NCBI GenBank assembly: GCA_976226885.1
Contig: OZ320322.1
Location: forward strand, 30,380,001-30,444,000
Direction: 5' to 3'
DNA: 64,000 bases
Source: Iphione sp. A-MEVVRFRX5
Lineage: Eukaryota
Below are positions 1 through 64,000 of the stretch, in pieces. The position numbers and the translations under genes were made by a program. The notes under the pieces were generated by a model. That model made no database searches and was not told where the DNA came from. It saw nothing but the letters and a program-made list of their open reading frames with translations. Position 1 is the stretch's first letter. Every line of letters starts with the position of its first letter.

Positions 1-3000
1 TGAATTCGCAACATGCACTTTAAGAAATTTGTACAAAGTACTAATTTTGGTTCAGAGTAGTGAAATTTCTTTCAGTTTTATCTTTTTTTACATAAAAAAC
101 AAGAACGAAGCACAAGTATTTTAACTGATTTGGTCACTTTAAATAGTAAAACCAGTGGTGCGAGAGATGGCCGGATATTTTGATGGGAAATGCAAGGCAG
201 CAGCTGACCACTTTGCTAGACCAGGGTCACTCTACAGTCAGGAAGGAAGACAAAAATATATTGTCTTAAACATAGCATTTGTACATGTATTTTGTAATTT
301 AATTTCATTTCTACAACCCTCCGAATAGGTCTAGTGTTGCATATGGTTTTATCTGTTTTTGTTGTAAGCAGTCCGTGGCTGGCCTGCTGCATTTGCAGGT
401 ATTGAGTATGTATGTAATGATTATTGCTAGCCAACCCTGTCATATTGTGATTCTCTCTCCTCCTATACCATTGTAACAATTGGTCATGTTTTTAAATATA
501 ATGCTATCTTATATGGGTGCTTGCCCCTGGCTTACGTATAGTATCATTGCAAGTTAAATTGATGTGTCTTGAGATATGTGGTGACATGCACACGCAGTCA
601 TTTGGTCAGTCAGTTTAGAGATTTCAAGGCATAAACCTGTGTCATACTCACCCAGGCAGAACAAATTAATACTAGTCGATGGAACAGCGGGTGGAAGACT
701 AGTAGACTTTATAGGTCATTGTCTTATGACCACATTAAGTTTTGTAAGCAAAGAGTTGTCAGCTTGTCCCTCACGCAATCCCTTAGTGACAGTGCCACCA
801 GTATAGCTAACGACGTATTCTTACCTTAACTTTCGATGAAGCCATATTTGTTGGTTCTTTATCTAGAACCATTGTTGAAAGGATTATGCGCCACAAGCCT
901 ACAATTTCTAAGGAAACACTTTTTAGTCACTTAAAAAACATATCTAAGTGTGAGAGTAGGGTTATGTATCAACTGCATACAAAAACAAGTTTAAAAATTA
1001 ATTTTGATGGTCTTTCGAAGAACAGGTGTAATCGTCTAGTTATATGTCTGTTTTTATACGATTGTGTTTTTAAGTTTTGTATTTTGTTTTAGGCTGCAGG
1101 AGGGAGGGATAAATTGTAACGTTTCTAGTATCAAAAGGGTGACCTATTCTGGCATTTAGTGCAAAAGGCGTGGTTTTTAGTAAATATTGTGATTTACATG
1201 TCAAATTAATTTGCAAATACTAGTGCAATTTATGTGACTCATCGCTTCAGGAAATCTCATGATCCGCTGTTGAAGATGAAGAAAAGTTCGATTGTTGTGG
1301 AAATTTTGTGGCATCACCAGGGCTTTAAAAAACCTTCCTGATTTCATTTTTTACAAAAAGAGTTCCATGGTTGATTTGGAGTACAACAGTAGGGGATCCC
1401 TCTGTACTGTTACATTGCAAATGTTCTGTACATATTCAGCGTAAATTAAGGTGTGCAGAGTATGTCCTGGTGTAAAAGTACATGTAGATGCAGAGTACTC
1501 CGGCAAATGTGTGCGTTTTCCCCATCAAATTGGTACACATACGTTTATTATAAGTACAGCCGAGACCCATTTCAAAACCGTATCTCGGAGGAGATCAGTC
1601 AAGGGGGGCGATCAGGATTGAGAACAAATCATCCCTTGACTCTGTATAGATACGAGACCAAACCCTACTTTGGGAGTGACCAGAATCGCCCAGTCCCTGG
1701 TTTCGTCTCCTGTGCGGATCTTAACTGTGGTTGAGGGGGTACAAGACAACACTCTTGCTTGATCTGAGTACTGCCTTCCCTGACTGCTTAATCACGGTTA
1801 ATATTAGTATCACGTTGATTGGCTTCAACAGTCTCATGTTGAAATAACAAAGTTCGAGAGTGTTCCAAGAAATGGAGCTCAGTGTATTCCAAGATATAAT
1901 CTGTTGCACATGGAGTTTATTTTGGTTTTCATTAGAGGTCAGAAGGTCATATGTATCTAGTGCTTGTCCTTTCAAGAACGAAAGACGAAGAATGAGTGTT
2001 CTTGGTAACTGAGGCACATGATTGAGGCTATAATTTAACTAGATTCCCTGGAGAAAACATAGTCAATATCAGGACCAGCATCTTTCACATTCAGTTCAAG
2101 GTGGGTCGCTTTGCTTGGGCGATAATAGCAGTAATCATCTTAATTTTCCGGTGAGAAAAAAATGAAAAGAATTTTTATACATGCAGATAAATTATCCTGG
2201 TCAATTACAATAATTTGATCTTAGCTGGATGACAGTAAGAGCAACTAGTATGTCCGCAAATGCGTAATGTCGGTGGGCGATAATAGAGGAAATACGTGAC
2301 GGGGTACCGAAGCAGTAGCAGTAACGAACTGTGGGGGACTCAGGGAGACAACCACAACGGGAAGATGAAGGACTGTAGTCACCAGCATGTACTAGTTGAG
2401 GAAAGTTGGCGACCGGATTAAGCGAGTCGCATCGGAAACGTAAGAAGGTTACGGGTTTATAATGATCGCGTAATTGGGCTTGGCAGATAGTTACGTATGA
2501 AATGTGTACAAAACTTTGCCGATGGCCAGTATCAACGCGGTTCCAGCGCGTACACACCTCCACACACGCAATACGCGCATGCATACATAAAGCTTAGCAG
2601 AGACTGTGTTATACTCTAATATGCTTACCAGATCTACATTCCTTAGGATGAAGACAAGACTCTGGATTCCGTACAAAATCTTGCTTACTGAAATCTTACC
2701 AGATCATTTGGGATGTACACGTGGGAAATACCGTTAGAAACATCGGTGGATTCATTCCCATGAAATATTTTTCGCTCGATTGAAAACGAGTTGAAAGCAC
2801 CATGGATCATGGAGGGACCGTTCTCCCTATCACCAGTAAGAAGAGCTAGAAGCAGGCGAACCAGATCTGTATATATGGGTTTGTGGTTGTCTTCCACCAT
2901 AAACTCCTGTTCAAGCCAGATTCTGGCTCCCAAGGCATATATTTTATCGTGCCCCATTAACTGGTGGGATTAGTGGTCAGCATAAAACCTTGAGGTCAAA

Positions 3001-3240
3001 GAGATAAATGCTCAGATACCCAGGACTCGGCCACACATTTGTGTACCACTTTTGCGTTTGGCATAAAGCACACTGATCGGTACATTCATACAAACATGTT
3101 GAAAGACTGCATTTTTTGTGACATTTTATTCTGTTAACCAATCATTTTGAGGTATGTAGAGTATTTCTTACATATTCTTTTCCCTCCCTTTATTTATGCC
3201 ATCAATAATCATGTCTTGGGTGTTTATGTTTATGTGACAG

Positions 3241-3437
3241 GGTCCGTCAACTCGCCTGGTGATGGTCGACTCAACCACCACCACCAGCACCACCACCAGC
3301 ACCACCAGGTCAACTCCCGCATGGATGGTGAACGGCACAGTGCATCCTCCTCGTCCTCCTCTTCGACCACGTCCAAACCTGCGTACAAGTCATTGGAGAG
3401 TCTCAAGTCCAGTGAGCCCAGGGATGCTAAAACAGAG
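3241..3437 (+). CDS. WAC: WAC exon (His/Ser-rich, upstream of WW domain)
   Basis: gtgacag| acceptor and gag|gtacgt donor; [23 protein letters not shown]...DAKTE; phase 1 to 0, matching the next exon. Confidence 0.8.
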
Positions 3438-6400
3438 GTACGTTGGTCCCTCTTTGGGATTACACTTAGTCCACGCCTAACGAACACTCTGTGTACAAAT
3501 TGTCCTGGTATCAAAATGCATTTGAACTCTATATATGTTGCTCAATATTCATGCAGTATCATGTCCTACATCTGATCAGAATTCCCTCAAACAGGCATTG
3601 TCTCGATAAGCGCAGGCTGACTGCACATATAAAAGCACATTGTCTGTACATGTATACATGTAGATATTTTCAGTGTTTCCACCAGCAGCATTATTTCGAT
3701 TGTTATTACTTTAATTCTCTGCTACATATATGGTTGTCATAATTAATGTGTCATGTTGAGGCTTTTTTCACCTGTATTGTGCGTTCTAAATATAGAATAC
3801 ATTCAACATCGATCGATACAGCCTGAAATGAAAAATATGCGGTTTGCACGTGTTTTGCTTATACAGCATTCCCTAGAAATTTTGAATAACATGAATTACT
3901 TGGTTGAGAATGATATGTAAATAGGAAGGGATGTCCCTTAAGAAGGACAAAAATACACGTAATACATGCAACATTTATTCAGAAGTCTACATGGTAAGAC
4001 CAACACTGGTAAGGGGGTGGCGGCTGGGAAAATCGATAATCACGTATGAAAAGTTAGGCTGGGACTGAAAATCATTAGGAAGTTGAAAAGATGTCATGAG
4101 CAACTACTCTGCTAGAATCCACATGACATGTACAGAAACATTCACTCTTGCTAAATCCAAGAGATGGCTCCCTAGCGACCTGTTACGCCTATATATGTAT
4201 ATGTATTTTTCCTTTGATCTACATCTGTACACATTAGAAACAGTGTTGTAGTAGCTTGGAAATTGCGCTCCGTTTCATCCTAATGTCTTAACATCTATAT
4301 TCAGGCCTCCATGGAATTGATAGGTATGTTTTTCTAGATTTTATTGCTAAACATTATGTTTTATTCCAGCAAATACAGAAGGGTGCTCTGCGAGTGTCAG
4401 GAGACTGGTCCGAACATAGAAGCTCCTCAGGCAAAAAATATTACTACAACTGCAAGTCTGAGGTCTCTCAATGGGAGAAGCCAAAAGACTGGATTGAACT
4501 GTAAGTTGCCATAGAATTTTTCAGATATTAGCACCGGTTTTGTTTTTTCTTGAATCAAAGTATGCCCGCCTAGGCATCTCACAGCAAACTTTGCAATGAC
4601 TCGGTAGAAAGGTTTGATAAGCCAAGAGTTGTCTGGTGTGTCAGTGAGGATGTTCTGGCTTGTTTATCTTTTGGCTTGGTCTCTTCTTAAAAAGAATGTT
4701 CTATCACCAGTCCCACTGACAATGTTACAAAGCAGGACCATAACCACCAGAAAAAAAACGTTTGTATCCTTAAGCGCTATCCCCATGTATGCGAACCTTC
4801 CACACCCACCACCTTGTGCGTGGACATTGGAAGATCTGCCCCAAGCCAAAAAGATAAGCTATTCCCATGTGTATGGACAATACGTACCTGCCACCTGATG
4901 CGTGCGGGCGAGTTGATCGTGGTCCGGTTCACCCGGACCCCACCACGTCCCCGCCACCTTGTGCGTGGCTGTAACTGGGTCAAATAGATCATGTGGCCCT
5001 GATATTGCGAGAGTCTCACCTGCATCTCTGTGCTTGTTTACTTTTGGTGGATGCTAGGTTGTCCATCCGGGCGAAATATCATCAACTTTTGAGACTGGAC
5101 ACATATTATGCAGTTGCTCAGACATATCAGTGTCAGTGTCAGACGGCAGTGAGTGGACACACCAAAGTCCATTCTGAAGGATTACATGTACAGTACACTC
5201 CCTCTATTCCGGACACCCTTGGTTCTGGCCCAAACCGTCCGCATTTGAGAGGCGTCTGCATTGGAGATCACTACAGGGGGGTCAAACTAGAAAATGAAAT
5301 CCCTTTCTCCCTCTCTCTCTATAAATTAATTCAACCAGTTAAGGTCCAAAGAGTACTGAATTTGACCAGTTAAAGTCCGAAAAGTCCTGAATTTGACCAG
5401 TTAAAGTCCTAAAAGTCCTGAATTTGACCAGTTAAAGTCCTAAAAGTACTGAATTTGACCAGTAAAAGTCCTAAAAGTCCTGAATTTGACCAGTAAAAGT
5501 CCAAAAAGTACTGACTTCTGTCCACAGGGTCTATTCATGTCTACCTTTGAAAAGGACTCCTGGAGCCTCTCTAGGGCCCCAAATTCGCGCGAAAACACCT
5601 CATCCACAGGGGTTATTCGTGTCTACCTTTGAAAAGGACTCCTGGAGCCTCTCTAGGGCCCCAAATTCGCGCGAAAACATATACAGAGGTGTAAAATCCT
5701 ACTCTTTGAGGGTGTCAGAGAGGTGTCCACAGGGAGACGTGTCTAAAATTTTGCTGTCCGCATTGGAGACATCAGCTTACTATAGGAAGCATTAGGAAAT
5801 TATTTCGTTCTGCTTCAAATCGTCCGTATTTGAGACGCGTCCGCATTGGAGACGCGTCCGCGGGGAGGGAGTGTACTGTATATTGATCAGACATTCTGGA
5901 GTCTGCTCTTCAAACATTTGTACATAATATTTACCACTATTTTTCATGCTAGACATTATCATATAGCAGAAAACATACCTTTTGACTTGACCTTTAAATC
6001 TCTGCCCTTAAAACCACATGTTTAGAGGGAGTTATGGCTGATCAACTTCTGGTTGGACACACACATGTCCACGTGGACCATTCGCATACATGGGGATAGA
6101 CGCTGCCACCTGTTGTGGGGAGCTACCTGCAGCCTGCACCACACCACAAGTTGTGTGCAGACAATTTGTTTGCATGGAGATAGCGCTTATTTCCTCGCCT
6201 GTGTAGATTATTCTGCTGACCTGACTGTCCTTATCTGGATTGTTTAGACTCGCCATCTCTTTGGGCAGGTTGGCCCATCCCCATCCCTCTACCACGCCCT
6301 TCCTCTTGTATTGCCCTGCTTGCTCTTTGCTTGAATCAATGAACTGTTGTTCTGTTTCATATACCTTTCTACCGACTAAGTAATGTTTTTGGTCCCTTAG

Positions 6401-9400
6401 GCCTACTTAATTGTAAACACTGTTTAAATACCTGCCGTTCATCTCCCGTGTCTCACTGTCTCACAGCATTTATGCGTTCCAGTCCTACCCAGTTACCCAC
6501 TGGTGATACTTCCCTCTTTCTATCACATCATGTGTACTTGGTATTTTTTTTTTTCATATATTCTGTATATCCGTCAAGATGTATAAACATGTATATATGT
6601 ATATATACTGTGTCTAACATGCCTTTATTTCGGTGGTACTCCATTTATTTGGGGGGATGGAGGTTTGTTACATCAGTTGATATGTGCTTAGTTCCGTAAT
6701 TCCATATTTCTTCAGTCATTACATGCTCCACCGTTTTTATCATCAGGAAATCCGGTCTACCTGAATCTAGTCTGGTCTCATAGTCCAGCTGATTGTGTGC
6801 TCCAGACCTGCCTCCTTCCCTTCCCCGCTAATCATTCAGCAAACCTCATTTTCCATCTGTTATTTTCGTTTCGTTCATCTATGTGTAATGTACATATACT
6901 CTGACATCGAGTTAATTTTCTAAATACCGACGTTTTCTCCACACACACAGGGCAGCAAACCTTGGTCGGCCCACGGATAGCTCCAGTAGTCGATCCAAGG
7001 ATCGTAATGGCAGGGATGCCAGAAGTGCACTATCTTCAGCCAGTAGCACCCGATGTAAGTCGCTTATGTTCTACTATTAATAATTGAAATTGAAATTGAT
7101 AATTAATTCAATTTCAATTTCAATTTCAATTTCAAAGTCTCAGACAGATCGAATATCGATGATGGATGACATACTGGGTGATGTGAATACGATATTTACT
7201 AAGAAGAGTACAGTCCATAGATTTATTAGGGCATCCAGTAGGTGATAAAGAGCTCATCCTTTGAAGATTCAGGCATGCAGGCTTCCCGAAGATTTGTGGG
7301 TACTTGTCTGTGGATTTATGTGTGTGTGTGTGTCACCCTCTGCAGGCAGCGTTACCCCAGATAGCCCCTTTGAAAGGCCTGTTACCACACTGCTGTTTTT
7401 TTGTGGGTAACGTCCAGCCGTGATTCGAAGTTAGACTAGTTGTTTAGTAAACAGCCCCTCACATACATATCTGAACAGACGAGAGGAAGAAAGCGGGAGA
7501 TATTTTGGCAGTTGGTAATGCGGACCTTATAGTGCATAGCTGTATGTATTGTACAGTGTTAGTGCTTTTCATCTGGGTTTTTGTATCACCATGAGACGAA
7601 TGAAAGTATGTATATTTGCACACGGATATATCTATATTTTTAAAAAGTATGACAGTGAGACAAACGAGAAGACGCTAACACGGTGTTCCATCAGGTTTGC
7701 TGTCGTTAAGTTCTGTCTATTACGATGGGCTGAGATTTTTCCTGGGTAAACTGCTGACCATTGATCGTGTCCTTCGCTTGCAGCCTCTGACGAACGGTAT
7801 AGACATTCCAGCGGAGGGACCGGAGGGAGTGGCGTGTCCGCCTCGTCGGCGAGCGGCAACCACCGGGGCTACCCCGCCTCCACCTACAGCACGGCCGGCG
7901 GCAGCGGCTACCCGTCCCCCGCGACGGCCAGCTCCGACCACAGACACTCGCACCCCACGCACGGGGAGCACAGAGACCGGGCCGACCTGCGCAAGAGCTG
8001 GTCGGGCCCCGCCGGCGCCGGCGGCTCCTCCACAGCTAGCGGCGACCGCTACGGGGAGTATAGCCGCGACGCGCGAGATAGTGGACTCCAGCAGCGGATC
8101 CCTGTGGTGTGCCGCAGTACTAGCTTACCCGACGGACCGGGACACGGTAGCGCCGGCGGCGGCGGCAGCAGCAGCAGCGGCGGCGGCCATCAGCGCCATG
8201 ATCGCGGCAGTGCGCGCAGTCGTGATGATCGCCATGTGGACAACCATCATCACCACAAACTGTCCGCCGCCGCCTTTAACGGAGCGCGCCATTCGGGAGA
8301 TATGCCAAGGAATGATAACGAAGGTAAGAACCACACCACCCTTTCTGTCTCACTTCGGCTAACAGTGGAAGAAGTTTCGAATTTTTCTTTTCTAAAACGG
8401 TTCAATTGGGCACATTGCTTTCGCATCACTTATTGTTTACCTTCATCAAAATTTTACAGTAGAAGTATATTTTTACTATTAAAGAAGTCGTGTCGGTATA
8501 CACCAGTCTTTCACAGGAATTGGTGGACATTTCAACGTCGGAGAACTCATCATGGACACATTCAGTAATTGGGATGGATAGATGTAGAAGACAACTCGTA
8601 AGGGGGGAAAATCGCGATGAATTGTCAACAATACTTTCAAACGGAGTAGCACAGGTGATGGTTGTTTTCACGTTGTGTGGTAGGGTATCAGTTGCAGTTC
8701 CATACAGGATTTCATCTAGTGACTTGTTTCCGGCCGAGGAAAAATAGCACCGTCCTGTTGACGGAGTATCTGAGTGATAAGCATGACTGCTAGTTTCCAT
8801 GTTTTGCGTTGCTTAGTTAACTAGAGTAGCATGGATAGGCTGCAAACCGCAGAAATGTATGTAGTAACGTCGCTAATAGATTTTATTGGCTGTTGGAGAA
8901 TTTTTATGCCATATCAGAGAGGAGGACATGTTTATCACATGATTAGTTTCTGAACTTGTTGGGTCATCTTTGGACATTAAAATGAGACACCTCATCACAA
9001 AAAGTTCCTTGCGTAGTATCTTCTCATCGACCGGACAGTTTGTGTGTGTGTGTGGGGGGGGGTCTCTAACCTAGAAGTGTCCTTGATAATACTTCAAGGT
9101 CGGCCACAATGGGATAGATGATATTGAAATCCATGTCCTGGACTTCATACATGCTAATCGAGAAAGCACAAGAGCCAGATACTTAAGAAATCTAATTGAA
9201 AACAAGTGGATGTCCAGGCTCAAGAGTTTCCTCCCAAATGGTCTCAACCTGATAGAAGCACCCTCTCACTAGTGGGTTAGCCCAGCCAATTCAGCCAGAC
9301 CACATTGCCTCGTTGCCATCTACATGGTGAAAAATTGCCAGTAAAATTACTGACAATCACAAAAGCAACAAAATTGTTGACCACCTTGAATTACAAATGA

Positions 9401-12400
9401 TGCCTGAGGAGCCATAGTCGGCGAAACCTTGAAAGCCCCATCAGATCCCACTTGGACCATTAAATCCACATGAGGACTCAATAATATGGCAAAATTGCAT
9501 TAAGTATGACAATCAACAAAAAATGTTGATTACCATGGGGAGAAACCATGAGTTGCATAACAACACAGTGGACAAGTGACTCACCAGTGGTAGGCAGTTA
9601 TGCATGGAACATTTCAGTTCTAGCTTCAAGGTAGCATCACGCAGAAGTGTTTAGAGCCACGTCTTCGTAATTATTTTTAATACATCAAGGTCATAATTGT
9701 GCTCTGGGTAAAGATCGGGGGCTTGGGATTCGTCTAAGAGGTGCACTGGTCCCGACCGTCACCTGAGGCCGTTCTCCATACCGTTGAGGTTTTAAAGCCC
9801 GTCATCATTGCAGGGTTTGTAGACCTTAAACCAGATCCTCAGAATATATCGAGATGAAATATATACGTGCATGTCGATTTGTATGACATCTGCAGCGTCG
9901 TTGATTAAAAAGCCTAGAAATTCGACCATTTAAATACACGGGGATGACATACGGTGTATGAGAGAGTCCATTTCTTTGTGTTGACTATATGGTCAGTAAC
10001 GACCTATTGCATGCACATGTATGCGTGGCATCTGTTTAAAAGATTCAAGCATTTTATAATACATTTTGCATTTAAGATATAAACAGATATGTCATTTCAC
10101 CAGAGAAATGGGGAAGTACTGTTACTTAGAGCTTTGTGGTGAGGTGATATCCTTTGTACCTTTACCCATGACCATGCGACGGTGAATTACAGACGGGAGA
10201 GCGATATAAACAAATACTATCATGTTTGAGAGAAGAAGAGAATTTTCAATCAGATACACTGCTTCACAAATGCTCAGATTGGTAACCTTGTCATTTGTAA
10301 ACAAACAGGCCGTATCTTTTGAAACCTTAACGCACATGTATCTTACTGGATTGAAGTAGACAATGGCATTGTAGTTTCTGTGGTGTCTTCCCTTTTTTAA
10401 CCATTCAGCATTCTATGTGGATGGCATAAAGCATTCTATCCATAACTTACATGATTGGTTCTGTGAACTTTTCTGGTGAATTCTTCAGGATGCTGTAGGT
10501 GACCGATGCTGAAGATCAGTGAATGGTCACAACACCAATAACACTGGAGTCATTTAATTCTGACATGAAAAAATATGCCTCAGTCAAAACTTTCCGACAA
10601 TTTCCATAAGAAAACCTGGCAGATACTCTTGACTCATGAACTTTAACTTTGTTCAAGGCAGTGTAGAAATTTTCACTGCAAGCATGTTAGAACCACCAAC
10701 GCCATTACAGATGTGCTATTACCGTACCTTGTCAGTGTTAGTATCTTGCAGGAGACCTCCCTTTCTGGGATTACCTAGCCTGTTCTCTGACATTAAGACT
10801 TGAACATTCCGTTAGTGTGAAATTCATTACAACGCCATAGTCATTATCTTTGGTCTAGTTGGACTCTCTGCGGGGTCCCTAGAAATACCCTGTCCTGCAG
10901 GCAAACTTTTAAGGGCTGCCTTCTTCTTTCCTGCGGACAAATATCAGACTCTTCTCCTCTTCCAATATTCCTCCAAGACTTATTGAATATATATATATAT
11001 GTATATTTATATATATATATATACAGTTAACTCTGTGTTAAAAGACCAGATCACAGGGGAGAACAGACATGGGGAGAAACCAAGTTTTGATAGAATCAAA
11101 TGTGTATATTTCTACATAAAAGAGACAACAGAGGAAATCAGACCTCGACAAAGACCACATTTCTCCCGTTCCTCGGGTGTTTTTCTAAGGGGGAATTCTC
11201 TGTATGCATGTATATGTACAGGTATTTGTAGCACAACAAAGTTACACAGAGTAGGACCTGGTGCTGCATGATGAATCGGCTATCAGAAAACAGTGATGCA
11301 TTTTAGTCATACAGCCAACCATACGTAATCATTGCTCACTGATTATTCTGTCATATGTAGGTGGGGGATATTAACTGCTCCAGTCCTCTTATTCCTTGTA
11401 AAGTCCTACTTAAGTTTCAAGTTCATTTTTTTTTTTTTTTTTTTTTTTGACAAAACATTCATGTCAATTTTATCTATTGAAGACCTCCAAAACTGATACC
11501 ATTAAAGTAAAGGACAGGAACTATTTTCTGTCAACAAACCTCACCAAGCAACAGGACAGGAGGCATGACTACAACATTCTTTGTGTCATAACAGGGTAGC
11601 TTCTCTACATCCAAACAGGCTATTTCAGTTTTCTCCAAGTTTCAAGTTCATGTTGTCTGTACAGGTATACCCGTTTTAACAAATCATCTTGGAATGAATC
11701 CTCTTAAAATAGTAGTAGCCTATTTCTATACACTGTATGGCCTGAAACCACTTCACCCCACTTTGCTTTTTTAAAAGAATAACATAAAAAGTGATAAATG
11801 CAGACATAAATCTCTATGAAAGTGAATTACATGTACTTTTTAGTGAATATTTAGTCAAAAAGTATGAAAAATCATTTTTAAAAAGTGAGCCTCATGTATC
11901 GAAGTTTCCCACAACGAGGTGATACTATGGAACTCATTTACTCCCTTGACAGAAGTGTGTTTGTAATGCGTTCTTCAGTGGTTCCCTACCCGTCCAACCT
12001 TGTAGTCAGGAGCTTATTGAGATTAATAGAAGTAGAAATATATATATATATATTATATTTTCTTTGGATGATTATGAATATCTCCTGAGACTTTTACGTC
12101 TGTCGGGAACCAGAGATCATTTTGATCATGTTGAATTACTAGTCTGTTCGGCTTAGGTTAGCAAGGAGACGTCACGTATTATGCCTGGAGAGAGACTGTC
12201 GTTAAAGTCCTGCTAGTAGTAAACTGTCGTAAAGCCACATGTGTTGAGTATGCTCATGACACTAGGCTTGTTTGCTGTACATATTGTATGGCTGCGCACG
12301 CATACGTTTGTATGCAACAAATAGTAGAACTATGCCTTATCAGTGACATGATTGTTGATTGATGCTATCTGTAGTAAAGAATTGTGGCACATTAGTATGG

Positions 12401-15400
12401 TTAAGGATATTTGTCACGTCCAGAATTGTGTCAACAAAAGATCTCCATGGTTTTTGTGGCAGTAGTTTGATCCACAACCTCACACAACAAATGAGATGTA
12501 CTCGTGTGGTCGTCATGTCTTTCACCCCGGTATAATGAAGTTGAGAGATTATTTTCCTGTGTCATACTGACAAGACTACATGCCGTGGTCTTGATGACAC
12601 TAAAGCCACCAGTCCCGCTGTAATGCAGGGCAGGTAATATTATGTCACACGCCCAAGTTAATGTCGGACGATCCTAATCCAAGGAGATGATGAACAGCAT
12701 CTTAGTCCACAGTCCTCCTTCGTTCATTAGTTCTCAGCGCTTGAGACATTGTCCAGGTATCTCTCATCTGTTAATTTGTGCCTAGCGATACCAACGCCCC
12801 TGGTATGCACTGTACATTGCCACTGGTAGCACAATCGTTTATTTTTGATCGAACGGGTGAAAACTTGAGCAAATGCGTCTGGGCTATGAACGCAGGGTCT
12901 GTTCCTGTACTGTTAGTCAAAGAAACGACACGTTGCGGATTACACCTCATTAATTTATCTAGAAGAAACACGAACACGTTGACCTTCATGTGGGATACTC
13001 ATCAACGAAATTTAAAGTAGGCACTGAGATTTTGGTTACCCTCATCGGAATTATGAACCTGTGTGAAATATAATTTTTGTTTGCAATCAGTTTTCTTCGG
13101 GAAATGGGGTTAGCCCCAAGAGTTTAGTCCGTTCATTGGCGTCCACACTGGCAAGACCATAACAAATTGAAAAGGTTTGGTTCACTGGTTTCATTAATCG
13201 AGCGCATTTGTATTAAAAGGTCATCATTTTGTGGGAGGAAAAGCACTCTGATTATTGCCACAATACAGTCATATTCGATCTTTCAATCTTTCTAGTAGGT
13301 TGAGTGTTGCGGTTGCGGTGCTCGTGCAAAGGTGTTGTGTTTCCCACAGGGTATCTGGCAGCTGTGATCATTGACGAAGGTATTTTACGTTCACATGGTC
13401 ATGATATTGATTTGCCACATTTATGAAGACATTCGTACGTTACTGCTTTCTTTTTTTTTTTTCCTAATAGCGAACCAGTTTGTTTCTCGCATGATTTGCT
13501 CCACAATTTTTAGTTTCGGTTTCTAACTACTTCTGTTGAAATTTTGAGTCTTCGTTTTGAATTTGGATGTAGTCGCTGTCGATTCGACAATCGCTCTCAT
13601 CGATTAAACTTGTGGAGAATACTAACAAAATGTCATTTAATTTTCTGAATAACACCGCAATGTCACAAATCGAGCTACAATACCATATTGCGTTTTCGCC
13701 CTCTTTTCTGTTTGGGACGGCGATGAGCGGTGAAGACCGAGGGCATCCTGCCGCGTTTATTAAAGATAAGCATCTAATGGATGGTTGCTGATATGAAGGG
13801 GTTTCACATACGTCTCCTAACGTGACATAATGAGGGCCCTCGCAGCATTCCAGTCCATGTCCCAGTTCTTCACCACCTCCTCCGCCAGGTGGACGCTCTA
13901 TGACGAGATCCACTTGACCTGACCGAGTAACCCACTTCTTGCTGCGTACGCTCAGGTACTAGACAGCTGCCAGGGGGCACACTGGTAACAAGCGCCGACC
14001 GCAAAACCACAGCTGTGTTTTTCCTACTGTGTGGACAGGTCTTGAGCCAAGGTTGTCCATTTGCTGTACCAGTACTCCTAGCCTCGTATTGTTTGTATAC
14101 ATCTCAGGTTACACCGGCTGTCATGTACAGTGGCTGATAGGTCAGGCTCTCAACCCAATGATATTGCCCGATGATACGGTCCTTTGACACGCCTATGTAT
14201 GTAGGAATCTTGGGGTGTTTTTATAGTACAGTAGTTACCTTCCGTTTTTGTTTGTCGCTCTGAGAGTCAGTACTTTACTGCTTTGTTTTGGGGTTTGGAG
14301 TTTAAATACGCAAAGGAAAAGAAACGTTTGCCGTATGCCCCTCACCTCTTCGGGTGAAGTTTTTTCATTGCTTTAGTGTCATCGTTGCAGATGTACATTT
14401 GTGCATCTGTATGAATTGTTTACCAAAACGGCTCCAAAGGAGCTTGAGAACGCGTGTGTATGTGATGTTATTTTTCTTTATCTATGTCGGCTTAGAGTTG
14501 ATATTAAATTACTTTCTTATCACAAACGTTGTGACCTACCAAGGTTGTGTAGTCAACAAAGTACTGAGAAAATTGCTGACCACTCAAGCGTGAATTGTAT
14601 TAGATAAAAGCAGCGAAAATCCATCAAATAGTGAGTGGTTTTTTTTATCCATCCCCCAACATATTGATCTGCTTGGGCATGCTTCTTTAAGTGGGAAAAA
14701 GTTACCTTGGAGATCTANNNNNNNNNNNNNNNNNNNNNNNNNNNNNNNNNNNNNNNNNNNNNNNNNNNNNNNNNNNNNNNNNNNNNNNNNNNNNNNNNNN
14801 NNNNNNNNNNNNNNNNNNNNNNNNNNNNNNNNNNNNNNNNNNNNNNNNNNNNNNNNNNNNNNNNNNNNCAATAAATAAATGAATTCCACCTGTTAGTCTT
14901 GATGCTACCTGGTAAGTGGAGTATGGCCCAATTACTATAGTGAGTCAAGACCCTGGACGAAAATACTGTACGTATGATGATTGCCAGAATAACCACTTAT
15001 AAAATTCAAAGAATCATCATTGATATCAGTGATGTGGCCACTTCCCTAACAACTATGAATGAATTGTTTATCAGGAGATGGTATACTTGTCGTGTGATAA
15101 CCCGGTGTGGATAACATGAAAAGAATTCTGGCAGGTCTGAGTGGAGTTGGGTTGGTAAGCATTGGGCTATTGCCTGTACTGTGTATAACTGAAACAGCAT
15201 CAACAAAACATGTTATACGTTTAGCGGGTCTGCATACATGTTTACTATCTATCAACATTCATAATAATTGAGCAATTAAAATGAAGAAGTGTATTGGATT
15301 GTACACGCACGCGTTTATGCATTTAGATATGTTATTTCACTAATGTTCCACATATTCAAACATGTAACATAATGTTGAATGTACTGAACATACAAACATA

Positions 15401-18400
15401 CACATGACCATTACATTAGATACCAACGTGAGAGACCGAGCTTGGTTGGTTCTCCCAGGACTCTGTTGCATTGTAGACCATCTACATATACGTAGATATG
15501 TAGAATGATATCGGTGTTTGGTTCTGAGAAAGTTTGGTTCTCTGAGAAAGTCGTGTTTCCCTTTGGTAGTTGCTTTAATTAGTTTGTAGTGTAGGTATGC
15601 TAGGTGTTCAGATACAATGAGTGGATATGGTGAATATTTTATTGGTGCAGGGTCTAAGAGGAGTTGTAACTTTACTAAAAGAATATAATTTATGTGTAGA
15701 AATGAATATGGTGAATGAAGGTAGATTTACTATATATTATATTAAAAAATCTGTATGGTGTGTGGGGAGCAGGAGGTGCGGCTAGATTGTACTCTGTAAA
15801 GTGAAATGCTCTGTGCAGACCTAAATTTGGCAAGACTTCCATTTTGCGGCAACTTGCTGCACACGTCAGACTAGTACATTTGTGCAGTTCAACACAAAAT
15901 CACAGTTGCACATTTCTTTACTTCTGTCATAAAGTTAATGAAAACTATTGTATTTTCCCAGTTGATATCGGTTTTTAGATTAATTTGTTTCCTGGGGCAG
16001 TCAGAATCGACTATAACGGTTGCCCTTTAAACCCACAATAAATAGGTGAAGAATTCTAAGAATGCATATATATGATTCCTGGTGCCTTTCTAGAAACACT
16101 GCTTTCCAACCCACTGAACATCCGACAGGAATTAGTGGGTATGTTAGTTTTAGAAACATAAGTGTATAATAATGAACATTTCCTGAGTCTGTTGACAAAT
16201 TAATTTCAGGTACGACAAAGGCTAATTTAAAAAAAAAATTACCCAACTCACTCCTCTGACTACCCAGGTATATTGACAGTAAAGGCCTGTCAATTATGCG
16301 TTATCATGGGTAAGAAATTTTGAAGTTGTGTTAGGGGATGGGGCAGTTAGGCTGCCCTAGTCAGTCTTATCTCTTTGCTAGACTCTCCTAACAGTTATAA
16401 AACTGTTAAAAGTGGCATGTTCTTGTTTGTACAATATGATTTCAAACAGTTTTAGGTTTTCACAATTATTATTGGAGGATGCTCTTTACTAGTTGTCGTC
16501 TGCTGCTCCTGCCTAATATTGGAAGAAAAGAGATAATTTTCAGGGGATGTAAAACGGTTTATAGAGAAAACCCCCAACCCAACACCGCAGTTAAGGCTCC
16601 TGTAGTCATTGTCTTAGCTGCTTGACTTGTCAGCTATGTTCTTCTGGCGGGACAGTTTACTGTTCCTCTCCTCTTCTCAAAGTAAGTTTTCGAGTAGTGT
16701 TTTTATTGCATCTGTACATTTGTTTTACCTGTACCAGACATATACAGTCAACTCCGCCGGAGGCAACCACCACAGGGCATATATATGGATACATATGTAA
16801 TTGATTAACAAATTAACTTCTTGCTGAAGAACTGGTGGATAGTGGGTTCATGTCTTGTGGTGTGTGTGTGTGGAGTGCCTGGAATGGAATCCTCGTTATC
16901 TTCATCAGCATCCCATGAGTCACCATCGTCACTTGTCCATTGAGGTGTTGTTCCCAGCCCATGTCCCTAGGGTCATGAGAGAGGCAGTCTGTCAGCTCCT
17001 CATACTCCTCCCCGATCAGAGCTGTCCCTCGGAGGTTCGGTCCATCATGTGCCCTCCTGAGCAGCTCTGCTAGGGGGATATCAGCCTCATCATCATCATC
17101 CTCAGGCTGGTGCATGCTGAGGTCAACATCTCCTGGATTAGGAGCCACACCAGCCTTCTTGAAGCACTTGAAGACTGCTGGGTGGCACAGCCTTCACAGC
17201 TCCCTTGATCCAGATGATGACCATGTGGAAATCAACACTCTTGATGGTGCCCTGGGGATCAGCTCCAGTGTCCACCTTGGCCAGCACATATCCTAGGAGG
17301 GCTTTGTAATAATTACTCTTAACACATCAGATGATCCCCTGGTCAAGAGGCTGCAGCAGGGAAGTGATGTTGGCTAGTAGAAACATCAGTTTCACACTGG
17401 ACATCTTGAGGTGATAGGGGTGGGAAGGGGCATTATCCAGGATCAATACCACCTTCCTGTCCTGGGCCTTCATCTTCCTGTTGAAGGCATTGAGCCACTC
17501 CTCAAAAGATGGAAGTGACCATCCAGGTCTTCTTGTTGGATCTCCAGATCAGAGGGAGATCATTGAGATCCAGGTTTCTGAATGCCATGGGCCTTGCTGC
17601 TTTCCCATGACCAGGGCCTTCTCAAACTGGCCTGACATGGAAACAGAGTCAAAGAGTCAGTCTCTCTTTTACTCTTCTTGCCTCCAACAGTGTCACTGCT
17701 CGTCACAGCCAATGTCTTGTCTGGGAAAACCCTCAAGAAGACACCAGTTTCATCCATGTTGAAAATGTCTTCTTCCTTATATCCCTGAATGAGAGTGGAC
17801 AGTCTGTCATGTCACTCTCAGGGACACTGGCCCTCTCTCTAGACACCTTGATTCCAGAGATGCAGTGCCTTTTCTTGAATCGGGACAGTCATCCCACAGC
17901 GCCAGAGAAGTTCTCAATCCCCAGTTCTTTGCTGATCATCAGGGCCTTCTCCCTGATCACTGGTCCAGACACTGAGACCTGCATATCACTTGCCTTATTG
18001 AACTAGTTGAAGATGGTCTCATCCAGGGTGGTGAAGTCAGCGTTGAGATTCCTTCCCTTGCCCTGTGGCTTGAAGGACCTGTCATAGTTTAGATACAGTG
18101 CATTCTTCTTGGGGGTAGAAATGATGAGGACAGTAGGAGGCAGGACAGCAAGTGTCGGGGATAGAGCAGTAGGTGTAGACGGCAGGACTAGGAGAGTCAA
18201 CTCCAAATGGATGGAGAATAAATGAATCAAGTGGTCAGTTGAGGAGTTTATGTATCCTCGTGGGCAGCCAGGACCTCCTGCAGTTCCTGACGATGATATC
18301 ATGCCTCTCCCAGCCATGGATACCATCAAAGAACTGAATGGTCGACTCTGGCGGGGGCATATTCAACTTTTGTACCGATAATAGTGATCGCCTGAGGCGA

Positions 18401-21400
18401 ATGGTTGCCCCAGGTGAATGGTCGTAGGGTGGAGTGTCAACTGTACATCTGAAAGTTTTCCTCGGTGTTTCATTTAACCTCCGTCTGGTATGCCAGGCGT
18501 CCTACTTGAACACTAAGACGTAAATCAGCGTCAAACAGCGAGGGGGGCCAAATAGTTGCGTAGATGCTAGATCTGTAGATGACTGATCGAGAACCAGTTT
18601 TTATTGAAATGTGTTGCTTCTCAGATTCAGAAGTAGTTGTCGTTCTAGTTTTATTCTTGAAGTTGTTATTATGAGGCTGGCGGTAGACTAGAACCGAGCA
18701 GTGTTGCGAAAGCAAGGTTTTCCTGTATGTAAATAACTAGTACTGTCATCAGACTCACCACTATCAGTGTCGCCAAACTGAGCTGTTTCTGTTGTTTTTT
18801 ACCACTAGAGTTTTTATTATATACGATGTACATGTTTGTACGTGCGTGTGCGAGTGCGTGCATGAATACAGTTGTGCATTGCATGTTCTTAATGAAGGAT
18901 ATCCTATAGAAAGAAGGAAGAAGACATTAGATGTCACATATTGAATATTTGACCATAGTACCCATTCATGACCATGGTGGATGCGTTAGGAAAGTTCGTA
19001 GCACATTATATACACTGTATATAAATTACTGTGGAATATCAGGTTTCATTCTAACCACACAGAGTTTTGATTAGAAGCGGAACTTGACTGTCGACCATTC
19101 ACCAAAGTGTGAGCAGTTGCCTTTCACCTTCACTAGCTTTAGTAAAAACTCATTTTGCTGTATGCCACCAAAATATATGACGTGTAAAGCAGATTCGATC
19201 TTAACAGTCACCCTCTGACTATTTGCTAACTTTTTTGTCTGAACCCTCGATGAGTACACATTTTTTCTTGTTCCCATCTCATTCTCAGAAATTTTATTCA
19301 AATAATATTAGGGACAGTACATGTAATAGGCTGTTGTAGACAGGCAGGAAGCGCACCTTGGCAGGTGCAGTCAGCCATGAAATGACCACTCGCTGAGTGT
19401 GGCAGTGTGGGTAGGGGAGCATATACATCGCAGTCAACCTTTTTAGTTTCAATTTGGTTATCCCAAAACCCCACAGGAGTTAGTGGGAAATATTGCAAAT
19501 ATAGAGTCTGTTGAACTGTTCGAGCTTTTAAAGAGTTTTCTTCGCCAAGCACCATTCAGTTTAGATGGTAAGATGATACTGGAATGATCAACCGCGACAA
19601 CTGATAATTCTGTTCATCATATATGTATTTCTCAGAGTTGATGCTCGGGGTCCACCAGCATTCTCTGCTGGGGAAGAGCAAGATTCCTTTGTCACAGTAT
19701 GTGTAATTCTGTCATTTTGCTCGTATATTCCCAACAGACTCCCGACAAACTGAGGACATGGACATCTCCCCAGGTAGCACACCCACCAGTTCACGACCCA
19801 ACTCTAACCTGGGGACTCCCATCGCCAGCGTTAACAACACTTCTTCATCTATGACATCCTCACTTGCTGGGGCCAACCTGAGCTCCATGGGAACTGACCT
19901 CACTCAGCAAGGTAAACTTATCTTTCTCCACACTGATATCAGGGAAGCGTTCTTACCTGGACGTGTCTGTAACTCGATCACAGATTACGCCTTGGTATTG
20001 AAGCGGGAAACATAGTGTTGGAGATAAAATTTACATGAAGGTGACTCTCCATTGTCTAGCTGGTTCTCTGAAATTGTTAGATCAAATATTCATCCTAGAG
20101 TTTGGGGTGTTGAGATAAAACCACCTACTCCATGACTCGTGACGTAGGTTCTGGTTGAGACTGGCAACCTTCGATTATTGGTAAAACTGGTAAAATCCAT
20201 TGGTTAGACTGAATTTTGGTGTGGGAGTACGGTGCATAGAATGTTTAACTGGGTCGAGTAGGCTGAAAATTCGTTCTGCTGTTTCATAAAAAAGTTAATA
20301 TTAATAAAAGAGTGTCGAATAACCTCTCCGAATACGTTTTTCAGCCATCCAGACCCTTCAAAAATTACAACAAGCTTTAATGGCGCAACAACAACAATAT
20401 CAACAACAGCAACAGTCTAATTCAGGTGAGTGTTTTCTTCTTCACCCTGAGAACGAAACTGCATTTGATACTCTGTTATGAAGAAAAATATGTACCTCAG
20501 TAACTGTACAAATTTCCCTGTTCATGCTTCTTTACCCACAAACCGATTCTTCATTTAGTGTATTCCTGTTGGTGAAGAAACGTTGACTGTCAACCTGTTA
20601 TTTTATTCACTCTTCTTTGCTATGAACAAAAGGAAACAGTTTTTCCATATTCATCAACTCCACCTCTGCTCTCCCCCCCCCGCACCGCCCACCCCCGTGG
20701 GCCTATTAGCCTCTACACAGGTGAACCAGTCGCCACATCCAGCACCTGATGCCACGCCACCACATCAGCCGAATGTGGCGTCACCACACCTGAACCACAG
20801 CACCAGCCGCAGCAGTGGATCAGTCGGTCAACCGGTGGCTGTTGATGAGGACAGCCGCGGTGCTGGTCGTGACAGTCCCAAGTCCGATCGGAGTGTGCGC
20901 TCCTCCAGGTGGGTGGATCAGAGTCCACACTTAACAGAGGCCCCTTATAATCATATCAGAAAGAAAATGGTCTGCTACCTTATTAACAGTTTAGAGGAGG
21001 GAATTTTGAGTGGGTTTGTGTATGTGTACATGTATTCAGTCATCTTTTTTTCGTGGTTCGCCGTATCTGACCTTGAGAGGAATACGTGTAGTAACAGTGG
21101 AGCAGTTGAGAAGGATATATCGTATATCCCACAGAGTTACCTTCCAGGGTTTATCTAAAAACCAATATTTTTAAAATCGCGTTTTAGTTATGTACCATAT
21201 TTTAGGCCTTACATTTCCCAAAGTTCTACAGTTACAGGAAGAAACAAGTGGGACTGGTAGACATCTTTGCACAAAGACGAATAGAAGGTGCCTTTCAGAC
21301 TGCGCTTACCTCCCAAAGTTTTACCGCTCACCTGTACGTGCGTGTCTCTCTCTTACTAGGCGAGGTTCGCCCACGCCGAGCGTGGCCAGCTCACAGAGCA

Positions 21401-22748
21401 TCTCGCTCAACGCAAGCTCACTGGGTGCTGCCGCCAGCAAGAAGCAGGACTCGGTCCAGCTGACGCCCTCGCTCAGCAACTACTACAATGATGCGCTCAT
21501 CGAGCACTGCGCCAATCTACAGGCCGACCAGGCCGAGAGACAGGTAGGTCGTCCCAGCAGACCCTGCCTGCATTTCACCTTTTTAACCAACATGAATACG
21601 TTTTTGTGTTGCGGGGCGCAAAAGGTTAAGGGAGGTGTGTTTAAAATGTGATTTTTTTTTTAATAAAAAGAAAAAAAAACCAACCACCTTGACTCCTTGT
21701 GAGACTAGTGAAGTCCCCGTTACACAGTTAAGTATATTTCTGGGACGAGTTTTCTGGTGGTTGTTGTTTGGGGCTTAACCTTTGGCTGCTTGTGTTCATG
21801 ATTTTGAGAATGATTCATTTCTTGTGACTTGTACATGTATGTACGTCTGAGGACTCTGACGTTGTAGCTACAACGAACAGTTTGTGGCCTCGTGATGAGT
21901 GAGATGCTGAGGTTACGATAGGCACTAAACTTCGTTCAAGGGAGACACAGAAATTTGCATTCTGCATGAAAATAGTGACTTTTCCCTCCAAATGTCCACT
22001 TCTACAGGCCCACCACTACGGAGAGGAGGCCCATAGTGTGGGGACTCTACACTGCACCCAGGTCTCGGTTGATTTGAAGCGGGCACGATCGTTGGTTCGG
22101 ATCGCAGAGATACAAGCAACATTTCAAGAGCAAAGGTAGGCCACTCTGACTGGCAGTGTCGCTTGAAGACTTTAGGCCGGGCCCGTTGGCAGGTCACGTG
22201 ATAGGATAAGTGGAAATTGGGGTAGTTCTGATTTGTTTAGAGGTCTTGCTGCACGTGGAACAGCAGATGTCTGTTTATTGATGTGGCTAAACTGTCCATA
22301 CTGTCACCATGCCCTCTTTGTTGTTCCTCCCTTGGCGGGGGGTTAGGAGTGGGGGTGGGGGAATGAATGCCATCTGATAGTCATCGTGTCATGACTTGGT
22401 AACCATATCGTTGTGTTCAGGAAGGAGAACGTAGATGCCTTAGTCCTAAACATGAAATAACCGTGTTGGTTCCCTTCTGACGTGTGTGTAATGTTGTATG
22501 TCCTTTTTCCTCTCATTCTGCTTGGTGAGAGTGGAATCCTCGGTGTTGGCGAGATCTCGTATGGTTGTCAGTTATGTACTCAGTGAAGAATTCAGTACAT
22601 GTACTAAATAAAGTTAAAACTTTTAAAAAGCCGAGTTTACATGCTGTTTTCCTTTTGTTTCAGGGTTCTATTTCTGCGCCAGCAAACGCGTGACTTGGAG
22701 AATATGCGGAGCCAAAATTCGTTCATGCCCTCACAGCATGACACCTAG
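3241..22748 (+). CDS. WAC: WW domain-containing adapter protein with coiled-coil (WAC/wacky orthologue), spliced, 5'-partial
   Basis: Exons 3241-3437, 4370-4500, 6951-7054, 7784-8323, 19738-19911, 20345-20425, 20710-20908, 21360-21543, 22008-22135 and 22664-22748 are all AG/GT bounded with compatible phases (1823 nt + 1). WW domain [33 protein letters not shown] and C-terminus [59 protein letters not shown] match the WAC family as I recall it. No start codon exon was found in 1-3240. Confidence 0.95.
4370..4500 (+). CDS. WAC: WAC exon encoding the WW domain
   Basis: ttccag| acceptor and ct|gtaagt donor; [43 protein letters not shown]. An in-frame alternative CAG acceptor lies 9 nt downstream (4379). 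Confidence 0.97.
5325..5515. repeat. 31-bp minisatellite (~6 units) inside the MITE
   Basis: Unit ctgaatttgaccagttaaagtcc(t/g)aaaagt(c/a) starts at 5356, 5387, 5418, 5449, 5480 and 5511. Confidence 0.95.
5521..5680. repeat. 82-bp tandem duplication inside the MITE
   Basis: tccacaggg...gtctacctttgaaaaggactcctggagcctctctagggccccaaattcgcgcgaaaaca at 5521 and 5603. Confidence 0.95.
6951..7054 (+). CDS. WAC: WAC exon
   Basis: acacag| acceptor and t|gtaagt donor; [34 protein letters not shown]; phase 2 to 1. Confidence 0.85.
7084..7135. repeat. Inverted (TTGAAA)n/(TTTCAA)n microsatellite
   Basis: 16-bp perfect inverted arms at 7084-7099 and 7108-7123 with an 8-nt AT spacer. Confidence 0.9.
7784..8323 (+). 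CDS. WAC: WAC large Gly/Ser/His-rich exon
   Basis: cttgcag| acceptor and gaag|gtaaga donor; 540 nt GC-rich, open in the frame of ORF 7834..8568; phase 1 to 1. Confidence 0.85.
9065..9540 (+). mobile_element. Penelope-like element 3' remnant (GIY-YIG endonuclease C-terminus plus downstream repeat region)
   Basis: 9090-9272 reads [60 protein letters not shown]-stop, the R..E..W...L....P.GLN pattern of PLE GIY-YIG domains. A hammerhead-like core follows at 9404-9427. Confidence 0.75.
9398..9443 (+). ncRNA. Hammerhead-ribozyme-like motif (type I, cleavage site degenerate)
   Basis: TGATG-C-CTGAGGA-GCC-atagtc-GGC-GAAA-C-CTT-ga-AAG-ccc-CATCA; the NUH triplet is missing. Confidence 0.5.
10988..11021. 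repeat. Interrupted (AT)n microsatellite
   Basis: atatatatatatatgtatatttatatatatatat. Confidence 0.9.
11412..11651 (-). mobile_element. Short poly(A)-tailed retro-insertion with 15-bp target-site duplication
   Basis: aagtttcaagttcat at 11412-11426 and 11637-11651 flanks a T23 run (11426-11448) plus ~190 bp of unique sequence. Confidence 0.85.
14718..14868. other. Assembly gap
   Basis: Run of N. Confidence 0.99.
16745..18443 (-). mobile_element. Degenerate pogo/Tigger (CENP-B HTH + DDE_1) DNA transposon in the WAC intron
   Basis: Across stops and frameshifts: [65 protein letters not shown] and LQPLDQGII. Ends TA|CAGTCAACTCC and GGAGTGTCAACTG|TA are imperfect TIRs. Confidence 0.9.
19738..19911 (+). 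CDS. WAC: WAC exon ([11 protein letters not shown] motif)
   Basis: ccaacag| acceptor and caag|gtaaac donor; [21 protein letters not shown]...LTQQ; phase 1 to 1, after an 11.4-kb intron. Confidence 0.85.
20345..20425 (+). CDS. WAC: WAC Gln-rich exon
   Basis: ttttcag| acceptor and tcag|gtgagt donor; [27 protein letters not shown]; 81 nt, phase 1 to 1. Confidence 0.8.
20710..20908 (+). CDS. WAC: WAC exon (Pro/Ser-rich)
   Basis: ctattag| is the acceptor that keeps frame; ag|gtgggt donor; [11 protein letters not shown]...[12 protein letters not shown]. The acceptor choice is less certain. Confidence 0.72.
21360..21543 (+). CDS. WAC: WAC exon, start of the conserved C-terminal region
   Basis: ttactag| acceptor and cag|gtaggt donor; RRGSPTPS...[28 protein letters not shown]. 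Confidence 0.92.
22008..22135 (+). CDS. WAC: WAC coiled-coil exon
   Basis: tctacag| acceptor and ag|gtaggc donor; [42 protein letters not shown]. Confidence 0.95.
22664..22748 (+). CDS. WAC: WAC last coding exon
   Basis: tttcag| acceptor; [28 protein letters not shown], stop TAG at 22746-22748. Confidence 0.95.
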
Positions 22749-25700
22749 TGACTGTCGCGGTGATCACCTTCGGTTATCGAGTTGATGTAATCACCACCAT
22801 ATTCACCATAATCACCACCACCACCACTTCTACTACAGTACGAACCACCACCACCACCACCACACCACACCACCACCACCGTCACCACCCAGGGCGCGGA
22901 GCAGGATGTTAACAGTTGATAAAGTTGGAAGTGACGACGTGTGGGTGACTTTTTTTTGGACGGGTGGCGGTGGTCAAGCCAGGGGGGGTGGACCTGTTTG
23001 TGGCCCGAGGGTTCGACCGGCCATTACGACGACGACCCTCACCGCTCGCCTGGACCGCCACCGGCTCTCCGCGCTAGCGGCGGCATGGGCGTCGGCGGTG
23101 GTGGGCCAGCAGGCAGAGAGCCGGATGTACTGCGGTGGTAGTTGACGACAAGTCCGTGAGAGGGAGCAGCGGTGGAGACGGGCGGGGGACCTAACCCCTT
23201 GCACCGACCCGCGAGGACGACCCGCGGCCTGGCGTGCGCCCAGCGCCACTGCCCTCGTTAGGATCGTTTTTTTGTATCATACGCTGCAGTTACTGATAAC
23301 AAAAATTTACAGTTTGCAATGTACTGTTGTATCTGGAGTACGTACATAGCTGAGAATTATTTTTCTATAGAAACTAAAATAACATGCCCCCCCGATTCCC
23401 CCCTAACTGTGAAATTGCGACAAGTGTGCTACTGCGGCGGCTGTGGAACGACTGGAGTGTTTTGTTCTCAGTTCAACGTTGTCTCCATTAAAGGAAAAGG
23501 TAACAAATCCCCTGTAATTTATTTGTACCTTCGTATAGCGAAGAGAATTGTTGACAAAAAAAAACCCTGTAAAGCTGCCTGTATGTTGGGAAACGCTCAT
23601 ATTGACCATAATGCCAGTGGCAGTGATCATTTGCTTTTCAAAGTTTGCTTAAAATTGCATCACGATTTATTTTTTCTTTCTCTCTTCAAAGGGTAGTGAT
23701 GTTTATAGTAGCATGTTTGTTATTTTTTATTCTTGGTTCCCCGCGAAACCGAAATAGCAGGTTTTACCAAGTGGTCAAACGAGTCTGGTGACCCTTTCCA
23801 TATCTTAATCCAGAGTAGCACGGAAGGGAGGTGCTTTAAAACTTTTTTTTTATTACTTCTAACAAGAAAAAACGCAACGTAAGGTGCGTCTCTTCTGAAG
23901 ACCTTAGTTAGCCTAGACATAAAATTTGTGTAATTTTTTATTTGCCATGTAGCATGGTCTTATTTTTGCTTGGAAATAGTTGCAATGAAATACCCCTGTA
24001 AAGAGAAGGTGATCCTTACCATTACGAATTGGGAGTTTCAGTAGGTCCTACTGTACTTGATGAACTGTTTCTGGAACGAGGTTGGTCGAGTCGTCAGGTA
24101 TGTGCGTATGTTTAGTTTTTTTTTTTAATGACGTTTTTGGTACTTGTGTATGTCTGGGAGTACAAAATTGGTAATTCCCCGCCCCCCCCCCGGCCTGGCA
24201 TTTCGTGCACGACGATGACTGTCACTATTCATCTCCGAACTGGACACGTCATTTGTGTCTGTGGTGATACAGCAGCCGATGATGAGTGGAGGGGGGGGGG
24301 GGGCTGACGGTGGAGGGGACAGGTGGAGGTGGAGATCGTGGAGGGCTCCGTCCCCTCTGGGTTCCCCGGGGCTGGGCAGCAGCACAGTCTTCTACACCCC
24401 GCACTGCTCCCGAACTACGAGGGCGCTGGCGGCGACGGCACAGCTTCTTGTTTATTTTGACCAAGGTGTGCATGCGACTTGTGTACATGTAGGTGAGCGT
24501 GTGTTTCGTGTCTGTGAGGGCAGCCAGCTAGTGTTGAGGACGCTTCAGCAAATGTGACGTGAAAAAAACAAAACAAAAAAGGACGTGATAACACACACGC
24601 AAAACAAAACAAGAAGGGAGAAAATGGGAAGTTTGTGTGCGTGTAGAATGTATGTGTGTGACGAGCACGCAGGAGGCGCGTGACGTGTGAGCACAGTGTT
24701 GTTACGTACCCTAGCAGTGTTGAGTAGGAAGGGTTTGGAGAGGCCAACGTTGCAAAACCCGGCGACGTGTAGGTAGAAAGGGGAGTTTGGATGGGCAGTC
24801 ACGACGATCGGAGTCGATCCGAGTGACTATAATAAACGTGTGCGAGGCTAAGAAAAAAAAATTACATTATCGAAACGAGGATATAAATAAGTATATATTA
24901 TTAACAGATTTTCTCCTTCTTATTATTGACTGTCCTGATGCGCGTTACTCGTGGTGTAGAGACGGTAACCCGGAGGACAGTTCGCGCATGAGAACGAAAA
25001 CCACCTTTACGGTTTATACTTCTGCTAACTTTACCAGGTCATGCCTGCATCGAAGAGAACCGAGAGAGGAACATTTACACGTGCACATAATGACTTCATA
25101 GAAAAAAAATCTCGATGGATTTGGTTCATTGTCAGGTGTCATTTTTCACCATTTAATATTTTCCTATATCTCCGAAAAACAGGTATTTGCTTAGTTTCCT
25201 CTTTGTGGCACATCCAAACTATTAGTCTAAGATGTTCCTTCAGGTAGGGCAAGTTTCAGCCGAGCTATTTTTGTTCATTCCTGATGTTGTTCATCATATA
25301 CTCTTCTTAATCGATTTCAGATTTTGTGTTCAGAGATTATATGTAATCCGATGCATTGGGTCTCAAAATTATATACATATACAAATATATATATAAAGAC
25401 ATGAATGTTGTGATAAAGCCGACCCATATTATTTGTTGACAAGACCTTTCACCAAGTCTGCATGAAGTCGAGGCCGGTGTCTGCATGGTCAGAAGTCGAA
25501 CTGTGAACTTATAGTCTGCAAGTATCAATCATATGTTTTTTTTTTGTTTTTTTTTTTATTCCTTGACGCTGTATATTGTTCCGAGTGGCATTGGTCTGTA
25601 ACGCATTGAGGATCTGAATAACAACAACAACAACAAAACTTTACGCCCTTGTCCATCTTGGATATTTATTGCATTTTCCATCCTTTTACTTGAGGCTTGA

Positions 25701-27200
25701 TAAAGACTTCGTGCAGGAGGCTTCTCTCCTTGCTCTGGCCTAGCAAGATGTGAGTCCACTCGTAAACAGTTGGACGTGTTTTTTTTTTTTTTTTTTTTCT
25801 TAATTTAAATCAAGCAGAATAAGTGGCGACGGTTTTTCACAACAATTAGTGGCACTTGTTCATCAATAGTTTAAAGTTTGCATGTATTGCTTGACTATTC
25901 GCTGTGTATGTATATTGGGGGGGGGAAAAAAACCCTGAACATTTCCACGAGGAACATTGTTGTACTTGGAGCGCCCCCTAGTAGTATTTGGTCACATTGT
26001 CATTCTCTCATCCTGCCACGATGGTGGTCGACCTACTGGTAAGGCGGTGGTAGAGTGGCAGTCGGACGACAACTGCCGCTCAGTCAGACCCAGCCTCCAG
26101 CCTACTCGTCAGTCCCTTCTCCCCCGTTCCCCACCCATTCCCCATTCCTCCCACCACCCCACCTAAACAACCCTGAAATCAAGCAAATCACACATGCAGT
26201 TTGTTTTTTTTGTCGTTTCCTACTGGGGAGTCGCCGCAGTCCTGAACATTGTACATACAGCGAAGCACGGTGTCTCTCTCACATGGGGTGTAGGTAGCGT
26301 CTTAGAATAATAACATGTAACACTTCTGTGAAAGGAAACTGAAAACTTATAAACCGAGCTCCCCACCTGCCCAAGTGGTCCTTGCTATTGTTTTAACACG
26401 CTGGGTTGGAATACTGATATAAACACTAAGCGAACGAAAAATGATTGTGTATTCTGTATAATAAGAGCCAGTGATACTAGACATAAGTTGTTGCCTATGC
26501 CGCGGGGCTTCATCACTATTATATACTTGTAATAAGATTGAAAATAGATGGGTCATCCATTCAGTTCTGCTAGCACTGGTCTGACGGCGGAGATAGAGGT
26601 CCATATATGTATATGACTACGTACAAGGGAGAAACTCATTGAGAACAAATGTTGAGAGGGAACAGTTGTGTATGGAAGGGGTTTGAGAAATAAAGATAAA
26701 AATCACCCTTTGTCAGATAAATGTACAAAAGGCCTTTGTTGTCCTTTAGGGGGGATGTCTGGATTAGTACAGTAGAGACCCAGATTCTTAGGGCCCAAAG
26801 AGACGTAAATATGTATATAAATACCTCCTAATGTGATCAAAATTGACCAGTCGGTACCTTGGTCTTCTGAACTGTTTTTTTTTTTCAAAACAGTATCAGT
26901 AAATGCTGTTTTTCCTTAAAGGCGGGAATATTTAAGAATCATAAGTTGAAGTTTAATTAGAAGATGCAGTTCTTTTATTGAATTCTTTTTATAACGTTTG
27001 GTGCATGATTTTCTTTGGTTTATCGTTGTGACTACTTGTAAACTTTACACTTTGATGGGTAGGAGGGCGCATTTTGTCCAGAAGGTTGCCCAGGGAGAGA
27101 AATCTAAGACTGAATTCGTATGCAATCTTTAGTGATAAACGATGTATAGATTTATGTTCCTTACATAAAAGTAAAATTATCCATACTCAAAGGTGATGAA
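22749..27200 (+). other. Probable long WAC 3' UTR (end uncertain)
   Basis: Follows the stop codon; T/GT-rich on + with poly-T runs; AATAAA at 26689-26694; strand skew reverses near 27.2 kb. Confidence 0.5.
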
Positions 27201-27214
27201 AACCAACGAGACGA

Positions 27215-30200
27215 ACGCACAAGTCATTTTTCGCTTTTATTTCCATTTTGACGACTCCCCATTAGTGGGAGGTGTCAAGTTCATCCCCTGGCGGGAGTGG
27301 GCCGAACCAACGGCCGTTGATCTGTACAGGGATCTCATAAATAACTACATCTAGCAAATACTATGTATACGTCCTATGTACACATTAAGAGCTAGCAGCC
27401 AGTTCAGACTTGTTAGCACTGGGCGACACAATAATATAATATATATAGATATACCGGTATGTCTGGCTTAGTGGAAACAACGCTGCAGAATTAAAAATAA
27501 AAACTTCAAACAGTTAAAATGCTTCGACGGTCTTCCAAACAATCCACACTTAAGAATTCATACGAATGAAGGGAAATATAATGACAGGATGTTAGTGTGC
27601 CTACTTGATGAGACTGACTTCGTAGTGTAGTACGTTTCTCAGAGTAATGCTGGCCAGGTTACTCATCTAAGGGGGGGGGGGGTTGGTTTGTAAAAAGTTG
27701 ACTTCGCATCAAAACGACCTAAGACCTCGTTGGCAGCAATCTCAAGGTTACAGGTAATTGGTAATTGATTTCATTTTATGGGGCAAATTACTCGAGTTGG
27801 CAGTTTATATTAATTTAAAAATACAATGCATATCTCCTTAGCGGAGAGATCACATAGCCAAGCAGCAAATGTGCACTAACACTGATACAGTGCATCTGAG
27901 AAGCCCTACGCAATATTTGTGGGGTAGAAGTACATGATTGATAGGGTTTTCCCCCCATAGATATCAAAACCAAAGAATTACGTACACTTGACGACCTTTC
28001 ATTCACAGCTTTAAGTAACTGAGATCACCATCTTACGAATAGTAAAACACAGTTGTGCAGGACATGATACTACAACGTATCAAGACTTGTTTCCTAAAGA
28101 CAAATGGCGTTCGTTCGTTATTCGTGTTTGTGTGTGTGTGTGTGTGTGGGGGGGGGGCAGGAGAACTCAGTAGAGCATTGGATACCAAGCTGGTTGTACG
28201 TGGAGGGCTTTAGCATACCGTGTCCCAGCGTGTCGTTAAAAGGCCAAAGGGAGAAAGGAATGAGATGGAGTAGACGGTAGGACAGCAGGGGTCAAAGAAG
28301 AAAGATGCAGATGGGGACGAAAAGAAGTGGCAAAAGCACACACCGAAAGACTTCAGTTCTGTTTCTTCACAACCTGAAGATGACACTGCAAACCTGACAC
28401 AGATAACAGAGGTTCGCAGAGAAAAATACTGGACAATATTAAAGCCGGAGAGCGCAGTGAATCCCCTACTTTTCCAGATTTCCTACAGCAGTATGCATGC
28501 ATTTAACAAAGCTATAACAGAAAATCGCAGCTATAACAAAGTCGTAGTGTAAAGGAAGGCAACTGGTAACTAGTTTGATTGAAATCATGCGTCATCCTGG
28601 CAATGGCTCAATAACAAAAAAACAAGACCTTGATTGATTTGGAAAAGGTGAACGAGATTAATCGGTACATCTCAACTTGTATATATCCATGCACAGTGTA
28701 TATTTTTGACACGAAATTAGCTGTTTCAAAAAGTCACGCTCAGAAAATTTCTTTAGTCAGTGAAAGAAGAACAAGGAAAATAAACCGTACTATAGTGACC
28801 GTACACCATTATGATATTTGACAGGGAAATGACGAAAGGAAGGTATATCCAAATTAGAAATAAAATCGGACATGAAGTATGAACAAAAATATCGCAACCA
28901 TAGACCCTTATGAATTTTGGTCGAGAAACGATAATGGAAAGGTATACAAAGAAAATGCAATAAAGTTGTTAAAATCTCCTGCCAAGACAACCCAGTACGT
29001 CTAACTGGTTGGTAGACCAGCAGACCGTAAATCGGTAAGGTTGCCTTTGAATAATACTGAAAATTTGGCTACAAATGCAACCCCCTCCTAGCTGGGCCAC
29101 AGTAGACAGCACAATCAGGCCGAAATCTCCCACACATTCATAAGTACGTCTTCGGTACGGGCAATACTATTTTCCTTGTACTGAGTGTCGTGACACGAAA
29201 GTTTAGGTTAACGAACATGAATGAAATCAAATGTGTTCTTCATGACGGAAATAAAAGGTGCTGTCTGGTCGACAATAATTGATGGGAGAAGGTGCTAGTG
29301 AATTTTCATCTCAAATACGCTTTAGATTTGGATCATTACCAACGGTAAATATCAACTTGCTGGGAATGTATCTCCTATACAGATGTCGCAAGTTTCTTCT
29401 TCTTCTCATAGTGGGATGCAGGTCTTCTTTAAGGACCGTTCCATGTAGCAGATGTTATTCTGTAATGAGGCTAATGCCGGTATTCTAAACTGTAACCTCA
29501 TGCACGTGACCAAATGAAGAATATTCTTAGCATCCACCGAACGCTACACTTAAAACCGGAGGAACTTCTCTTCATACACCGACCGTTTCGGATGAAAATC
29601 CTCCAACAAAGGAAACGGCAAGTCTTTCAACGTGAACAATAGTGAGCGCAAGCAGACGTGACTGCAGGTTACGACAGAAGAACAACTTGTAGTTAGTGCA
29701 AGCAAAAAGCGTGCGTGGATGAGGCACTACGGCTGTTAGTTCCATGTAAAAGCTACAGGTGGAGACACTAGTCTGACAAACAAAGCTTTCTGCTTCCCTA
29801 AGATTTGTTGTGACCAAGGAAAATAGATAATAAAAGCAAAACTGGCAACATGAACATATTCAACGATACTATTCAGTCACTTACATATAATGCACTTCTT
29901 TCTGCCCTGTCGATACATGAAGGTTCTATCTTGAGATCTGACCTTCCATATAATATCCACGTAGACCAATCACGATTTAATTGTCAGACTTACTACAGTT
30001 CATCCCTCTCGTAAAATTAGTGTCTGTGTACCTCTTAAAATGAAATGCAAAGTAAAGCTGACTGATGTACTTCGGACAGTAAAATCGGTAGAGAGTTGAA
30101 AGTAGTACCTGTTTGCAGCAGCAGGGGGCAGCAGCAGACACGTACCAAAACAAGGAACACTATTCGTACGGTTTGTTTAAAGCACCTGAATGAAGACAAC

Positions 30201-31574
30201 TCGTCCTACACATTTCATCGATCTTCCATGTATGCAGGGACATTTAACGATTTCATTGGTGCACCTCTTGATAAAAAAATGAATGCTTATGACTGCACCA
30301 GAACTTTATAAGAGAAGAACGTAACGGTTAGCTTTCCAGCCTCCTTCTTTCACTTAGAAACCAAAGGCGCGTGTTAACCTTTAACAAGAACACTCGCTGA
30401 ATGCGGACCACGACCTAAACGAGGACTGGAAAACTACTGATTGTTCGCTGATGGCAATACCAACGCGCCACTGCAGCTGGCAACATAACCAAACGAGATA
30501 GCAATCAAAGTGATAGCACCAATAAAAACCTTGGCCCTAGGTATTCGAAGCACGGTTCCTTCCTCGCTGCTGCACGGAAGCCGGGGAAGTCTTGCCGGTT
30601 CCTGTACCTGATGCCCTACCTCTGAGACAGCACTTGCGTCGCCCACTGCTTGTCGCACGTTCTCTGCATTATAACAAATCCCTCTCATAACATTCATGCG
30701 ACCCGTGACGAGTTAGGAAGGTCATGTCAAGGACGTGCCTTGCCTGACTTCCTTAAACAAGCATCTTGATCCCATTTAAAGCTCAATCGACTGACTTTTT
30801 CTATTTAAAAAAATGTATAACTATCTTGCACTACCATCGCCATGACACATTATTATGCTCTCTTAATCGTATTTCGCAGAGTATTCTACGATCCTTTCGT
30901 CGGCTCCAGAGACAGTCAGCACAGGCTGCCGTAGCCACAAATCGTGTCTTCAAGTTAATACTTATCACCACTTGCTGGTTTTGATTTACAACGATGAACG
31001 TTTGGTGTTCCGAAGTAGAAACTCGACAGGACTTCGCTTGACCAATCGGGAACGTCTTTGCATATCCCGGACGTGCACAATCCAGGTACTGGCCAATAGA
31101 ATCCCTGCTTGCTTTGGCAACGATTTACGTATTGTTTCCACTGAAATATGCGCAACAAAATCTCAGAGTGGGCAAGCAGACATACGGTCACACCCTCTGT
31201 GGGATGCGTCCAGGTTCAGTTTTGGTGTGCACGTACTGCGCAACTTGTAATACACACGATATTTTAACAGTTTCAAACAAAAAAAAACAACTTAAACAAA
31301 TCTGCAGACTGGATCACGTCTTCTTTCACAGAGTCTACTTGCTCCACATCACAGTCGGAGGCAGCGAACAGCCTACTGGCTGTCGCCATCATCTGAGGGT
31401 AGCTTGGGGTCGGGGGCTGGTCCCCTTTGGGGGTTGCGGAGTTCAAAGGTCACAAGGGCCAGAGTTCCGGCTTCACTGGGTGAGCACGAGGGCCCCTGTT
31501 ATGCCCTGGTTTCTACATGTGTTTGGGGCGGGGGAGTAGGGGGGGGGGATTAGTTATTTAGGCGATGAGACACC
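27215..31574 (-). other. Probable long TRAK 3' UTR (end uncertain)
   Basis: Follows the TRAK stop on -; A-rich on + (U-rich in mRNA); minus-strand AATAAA at 27236-27241 and 26974-26979. Confidence 0.45.
30118..30133 (+). promoter_or_regulatory. CTCF-like motif between the WAC and TRAK coding regions
   Basis: GCAGCAGGGGGCAGCA versus core CCASYAGRKGGCRS; motif match only. Confidence 0.3.
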
Positions 31575-32964
31575 TCAGTCCACGTCCGTCTTCTGAGATC
31601 GGGGTTCTTGTGTCGGCGGTGTGGCCGACGATGAGGCAGCGGGAGAGTTGGGGTCCGGGGAGAGGATGCAGGCGAGACTCGGCGGCTTGTGGTCGGCGGC
31701 CAGCACGGACAGTAGACCCGCCTGCCGCCGTCGCTTCATGCGGATGTTTGCCAGGTGCTTGATCAGTGACGGCGACATGCCGCCCGCCGCCGGCTGCTGC
31801 CCCGACGTCGCGTCACCCCTTCCTCCGTCGACAGCAGCCCCTGCCGCTGCGGACTCCCGACTCATCTCCGGAAGAGCGGAGAAGGAGATGGGCGACAAGT
31901 AGTAGTTGGACGACAAGGTGGAGGTGGTGAGCGTGGAGGGGCGGGAGGCGGCGGCGCAGGCGACGGCGGCAGAAGTGGTGGTCCCGCCGCCGGCCGACGA
32001 TAGCGGGCCCGGTGCCAGGGTCGGGGAGGCGGCCGCGGAGGTGGACAATGTTGCTAGACCGTCCAGACTCTTCGTCGTGCCTAACCCCAGGGTACTGGAG
32101 GTGGTGCTGGAGGAGGTGGTGCTGGTGGTGGTGGCCGCCATCCTGGCCGCCCGGACTCGGGTGAGCACACCTCGCGAGCGGCTCGCCCCTGGCGGCGGCA
32201 GCTCCCCTAGGTAGGACGGTCGCGTCGTCTTGCCCGCCTTCCCGCCGGAAGCTCCACTGGCCGGGGTCGAGGTGGCCGGAGAAAGGCCATCCGTCGGAGT
32301 CGGGGAAGCGCGGCGACCGGCGGCCATAGCGTCTTGCCGCGTGGCCAGGCCACGCCGCTCGTTGACCGGAAGGATGGTGTTCAAGCCGGCGCCCAGGATG
32401 TTGACTGCCGCCGCCGTCGACGATGCCATCTTGTCGAGCTGTTGGTTCAGCACCTGGTCGACGATGTCATACGTGTCGGGCCGCAGCAGCGGCATGGCGG
32501 TGTCACTGATGCCCTCGAAGGGCGGGATGTTGGTGGGCAGGCCAGGGAGGCTGGTGGCCGGGGAGCCGGCCGCGGGGTGCGAGGCGCTCAACCCGCCGGC
32601 CGCGGAGGGCGTGGTGGCCGCGCATGTGTAGATAACTTCCGTGTGCGAGCGGTTCGAGTCACTCAGCGTCTCTGTGACGATGCTGTTGAACCGCTGCGGC
32701 GTGTGCCGGACGCGCGTCGGACGCTGGGCCCCGAGCAACAGCGTCCCGTTGACCTTCACCTTCGGCGGCGTGGACTGTTGCTTGTGCTGCTGGTCGCCTT
32801 TGCAAGCCGCCAGACTAGATGGCGATGACTGGGCGAGGATGCCCCGCTCGTGTAACAGCTGCGCCAGACCCATGTTCATACTGAACGTGGAAGTGCAGTT
32901 GGCCGCGTTCCTGCTAGGGGGCGCCTCGGTGGCACAGACTGATGGACGCGGGGCGCCGCCATAC
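31575..32964 (-). CDS. TRAK1: TRAK terminal exon (canonical long C-terminus)
   Basis: tctttag| acceptor, phase 2; VYGGAPRP...[18 protein letters not shown]...[11 protein letters not shown] at 31575-31577; part of ORF 31575..33017. Confidence 0.92.
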
Positions 32965-35900
32965 CTAAAGAATAGAGTGAAGGGACTGCTTACTGCCTGT
33001 TGATACGCACACATCAACTAATCTAGCTTGCAACAAAAAGTAAAGAGCGCTGAGTGTCCGTGTGATAGTTAGTGAACAAAAATAGTTAACGAGGTTCCAC
33101 AATGCAAAAGGGGACAAATTATGTGGCAGCACACAAAATTCAGGTTCCCTTGAAAGATTTATTGCTATCCTACTTTTAAACGTTTAAAACAAAATAAGTA
33201 GGAAATGGTAGAACATACATGTTAGACTAAAGTCATGTCACAAGGTAGTGTGACGTCACAGCTCGGGTAACGGCCCCAGAGCGTTTATTGCCCGTAACCA
33301 ACAGAGCGCCCGTCGACCTCCACAGAAAGGACAACTATACAACAACAATGATGAGAAGGCAGGCGCTCACTACATCTCAACACATCTAAATCAACCGAAG
33401 TTTGATTTCTACAAGCAACATAAGCACCACAAAAGCCAGGCTCTAAAGTAAAATAATTAAAAAAAACAACGTATGAGCTCAATAACAGCTAGTCAGAATT
33501 AGCCTTGTGATGAGTGAATGATGCAGTCGCCTGGTCAGATCTAGTAGGTATATTAAGATAAGTCTAGTTTATGTTTATTATATTCATTATGTTTTGGAAA
33601 TTATCAGTTAATTATACGTGACAAATGCATACTTGCCATTATCGTATCATTGAGCATATCTGCTAAAATGAAAAACTTTGAAATCATACTTGATGTAGAG
33701 ATTACTCTAATTATACTTAACACTCAAAGCTCTAACAAAACTATCGAAAATAGTTGAAATTATAACTATTTACTATGTACAATTTTCGAGATTCAATTAA
33801 ATAACTAACTGAAGCAATATCCTTATTGACCTGGCAGAATTACGCAAGGTTAAACTAAAAATACATTAATGTAATTGTGAGATAATGTGTGTGTGCATTA
33901 ACTAGGAATGATAAAGAAATAAGGCTAGAGAGGCGCAGAAGGTGAGGGTAGGAGAAGGGTGGGGGAGGGACAGACGGGATGGAGAGGCATGTATCTCTCT
34001 CCCATAAAACAAGATAGTCAAATGAGAAGTTTATTGACATCATCCAGTTAAACAGGAACCGAGTGGAGGAAGGGTGGGGAACTGATAAGTAGGGCGTACG
34101 ATCGCATGAAAGGGACGCCCGGGGTTGAAGGAGGTTGATTGGGGGGAATGGCAGGGCTCTAAGGTAACAAAGAACACATATTTCTACAAAAAAAAGTCAA
34201 TAAGAAGCGCATCAAGACGCTTTAAAATGATTATGATGGAATAATAACTTAACAGCTGACAAGTTTTACCACAACACCCGAGGGAATAGCTAGTTCATAT
34301 AACAACCGTGCCTAAAGACAACAGTGAACAAATGCAAGCTTGGTGCTGGAGTATGTGCTTGGTACAGTTCACAAAGCCAGGCGTACGTAAGAGTCAGGCG
34401 TCCAAATAGGAAACACTCACATCTTGGTCTTAGCTGTACAGCAAGGAAACTACAGGTAACGCGGGTTTTAATGTATACTTTAAGAGGGCTGTAAACCGGG
34501 CCTACAGGTTCAACTCGGTGGGCAACTTAGCCCAAAACGGGTCCTAATTCTTTCAAAAAGGCTAGACAATTCTAACTAAGCAGCTTAGGCGCCTACATGG
34601 TGACCCCACGAAGTCTACCCTGGCCATTACTTTCATCCGGACGGACGGTAGGAGCAGAGTCACATAGCTTTAACTTAACAGTCTGCTCAATCCAACTACG
34701 CGGCGACTTCAACCAACTAGCAGCCTAAGCAGGGTAGGCTATTCGGTTTAGTCTAGTAGACAAATCTGGCTAACCGTTGAATTAGGAGGGTAACTTTGAC
34801 AAAGCTGAGCAGTTCGCCAAGTCCAACTGATGCAGTTGACTTTATGGGACCAGCTTTGATCTGGGAAGCCCGGGAAGTCTGGCAAGGCTGCTAAACTGTA
34901 CAATTAGATCTACAAAACTGGCTTGAGACCTATCCGGTAAAAGATAAGTGATCTGATCGATACTCTTACCTATGGCAAAATACACTAACTGGGCAATCTG
35001 GAAAGTTTAACTAGGTATTTCACCTAATGCAACTACGTTGCCTAGTTAGTCCAACCTGAACTAGGTCTGGTGAGCTAAGAAATGTCACATTGCATGTCAG
35101 AACTTAAAAATAAAGGGTGCTGCTAACTTGCCGTAAAATGAACAGATTGACCAGGCTGGGCAGTATATATATCCAGGTACTCTCAGCCCAATAAGGCTGC
35201 TCACTTAGTTCAACCTGAACTAGCTCTAGTGGACTAAGCAGATCTACCCAATAAATGAACTGATGAATCAGCTACTACCTCCTACCGCATGGCTAGTCTG
35301 GGCAGTATATCTGGGCATCCATCACAGTCCAACTCAGCTGTCCCATCAGTCCTACTAGAGCTGGGTGTATTAAGATGGCCTATTCTTATCAGGTGGGGAG
35401 GACGGACTGCTGAGAATACTGCTACGACTGACAACAAGCATGCACTGGACCACCCAGACCAGTAAGTCGAACAAGACCTGTGTGTCACAAGCTGGTGAAT
35501 CTCATTGCTAGGGGAACAGAATGACATGGGCTGCCAAGTCGGGCCAACAGGAGTTCCGTATCACTAGGTGGAAGTACTGACAGCAGAGGCTAACTATTGT
35601 TAAATCGTAAGCATGTATTGGACTGCCCAGTCGGTAACACCGCAGTATCAGGAGCTGGCTGAGTCTCAGGTGAAAGGACCGGCTGCTGAGGGTACGGCTG
35701 CCTATTCACTTCAGCATGACCTAAGGTCTCATGAGCTAGCTGAGTTTCATTAGTTGAAAGGGTTGTCCGCTCAGACGTGCTGTTTCTACCAACTAAAGCG
35801 TGCATGGGGCTATCTACTTACACGGAGGACAGGTTGGTGCCGTCGTACTGGTCGGTCGGGTGCATGATCTTGGCCGTGGTGTAGGTGTAGGTCGACTGGC

Positions 35901-38900
35901 TCCACACGTCGGACTTGCCAGGATTAACATAGTCAGCTTCACCTGGATGAAACACACGCAAACAAGATGCTTATAACATACTCTTCTACTTGAAATAAAA
36001 TGAACCTGTTCAACAGTTCCTGGAAACCCTAGCAAGAACACATCTTCTCATGGCTACGTGAAAAGTTAATAACAGGCACTTAACATTGTACGCTTTAACT
36101 CTTTGCTTCGCAAGTAGTCGCTGAAACATTCTATAAACACTTCTAAGAATTCTAGGGGAAAAGTGCCTTAAAAATACCTTAATTTAACATGTCGTTTACT
36201 CAAAAGATCAATCCAGCGGAATAAATTCACAGTAAGATGGTCCCGTTCACACAAGAAAAAAACTTGCCGTGAAAATGATACGTCAACACACTGTGAACAG
36301 TTACAAACAAGAGCTTACAAAAACGACACATTTCAATTGTTTTCACGACCATCAAAACACAGGAGAACGTTCTTGGTCGATGAAAGCTAAGATCAGGGTC
36401 CATATTATGACGACGTAGCAGCGTAGATCACCTCTGGATATAAGAGTAGGCAACTACGTTTTATGATCACATAAAGAATGCCTGGCCATATCTGATCGAT
36501 GTTGGAGCCTAAAGCTACATAATGGCAAAACCACTGTTTTTTTAAGTGCTAGCCTGAGGGGACTATACTTAGTAAGGAGCCCTGCGTATGATACTATGAA
36601 GTTTAATACTATTACACAGTACGCGGACTCATGTTCTATACTATCTGCTGGTATTGCAGGCCTGGAAGTCGTAATCTAAGTGACTGAATTCCTTTATCAC
36701 GCCAGGCCTGAACAGATGTGCTGGCAGATGTATATTATAAGCTGGGATAAGTACTAATTCTAAGTCTGAATAAGTATAATCCCTAAGACTCCAAAGATCA
36801 CCAAGTGACTCAGTGTATCTGGCATCTGAGACTCGAGCCATACAATCCGATCGAGTGATGTACAAATACAATTTACCTCGTAATCAAAGAGGTTGGAATC
36901 GACACTGATCCCGAACAGAGCATGAATAAACACCATATATACAACTGACCTTCCTTTACAGAAGAGGCCGCTGTCCAGTAGTGACGTGCTAATATGATAA
37001 TCTGCAAGTCGTTCCCTACTCAGTGTCTGATAGAGTAACTCCCTCCCGGTGGGTGACTCCCGACTCAGTGAAGTATCCAGAAGTGAATACTACACCCTGG
37101 AGGGAGACTGGCCACTGCCCCATCCGGCGGGGACCGGCACCACTGCTACGGAGGAGGGGAATAGCCTGATCCTTACCTACAGCGGGGTATTCCCCGGCCG
37201 GCCCATCGGTTTGGCACTAGATTTGCAACCGACTCCTATCTATATATCTATGTATGCGTCGAGAACACTCAAAATTTGTTTTAATAATTATAAGTCTGAA
37301 GAACGCCCGTCAGAGGGTCGAAAGCTCGCGATCAAGTTGTGAAAATATTACTCAATAAATGCCACAAAGCTGTTGAAAATCAGTGTCAGTCATCTTTTCT
37401 CATAGATTTCTAATAATTATAAGGTTGGTCGCCAAAACGATGAATTATCTTTATGGGAAGGATAGGACGTCTGTTTGATCGGACTGGTGTAGAGATCGTT
37501 CTCTATTCTTAACTCGACCTTCTACTTTTTTCAACGTTAATTACAGGCACCCGCACATGCATCCGCAGATGTATTGTGACACTCCCTTATACATGTATAG
37601 GTATGCGAGGTAGGTTACGATAACCCAAAAGGGAAAAACACGTCCTCTTCAAGCTAAAGGAGCTCCTGAGAACAAGGAATGCAGTTGTGTTGAGAACGCT
37701 GGCGAGCAGACGCTGTAGCACCTGCGGGTCTGCGGGATATTCACTTCAAACATAGTGTAAAACGGACGCGTTGGCACAATCGTAACGAAGTCATTGAGCG
37801 TTGACCTCAAACTGATCCAAAAAGCGAGACTTTATTGTGACTAACGATAGACAGATCCTTCAGCCAGACATTTATCTGCCCACACATCTTCTCAGTGAAA
37901 ATAATACGTGTACATCTACTACCCTGGCACGAGTCATTAGGCACTTTTTACATGTACGCAGATGAAAAAACCCGGCCCCGTATGCGGACGCGGAGAAGCC
38001 CCCTGTAGTGTCCTCACTTAAATTGGATATATATGTTTACCAGATGTATTCTCACCATTGGTTCCTATGGAAATCCACATCCGGATGTGGACAAAACCCA
38101 TTCGGATGGTTTGACATCCACGTCTGCATGATGTAAACGTGAATGGGAACACTGGTGGTAGAGGGCTGGAAAAATATCCGCACTATGTATGGATTCAGAA
38201 CGGAAAAATCCGCTTACATGTGAACACCGCCTTAGTCCGGTTGTCTTTATCTTCAATACAAAGGCCTGGGTAGTTACATGGAGAAAACTCTTGCAAACAC
38301 ACGGCTTTCATTCTCATGTAGTTACAGGCTGGATCATTTAACAACTAGGTACATGTATATGCGAGGAAGATGTTTGTTTTTATGATTAATCGGGAGCCCA
38401 AGGTCGTTACATAAAGTGAACTCTTGCAAACACAAGACTTTCACCCTCATGTAGTTACAGGCTGGATCATTTACATGTACATTGTACTAGTAGTATGGCA
38501 GTATCTCTATCCCACTGTTTCAGCCTAACACAGCATGTGCAGCCGGCCTTGGTCCTCACTGCTAGGTACACCAGGTGTTATTAGATTTGTGAAATGGTTA
38601 GATCGATCAGCCTGAATGTACCCACATATATATATAATATATATATAACAGATGAACAGACAGGTAGATTTGATATAGCTATGTCTCTAACGTGTAAGCA
38701 CTATCCGTGTCCTCCACAGCCTTTAGTCAGATAAGGTTTGGTATAAGCAGGTCGAGGGGGGCAGTTTCGCCGATGACACAGCTCCTTGTTCTACCAAATT
38801 ACTGGCCTCATCTTCCAGTATAGCAATTAGCCAGCTCAGGGGCTATCACCATCGAGTGCAACCTTCCCATGCGGGGCCACACCCCAAAGGGCATGGATTG

Positions 38901-41900
38901 TGGGAAGCCTCACAGTGCGAGAATTTATCTCACAGGACGGCAAGCCCTCATAGGATACAGGTCCTTCGTAAGTTGTGCTTTTGTATCATTCAGGGTCTCC
39001 TGGGAAGATGGCCGTCAATGTTTGAAGGAAGGTGACTGAAAAATCACGTTTACCCAATGAGATCGACCCTTTTGATCCTGTGCCTGCCCTCGAGGTGATG
39101 ATATAAAACTAGCCTTATTGGTCTTCCCACTGATGTATAAATCTCCCAGAAAAATACTTGGTTCTCTATCTGAAGATGGGAATAAACTATATTTCAAGCA
39201 GGATTAAAAGTGAGATTGTGTTTCTCTTCGAGAACCAGGTTTAAAACCTTCCTCCAATGGGAGGAGGGGGGTATGGGCGGGTGGGAGTGTGAAGGGTCAG
39301 TCTTCTGTAGTAGTGGTAGAACCTCCTCCTCCTCCGGTGTCTCTCCAGAGCTTCTCCAGTCACCCACGTGTTATAGAGATCTGCATTAGTGTGGTCTAGG
39401 TTTAGATCTGCCCACTCAGCTGTCGCCACCAGGCGACGAGCAACCTCAGAGGGAGGGCCAGCCTAAATACACGCGGTCCTGTGCATGGTCTACGTGCTCA
39501 TGTGCACGTCCTACACACACAGCGTCCCAGCGTCGTCCAAACGGCGAGGGTGGAGTTTCGTTTAGAAACTAATTCACCACGGAGAACTCGGTCTGGGAAT
39601 GTGGAGGTGCAATTTGAAAAACAGGTCAGGCATTTAATCATTTCGCATGCCTCTTCTAGTATAAATGAGGTTCTTCTTTGTCATTACCATCATGGCAGTG
39701 GGTTTTTTTTCGGTTTGGACTATGTTTTGAAGTTTGGCTTGTTTGTTTGCTCCTGTGTTTCTACCGAGGCATATTACCTCCTAGCGAAGGCGCGGTCGGC
39801 CCAGTGTGTATAAACAAGGCACCAGGTGCCCCTGCCCAGGCTCGCGAAGGGATCCAGCCCGAGTGGCAAAGTAAACATCGCAAGTCCACCTGAATCAGGT
39901 GTTCAGGGAAGCGGGACGGCGGGCCAGGAAGAGCGGAGGAGGAGATCCTACTGGTGGCCGGCGCCTCGGATTGAGCATGGATGGCCTTTCGACGGGCCTC
40001 CCGCCCTCCTGCCCACCACCGATCAACATCTGCAAATCACAGGACGTCCCTGAGACTCACGCCCGTCGCTTTTAAGACTGACCACCCAAGGAGGGCTACC
40101 ACCCTCCCCCACACATGATCCTAAGCCTTCCAGATCCTGCCATCCCCCCCCGCCCCCTCCTTCGGTCCCACATTCCTCCAAGTCTCACTCCGCCCGATTC
40201 CCGCTGCCCCCACCCACAAGGCACAAGGCCTTTTACTCCCCCCAATCTCCTCCCGCCTCCCCCCGGTCGCCTGGAGGACCTTCAAGCCGCCACACCTGCA
40301 CCTGTCCCTCCTTGGGCGGTGATCAGATATCAAGGCGCCTACCTGAAGGACGTCAGGTACGCCAGTCAGGTGAGTGGTCGCCAGGCGCCAAGCAGGGAAC
40401 AAGGTTCCGACGAGGGGACCCACAAAAAGGGTGATTCCCAGAAGAAAACTGAGAGCAGGCGCCGGGCAGGCGCGGAGCAGGACAGGCGTTGGAGCAGGGG
40501 GGGGGGGGACTGCATGCGGCAAAAGAAAAAGGAACAGGGGGAGGGGAGGGCATTCAGGAAGAGGGAATCAAGGAATAGGGAGGGAGGGGCGAGAGGGAGG
40601 GAGGGAGACAAGGAGGGAGGCTGAGAGGTGTACATGAACCCAACTTTGGAACAGCATGTGTTATTGTTAGGGAGTGGAATGGATAGAAGCCAACGCCGTA
40701 AGTCCCATGCTTGGCTTTCAAAAAAAGGGCGCCTTCGGTTGAAATAAATTAAGGGAATTACGGTAATGGAAACGCGGCGAGGGAGGAGAGGAACCCTGCT
40801 CCAATTATGCCACTGACTCAAGCGACTCTCTTAAGGAGTGTTATCTTCTATAAGTACATTTTATCAGATTTAAAGAGCCTTTTACATTCAAAAAAATATT
40901 ATCTTAACCAAAACAGCAGTTTCAAATTTCCTCTAATTTTTTCAACCAAAACGTGGTGACATTTCCAGATAGCTAGGCATAATTGTAAATTTTCTTTTTG
41001 ACATTGCGGGAGCGTTAAAATTTTGACTGGATGACCGATTCTTCTACGACAGAAACAAAGGAAACAATATGAACATTATCATGTTTAACACATTGTCTTT
41101 ATTCACAACGCTATGAATATTTACATCAGGTTATAGAGGCCTTGTGCGCAGGCGTCAGCGGCATGGTGAGTCACGAGAGCGCCAGCGTGTTGCCATGACA
41201 ACATGCGGTCTCACATCATGTTCAAACCGGCCGAGGCGGCACACAATACAGGTTTCCGGTGTTCTAGAGTTGATGTTACGTCTGAGATTAATACTAATAG
41301 TGAGAGTCATTCGAATATTAGTAACCTGGAGGAAACGGGACAATTAAATACCCTATCAGGTGATATAATCTAGGGTCTACTACGTTACCTTCTATCAATA
41401 AACGGAATGTCCTGCCTATGATACATCTATAAACAAAACGGTGTAAACCTATGAGATCTTGTCTACTTCTGGTACAACTAATATTGTCAAAAATACAGTG
41501 CATAAATTGTACTCGTAATACCGACAAGGTTATAAATGGCTGATAGCGCATAAGTACATGTACATCCTCATTCTTTCGCAGCACAAATGGTAAGATTCCA
41601 CAGATCGTAAGGCAGCCTTGTCTCAACATAAGATACATTAGGAAACAAATAAACACATCTGCCAATGCTTTAACCTACTGTATTTTCATAGATCGTATTG
41701 TTTTGGAACAGAGAAATACCTCTGTCCTGTCAACTTCTCTGAGAAGAAATGCAAGATGGTATAAGAAAAGACCCAATCTGTACGAGATAAAAACAACCCA
41801 TTATCGTGAGCAACATTAGAGATCAGCAACTGTCATTACATGTACTCGTATCGACTATGTATAGCACTGTGCGTTTTAAGATGTCAGCAAGTAAACTACA

Positions 41901-44900
41901 GTCGTACATAAATTATATTAAAATTATCTGAAAGCCAAATAATCAAGGCAAAAAGAGATCAACCAAATGAGGACAACGTACACGCACAATTAATAGAATA
42001 AATCATCAAATTTCTAACGAAATGAACTAAATACAGGTAGTTCACTTTAAAATCTAAACACCCATTGGTCAAAGATCATCATGGAAAAGTCACTGTCGTC
42101 CGATCTATTACAGCCAGATGCATTCATCGAGATATTTTCGTGCGTATTTCTGGGCTAAAGTTTTAATGTACACATACTAGCATGTCTTCACATTCAACTT
42201 ATGACAAAAAAGCATGAAAAACAAGGCAAGGTTGGTTGAAATAATTGATGCGTGTAATATAAATTAACCGTCGAATATGATTTAAATGCTGCAAAACTGA
42301 GCAAAAAATAAAATTACAATGTTTCCACATTCTATTCACACAAACAGATGTGTACTCGAATATCACAACTCGTCGGTGTTCTGTTTGACACCAGAGGGCA
42401 GCAACGCCAGCTATAAGGTTAGCACCATGGACGGATTCAGTTTAAATGTGATTTCTAGAGACTGTAGAGCCTTGACTAGGATACTTGGGTACAGTTAGAG
42501 CGAAGGGTAGGTAACTAAGATCTAGTACGTTGTCATGTCATGCAGTCTGCAACATTTTCTTTGGGTAATGAGGTAAGCTCGCCAGAAACACTCTGAGAAA
42601 CTGCGCGCGATAGACAAGAGACAGACATAGAGACAGACATCAGAGACAGAGAGACAGTGACTGACGGACAGACAAAGAGGGAGAGACGGTAAGAAAACGG
42701 ACACTACGAGACCAAGAGACAAGCTGTCATACACACATACACACACAAACACACACACACACACGTGCACACAAGCGTACACACAGTGGTTACGCAAATC
42801 GTCACTGTAATACACATGTTCCCTTCTGTGGCTCGAGAGACATACGCAATCCCCTTCCTCTCAGTCGGCTAGCCCTTCTGTCACTCAGTGTCCTGCCAGG
42901 TTCAACACGCCCAGACCCTTGGTCGTCTTCTGCTTTGCTAAGTTCTCTGTCACTCCTCGAGTGAGGAGTGGTGGTTTTATCTTGTTCATCTAAGTCATGG
43001 ATAGTTGTGCTGTGGCAGGCATTGGTGGAGCCGCTGCTATCTGGGCCGCTTCCCACCATACCTGAGGTGTTTTTCATTCCATTGCCTGTACTGATATCGT
43101 GAGAATTTGGCAGCTCTGTTTGGGAGAGGCTACGCTCGGTAACAACGTCGACGACCTCTGAGCGGGTGCAAGTTTCTGTCATGGAGTTAGGACCGGGATC
43201 TGTTCTCTGTTCACTCTTTGTAACGCTCTTTGTTTTCTCCCTGACGTTGCGAACCTTCCTCGGTCGGAGACTAGCCGCTAGTCCGGCCAAGCCCCCAAGA
43301 CCTGGCGGCGCTTGAGATAACAGGGATGGCGCCTGGATGGGCTCTGGATGCCCCATCTCCACGTCACCACCCGTGCCACTGCCAGTGCCACAGCCGGCCG
43401 GGCCTTGACTCTTGAGATCGTTACAGGCCTTGTTCCTATGGCCAGGTTTATGACCAGTTCCTTGGATCCAACTACCAGGCCAGATGCTACTAGCTGAGTT
43501 CTTACCATCTGTACTGCGATGACCAAGCGCTTTTCCTGAGATGTTGTGGCTACTGCCACTGACGCTGGCCCTGCTGCCAGGATCGGAACTAGTTTCCAGG
43601 CTTGCTGCACCGTTTGCATCAGTGCCATCATTAGGCCTTCTGCATCCACTGCTGCTGCTGCTGTTGGGCCGACTGCCAATTCTAGACTCAGTCCGGCCAG
43701 CGGAGCGCCTTCTATCAGGATTACCACCACCACCATCACCACCACTGACAGCTGTGCCCCAGCTGCTGGGACCACAGCTGCAAGTGGTGGTGGCCCTGGC
43801 GACGGGCTCGCTGGCAGTGGCCGGGTCCACACTGCTAGACTCAGTACCAGCAACGTACGGGCCCTGGCTGTCAGATCCTCTGGTGTGACCCCCATGACTG
43901 GACGTGCCCGCAGAGGCCGCACCACCCTTGAGGTTGGTAACACAGGTGTTGCTACCATCATCTTCGATGACCTGGTCCGCACAGGCCTGCCTGAGGTCAC
44001 AGACAGAGCACTGGTTAGACACCGAGCCGATGGTGTCCGAATCGGTGTCGGCGGCCCAGTAGCTTGCCTCCGAGCGTGGCTGTAAAGAGGAGGAAGAGGA
44101 GGAGGAAGAGGAGGAGCATATGTCATGCTCTAGGCACATACCATCTTCTTCATAGTCGGACAAGGTGTAGACTTCCTGGTCGACCTCGATCGGCTTCTCA
44201 CCCTTGATCTGGATGCCCGGCCGGGGATCAAGGAAGCCACCCAGGTGAGGGGTGGCCAGCCGCTGCCAGTGATGTAAAGTCATAGAGCCTGTAACAACAA
44301 CAACAAGGAAGGGCGGTCAAATTATGTTGAAAACTAACTATATGGTAACTATCAACAATTAATCTTCATTTCAGCTGTCAAACAATGACCAGATATATAC
44401 TCCATCCCAAACACTGGCAGTGCTTAGATTCAGCTTACCAAGTGCATCAATAACTCAGTTTAATCAAAGCCGTATGCTTAAAGGTTGACATAGACAATTT
44501 ATGAAATGCACTTCGCCCACATTACACTACGCATACATTTCACTTTGTCCTTGGGGACAAGTAAAGAAACACCGTAAGGTCACTATGTAAATCAATGATG
44601 CAAACATGACATGAATTCTGTTGAAGAAGGAGCCTGTATGAGCTGGTCTAACTGCATGCTTTCCTTCCTCTGACATCCATGTAAAGTTTATAGGCGCAAA
44701 TAATATGCATGTACATGTACTTTATGAGATGGCCAACTTATAGGCTCTCCCTTTCTCTGGCATCTACGTAATATCCATATAAAAGCACCAACACTTTAAG
44801 AGACGATCATACTTCAGGCTCTCGCTCTCTATTAAGGCTCTACAGGCACAACTCTTTTAACGAACCCTCTGTGAACCAAGCCTCTTTATAGCAAAGTCAC

Positions 44901-47900
44901 AGTTCATTCTATAAGAAGTAGTAATTTCAGATCAAATGTGACGGTCCCTATCCTTATATATTATGCTTCTGTTAACAAAGGTTCTGACGACAAAGTGATC
45001 TCTTTGAACGCATGTATCATAAAAAAAAGTCTTTGAACATATGCATTTACTTAACAGAGGTATACCTGTACTAATTTCTACTGTAGCAACTCTATTCCTA
45101 GCGGGCGTCGCTAGCTCTACAATGACAGCAGGCCTACCTTCCATGGGTTTGACAATCTGGAGCTTCTCCGGGATGCGGAAACCGTAGCCCGAGATTCCCG
45201 AGAAGCGTGACAGGTCAGAGAAGTTGCTGCCGCTGCCCATTGACATCAAACTATCAGGCGTCTGGTATCCCGTCGGCGTCGACGACCCGCCGCTACGACA
45301 TGACGAAAGACAAGAGGATAGGCAAGATGAAACAACACACTGGTGACAGATGATACGAGATGAAACAGAATACAACTGACAGAAGAAGTGGGATGAAACG
45401 AAATAAAACTAATAGAGGACACGAAATACGTATAGGATAAAACTAACACACTACATGACAGAATTCAACTTGGTACAGCTTTCACATCAGCAGTTTCTAA
45501 ATTAGAAACAGAAATGGATACTATACAGAATGAGATACTACCAAAAATACACAGCGTATACATTCTGATCCAATACCTCAACCGTCAGCTTATTTAATAG
45601 ACTACAAGCGCCTTCGGCGCCTGGAGACACACACTCATGATCCCCTTCCTACCCTGACAGGTCAAAGTCCAGACTGTCATGCATGGACACACAAACACAC
45701 GCTGGGTTTGACCAGGTGTAGTGATACTCTCTCTCTCTGGTTTCCCCCTTGTCCAAAGTAGCACAATGTTTTAATTCATTTTCTTTTTTTTGTATTTTGC
45801 AACAGAAAACATATGTCACCCTCTATGATTTGAAAAAATATAACACAAACATATGAAAGCAGGCAAATAATCAGTGTAGGAAAGAGTGTCACAGGCATGA
45901 GAGCTCCTCTCCATGGCCATACTACTTTCAGGCAACGTTTTATATAGGTAGTGTAATGAGGTGTTCAATTATGCATTTTCATTTATTTACCTCTTTTTCT
46001 TATCGTCTACGTCGCGAAGAATGCTTTCATTGATCTCATTTGCCTTTCGCAGAGTTAGACGTCTCAATGCTGTTTCAAGGTCATTGGAGCCGGGAATGCC
46101 AGGACGACCCAAGGTCGTTGCAGAGCTGAAGGAACAATCGACAAATATATTCATTGCAGTCGTATACAATAGCAACGAAGTATTAATGGATAAATAAAAT
46201 CTAAATTGATCTGCATTGGTCTGATATCAATACTGACCTAGTGGAATCTAAGGACACCTAATGAATTTTACTTTTGGGGGGGAATATTTCGCTACATGAC
46301 TGTATTTTTACATTCAGTTTACAATGTATTTTTACATTCAGTTTACATTTTCTCAGCGAAAGGATTATGTGTTTTGTTTAACAGATGCGCGGGAATGAAC
46401 ATCTATAAAAGTAAATGGACAATGTATAATAATGACATGAACGCTATGAAGAATAAAGCAGAATGGTTGATTTCTTCTTTATTTTCCCCCTTAATTGTGC
46501 ATGGAATGTTTACCACTAGTACAGCGTCCGCTCGCCTTCAGTCATTAATTTTCACTGCTCGCCTTCAACCATTAGTTTACACTGCTCGCCTTCCACCATT
46601 AGCTTTCACTGCTCGCCTTCCACCATAAGTTGTCACTACTCACCCATAGTTGGAGTCAACGTCGCCGCTGTAGCCGTCATTGAAGGACTCACTCTCGGAC
46701 AGGTAGAGGGAGCTGCGGTTGGAGGAGCCGGCTATCGACTCGCAAGTCTCGTTGCCAGAGGTGCTGTGGCTGGAGCCGGGGATGGACATGAGGCTGGACG
46801 ACTTTCTGTTGTTGTGCCTCTTCACAGTCTTCGCCGTCTCCATCACCCGCTTGTTGTGGGACCTTTCAAAGTACAAGGACGCACTACTCTGTATTCCTAG
46901 TGCAGAAAATGCACAGCAGATTGGGTATCTTCCATTCGGAACAGGAGTCCCGCATGTAAGAGGTCTCCATCCAACGAGTAATTATCACCGTAGCAACTTG
47001 TTTTTTTTACTGGCAAATACCCACAGTTATACATGTAATACACTTCGATTCCCTCTCAGAAATAATCCAACACATTTCTGAATTGAAAACAGCAAATAGG
47101 AATGGTCATTCAGGGGGAGACGGGCCTACTGTGGTGAGACGGTCAACCAAATTGACTCAGTACCCTATCCCTTTTTCAGACATAAAGGTATTTTGGTGTC
47201 GTGGCAGACAGACAAAATGGCGGTGAGTAAGCTTATTTGGAGACCAAAGATACGCATTCTTGATGGGGTTAGTCCCTGGAATGTAAAGAATGTTCCTTAT
47301 CTATTAAGCAAGGTGAGGCTTATCACCCTCCACCAAACAAATTTCACTCTTCAGAGAACAGGGGATTAAGGGTTCCTTAACTTTAAGCCTTCCAGGTACT
47401 CACTCGTGTCACAGCATATTCACTGTATCCGTAGATTCCTTATCCGGGCTGCTCCCGATCAGTCCGGATAAGGTTTTGATTGTATCTACACTTTATGATA
47501 TAATTATCAATCAAAAACCAGAGGTCAGATATCCACGACATTCATGATCTGGCTTTATTGTTTCCTTTGTACAGGTATAGCTCTACGTTTCGGGTTCTTA
47601 GAAAACCTTCTTGAGGACCCCCCTGTTATATCTACATTTGTTCAGGTTATTTCTTGAAATCAGAGTCCAAGCTTCAGCGGATGCTGCTGTAGTGTGTTAG
47701 GACATTTTTCTTCAACGCTTACGGATCTAGAATGTCACAATGAGAAGTAGGCTGTAGATAAGTACAGCTTTTACCACACTTAGTGATTCACTATCTACCG
47801 TAGAGAAGTTTTGTACAATGCACACTTATGGAATAATGCCCAAGTTTGACCGTAATGAAGAGTGGACCAGCAGGGCATTGGTGTTGAAGAGATTATTATA

Positions 47901-50900
47901 AGGTTAGAATAAGCTCTTCGTTAGACATAAACTAAAAAGAACAGACACCAAGGCACCTGTGCAAACATGGCATGAGCGGCTGCTGCACAACCCCACCGTA
48001 CGATACAACAGACTGGGCAAGGCGAGCGTAAAGTATGTACGATTATTATTACCTGACAGTAGATCTGAATGGCAAACATACGTCAAGATCAGTTCTCGTG
48101 TAATCAAAGTCATACTTAATATCTCGGGCATTCCGATGTGTGAGAGATGGCAAAGAGATTGATAGCAGTCCAACAAGGTAACTTGACTAAGTTATGTAAT
48201 AGCAGCGGTGATGATCTCACGACGACTCTTTTCATACTTTCACTTCAAGAGACCGCCACCCCGAGTAACTTCAACACTTAAGGTGTGACGGGTAACTCCT
48301 TCAATTAAGGCAAGCGGCCAGCCACCACACGAAGCATAACAATTCAATTCAACCAATATGTACATGGCTTTCTTTTCGGTAATATCAACATAGTTACAAC
48401 CGTAAAACAGCCCGGGGTTACAATAAACTTACCGGCGGTCGGCGGGCGAGTAGCCCTCAGGATAGTCCATATCCTTCTTGATCGAGTCCTCAAGCTCGAA
48501 GGCCAGCGATCCTTCAGGCAAGAAGGGCATATAGTGGCCGTACTGCTGGCGTACAGCATTGGGTCCATGCTTGCTGCGCAATGCCTTGAGTTGCTCCTGT
48601 GCCTCGGCGTGAAGCGCGAGCAGCTCATGGTACTTGTCATGCTGCTCACTAATCTGTAGGCAGCGATGAGAATATTCATGTTTAAGGAATGTTGTAAATA
48701 CACGCGTCCTTTCAAACGTGTGTGTGATAGGCAGCGGTATTGTACAACTCTAAAACCACACTGACCCGTAAAACTTCACTATATGTACTTCTCTTTCTGA
48801 ATCCTCTGATTTTCCCGTCGACATTTGTCTGGGTTTTTTTTTTGTCTTTTTTTGTTTGTTTTTTGTTTTTTGTTTTTTTTTGGGGGGGGGTACATTTTCC
48901 ACAAGAATAAATAGGGCATGGCTTTAATCCTTGTCACTTGTACAAAAATCGATCCCCATATTTAAATAAAACTATTCACAGTGTTCTAATACTATACCTC
49001 AGTTGTAAGCTCTCTCTGCGACTCTTGAGCTGCTGTTAGGTGACTCGTCAGCTCAGCGTTTTCTACGGTTAACTGTGTGGAACGAAAATAAAACAAGGCT
49101 CGTCAAAATCAGACAAAAGATTACTATGTGATCCTATAAACACAGGTCTGGGACTAAACGCTGACTACCTCGACACAGTCACATATGGTAATATCGATGC
49201 TGCCAAGCATGACAGAATTATATCTGACTTTAAAACTGGAAGATTTTGTTAAACTTATCGGAGTTCCTTTTCAACTGTGTAAGCTACTACTTTGATCAAA
49301 TAAAGATTTATTCAAAAATAAATATCATGGCTGGAAGATGTTTCCCCGGCAATAACTTTTGTGCAGAAAACTGCAAGGTCATCAATTCGACGGACTGGTA
49401 TGTATGTATTTAACATCGTTCCCGCCGAACAGGAAAGGTGACTGCAGTGTACTAAACCTATCAGGATTTATATCATTTCGGGACCACACCCTAGACGTGT
49501 GTGTGTGTGTGGAAGGGGACCAGTTCCCCCCTCGTTTACCTTCTTGATGGTGGCCTCGAGGTTGACGACCTTGTTGAGCAGCGCCGTGATCTCGTCGTGC
49601 TGTCGCAGGGTGAGCTCGGCCTTGGTGAAGAGCTCGTCCTGCAGGGCCTGGATGCGGCCGTTGACGTCGGCCAGCTGGCGGACGGCGTCCTTCACCAGCC
49701 GCTCCTCCTTCTCCTCCAGGTCGCATGTCTCCACCTTGAGCTGCGCCGTCTCGCAGCGCAGCGTCAGGTTCTCCTCCTCCAGACCGCGCACCTTCTTCTG
49801 CAGGTTGTCGACGTGGCCGAGTCCCAGTAGCGCCTTGCTGGAAGTCAGCAGAGGACAAGCGAGTAGCGACAGGAACCGAGAGGACAAGAACGGAGATTGT
49901 TACCTGCTCAGAAACTGAACAATCTTGCACACTTATGTGACCAGATAGACAAACGAGATCGAAACAGGAACAGACACAAATCAAGACATAGATCCTGCCA
50001 TACTTAGAGTTTCTGTCCAAACAATCTGTTTCTCTACTATGTAATTACAACCCTACTGGCGATCTAAGCAAATTGCATTTGAAGACTCACGTTGGCGACT
50101 CTCCCGGGGTTTCCGAGTCATAGTCCTGGATGTACGCTTGTAATAAGGCATCTTTCATAGAAACCTCATGACGCAGTTGTGCAACCTACAAGACGGAAAA
50201 ATGGTAAAGTCCAACTTAGATCCCGCAGGGTTTTCTTCAATGGTTTAGCATCTACAACGTTGTGAACCTTATGAACCCTTTTAAGCATAGATATATATGC
50301 GTTCATGTATACATGTGCATGTACATCCAAATCTGAGCCGCTGCTGAAAGTATCACTCAGTGACCGTATTATATTTGCACCATCATGTTTCTTCACCTCA
50401 ATTTATGTGCAAACACTCAAATTAAACTTTCAACAAACTTCTCTTTATACAACAGATGACAACCCTCGTGTGCTACCCCCGGACATTAGTTCTGCCCGGC
50501 CCCATTTCTCTGAACAAGAAACTGGTACTCACACAGTCGTTCGCGTGGGCGAGTTGCTCCTCTAATTGCTCATTTTTCTCCTCTAATTCTTTGTTCTTGT
50601 CGAGGAGGTTCTGTCCGATACGAGCTGCTAGTTCAAGATCGCGTTCTTTCTGTTGAAATCGTAAAAAAACGGGGAATGTTGACTGATGACAGAATCGAAA
50701 AATAGAAATATGTAACTATTACTTCAGGACCATCTTCTTCCTGTTAAAACTAAAGTAAACATCTACGAAATTGGAGACCCACAAAACCCTGTACGGTTAT
50801 GTTCTCTGTTACGTACTGAACTCTCATCATAGGAGTGGGCCAGACTTAAAAGCACATCAGATTTACAGGTAATTGGTGTTTCAAATGTTAAAGCTTTGAA

Positions 50901-51226
50901 AGACCATTAAAGAATAAATTCACACTCACAATAACATCACTTTCATTGACAAAAACCATCCTAAACAAAAGTGGTTAGTTCCTTTTAACTTCTATATGGA
51001 CATATACGTGTATGTACAGGGAACGTTTTCCTTGTTCTGATGTTGCTTCTCTAGTTTACATAAAAGCACAGTTTAGCTGAAAACGGACTCCATTCCCCGT
51101 CTAATCGGTAGTTTTAAAGAAAAGAGCCTTTTCCGTGTCTGTTACTGACCTCTTCCAATAGACGTGTCACAGCCTCAATATCATTGTACGTTTTAGTCAT
51201 CTGGCCCACGCGTTCCGCACATAGGA
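31575..51226 (-). CDS. TRAK1: Trafficking kinesin-binding protein (TRAK1/TRAK2/milton family), spliced, 5'-partial
   Basis: Exons 51150-51226, 50533-50649, 50091-50185, 49540-49837, 48998-49072, 48433-48653, 46644-46862, 45991-46125, 45138-45292, 44142-44288, 35822-35942 and 31575-32964 are all AG/GT bounded and phase-compatible (3050 nt + 1). Hallmarks: [82 protein letters not shown] and [11 protein letters not shown]. Probably a single invertebrate co-orthologue of TRAK1/TRAK2/HAP1 (inference). Confidence 0.95.
34421..34433 (-). CDS. TRAK1: Candidate 13-nt TRAK microexon
   Basis: Minus strand reads tttccttgctgtacag|ctaagaccaagat|gtgagt, with strong splice signals on both sides; no transcript evidence. 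Confidence 0.4.
35822..35942 (-). CDS. TRAK1: TRAK exon (PGK...TYTYT...HP block)
   Basis: catccag| acceptor and gt|gtaagt donor; [41 protein letters not shown] resembles the TRAK HPGK..STFTFTT..ILHP block. Confidence 0.9.
38283..38480. repeat. Diverged ~60-bp direct repeat (period ~134)
   Basis: aactcttgcaaacac..ctttca..ctcatgtagttacaggctggatcattta occurs twice. Confidence 0.85.
41167..41202. promoter_or_regulatory. AP-1 site plus RFX X-box-like palindrome
   Basis: TGAGTCA at 41167-41173 and GTTGCCATGACAAC at 41189-41202 in a locally GC-rich patch. Confidence 0.3.
42387..42403 (+). promoter_or_regulatory. CTCF-like motif in TRAK intron
   Basis: GACACCAGAGGGCAGCA is a close match to the CTCF core; motif match only. 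Confidence 0.35.
42802..44141 (-). CDS. TRAK1: Candidate alternative TRAK terminal extension (donor read-through), 446 aa ending in CaaX
   Basis: Frame stays open 1340 nt past the g|gtatgt donor at 44142 (ORF 42802..44283); ends ...[25 protein letters not shown]-stop. Confidence 0.6.
44142..44288 (-). CDS. TRAK1: TRAK exon (milton domain end)
   Basis: gttacag| acceptor; [49 protein letters not shown]; phase-1 donor gatg|gtatgt. Confidence 0.93.
45138..45292 (-). CDS. TRAK1: TRAK exon
   Basis: gtcgtag| acceptor and gaag|gtaggc donor; [20 protein letters not shown]...[13 protein letters not shown]. Confidence 0.95.
45991..46125 (-). CDS. TRAK1: TRAK exon
   Basis: ccttcag| acceptor and ag|gtaaat donor; [45 protein letters not shown]. 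Confidence 0.95.
46528..46643. repeat. 27-bp minisatellite abutting a TRAK splice donor
   Basis: ctcgccttc at 46531, 46558, 46585 and 46612 (period 27). Confidence 0.92.
46644..46862 (-). CDS. TRAK1: TRAK exon
   Basis: ttgaaag| acceptor and gg|gtgagt donor; [31 protein letters not shown]...VDSNY. Confidence 0.92.
47640..48320 (-). mobile_element. Highly decayed LINE (CR1/L2-like) ORF2 3' remnant
   Basis: Broken frames give [21 protein letters not shown] and [15 protein letters not shown], resembling post-RT LINE motifs; many stops. Confidence 0.45.
48433..48653 (-). CDS. TRAK1: TRAK exon
   Basis: cctacag| acceptor and cg|gtaagt donor; [28 protein letters not shown]...[26 protein letters not shown]. 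Confidence 0.95.
48998..49072 (-). CDS. TRAK1: TRAK exon (HAP1_N)
   Basis: cacacag| acceptor and gag|gtatag donor; [25 protein letters not shown]; 75 nt. Confidence 0.95.
49540..49837 (-). CDS. TRAK1: TRAK exon (HAP1_N coiled coil)
   Basis: cttccag| acceptor and aag|gtaaac donor; [34 protein letters not shown]...[10 protein letters not shown]. Confidence 0.95.
50091..50185 (-). CDS. TRAK1: TRAK exon (HAP1_N)
   Basis: cttgtag| acceptor and ac|gtgagt donor; [31 protein letters not shown]. Confidence 0.95.
50533..50649 (-). CDS. TRAK1: TRAK exon (HAP1_N)
   Basis: tcaacag| acceptor and tgt|gtgagt donor; [39 protein letters not shown]. Confidence 0.97.
51150..51226 (-). CDS. TRAK1: TRAK exon (HAP1_N start); most 5' securely identified exon
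   Basis: tttccag| acceptor (phase 1) and gag|gtcagt donor; [25 protein letters not shown]. Confidence 0.97.
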
Positions 51227-51680
51227 CTGGAAAAGACAAATCGGGAAATAAAGGCCCAGGAACAATGGCAGCTCAATACAGATCCCCTTCATTGTAACAA
51301 TTACATTATTTGTGTACAAGCATATGGGAACGCCATTAAATGGAGTAAAACATGAAATGAAACTGAGCCAAGGCACTCCGGCTTCCAGTAAAAACAAAGT
51401 CGTTTCGGCATAATGGTCTCACATTTTAGACAGAATAGCTTCAAACCAATTGTAGCCGTATTTAGACTCATACTTGAGTATCTCCCAATTGGGATAAATG
51501 TTGCACTTAATGAACTTTAAAAAACACTTACGACTCAAATTGTCCATTTTCTAGAAGCAGGATTAATACCACGGTTGTACACCTCATGTTACACTGTATT
51601 ACCACATTTAGATTTGCATCATTCCATTTGATATGCAGCCTCTGGATTAATATCATTCCATACGGTACTATTTTCGACAC

Positions 51681-51720
51681 AGCCAACCAGACAGACAGCC
51701 AGCCAGCCAGCCAGCCAGAC

Positions 51721-51752
<32 letters not shown>

Positions 51753-51767
51753 GAGCAGACAGACAGG
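51681..51767. repeat. (CAGA/CAGC)n tetranucleotide microsatellite
   Basis: cagacagacagccagccagccag...gacagacagac directly visible. Confidence 0.9.
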
Positions 51768-51861
51768 TAAAGGCACAAGCGAGAAAGGGAACGAGGAGGA
51801 CGTCTGGGAGCCAGGGATCGACAGGCGCCGGCAGCTACCCACAGGTGATCATAACCGATGG

Positions 51862-52025
51862 NNNNNNNNNNNNNNNNNNNNNNNNNNNNNNNNNNNNNNN
51901 NNNNNNNNNNNNNNNNNNNNNNNNNNNNNNNNNNNNNNNNNNNNNNNNNNNNNNNNNNNNNNNNNNNNNNNNNNNNNNNNNNNNNNNNNNNNNNNNNNNN
52001 NNNNNNNNNNNNNNNNNNNNNNNNN
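51862..52025. other. Assembly gap
   Basis: Run of N next to a microsatellite. Confidence 0.99.
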
Positions 52026-55000
52026 CGGAAAGGAGAAATGAGAAATTAACTTTTCCTGGATGACAGACTGAAACTGATTTCCCCACCACTCATCCCCTAG
52101 CCCGTGAACTGTCTCTGCCTTTATCGATTGAACATATACGGTGGCTGACGTGATGCTAGGCACGTACATGTGCTCACAAACCGTGAGAAAATCAAAATTC
52201 ACCCAAGCACTGAGTCATGGACAACTTCTTTTTCTGGGAGGACCATTCAAAAAGGCAGTCCATTTAGAGGGATAGTTTACAGCTATTAAGTAAGGGGGGG
52301 GAGGAATCCAATAAAGGACACATTCCCTTTTCATTTTTAGAACTAAAAACAACGCACGTAAATGTTGCTATAAATAGGTGAACTGTGCATTTAATGTACG
52401 TGACTGCTGACAGCGAGGTATCTGATGGAAAAAGATGAAGCTAGTAACGTTCAGCGTGGCAGCAGTTGTAAGGTGACGAAGGGGCAGGTCTTGCTAACTG
52501 TAAACATTTCCTCTGACGGCCAAGAACGGGAGCTAAAAACTAACCTTCCCCTCCGAGAGAAGCCTCTCTGAGCATCAAAACAAACTGTTGCTGAATAATG
52601 AGGAATTCAGGAGGGAGGAAAGGGTAGGGCTTCTCCCCTGGTTAACTAACATATGGAGTACGATTAATTAAAGTGACACCGTATACAAAACTCCAAGTGG
52701 TTGAAGCCCCAAGGAGCAATAAAAAAATGTATATAGTATCATGCACTCCTTCAAGTATTTAAGGACATTTTATGCAATAACACTGTGAGGGTTGCTTTTT
52801 ATCGTGTAAATATACATGTATGTACTGCTTGATGGCGAAGAGAACAGCCATGACACGATTTATGTACATCTGGGGTACTGCCCAATATAGATCCTTATGT
52901 TCATCCTGTTTACCAGCTGTGTTATTAAAGATTCAGGACTTGGTTTTATAGACTATATGTACTATTGCCATTCACAGGGACACCAGTCTCAGTTAAGATG
53001 GGCTCATGGGTTATGCTACCTGTCAATTTTGCATGATTTGACTCGTGTATACATTTCGAAGGGTATTACAAACAATAGTTCATTCTATGTATAGCTAACA
53101 ATCAATAAGACACACAATATAGAGACGGATGGCTCGTAGCAATCAATACGTGTTAGGATGGGGCTTTGAAGTCGTATAAGTTAGGATTAATAACGCCCAG
53201 TCCCACGCAGTCACTATCAGCAGTTATGCAAAGGCCGTGCTGGAGGAGCCATCCTCCTATCTCGACATATTGCAGTCCTAGAACACCCAAGGCTAATGAA
53301 TAATCACAACAGAGAATATCTTCGATAACAAGCAGCGAAAGATGGTCTTCCAGTCCACATGCATGAATACTGATGTCAACGGGAAGCCATCAGAGTACTC
53401 AATATCGAGCACAGCGCCGACAATAACCTGGAAGGGAAATACGGCTAGAAAACTCCAATAAAGTCATCAACTGTGTCTGGGTAGTGAGAATAACAGTCCT
53501 TCCATGTGGTACTGTGTTAGGTTGTCTAAAATAAAGGCCCTGTGTGTTAGTCGGTGCTTGTCTCTATTCCCTGAATCAGCCTCGCTTCATCTGGTAAAAA
53601 GTATTGCGTTGTGTAAACATTTTAAATGTACATGTGCTTGTCTATTCTGGGTTTGCAATATAACATTAGTTTTCGTCATCACTTAGTGACCTATCAGAAA
53701 TAATGTGGTCTATCGTAAACAGAATCTACCTTTCAATCACTGTTTTCTAAAAATTCTCCGGTAAATTGAACCGTGTCTGCCTATCTAACTGACGACAGGT
53801 GGGGGACACCTCTCAACAATAATTCCAAGATATCCCTGTCGTTCCCCTGTGAGACCGTCCGTTATAAAAGTTCGTTGGAAACCACTCTGTAGAGAACAGC
53901 ACTTACTGCGAATCCACCTTGATTCTTGTTCAGAAGCCATAAGTGTGGAAAGGAGAATTTTCCAGTCCGGTACCTCAGGGCCCTGGGCCTCGCATGTCCT
54001 GCTGCCTGGTCCGCTCATGGGCCTCTCCAGGACACGTCTACCAGTGTGGGATCCGTGTTAGGTCCCACAGCTCAGGTGTCAATAACACGGCCTAAATGCT
54101 GCCAGAGGAGAAATCTGTGGGGCACCTATCACCGAGGGGACCTGCTACCAAACCTCAGAGGCCACTGGATGAGTCAGCGGTGGACGGACAAACCTCATTC
54201 CTATCAATCATATGTACGCTGATAGTGAAGGTCTTTCCTGGTAATCCTCAAACTGTGGGGTCATTTCAAATGAAATCCTACCTCTGCGAGAAAGCCTTTC
54301 AATTATAGATATACATGTTGTATTTCATCCCGTCGTTGTAGTCGTTGGGCAACACGGCTGCATCCTTTAATCATGTCAAGACTTTTAGAGACAATAATTA
54401 GCGACTGGCCTCAGTCCGCCTGTTGTTGGTTGCGTTCAGGATTCCGCCATTATGATTCTGCCTCATAAATACTTCCATTCATTGTTTTTGGCCCGAAGAA
54501 GAAAAGAAGACAATCGGGAGGGGGGAGGGGGCTTTATTTGAGCGCTTACCGCCCAGCAGCTTATTTTTGGTCTGACAGAGTGCATTAATACTCGCGACCA
54601 CTGCTGCTGCACAGGTAGCCTGGTTAACAGACAAAGAGTGCGGACCAACACAGGCAGTGCGTTCCGATAGCCCCACGCATAGCGGGATAAAAACAAGTCG
54701 AAATGCCATTTTACCAAAAATAGCCTCAAATTTAAATAAATTTAATATCTTGGAATTCAGTTTTTAAACAACAAAAAAACAAAAACATGTTATTATGGGG
54801 ATTGTACCTGTGCCCCCCGTGTTAAATATCATTGCTAAGGGAATGGCCACTAAATACATGTGATTTTAATGGAAAATAATCGAGAAAACGTACTACCAAG
54901 CTGTCAGTACACAGAAGCGCGATCCTGTTATGACACTAACAGTGTTGTTGCCATGCCTGCTGCTATGGCACCATGCCATAACCATGGTGATGTTTGTTTA

Positions 55001-58000
55001 TGTGAATGGTTCCCGTGAAAATCATTATTAAAAAAAGAGGTCGCTGATGGATTTTAATGAAATAGTTGTCATTACCAACAGGGGCAGTGGAAAATGTGTC
55101 TCCTGTCACAATTCATTAATAGGAGTTTCGCCCATAGATCTGAGCTCATGAAGCATGTCACTTCTGTGGCTGGATGTCTCTGCCCCCTGAGGTGGATTTA
55201 ATGGACAGGGCTGCTGTTCCCACGTTGAAAGAAAAGGGGGATGTTGATCCTCCTGTGGTGCCACGGTTGACTTTTAATATTTGGTAGACCAAGTACAAAC
55301 AAGGGGTTGGGGAAGATTGAAAAAATACAAAGGAAAAATAATGTGGCATTGTAAGCATAGCACAAAGCAATGACATCGTGGAACGACAAGTATTCAAATG
55401 ACACAGGTCCTCAGATCTGATGTGTTTGGCTCGCTTGTCTTTATCTCATCAGTGACACACATGCAACAATAACATTTTAAATTCTACAGACAATAGAAGG
55501 TCAGAACGTTCCTAGAGCCTGTTCACTTCCATAACAACCAGTAGATGAAAACAATATTGCACTGGCTAAATATACCTGACACCACACTCGCTCCCGGGTG
55601 TGGGGTCTGAGCCTAGCGCTAGCTCAACAGACGATTTGTTCTATTACGTTGTTGCTCCCGCTTCTGTTATAAGGCAAATACACGTATGCTAGCACAGGAC
55701 TGTGGATCAGGACTGTGTACGGCACCAGGGGCCCGTGTGTAACAGAGAGTAAACATCTCATAAACCACAATGGGCCAATCTGTCGGAATTGCTTAAACCG
55801 AGTGTCTTATACTCTGTGTCTTGTACCATAGTCTCATATTCAAGTCTTGAAGCGTAAGTGTCATCCCCTACAAATCCCATCCCCAAGGGGGGGGGGACTT
55901 TAATCTAAACCCATAGTTATTCACGTGTGTGTTTATTTTCCCTCTCTCTCTATTTCCCATGTTCTGAACACGGATCCGAGGTCCTTTGATTGGGTCACGT
56001 CCGATAGAAACGCAAACTGAGTTGTTACAGCAGAAAATGGAGAGCAAATATGCCTACATGGGAAACAAATATAGTCTCAAAGTCACAACTGAAACCTGAA
56101 GTCTCACTCCCATCCCCAATGCTCGTGCCACCAAGTCTCACATAACCGAGTTTCACTCTTAAATAGGTATTTGTATTCCATGTCTTGTAAACATTCATTT
56201 GCTGCCGCTCTTGGCGTTAAACGCCTTGCTGGGTTTGCTGCGCTTACCAGCCACGTAACACTGGTCAATAGATTATATTGACAGTTACAAGGTGAAACCT
56301 GCCACCAACACACCACAGCCACCGCTCCCAACAACCAATTAAATAGCATAAAATGTATCGCATTGTACCAGAGAGTAAAAAGACTATAAAGCATGGGGTC
56401 CCTGTGATCTTTTTTATTTAGATGATATATTTAGTCTAACAGGACCTCGCGGGAAGGGATTAGCTTTCTGCTTAACCTCACTTGAAGCAGGAAGATTGCG
56501 CACATGATATACAAGTGCAGGCCTTACTTCTGCAATAACAGGAGTACTTATTTATATACGTGTAGACAGCGCTGAGAGCAGAGCCAAGCCAAGCATACAA
56601 ACAATACCGTCTATTTGTTGACTATTGACATTCACGGGACTAGAAAGAGCCAGTCATCGTATATGAGATGTGCGTGTAAGATAACACCTGTCACCTTTTT
56701 AATAGACACCAATATGCACTTCAGTATTATTTACAATTAAAAAGTGGGTCTAAGTGACTGACCAGAAGAGGTTGATTTCCTATACCTTATCTACACCCGT
56801 TACAACATCCGGGGAAAAAAAGGTGGTTGGTGGGGGAGGGTACCTTTAATGAGCGTATGTATTTAACTGGCAATATATATGACAACGTGCCTACCTGTCA
56901 GGAGCTCCAGAGCTTCACCTTCTCCTGGAGGAAACTCCATTAACGAAGGCTGCTCCTGTGACCCTTGTCAGCCATGGGCAATCCCTCATTGCGTCTGGCT
57001 GTGGTCTGGCGCCGCCCAGGCCATTAAAGACAGGTGGGGATTTGCTGCCACCGAGGAAGGTCCCACCGAGGTGGCGCTGGGCCGTACCCACCTACCACCC
57101 CCACCCCCCACCCCCGGCCTCCAAACTCGCGAACGACTAGGAACCTACTGGTGAAAAAACCTACACGACACCAGAGCCGATTACTAGTGGCGGGCGCACA
57201 CAGCCCCACTACCTCAAACCTGTCGACGTCGATGTGCCTCCCACAGGACTAGCTCGCTACCTGGCTGCCTGCCTGCCTAACCAGGATACACCGTCCAGCT
57301 TTACCATAGCCCTACGTTTCCATACAGCCCAGCACCACAGTCTCCTCCTCTTCCTCCTCCTCCTCGTCCTCCCCCCCCCCCCCCCCCCAAATCAAAAGCC
57401 AGATTGGGCTCGCACCCAGAGCAGTGTCCCTACTACGTGCTGTGTAGGGTTACGCTGTGGTCAATCAGGATCGCGAGTATGTGATCCGCCTAGGTCATGT
57501 TGCCCTTGTTCTCAGAACTCCGGTTTCAAATGCCGGATCTAGTTAAGAGGCAGATTGTCTTCAATCGGCTTATCCTTTGACCGGTGGCTACGGGGACTCG
57601 TCCTCTCTCTGGCCTTCCACACACGAACTGGTAGCCCATCACTATTCCCTGTGCGAAAAGCGAGCCTTGCTGACGCACGCTTGTAGAGACGACCAAGACT
57701 CGAGCCTCTAGGGGGACTGCAGCGACACCAATGAACGATCGATGAAGGCAATAATCCCAGGACACGAGAAATCAGTAATGGCACCTTGCGGTGGAACCAT
57801 CGTGACAGTTACAACAACCTTCACAATATAAGTGAAGCACGTCCTACACAACAACAAAAAATAATTATTTATGTCAATTTACACTAAACTATGAACGTTC
57901 CAGATGGCAAACTAACTGTGCTGCTATAAAGTATCCTGGTGAGCAAAATCGTTAGCATAAGAAAGGCCTGTCAGTTTATATTTACTTCTGTATAGGCTAA

Positions 58001-59113
58001 CATGATGATGGGTTGGTCAGCTGCAAGTTCGTATTTAAGCATCGCCTTGGGAAAAAAAAGGTTCTTGTATGTATCTGCCTGCTTTTATTAAAAACGTCTC
58101 TCTTCCGCGAAAATGTTACCATCGGCAATGCTTTGTGCACGGTTGCTCTAGAAACGATCACCCACATCGCTAACCGTCTTCTTTTTCTTTGTGATGGAGA
58201 CGCTTGTATTTGATTCCAGCAGTACAGAATCGTTCAAGATATGAATAGTTTCACAAATGCTTGATGGCAAATCAAGTCTAGAATGTTCCCGCTCTCAAGT
58301 AATTGTTTCAGTCATAACACTTACACAAACACATCTGATGACAGCTTCAGCAGACGACGGCGCGAGTTTAAATCAATTAAAACGTGATGCGTTAGTTACA
58401 CTCACGTCATCACCGTACCCTATGCACATGCCTGTCACTGGTGGAAGGTTCTACAGGATATGACGAAGCATTAGTATATATACACAATTTACACGCAAAG
58501 CGCTGCCCACATCCGGGCCGGCCCACGCTAGAATGGTGGTATGCATACATCAACATTGTCGTCTGCCCTTCGAGATCTGCCTTTTAATAAATCAGGAGAG
58601 TTTGGTGTTATTTTATTAAATATGCGCGCGTATTTTGGATTCATCCATGCAGTTTTCTCTACGGCTATTTCAATGCATGTGTTTGTAACTGACAAACACC
58701 GTGATAAATACAGCAACAACCGTTTCCTCTTAACATCCATGTATTTGCCGGTGATCGGAGGGGCCTGAATTGACACGACATCTGACTAGCCAACACACAA
58801 CAGGAAAGGTGTAGAAAACAGAGTGAAAGGAGAACAGAATGGTGTACTTTACGGTGGTTGATCTCGCCAGTGTGACTTGTAACCGCCAGCCGACCGTGAA
58901 TATGAATCAGGGATCACGCCACAGTTATGGGCTGTAAGGAAGCTTTTTCGAATCCCCATCCCATCCCCTCTAAATCCCCTCCCCCAGGCTAAAGGTGACT
59001 CAAAAAGGACAGATTTAACCTTCTAAGGTTAAACGTGACTACATATGAGTTGGTGGAAAAGGTCAGGAGGTCCTGGCAACAGAATATACAAGGGTTAAAC
59101 CGATAGTGTAAAT

Positions 59114-59308
59114 NNNNNNNNNNNNNNNNNNNNNNNNNNNNNNNNNNNNNNNNNNNNNNNNNNNNNNNNNNNNNNNNNNNNNNNNNNNNNNNNNNNNNNN
59201 NNNNNNNNNNNNNNNNNNNNNNNNNNNNNNNNNNNNNNNNNNNNNNNNNNNNNNNNNNNNNNNNNNNNNNNNNNNNNNNNNNNNNNNNNNNNNNNNNNNN
59301 NNNNNNNN
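59114..59308. other. Assembly gap
   Basis: Run of N. Confidence 0.99.
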
Positions 59309-60008
59309 AGAGCCTAACTCTCTGACTGACAGAATAGTTTACACATACATATATACAGAAAGCTACGGAGAAGCAGAAACGGACAGAGATACTTATGTAT
59401 CTGTGCTTTAAAGTGGGATCTAAAACTCCTACCTGTCCTATAAGTACTTGCGACCATACAGCCACACTCCCTCTCTCTCATACATGTGCGTGTGTAGCTG
59501 TGTCATATATACCGACCTGCACGTTCGGAATCCCCATGTATGTCCGAGGCCAGTATGCACCGGGCAGAAATGCGTCCGACGTAACCTACTTTCATAACAG
59601 CACAGACCCTCCACGTTTATCAGCGCTCATTGATTAGTATTACTCACCGCCGCTGATAAATCTTCACCAGTTTTCCGTTCATATCTTATATGAATTATGT
59701 AGTCTGGGGAAAGGGGGTTGTTGTCGCAAGGTATATGATGCATGTGTGCATGCTACTAAAACCTAATGACTGTTTTCTCTGGGTACAAAAACTGTCAAAC
59801 CAGAAGGTATGAAAACCTCAGTGAATGTTCTTCAGGGACCCCACCAATCGTGGAAATTATAGCTATCAACATAAAGACTGTTTTTTAAACGTACGTGTAT
59901 GTATAAGTTATAAGCGTCCCTAAATGATATTTTACCCTTGAAAGGCTCACCTCTAGACGACTGGCTACGTGACGCTGAGTATCAATAATCCTTGGGCTGA
60001 TCACTTAC

Positions 60009-60036
60009 CTGACGGGGAAGCTATCGTCCGGATCAT
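60009..60036 (-). CDS. Possible short first coding exon of a TRAK isoform (MIRTIASPS)
   Basis: ATG at 60036 plus 9 codons plus g|gtaagt is phase 1, matching the 51226 acceptor; lies in a CpG-rich stretch. No homology support. Confidence 0.3.
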
Positions 60037-60099
60037 GGGTGACACAGTTTGAACCACTAATACAGATTTCAGGTGAGACTCGATCCTACATCCGACCCG

Positions 60100-60560
60100 T
60101 CCCTCTTCACCGGCCTGAGGCACGTCCCTTGGTGCGGAGGACACTGACAAGGGTAATGTCCATCCCCCCAGCAACACTCGCGCTGACTCTACATGTACAG
60201 TTTATGTCAGTGCGACCACGTAAAGCGCTGGCGATCGGACGGAGCGAGCGAAGAGGCGGCTTCACATTAAAGCAGGTTTGTGCACAGGTGCGGGCACAGG
60301 GAGCTAACCGCCACTAACCTACCCCCCGCCCTCTCGACGACGACGACAACGACGACCACGACCCGTCTGCCGATCGACGCGCCTATATAGTCCATATGTG
60401 TGAGCTCCCCCCTCCCCCCCAACACACTCACATACCGTCAGGTGGTGGGACGACACTAGCCAGCGCGATGAGAGACAGAAAAAAAGCACACACACAGAGG
60501 TTCTTGGGGGCACGTCTCCCACCCCCTACAGCGGTCAAAGGTCAATGAGTCCTCACCTCT
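60100..60560 (-). promoter_or_regulatory. CpG-rich putative promoter/5' region of a TRAK isoform
   Basis: Dense CpG (cgacgacgacgac...gatcgacgcgcc); minus-strand TATATAGG at 60382-60389; overlapping donor motifs GTATGTGAGT at 60426-60435. Confidence 0.35.
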
Positions 60561-61619
60561 CACTGGATGAAAGGGGCTGGGCGGAGTGTTTGTCTGTGCG
60601 GGTGTCTGCGCATCGTTTCTCCTGAGTCTGTCTGTGTGTCTGTGTGTTCTGACTTACAAAGGTTCTCCCTTGGTGGTAAATTGTTAAACAGACGACTTCC
60701 CACCCCCCACCACCCCACCCCTACCCTCCGGCTCAGCTCGCTACCTTTGGTTGAACGATACAGAGTCCATAACGCTGCGGCTGTTACGGGGAAACCCGGT
60801 GGGAAACCCGCTCACTGACCCGACCCACCCTGCATGGAGGGATCGCTCCACTGGGCTGGAACCCAGCGCCGCCACCTATCGACTTCTGCAGGCAAAAGAC
60901 TTCCATTTTACCATCTTGCAACTTTTTGTAAAGTAAAATCTCTCTAATTACTTGGCTGTTCGTGGCCTTAAAGTTCAGAAGTTGCAGAGAAACATTTGAT
61001 TCTAAGACGACGGCTGGAATAACGAGATGACATGATTGTGGGGGAGATCATAGGGAAAGATTTCACTGTACATGTACATGTGTACATGTATGAAGCATAC
61101 ATCGCTTCCTCACCTCGTGATGACGAAGGTCATCTCATATAAAACTCAATCCTTTTAACACTGTACCTTAACCACGGCACGATATCTACATGTAATTAGA
61201 AATCCGACATCGCTCCAAGTGGTGAAACGAAATTCCAACGAGACGAGGAACCAGTCACTCTTCGAGTACTTGTTAGCGCAAGCTAGCTTCTAGCCAGAAT
61301 ACATCTGTTTGCTGACATATCTACTCTACGAACTTGCAATTGACGAAGGAAAACAGTTTAAGAAAGCTGGATGAAGTGCGGATGAAAATCGATCGGTCAA
61401 GGACAGAAATTAAGAAGCCACCTTTTCAAGGAAACCACCTTGGAGATTTGTAGTGGGGATGGAGGGGCAACAATTCCGAAATGCTTTCTTTGAAGCAAAG
61501 ACAAGACCTCTAAGAACGGCAGGTCTTTATCTGCTTCTCAGATCCTAAGATGGGATATTTCTCATTATGAAGTGTAGATCAACAGCGCAATCTGTAAAGT
61601 ACATGTATAGGTTAATAAA

Positions 61620-62233
61620 TGCTGATCTTTGATTTGAAAAATCTGTTCATTTGTAAGCAGCGCAGGCGCAGCATCACACGAGGGAGCGAGAAACAACCAC
61701 TAGCAATTGCAAGACCAAGACGTGAGCATTTCAGGCAGAGTTTCCTATATAAGGGAATAATAGAGTGGAACTCACTACCTGCTGCTGTCACAAAGATGTC
61801 AAGACAAAAATTCAAGAGAAATGTAAAACGCTTTGCAACATGAGAAATGCCTACATGAGGCAATCAAGGCATGTAAGAGTAGTAATGGATAATTGATGAG
61901 TAGTTGTACAGTTAAACTATGTATGGTAACCCACAATTCTATCATAAGCAAGTTAGGAGATGTTGTTGTACAAAGTGCTAGACTTTCAGGTGTTTGAGTA
62001 ACAGATTGATGATACCAGCATTATTCACTTATTGAATTGAGGATTTGCTACTCTGGAATAAGAATGTCATATTATATATAAGTTAACCATGCCAATTGGT
62101 GCAAGGATTGAATGTAACCAGGTGATCTGCATCAGCTGCATCAGTAAAGCAACACATTCAGCTGAGTGCTTATCGAAGAGCATCTTTGTAAAAGATGAAT
62201 ATTCGCTCAATAAAAGAAATTCAAATTCAAATC
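61620..62233 (+). mobile_element. 5'-truncated CR1/L2-clade LINE 3' end
   Basis: ORF tail TRGSEKQPLAIARPRREHFRQSFLYKGIIEWNSLPAAV..FKRNVK is the typical LINE C-terminal SF.Y.G...WN.LP..FK pattern. It is followed by a 3' UTR, AATAAA at 62209-62214 and an (ATTCAA)n tail. Confidence 0.85.
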
Positions 62234-62803
62234 ATACAATCTCTAGTCGCATCCGTAAATATCAGCCATGAATATAGGATTAGAGTCATACTGGATATAT
62301 ATGTGTATATATATGTACGCACATTCATTTATATCTCCTTTCCAGTGTATATATGATACGTAGCTGGTAATGTTTCTTTCTAGAATAAAAGCTCATTAAT
62401 GAACGGAAAAAAGAAAACAGACGCTAAGACTCTTTCTTTGAAAATGTAACGTGTTTTTGGCGTGATTATAGCCTCAGATAACTGCAGATGCATGTGATGC
62501 CGACACGAGATATACCGTAAGCCTAGCAAATATTAGATAGGATGTAGGTTATATAAGACAAGCAATAAAAACTACACACAAGCCAAACATATACACGTAC
62601 TAGTGTATCAATACGTTATGAAAAACACAGTGCTGCAATCTGGAGATCACAATGCCATCGTATTAAGACTGCCGTCTGTTTTCGTCAACACCGTCTCACG
62701 AGGTACTTGAGCCAGCTTCATTATAAACCTGTCTCTTTGTGCCTATGTCTGTCTGTCTCTCTCTCTGTCTCTGTCTTTCTCTCCCCTTATCTCTCTCTGC
62801 CTG

Positions 62804-62968
62804 NNNNNNNNNNNNNNNNNNNNNNNNNNNNNNNNNNNNNNNNNNNNNNNNNNNNNNNNNNNNNNNNNNNNNNNNNNNNNNNNNNNNNNNNNNNNNNNNN
62901 NNNNNNNNNNNNNNNNNNNNNNNNNNNNNNNNNNNNNNNNNNNNNNNNNNNNNNNNNNNNNNNNNNNN
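62804..62968. other. Assembly gap (end approximate)
   Basis: Run of N next to a CT-rich microsatellite. Confidence 0.97.
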
Positions 62969-64000
62969 TTTTTCTGTCCTTGTCACTTTGTAGCACAATT
63001 TACTGGCTGGCTATCCCTCATCCTCAGTCTCGTGTGTGCACATCATTCACAGCATCTGTAGTTCTCATCGTGTCAGATCCTACTTGCGGGTGGTCAGCCC
63101 TACTTTATTAATTTTTCAAAAGGCAGTCATTTGGGTGATTACTTTACTGAGATACTCACCATTCACATTCGGGCTAATGATTCCCCCGAGGGTCGGGGCC
63201 GCAAAGCAAATTAATAGCTATTTCAAACTAGAAATGTGTTCATTAGTGACAACACGCTACAAGCTCATAAAGCTATTTTTTAGGCAAAGGCATTAAATAT
63301 TTGTCTATTTACATCACCTTTCTGGTTTACGTTTTGTCTACATTATGTATGGCCATGACTTTGTGCTAACAATATCTACTTTAATGTACATGTACCTCTA
63401 GATTCGATCGCAATTAATTCATTGGGAGGGTTGCCAATAAAAAAAACAGAATATAGCCTTCGTGTAATGTCAGCAGAAAAACGTTTGTTTACCACGCGGA
63501 CATGGAAATTATGACTAACCCCTGACCTTCTTTATTATGATCGACTAATTACTTCTATAATCACGTAGAAACTCTTGTTTCCAGATTAGAGTGAGTCCCG
63601 TTTAGTTCAATTCTTTCTATATATACATTAACTTTAATGATACAGTAACTGGGGCAGCTTTGTGTAAATTATTAGACTAGGAGTGAGGAAGCCAAGCGTT
63701 TGAAGGTGAGATGAAGGGGACAGCCATGTCAACAGCCCGAGTGGAATTGTATAAATGGCTACAAGGGGAATACATGGAGAATCAAAGGGGTCGTTGAAAG
63801 TACATGCAGATGAGAACGGTGACACGTAAAGGGGGACGTAGGTCCTCTTCCCATAGACTACCGCAGCACTATGGCTCATACTCACAGAATATGAAACTGG
63901 TTGAAACGACCATAATTTGTGAAATGACGCTTGAAAATACGCGCACTAAGTACAAGTATATGATTGTATCCAAAGGATGTACTGGAATAACCGCATAACC

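Follow-up and report, generated by a model that had tools for sequence, protein, structure and literature searches.

Does this locus encode a TRAK/Milton motor adaptor that carries a lipid handle of its own? Canonical TRAK/Milton is an adaptor for kinesin-1 and dynein that sits on mitochondria through Miro. The usual connection of mitochondria to microtubule motors runs through this protein, and Miro is taken as its membrane receptor. In the 64,000-nucleotide stretch of DNA analyzed here (the window), the frame of a conserved TRAK exon stays open past its 5' splice site and ends in the CaaX box CVLQ. We consider it likely that alternative 3'-end formation at this locus yields a short, conserved isoform of TRAK/Milton, with CVLQ as a farnesyl handle.

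The TRAK/Milton gene and its read-through exon

The window gene is TRAK/Milton. Pfam placed a HAP1_N coiled-coil domain (PF04849, E = 1.9e-25) in the minus-strand exon at 49471-49887 and a Milton/kinesin-associated domain (PF12448, E = 2.1e-11) in the ORF at 44935-45375, and TRAK proteins matched the window exon by exon and collinearly in tblastn searches. The upstream exons common to all isoforms occupy 45103..51233 of the minus strand (approximate tblastn HSP limits), with HSPs at 51233-51150, 50658-50530, 50185-50093, 49860-49537 (HAP1_N), 49084-48995, 48656-48432, 46864-46616, 46199-45990, and 45294-45103 (Milton domain). The canonical downstream exons (31575..35970, minus strand) are reached only if the donor at 44142 is spliced, and the nearest of them that is coding lies more than 8 kb from it. 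They include an exon ending near 35830, a 13-nt microexon (34421-34433), and a large exon from about 32964 (tblastn match 32909-32832), all on the minus strand. The canonical GLAxLLxERGI motif lies at 32870, downstream of the read-through region, and the canonical C-terminal region is stop-free for about 480 codons (31575-33017), coding from about 32964. Rfam gave no match over the entire window, and Pfam gave none in its other long ORFs.

The first-pass annotation took the animal to be a lancelet, a placement that the comparisons contradict. Branchiostoma TRAK was 33 to 77% identical to the window per exon, and a shorter B. lanceolatum model reached 88% identity over the first 25 residues only. 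Branchiostoma fell among the deuterostomes and the window TRAK fell beside Capitella-like sequences, in quick trees whose SH-aLRT values for clade grouping were just 83 to 94. A lancelet origin of the gene was rejected because of the low per-exon identity and the tree position; by these comparisons, the window TRAK belongs with those of annelid-like spiralians.

The exon from which the read-through starts is a conserved 147-nt TRAK exon (44142..44288, minus strand) that encodes (G)...LSDYEED, as read from the sequence and the ORF list. Its acceptor is ...ttgttacAG, with the AG at 44290-44289 (minus strand). Its 5' splice site, G/GTATGT (44136..44142, minus strand), has 44142 as the last exon base and the intron GT at 44141-44140; the YEED-ending exon and its internal donor are thus where the first-pass annotation had put them. 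The donor GTATGT is suboptimal, since it has a pyrimidine at position +4. When left unspliced, it translates in frame as Gly-Met. Similarity to TRAK homologues in tblastn runs out at about this donor, and the first 52 residues of the ORF, which comprise the exon and four tail residues, are 85% identical to P0123/L002.

The minus-strand ORF at 42802..44283 encodes 493 amino acids. Past the donor, it remains stop-free for 446 codons (44142..42805) before the TGA at 42804-42802, so the read-through coding tail occupies 42805..44141 of the minus strand plus the G at 44142; both its length and its C-terminal end are exactly as first annotated. The tail is rich in Ser (17.5%), Gly (12.8%), and Thr. 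At a stop probability of 0.038 per codon, the probability of such a tail being open is 2.7e-8. None of 20,000 shuffled tails stayed open, and the other two sense frames contain 7 and 40 stops. The GC content of the tail is 56 to 60%, which is exon-like, versus about 36 to 40% in the flanking intron. On the other side, the GC3 of the tail is 0.55, far under the 0.81 of the constitutive exons of the gene, and codon usage therefore differs, which is a point against the proposed isoform.

Pfam found no family in the tail, and single-sequence AF2 predicted no fold for it (mean pLDDT, 37.8). For the middle of the tail, an exhaustive phmmer search of 1.84 billion representatives turned up no homologue, and an exact-product look-up found no recorded gene product identical to the ORF. 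A word-index search with the ORF returned TRAKs, matched over the first 48 amino acids. A separate gene or transposon inside the intron was rejected as the origin of the tail. Both downstream polyadenylation signals noted at the outset are present on the minus strand: ATTAAA at 42162..42167, the first canonical signal, 634 nt past the stop, and AATAAA at 41098..41103, 1,698 nt past it.

The read-through end in related animals

The nearest relative, L002, has a TRAK that is 79% identical to that of the window over 502 aligned columns. In it, the donor of the same exon, GGTACGT, is read through into a 153-amino-acid tail that ends in the box CIIS. The two tails can be aligned at their first few residues and over their last 20, and nowhere else. 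The conserved C-terminal 20 residues of the window (42805..42864, minus strand) align with LRGQGLNMTLQEDAQACIIS of this relative, and the residues shared between the two are nearly all specified by different codons, synonymous sites being saturated.

The same donor, as GGTATGT or GGTACGT, is read in frame as Gly-Met or Gly-Thr in L001 to L005, L007, and L008. Besides L002, five genomic loci or contigs show this read-through: it leads to CVIS in the TRAK loci L003 and L004, to CVVM in the TRAK locus L007, to CRLI in the short contig L008, and to CLIS in another. The open tails of L003, L004, L007, and L008 have 73 to 258 residues, and the probability of an open frame, computed for L002 to L004, is as low as 6e-8. 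Two relatives provide transcripts. In the contigs L001 (674-amino-acid ORF, box CSIM) and L005 (591 amino acids, box CVIM), all upstream introns have been removed and GGTACGT is kept in frame. This signature of an exon extension, a retained 5' splice site with the upstream introns removed, was found in relatives only, in these two contigs. In addition, the partial spliced ORF P0124 ends in CVIS, and an annotated protein of Capitella teleta, CAPTEDRAFT_229053 (577 amino acids, "HAP1 N-terminal domain-containing protein"), ends in CVIM.

Farnesyl-type boxes in relatives were CIIS, CVIS, CVVM, CSIM, CVIM, CLIS, CAIM, and CVIA; the first-pass annotation had asked for a conserved terminal CaaX and an open frame in related loci, and both were thus found. 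A strict CaaX end is present in 18 of the 266 nonredundant TRAK sequences fetched, versus 0.16% expected, and in none of the canonical or vertebrate TRAK sequences among those fetched. After ..EEDG, a CaaX end was found in seven of nine read-throughs starting with Thr and in two of four starting with Met, and in none of nine with a consensus GTAAG donor (Lys), whose tails have 51 residues or fewer. In the clearest lineages, about 17 in number, the boxes are of the farnesyl type, with I, V, or L at a2 and with M, S, Q, or A as X; three looser boxes (CRLI, CINI, CCQS) are also present. The box has been retained in these roughly 17 independent lineages while the neighboring sequence drifts.

These data support reading the ORF past the donor as a true and conserved alternative 3' coding end of TRAK, with selection acting on its CaaX box. 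Worm-like animals that are only distantly related share this arrangement, and a lipid-anchored form of TRAK is therefore probably real. From sequence, we infer that the isoform is used in the window species, that it is lipidated, and that it has a membrane target.

The C-terminal box and its possible function

Farnesyltransferase (FTase) accepts a Cys followed by an aliphatic a2 and by M, S, Q, or A as X. The CVLQ box (42805..42816, minus strand), followed directly by the TGA, agrees with this rule, having its Cys four residues from the end, an aliphatic a2, and an X that belongs to M/S/Q/A/C. The first-pass annotation had called C-aliphatic-aliphatic-Q a farnesyltransferase substrate; this is borne out by EHBP1, whose box is the same CVLQ and is preferentially farnesylated in vitro (PMC5026484).

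The initial reading had also joined a polybasic stretch to the box, and this part held for the window only. A basic patch is present at 42817..42879 (minus strand), including an RRAS site at 42868-42879, and the last 30 residues together carry a net charge of +6. The corresponding charge is -1 in the nearest relative (P0123), -1 to -2 in P0125 and P0130, and -7 in Capitella, and the sequence before the box has a net charge of -11 in P0031. Unlike the Lys/Arg cluster conserved beside the CaaX in K-Ras4B-type proteins, the patch occurs in the window species alone. Since it is not conserved, the CaaX box is the sole shared feature, and the patch was rejected as an element that defines the isoform.

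The isoform could arise as follows. The weak 5' splice site (44142/44141) would at times be skipped, and cleavage and polyadenylation would occur within the intron, for which ATTAAA (42167-42162) and AATAAA (41103-41098) are the candidate signals. Translation would then stay in the same frame for another 446 codons, crossing a disordered, fast-evolving linker rich in Ser and Gly, and stop after CVLQ. The short product would retain the entire motor-binding part, with both its HAP1_N coiled coil and its Milton domain, and would lack the canonical C-terminal region. Farnesylation of the Cys, removal of -VLQ, and carboxymethylation would yield an adaptor with its own lipid handle, assisted in the window species by the adjacent basic patch. 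Through such a handle, kinesin-1 and dynein would be tied to a membrane, or else to a partner that binds farnesyl, with no need of the canonical tail, and the locus may act as a three-way C-terminal cargo switch.

A related reading keeps the farnesyl and changes its role: the lipid would be a protein-protein handle for a specific receptor and would not insert into a membrane. Conservation is confined to the CaaX box and, in close relatives, about 20 preceding residues, and a second membrane signal, whether a basic patch or a nearby Cys, is not conserved, as would suit this role; the dynein adaptor Spindly, which belongs to the same CC1-box class, employs its farnesyl independently of membranes. 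We nevertheless think this reading unlikely, given that no candidate receptor is known and that the window has a strong basic patch (+6) adjoining the box, like the membrane anchors of the K-Ras4B type.

It is very unlikely that the tail, while being a real and conserved end of the coding sequence, carries an unprenylated Cys box that works instead as a docking motif or as a redox or metal site. The strongly acidic sequence before the box in some relatives, such as Capitella (-7) and P0031 (-11), can disfavor FTase or membrane binding. However, about 17 lineages have kept a Cys, an aliphatic a2, and M, S, Q, or A as X despite near-complete divergence upstream. This pattern is the FTase rule itself, and the identical box of EHBP1 is a farnesylation substrate.

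Splicing could also prevent the CVLQ end from being made more than rarely, if at all. The extension may be an internal segment that is re-spliced downstream, as Branchiostoma isoforms that hold "CACLELD...FLAENLCVV" between EEDDG and IQPTSG suggest, the extension there rejoining the next exon. The other possibility is that a 62-nt mini-intron (44141-44080) is removed; a polypyrimidine tract and a ttacAG ending at 44080 would permit this, and its use would shift the frame and give a 21-amino-acid tail. We regard this pair of possibilities as highly improbable, since the frame is open right up to the conserved C-terminal motif and CaaX box, the transcripts of relatives end with the box, and 62 nt is very short for an intron. 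Finally, a functionless chance frame in a retained intron would fit the low GC3 of the tail relative to that of the constitutive exons and the lack of homologues of its middle, but it is scarcely credible and was rejected, because a probability of about 3e-8 excludes it and because read-through ORFs with CaaX ends recur across many lineages and the last 20 residues have been conserved although synonymous sites are saturated.

The preferred reading, a farnesyl-tailed TRAK/Milton, can be extended in a way that is possible and that we put forward tentatively. The farnesylated form may be an old, regulated feature of an entire clade of annelid-like spiralians, in which a weak GTAYGT donor competes with intronic polyadenylation and so switches between the canonical adaptor and a self-anchoring, lipid-tailed adaptor that carries a different membrane or partner. 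A relic of this form may survive in the Branchiostoma segment "CACLELD...ENLCVV", in which case its origin would move toward the bilaterian ancestor. Our literature search found no paper on a prenylated or lipidated TRAK/Milton, in keeping with the first-pass remark that no lipid-anchored TRAK was known. If the proposal is true, a farnesyl anchor that replaces the canonical tail would be a second, built-in coupling of kinesin-1 and dynein to membranes, switched on by the choice between splicing and polyadenylation. The few trafficking proteins that are farnesylated (Spindly, CENP-E/F) would be joined by a motor adaptor, and organelle transport in annelid models such as Capitella and Platynereis could be probed with farnesyltransferase inhibitors. 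Even without lipidation, the conserved C-terminal box marks an unstudied TRAK isoform.

Comparison with known systems

The predicted product resembles canonical TRAK1, TRAK2, and Milton in family, in its N-terminal two thirds (HAP1_N and Milton domain), and in the conserved exon. The canonical proteins have their own C-terminal region, whereas the window form has a disordered, CaaX-ended tail instead. The same type of isoform is found in Capitella CAPTEDRAFT_229053 and in the transcript or genomic fragments P0001, P0031, P0123 to P0126, P0130, P0193, P0198, P0272, and P0273, in which GGTA(C/T)GT is read through after ..EEDG into a nonconserved acidic or Ser-rich tail with a farnesyl-type box. 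Their tails have 72 to 258 amino acids, so that the window tail, at 446 amino acids, exceeds them in length by a factor of about two to six; this excess, like the lack of a homologue for its middle, counts against the proposed isoform. Among them, P0123 alone has the last 20 residues of the window, and none has a comparable basic patch.

Spindly (SPDL1) is a farnesylated dynein-dynactin adaptor (PMC4436830, PMC5379955), and TRAK2 belongs with it in the class of CC1-box dynein adaptors (PMC8319186). Like the window isoform, Spindly is a coiled-coil adaptor with a CC1 box and Spindly motif, and its cargo attachment needs the C-terminal farnesyl. It differs in being an unrelated kinetochore protein whose farnesyl binds ROD (beta-propeller) and whose CaaX is constitutive rather than isoform specific.

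Prenylated and nonprenylated C termini are produced by 3'-end choice in lamin A versus lamin C and in the two ends of Cdc42. INF2 likewise makes CAAX and non-CAAX ends from one gene, and its CAAX form is anchored to the endoplasmic reticulum (PMC8077471). The window locus is predicted to use such a choice between a prenylated and a nonprenylated C terminus. Unlike these genes, it would produce its prenylated form by not splicing, that is, by exon extension, and its protein is a microtubule-motor adaptor. EHBP1 has a CaaX box identical to the CVLQ of the window and is otherwise an unrelated Rab8-family effector.

Gene structure and the read-through frame

Ten exons of the TRAK/Milton motor-adaptor gene, running from 51233 to 44142 on the minus strand of the window, were mapped by tblastn with TRAK proteins. 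Two Pfam domains were recognised, HAP1_N (1.9e-25, exon at 49.5 kb) and Milton (2.1e-11, 45.1-45.3 kb). Behind the acceptor ...ttgttacAG (44290-44289) lies the exon 44288..44142, which closes with a good though imperfect donor, G|GTATGT; for most tblastn queries, TRAK similarity ends at this donor or within about 20 nt of it. Past the donor, the frame continues for 446 codons (44142..42805), ending in the CaaX box CVLQ, with TGA at 42804-42802. ATTAAA (42167-42162) and AATAAA (41103-41098) lie 634 and 1698 nt 3' of the tail stop. The first-pass annotation had listed this exon, donor, open frame, C-terminal end and pair of poly(A) hexamers, and all were found where it had placed them.

Canonical exons were located downstream on the same strand: one at 35829-35970, a 13-nt microexon at 34421-34433, and a large exon from about 32964 that carries the TRAK family motif GLAxLLxERGI (window 32870). 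Production of the canonical protein therefore requires splicing at the 44142 donor, to which the read-through is the alternative outcome. Right past the end of exon 35829-35970 stands an in-frame stop (..SSV*); this is the "SSV tail" of the first-pass annotation, which would arise by reading one or two codons through that exon's donor. The long TRAK intron also holds a GC-rich block (40000-40820; 63% GC, strong negative GC skew) in which several Pro/Gly/Arg-rich ORFs overlap, on both strands; the one ORF tested from it had no Pfam match.

The base composition of the tail itself gives a per-codon stop probability of 0.038; at that rate a frame this long would stay open with P = 2.7e-8, and 0 of 20000 shuffles did so. 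The other two sense frames over the tail contain 7 and 40 stops. GC content is 56-60% in the tail, as in the gene's exons, versus 36-40% on both sides; a caveat to this coding-like signal is the tail's lower third-position GC, 0.55 versus 0.81 in the constitutive exons. Simple repeats of the (GT)n and (GTCT)n type (42612-42785; TRF, plus-strand AC and AGAC) lie directly 3' of the CVLQ stop and form the GU-rich beginning of the presumed 3' UTR. In 44080-44141, the poly-Ser codons (TCC/TCT)n also form a polypyrimidine tract ahead of ttacAG. Paired with the 44141 donor, this would bound a 62-nt mini-intron, whose removal would shift the frame to a 21-aa tail.

CaaX ends in related sequences

Among 1.84 billion representatives, searched exhaustively, no protein matched the tail in its entirety. 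The best match was P0123, a 201-aa ORF on the 426-kb contig L002, which is 79% identical to the window over the concatenated TRAK exons. On L002, the same exon has the donor G|GTACGT and then 153 more open codons. The two tails can be aligned at two places only, the start (GTCIDLE in L002 versus GMCLEHD in the window) and the last 20 residues (LRGQGLNMTLQEDAQACIIS in L002). Nearly all of the shared residues are in different codons, indicating that these stretches agree as protein sequence.

CaaX ends recurred among the other fetched sequences. The annotated 577-aa protein of Capitella teleta (P0003) ends in CVIM, as does a 591-aa transcript contig (P0031), and a 674-aa transcript contig (P0001) ends in CSIM. 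CSIM also ends ORFs on contigs of about 1 kb (P0250 cluster) and 0.6 kb (P0273), while CVIS ends a partial spliced ORF (P0124), an ORF on a 1.4-kb contig (P0126) and the genomic ORFs of loci L003 (P0125) and L004 (P0198 cluster). Single ORFs end in CAIM (P0130, 1.3-kb contig), CLVM (P0145, 3.4-kb contig), CVVM (P0193, genomic, locus L007), CKVM (P0248) and CLIS (P0272, 1.0-kb contig), and the P0254 cluster, one member of which is a 565-aa transcript, ends in CVIA. Of the related lineages, about 17 have I, V or L at a2 together with M, S, Q or A at X; the relatives also include three looser boxes, CINI, CCQS and the CRLI of P0258 (L008, ORF on a 1.3-kb contig). Strict CaaX ends were present in 18 of 266 non-redundant fetched TRAK sequences, versus 0.16% expected from composition, and in none of the vertebrate, mollusc or canonical isoforms of the sample. 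The fragment P0156 reads ...SCVVMWWCSCD, a CVVM box plus six further residues; the stop behind the box may have been lost in that lineage, or this may be a sequencing error.

In every locus compared, the DNA at the junction is a heptamer that resembles a donor and is translated as Gly-Met or Gly-Thr. Its sequence is GGTATGT in the window, L003, L004 and L008 and GGTACGT in L001, L002, L005 and L007. Of these, L002, L003, L004 and L007 are contigs of ENA assemblies whose names resemble ctgN_30x_l. In the transcript contigs L001 (674-aa ORF) and L005 (591 aa), all of the upstream exons are joined in one ORF with HAP1_N and Milton domains, showing that these are spliced mRNAs; the donor is retained, the stop falls at the CaaX box, and the 3' UTR is 180-284 nt. 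An open tail would arise by chance with a probability of 6e-8 in L004; for L002 and L003 the figure is about 6e-4. Tail GC exceeds that of the flanks in each relative locus. These data establish that the read-through architecture exists and is conserved, and that two relatives express it. They support the core of the first-pass interpretation, a conserved CaaX-ended TRAK isoform.

Read-throughs after ..EEDG ended in a CaaX box in 7 of 9 cases when they began with Thr and in 2 of 4 when they began with Met. Those with the consensus GTAAG donor (Lys) did so in 0 of 9, with tails of at most 51 residues (Fisher p = 0.008; raw counts, uncorrected for phylogeny). This link between a pyrimidine at donor +4 and a CaaX tail, a correlation only, suggests a deliberately weak site.

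The gene had been taken for a lancelet TRAK, an origin that the comparisons argue against. Branchiostoma TRAK is only 33-77% identical to the window exons, or 88% across the opening 25 residues in the case of one shorter B. lanceolatum model, which is no closer than molluscs. Two quick maximum-likelihood trees put it among sequences of hemichordates, echinoderms and vertebrates. The first tree placed the window with P0001, the Capitella/P0031 pair and P0162 (SH-aLRT 91). The second united the window, L002, L003, L004, P0124, P0001 and the Capitella/P0031 pair (SH-aLRT 83), with a narrower clade of the window, L003 and L002 (SH-aLRT 94). With moderate confidence, the window TRAK appears to be of an annelid-like spiralian type. 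Every CaaX-ended sequence with an assignable position belongs to this Capitella-like clade.

Two chordate features were also seen. Branchiostoma P0044 and P0051 have an optional segment after EEDDG, G(C/W)AC(L/M)ELD...SVLSLTRSLSFTSFLAENLCVV, beyond which the sequence continues into the next exon. This segment has a start similar to GMCLEHD of the window, ends in Cys-Val-Val and may be what remains of a CaaX end. Short amphibian and reptile TRAK1 isoforms (658-723 aa; P0085, P0086, P0092, P0103, P0112, P0114, P0117 and P0120) share the end ...Y(Q/H)VLLRG(A/E)(I/V)G(Q/H)(T/A/S)L, a different conserved C-terminus without a Cys box, at a position equivalent to that of the CaaX tail.

Properties of the tail

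The tail matched no Pfam family and is rich in Ser (17.5%) and Gly (12.8%). Single-sequence AlphaFold gave it a mean pLDDT of 37.8 without secondary structure. It behaves as a disordered linker whose length is free (72-446 aa across the relatives and the window) and whose end is constrained. The net charge of the last 30 residues is +6 in the window, -1 in the nearest relative and -7 in Capitella. The polybasic signal proposed by the first-pass annotation is therefore real in the window but is a species feature outside the conserved design, being absent in the nearest relative and reversed in Capitella.

The basic patch contains a protein-kinase-A-type site, RRAS (42868-42879), 18 residues N-terminal to the CaaX Cys; speculatively, its phosphorylation could weaken electrostatic membrane contact, as at K-Ras4B Ser181. 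Of 21 read-through tails, 5 contain the short motif (G/S)LAxLA(A/R), for which about 0.006 occurrences per tail are expected: those of the window (43285-43320), P0125, P0130, P0001 and P0138. The motif resembles GLAxLLxERGI of the downstream exon, and the tail may keep a copy of this canonical linear motif.

A proposed farnesylated TRAK

CVLQ conforms to the farnesyltransferase rule, and human EHBP1, which ends in the same four residues, is prenylated in vitro with farnesyl preferred (PMC5026484), in agreement with the first-pass reading of C-aliphatic-aliphatic-Q as a box of this type. Together with the lineage-wide boxes, this leads us to propose a farnesylated short TRAK. A full-text literature search on TRAK, Milton or "trafficking kinesin" with CAAX, prenylation or farnesylation found no lipidated TRAK, matching the first-pass statement that none was known, and both TRAK and Milton are absent from a 2026 review of farnesylated proteins.

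The short isoform would retain the Milton domain as well as the coiled coil that binds kinesin-1 and dynein, with the canonical tail replaced by a farnesylated end. The farnesyl could insert into membranes, with the basic patch helping in the window species, or alternatively could dock on a protein, as that of Spindly does. A look-up of sequencing runs for the window listed none; we infer expression of the short isoform in the window species, the lipid and the target. Isoform-specific CaaX ends have precedent in other genes, such as INF2, and Spindly is a known farnesylated motor adaptor: it belongs, like TRAK, to the CC1-box class of dynein adaptors, and its farnesyl binds the protein ROD (PMC4436830, PMC5379955, PMC8319186).
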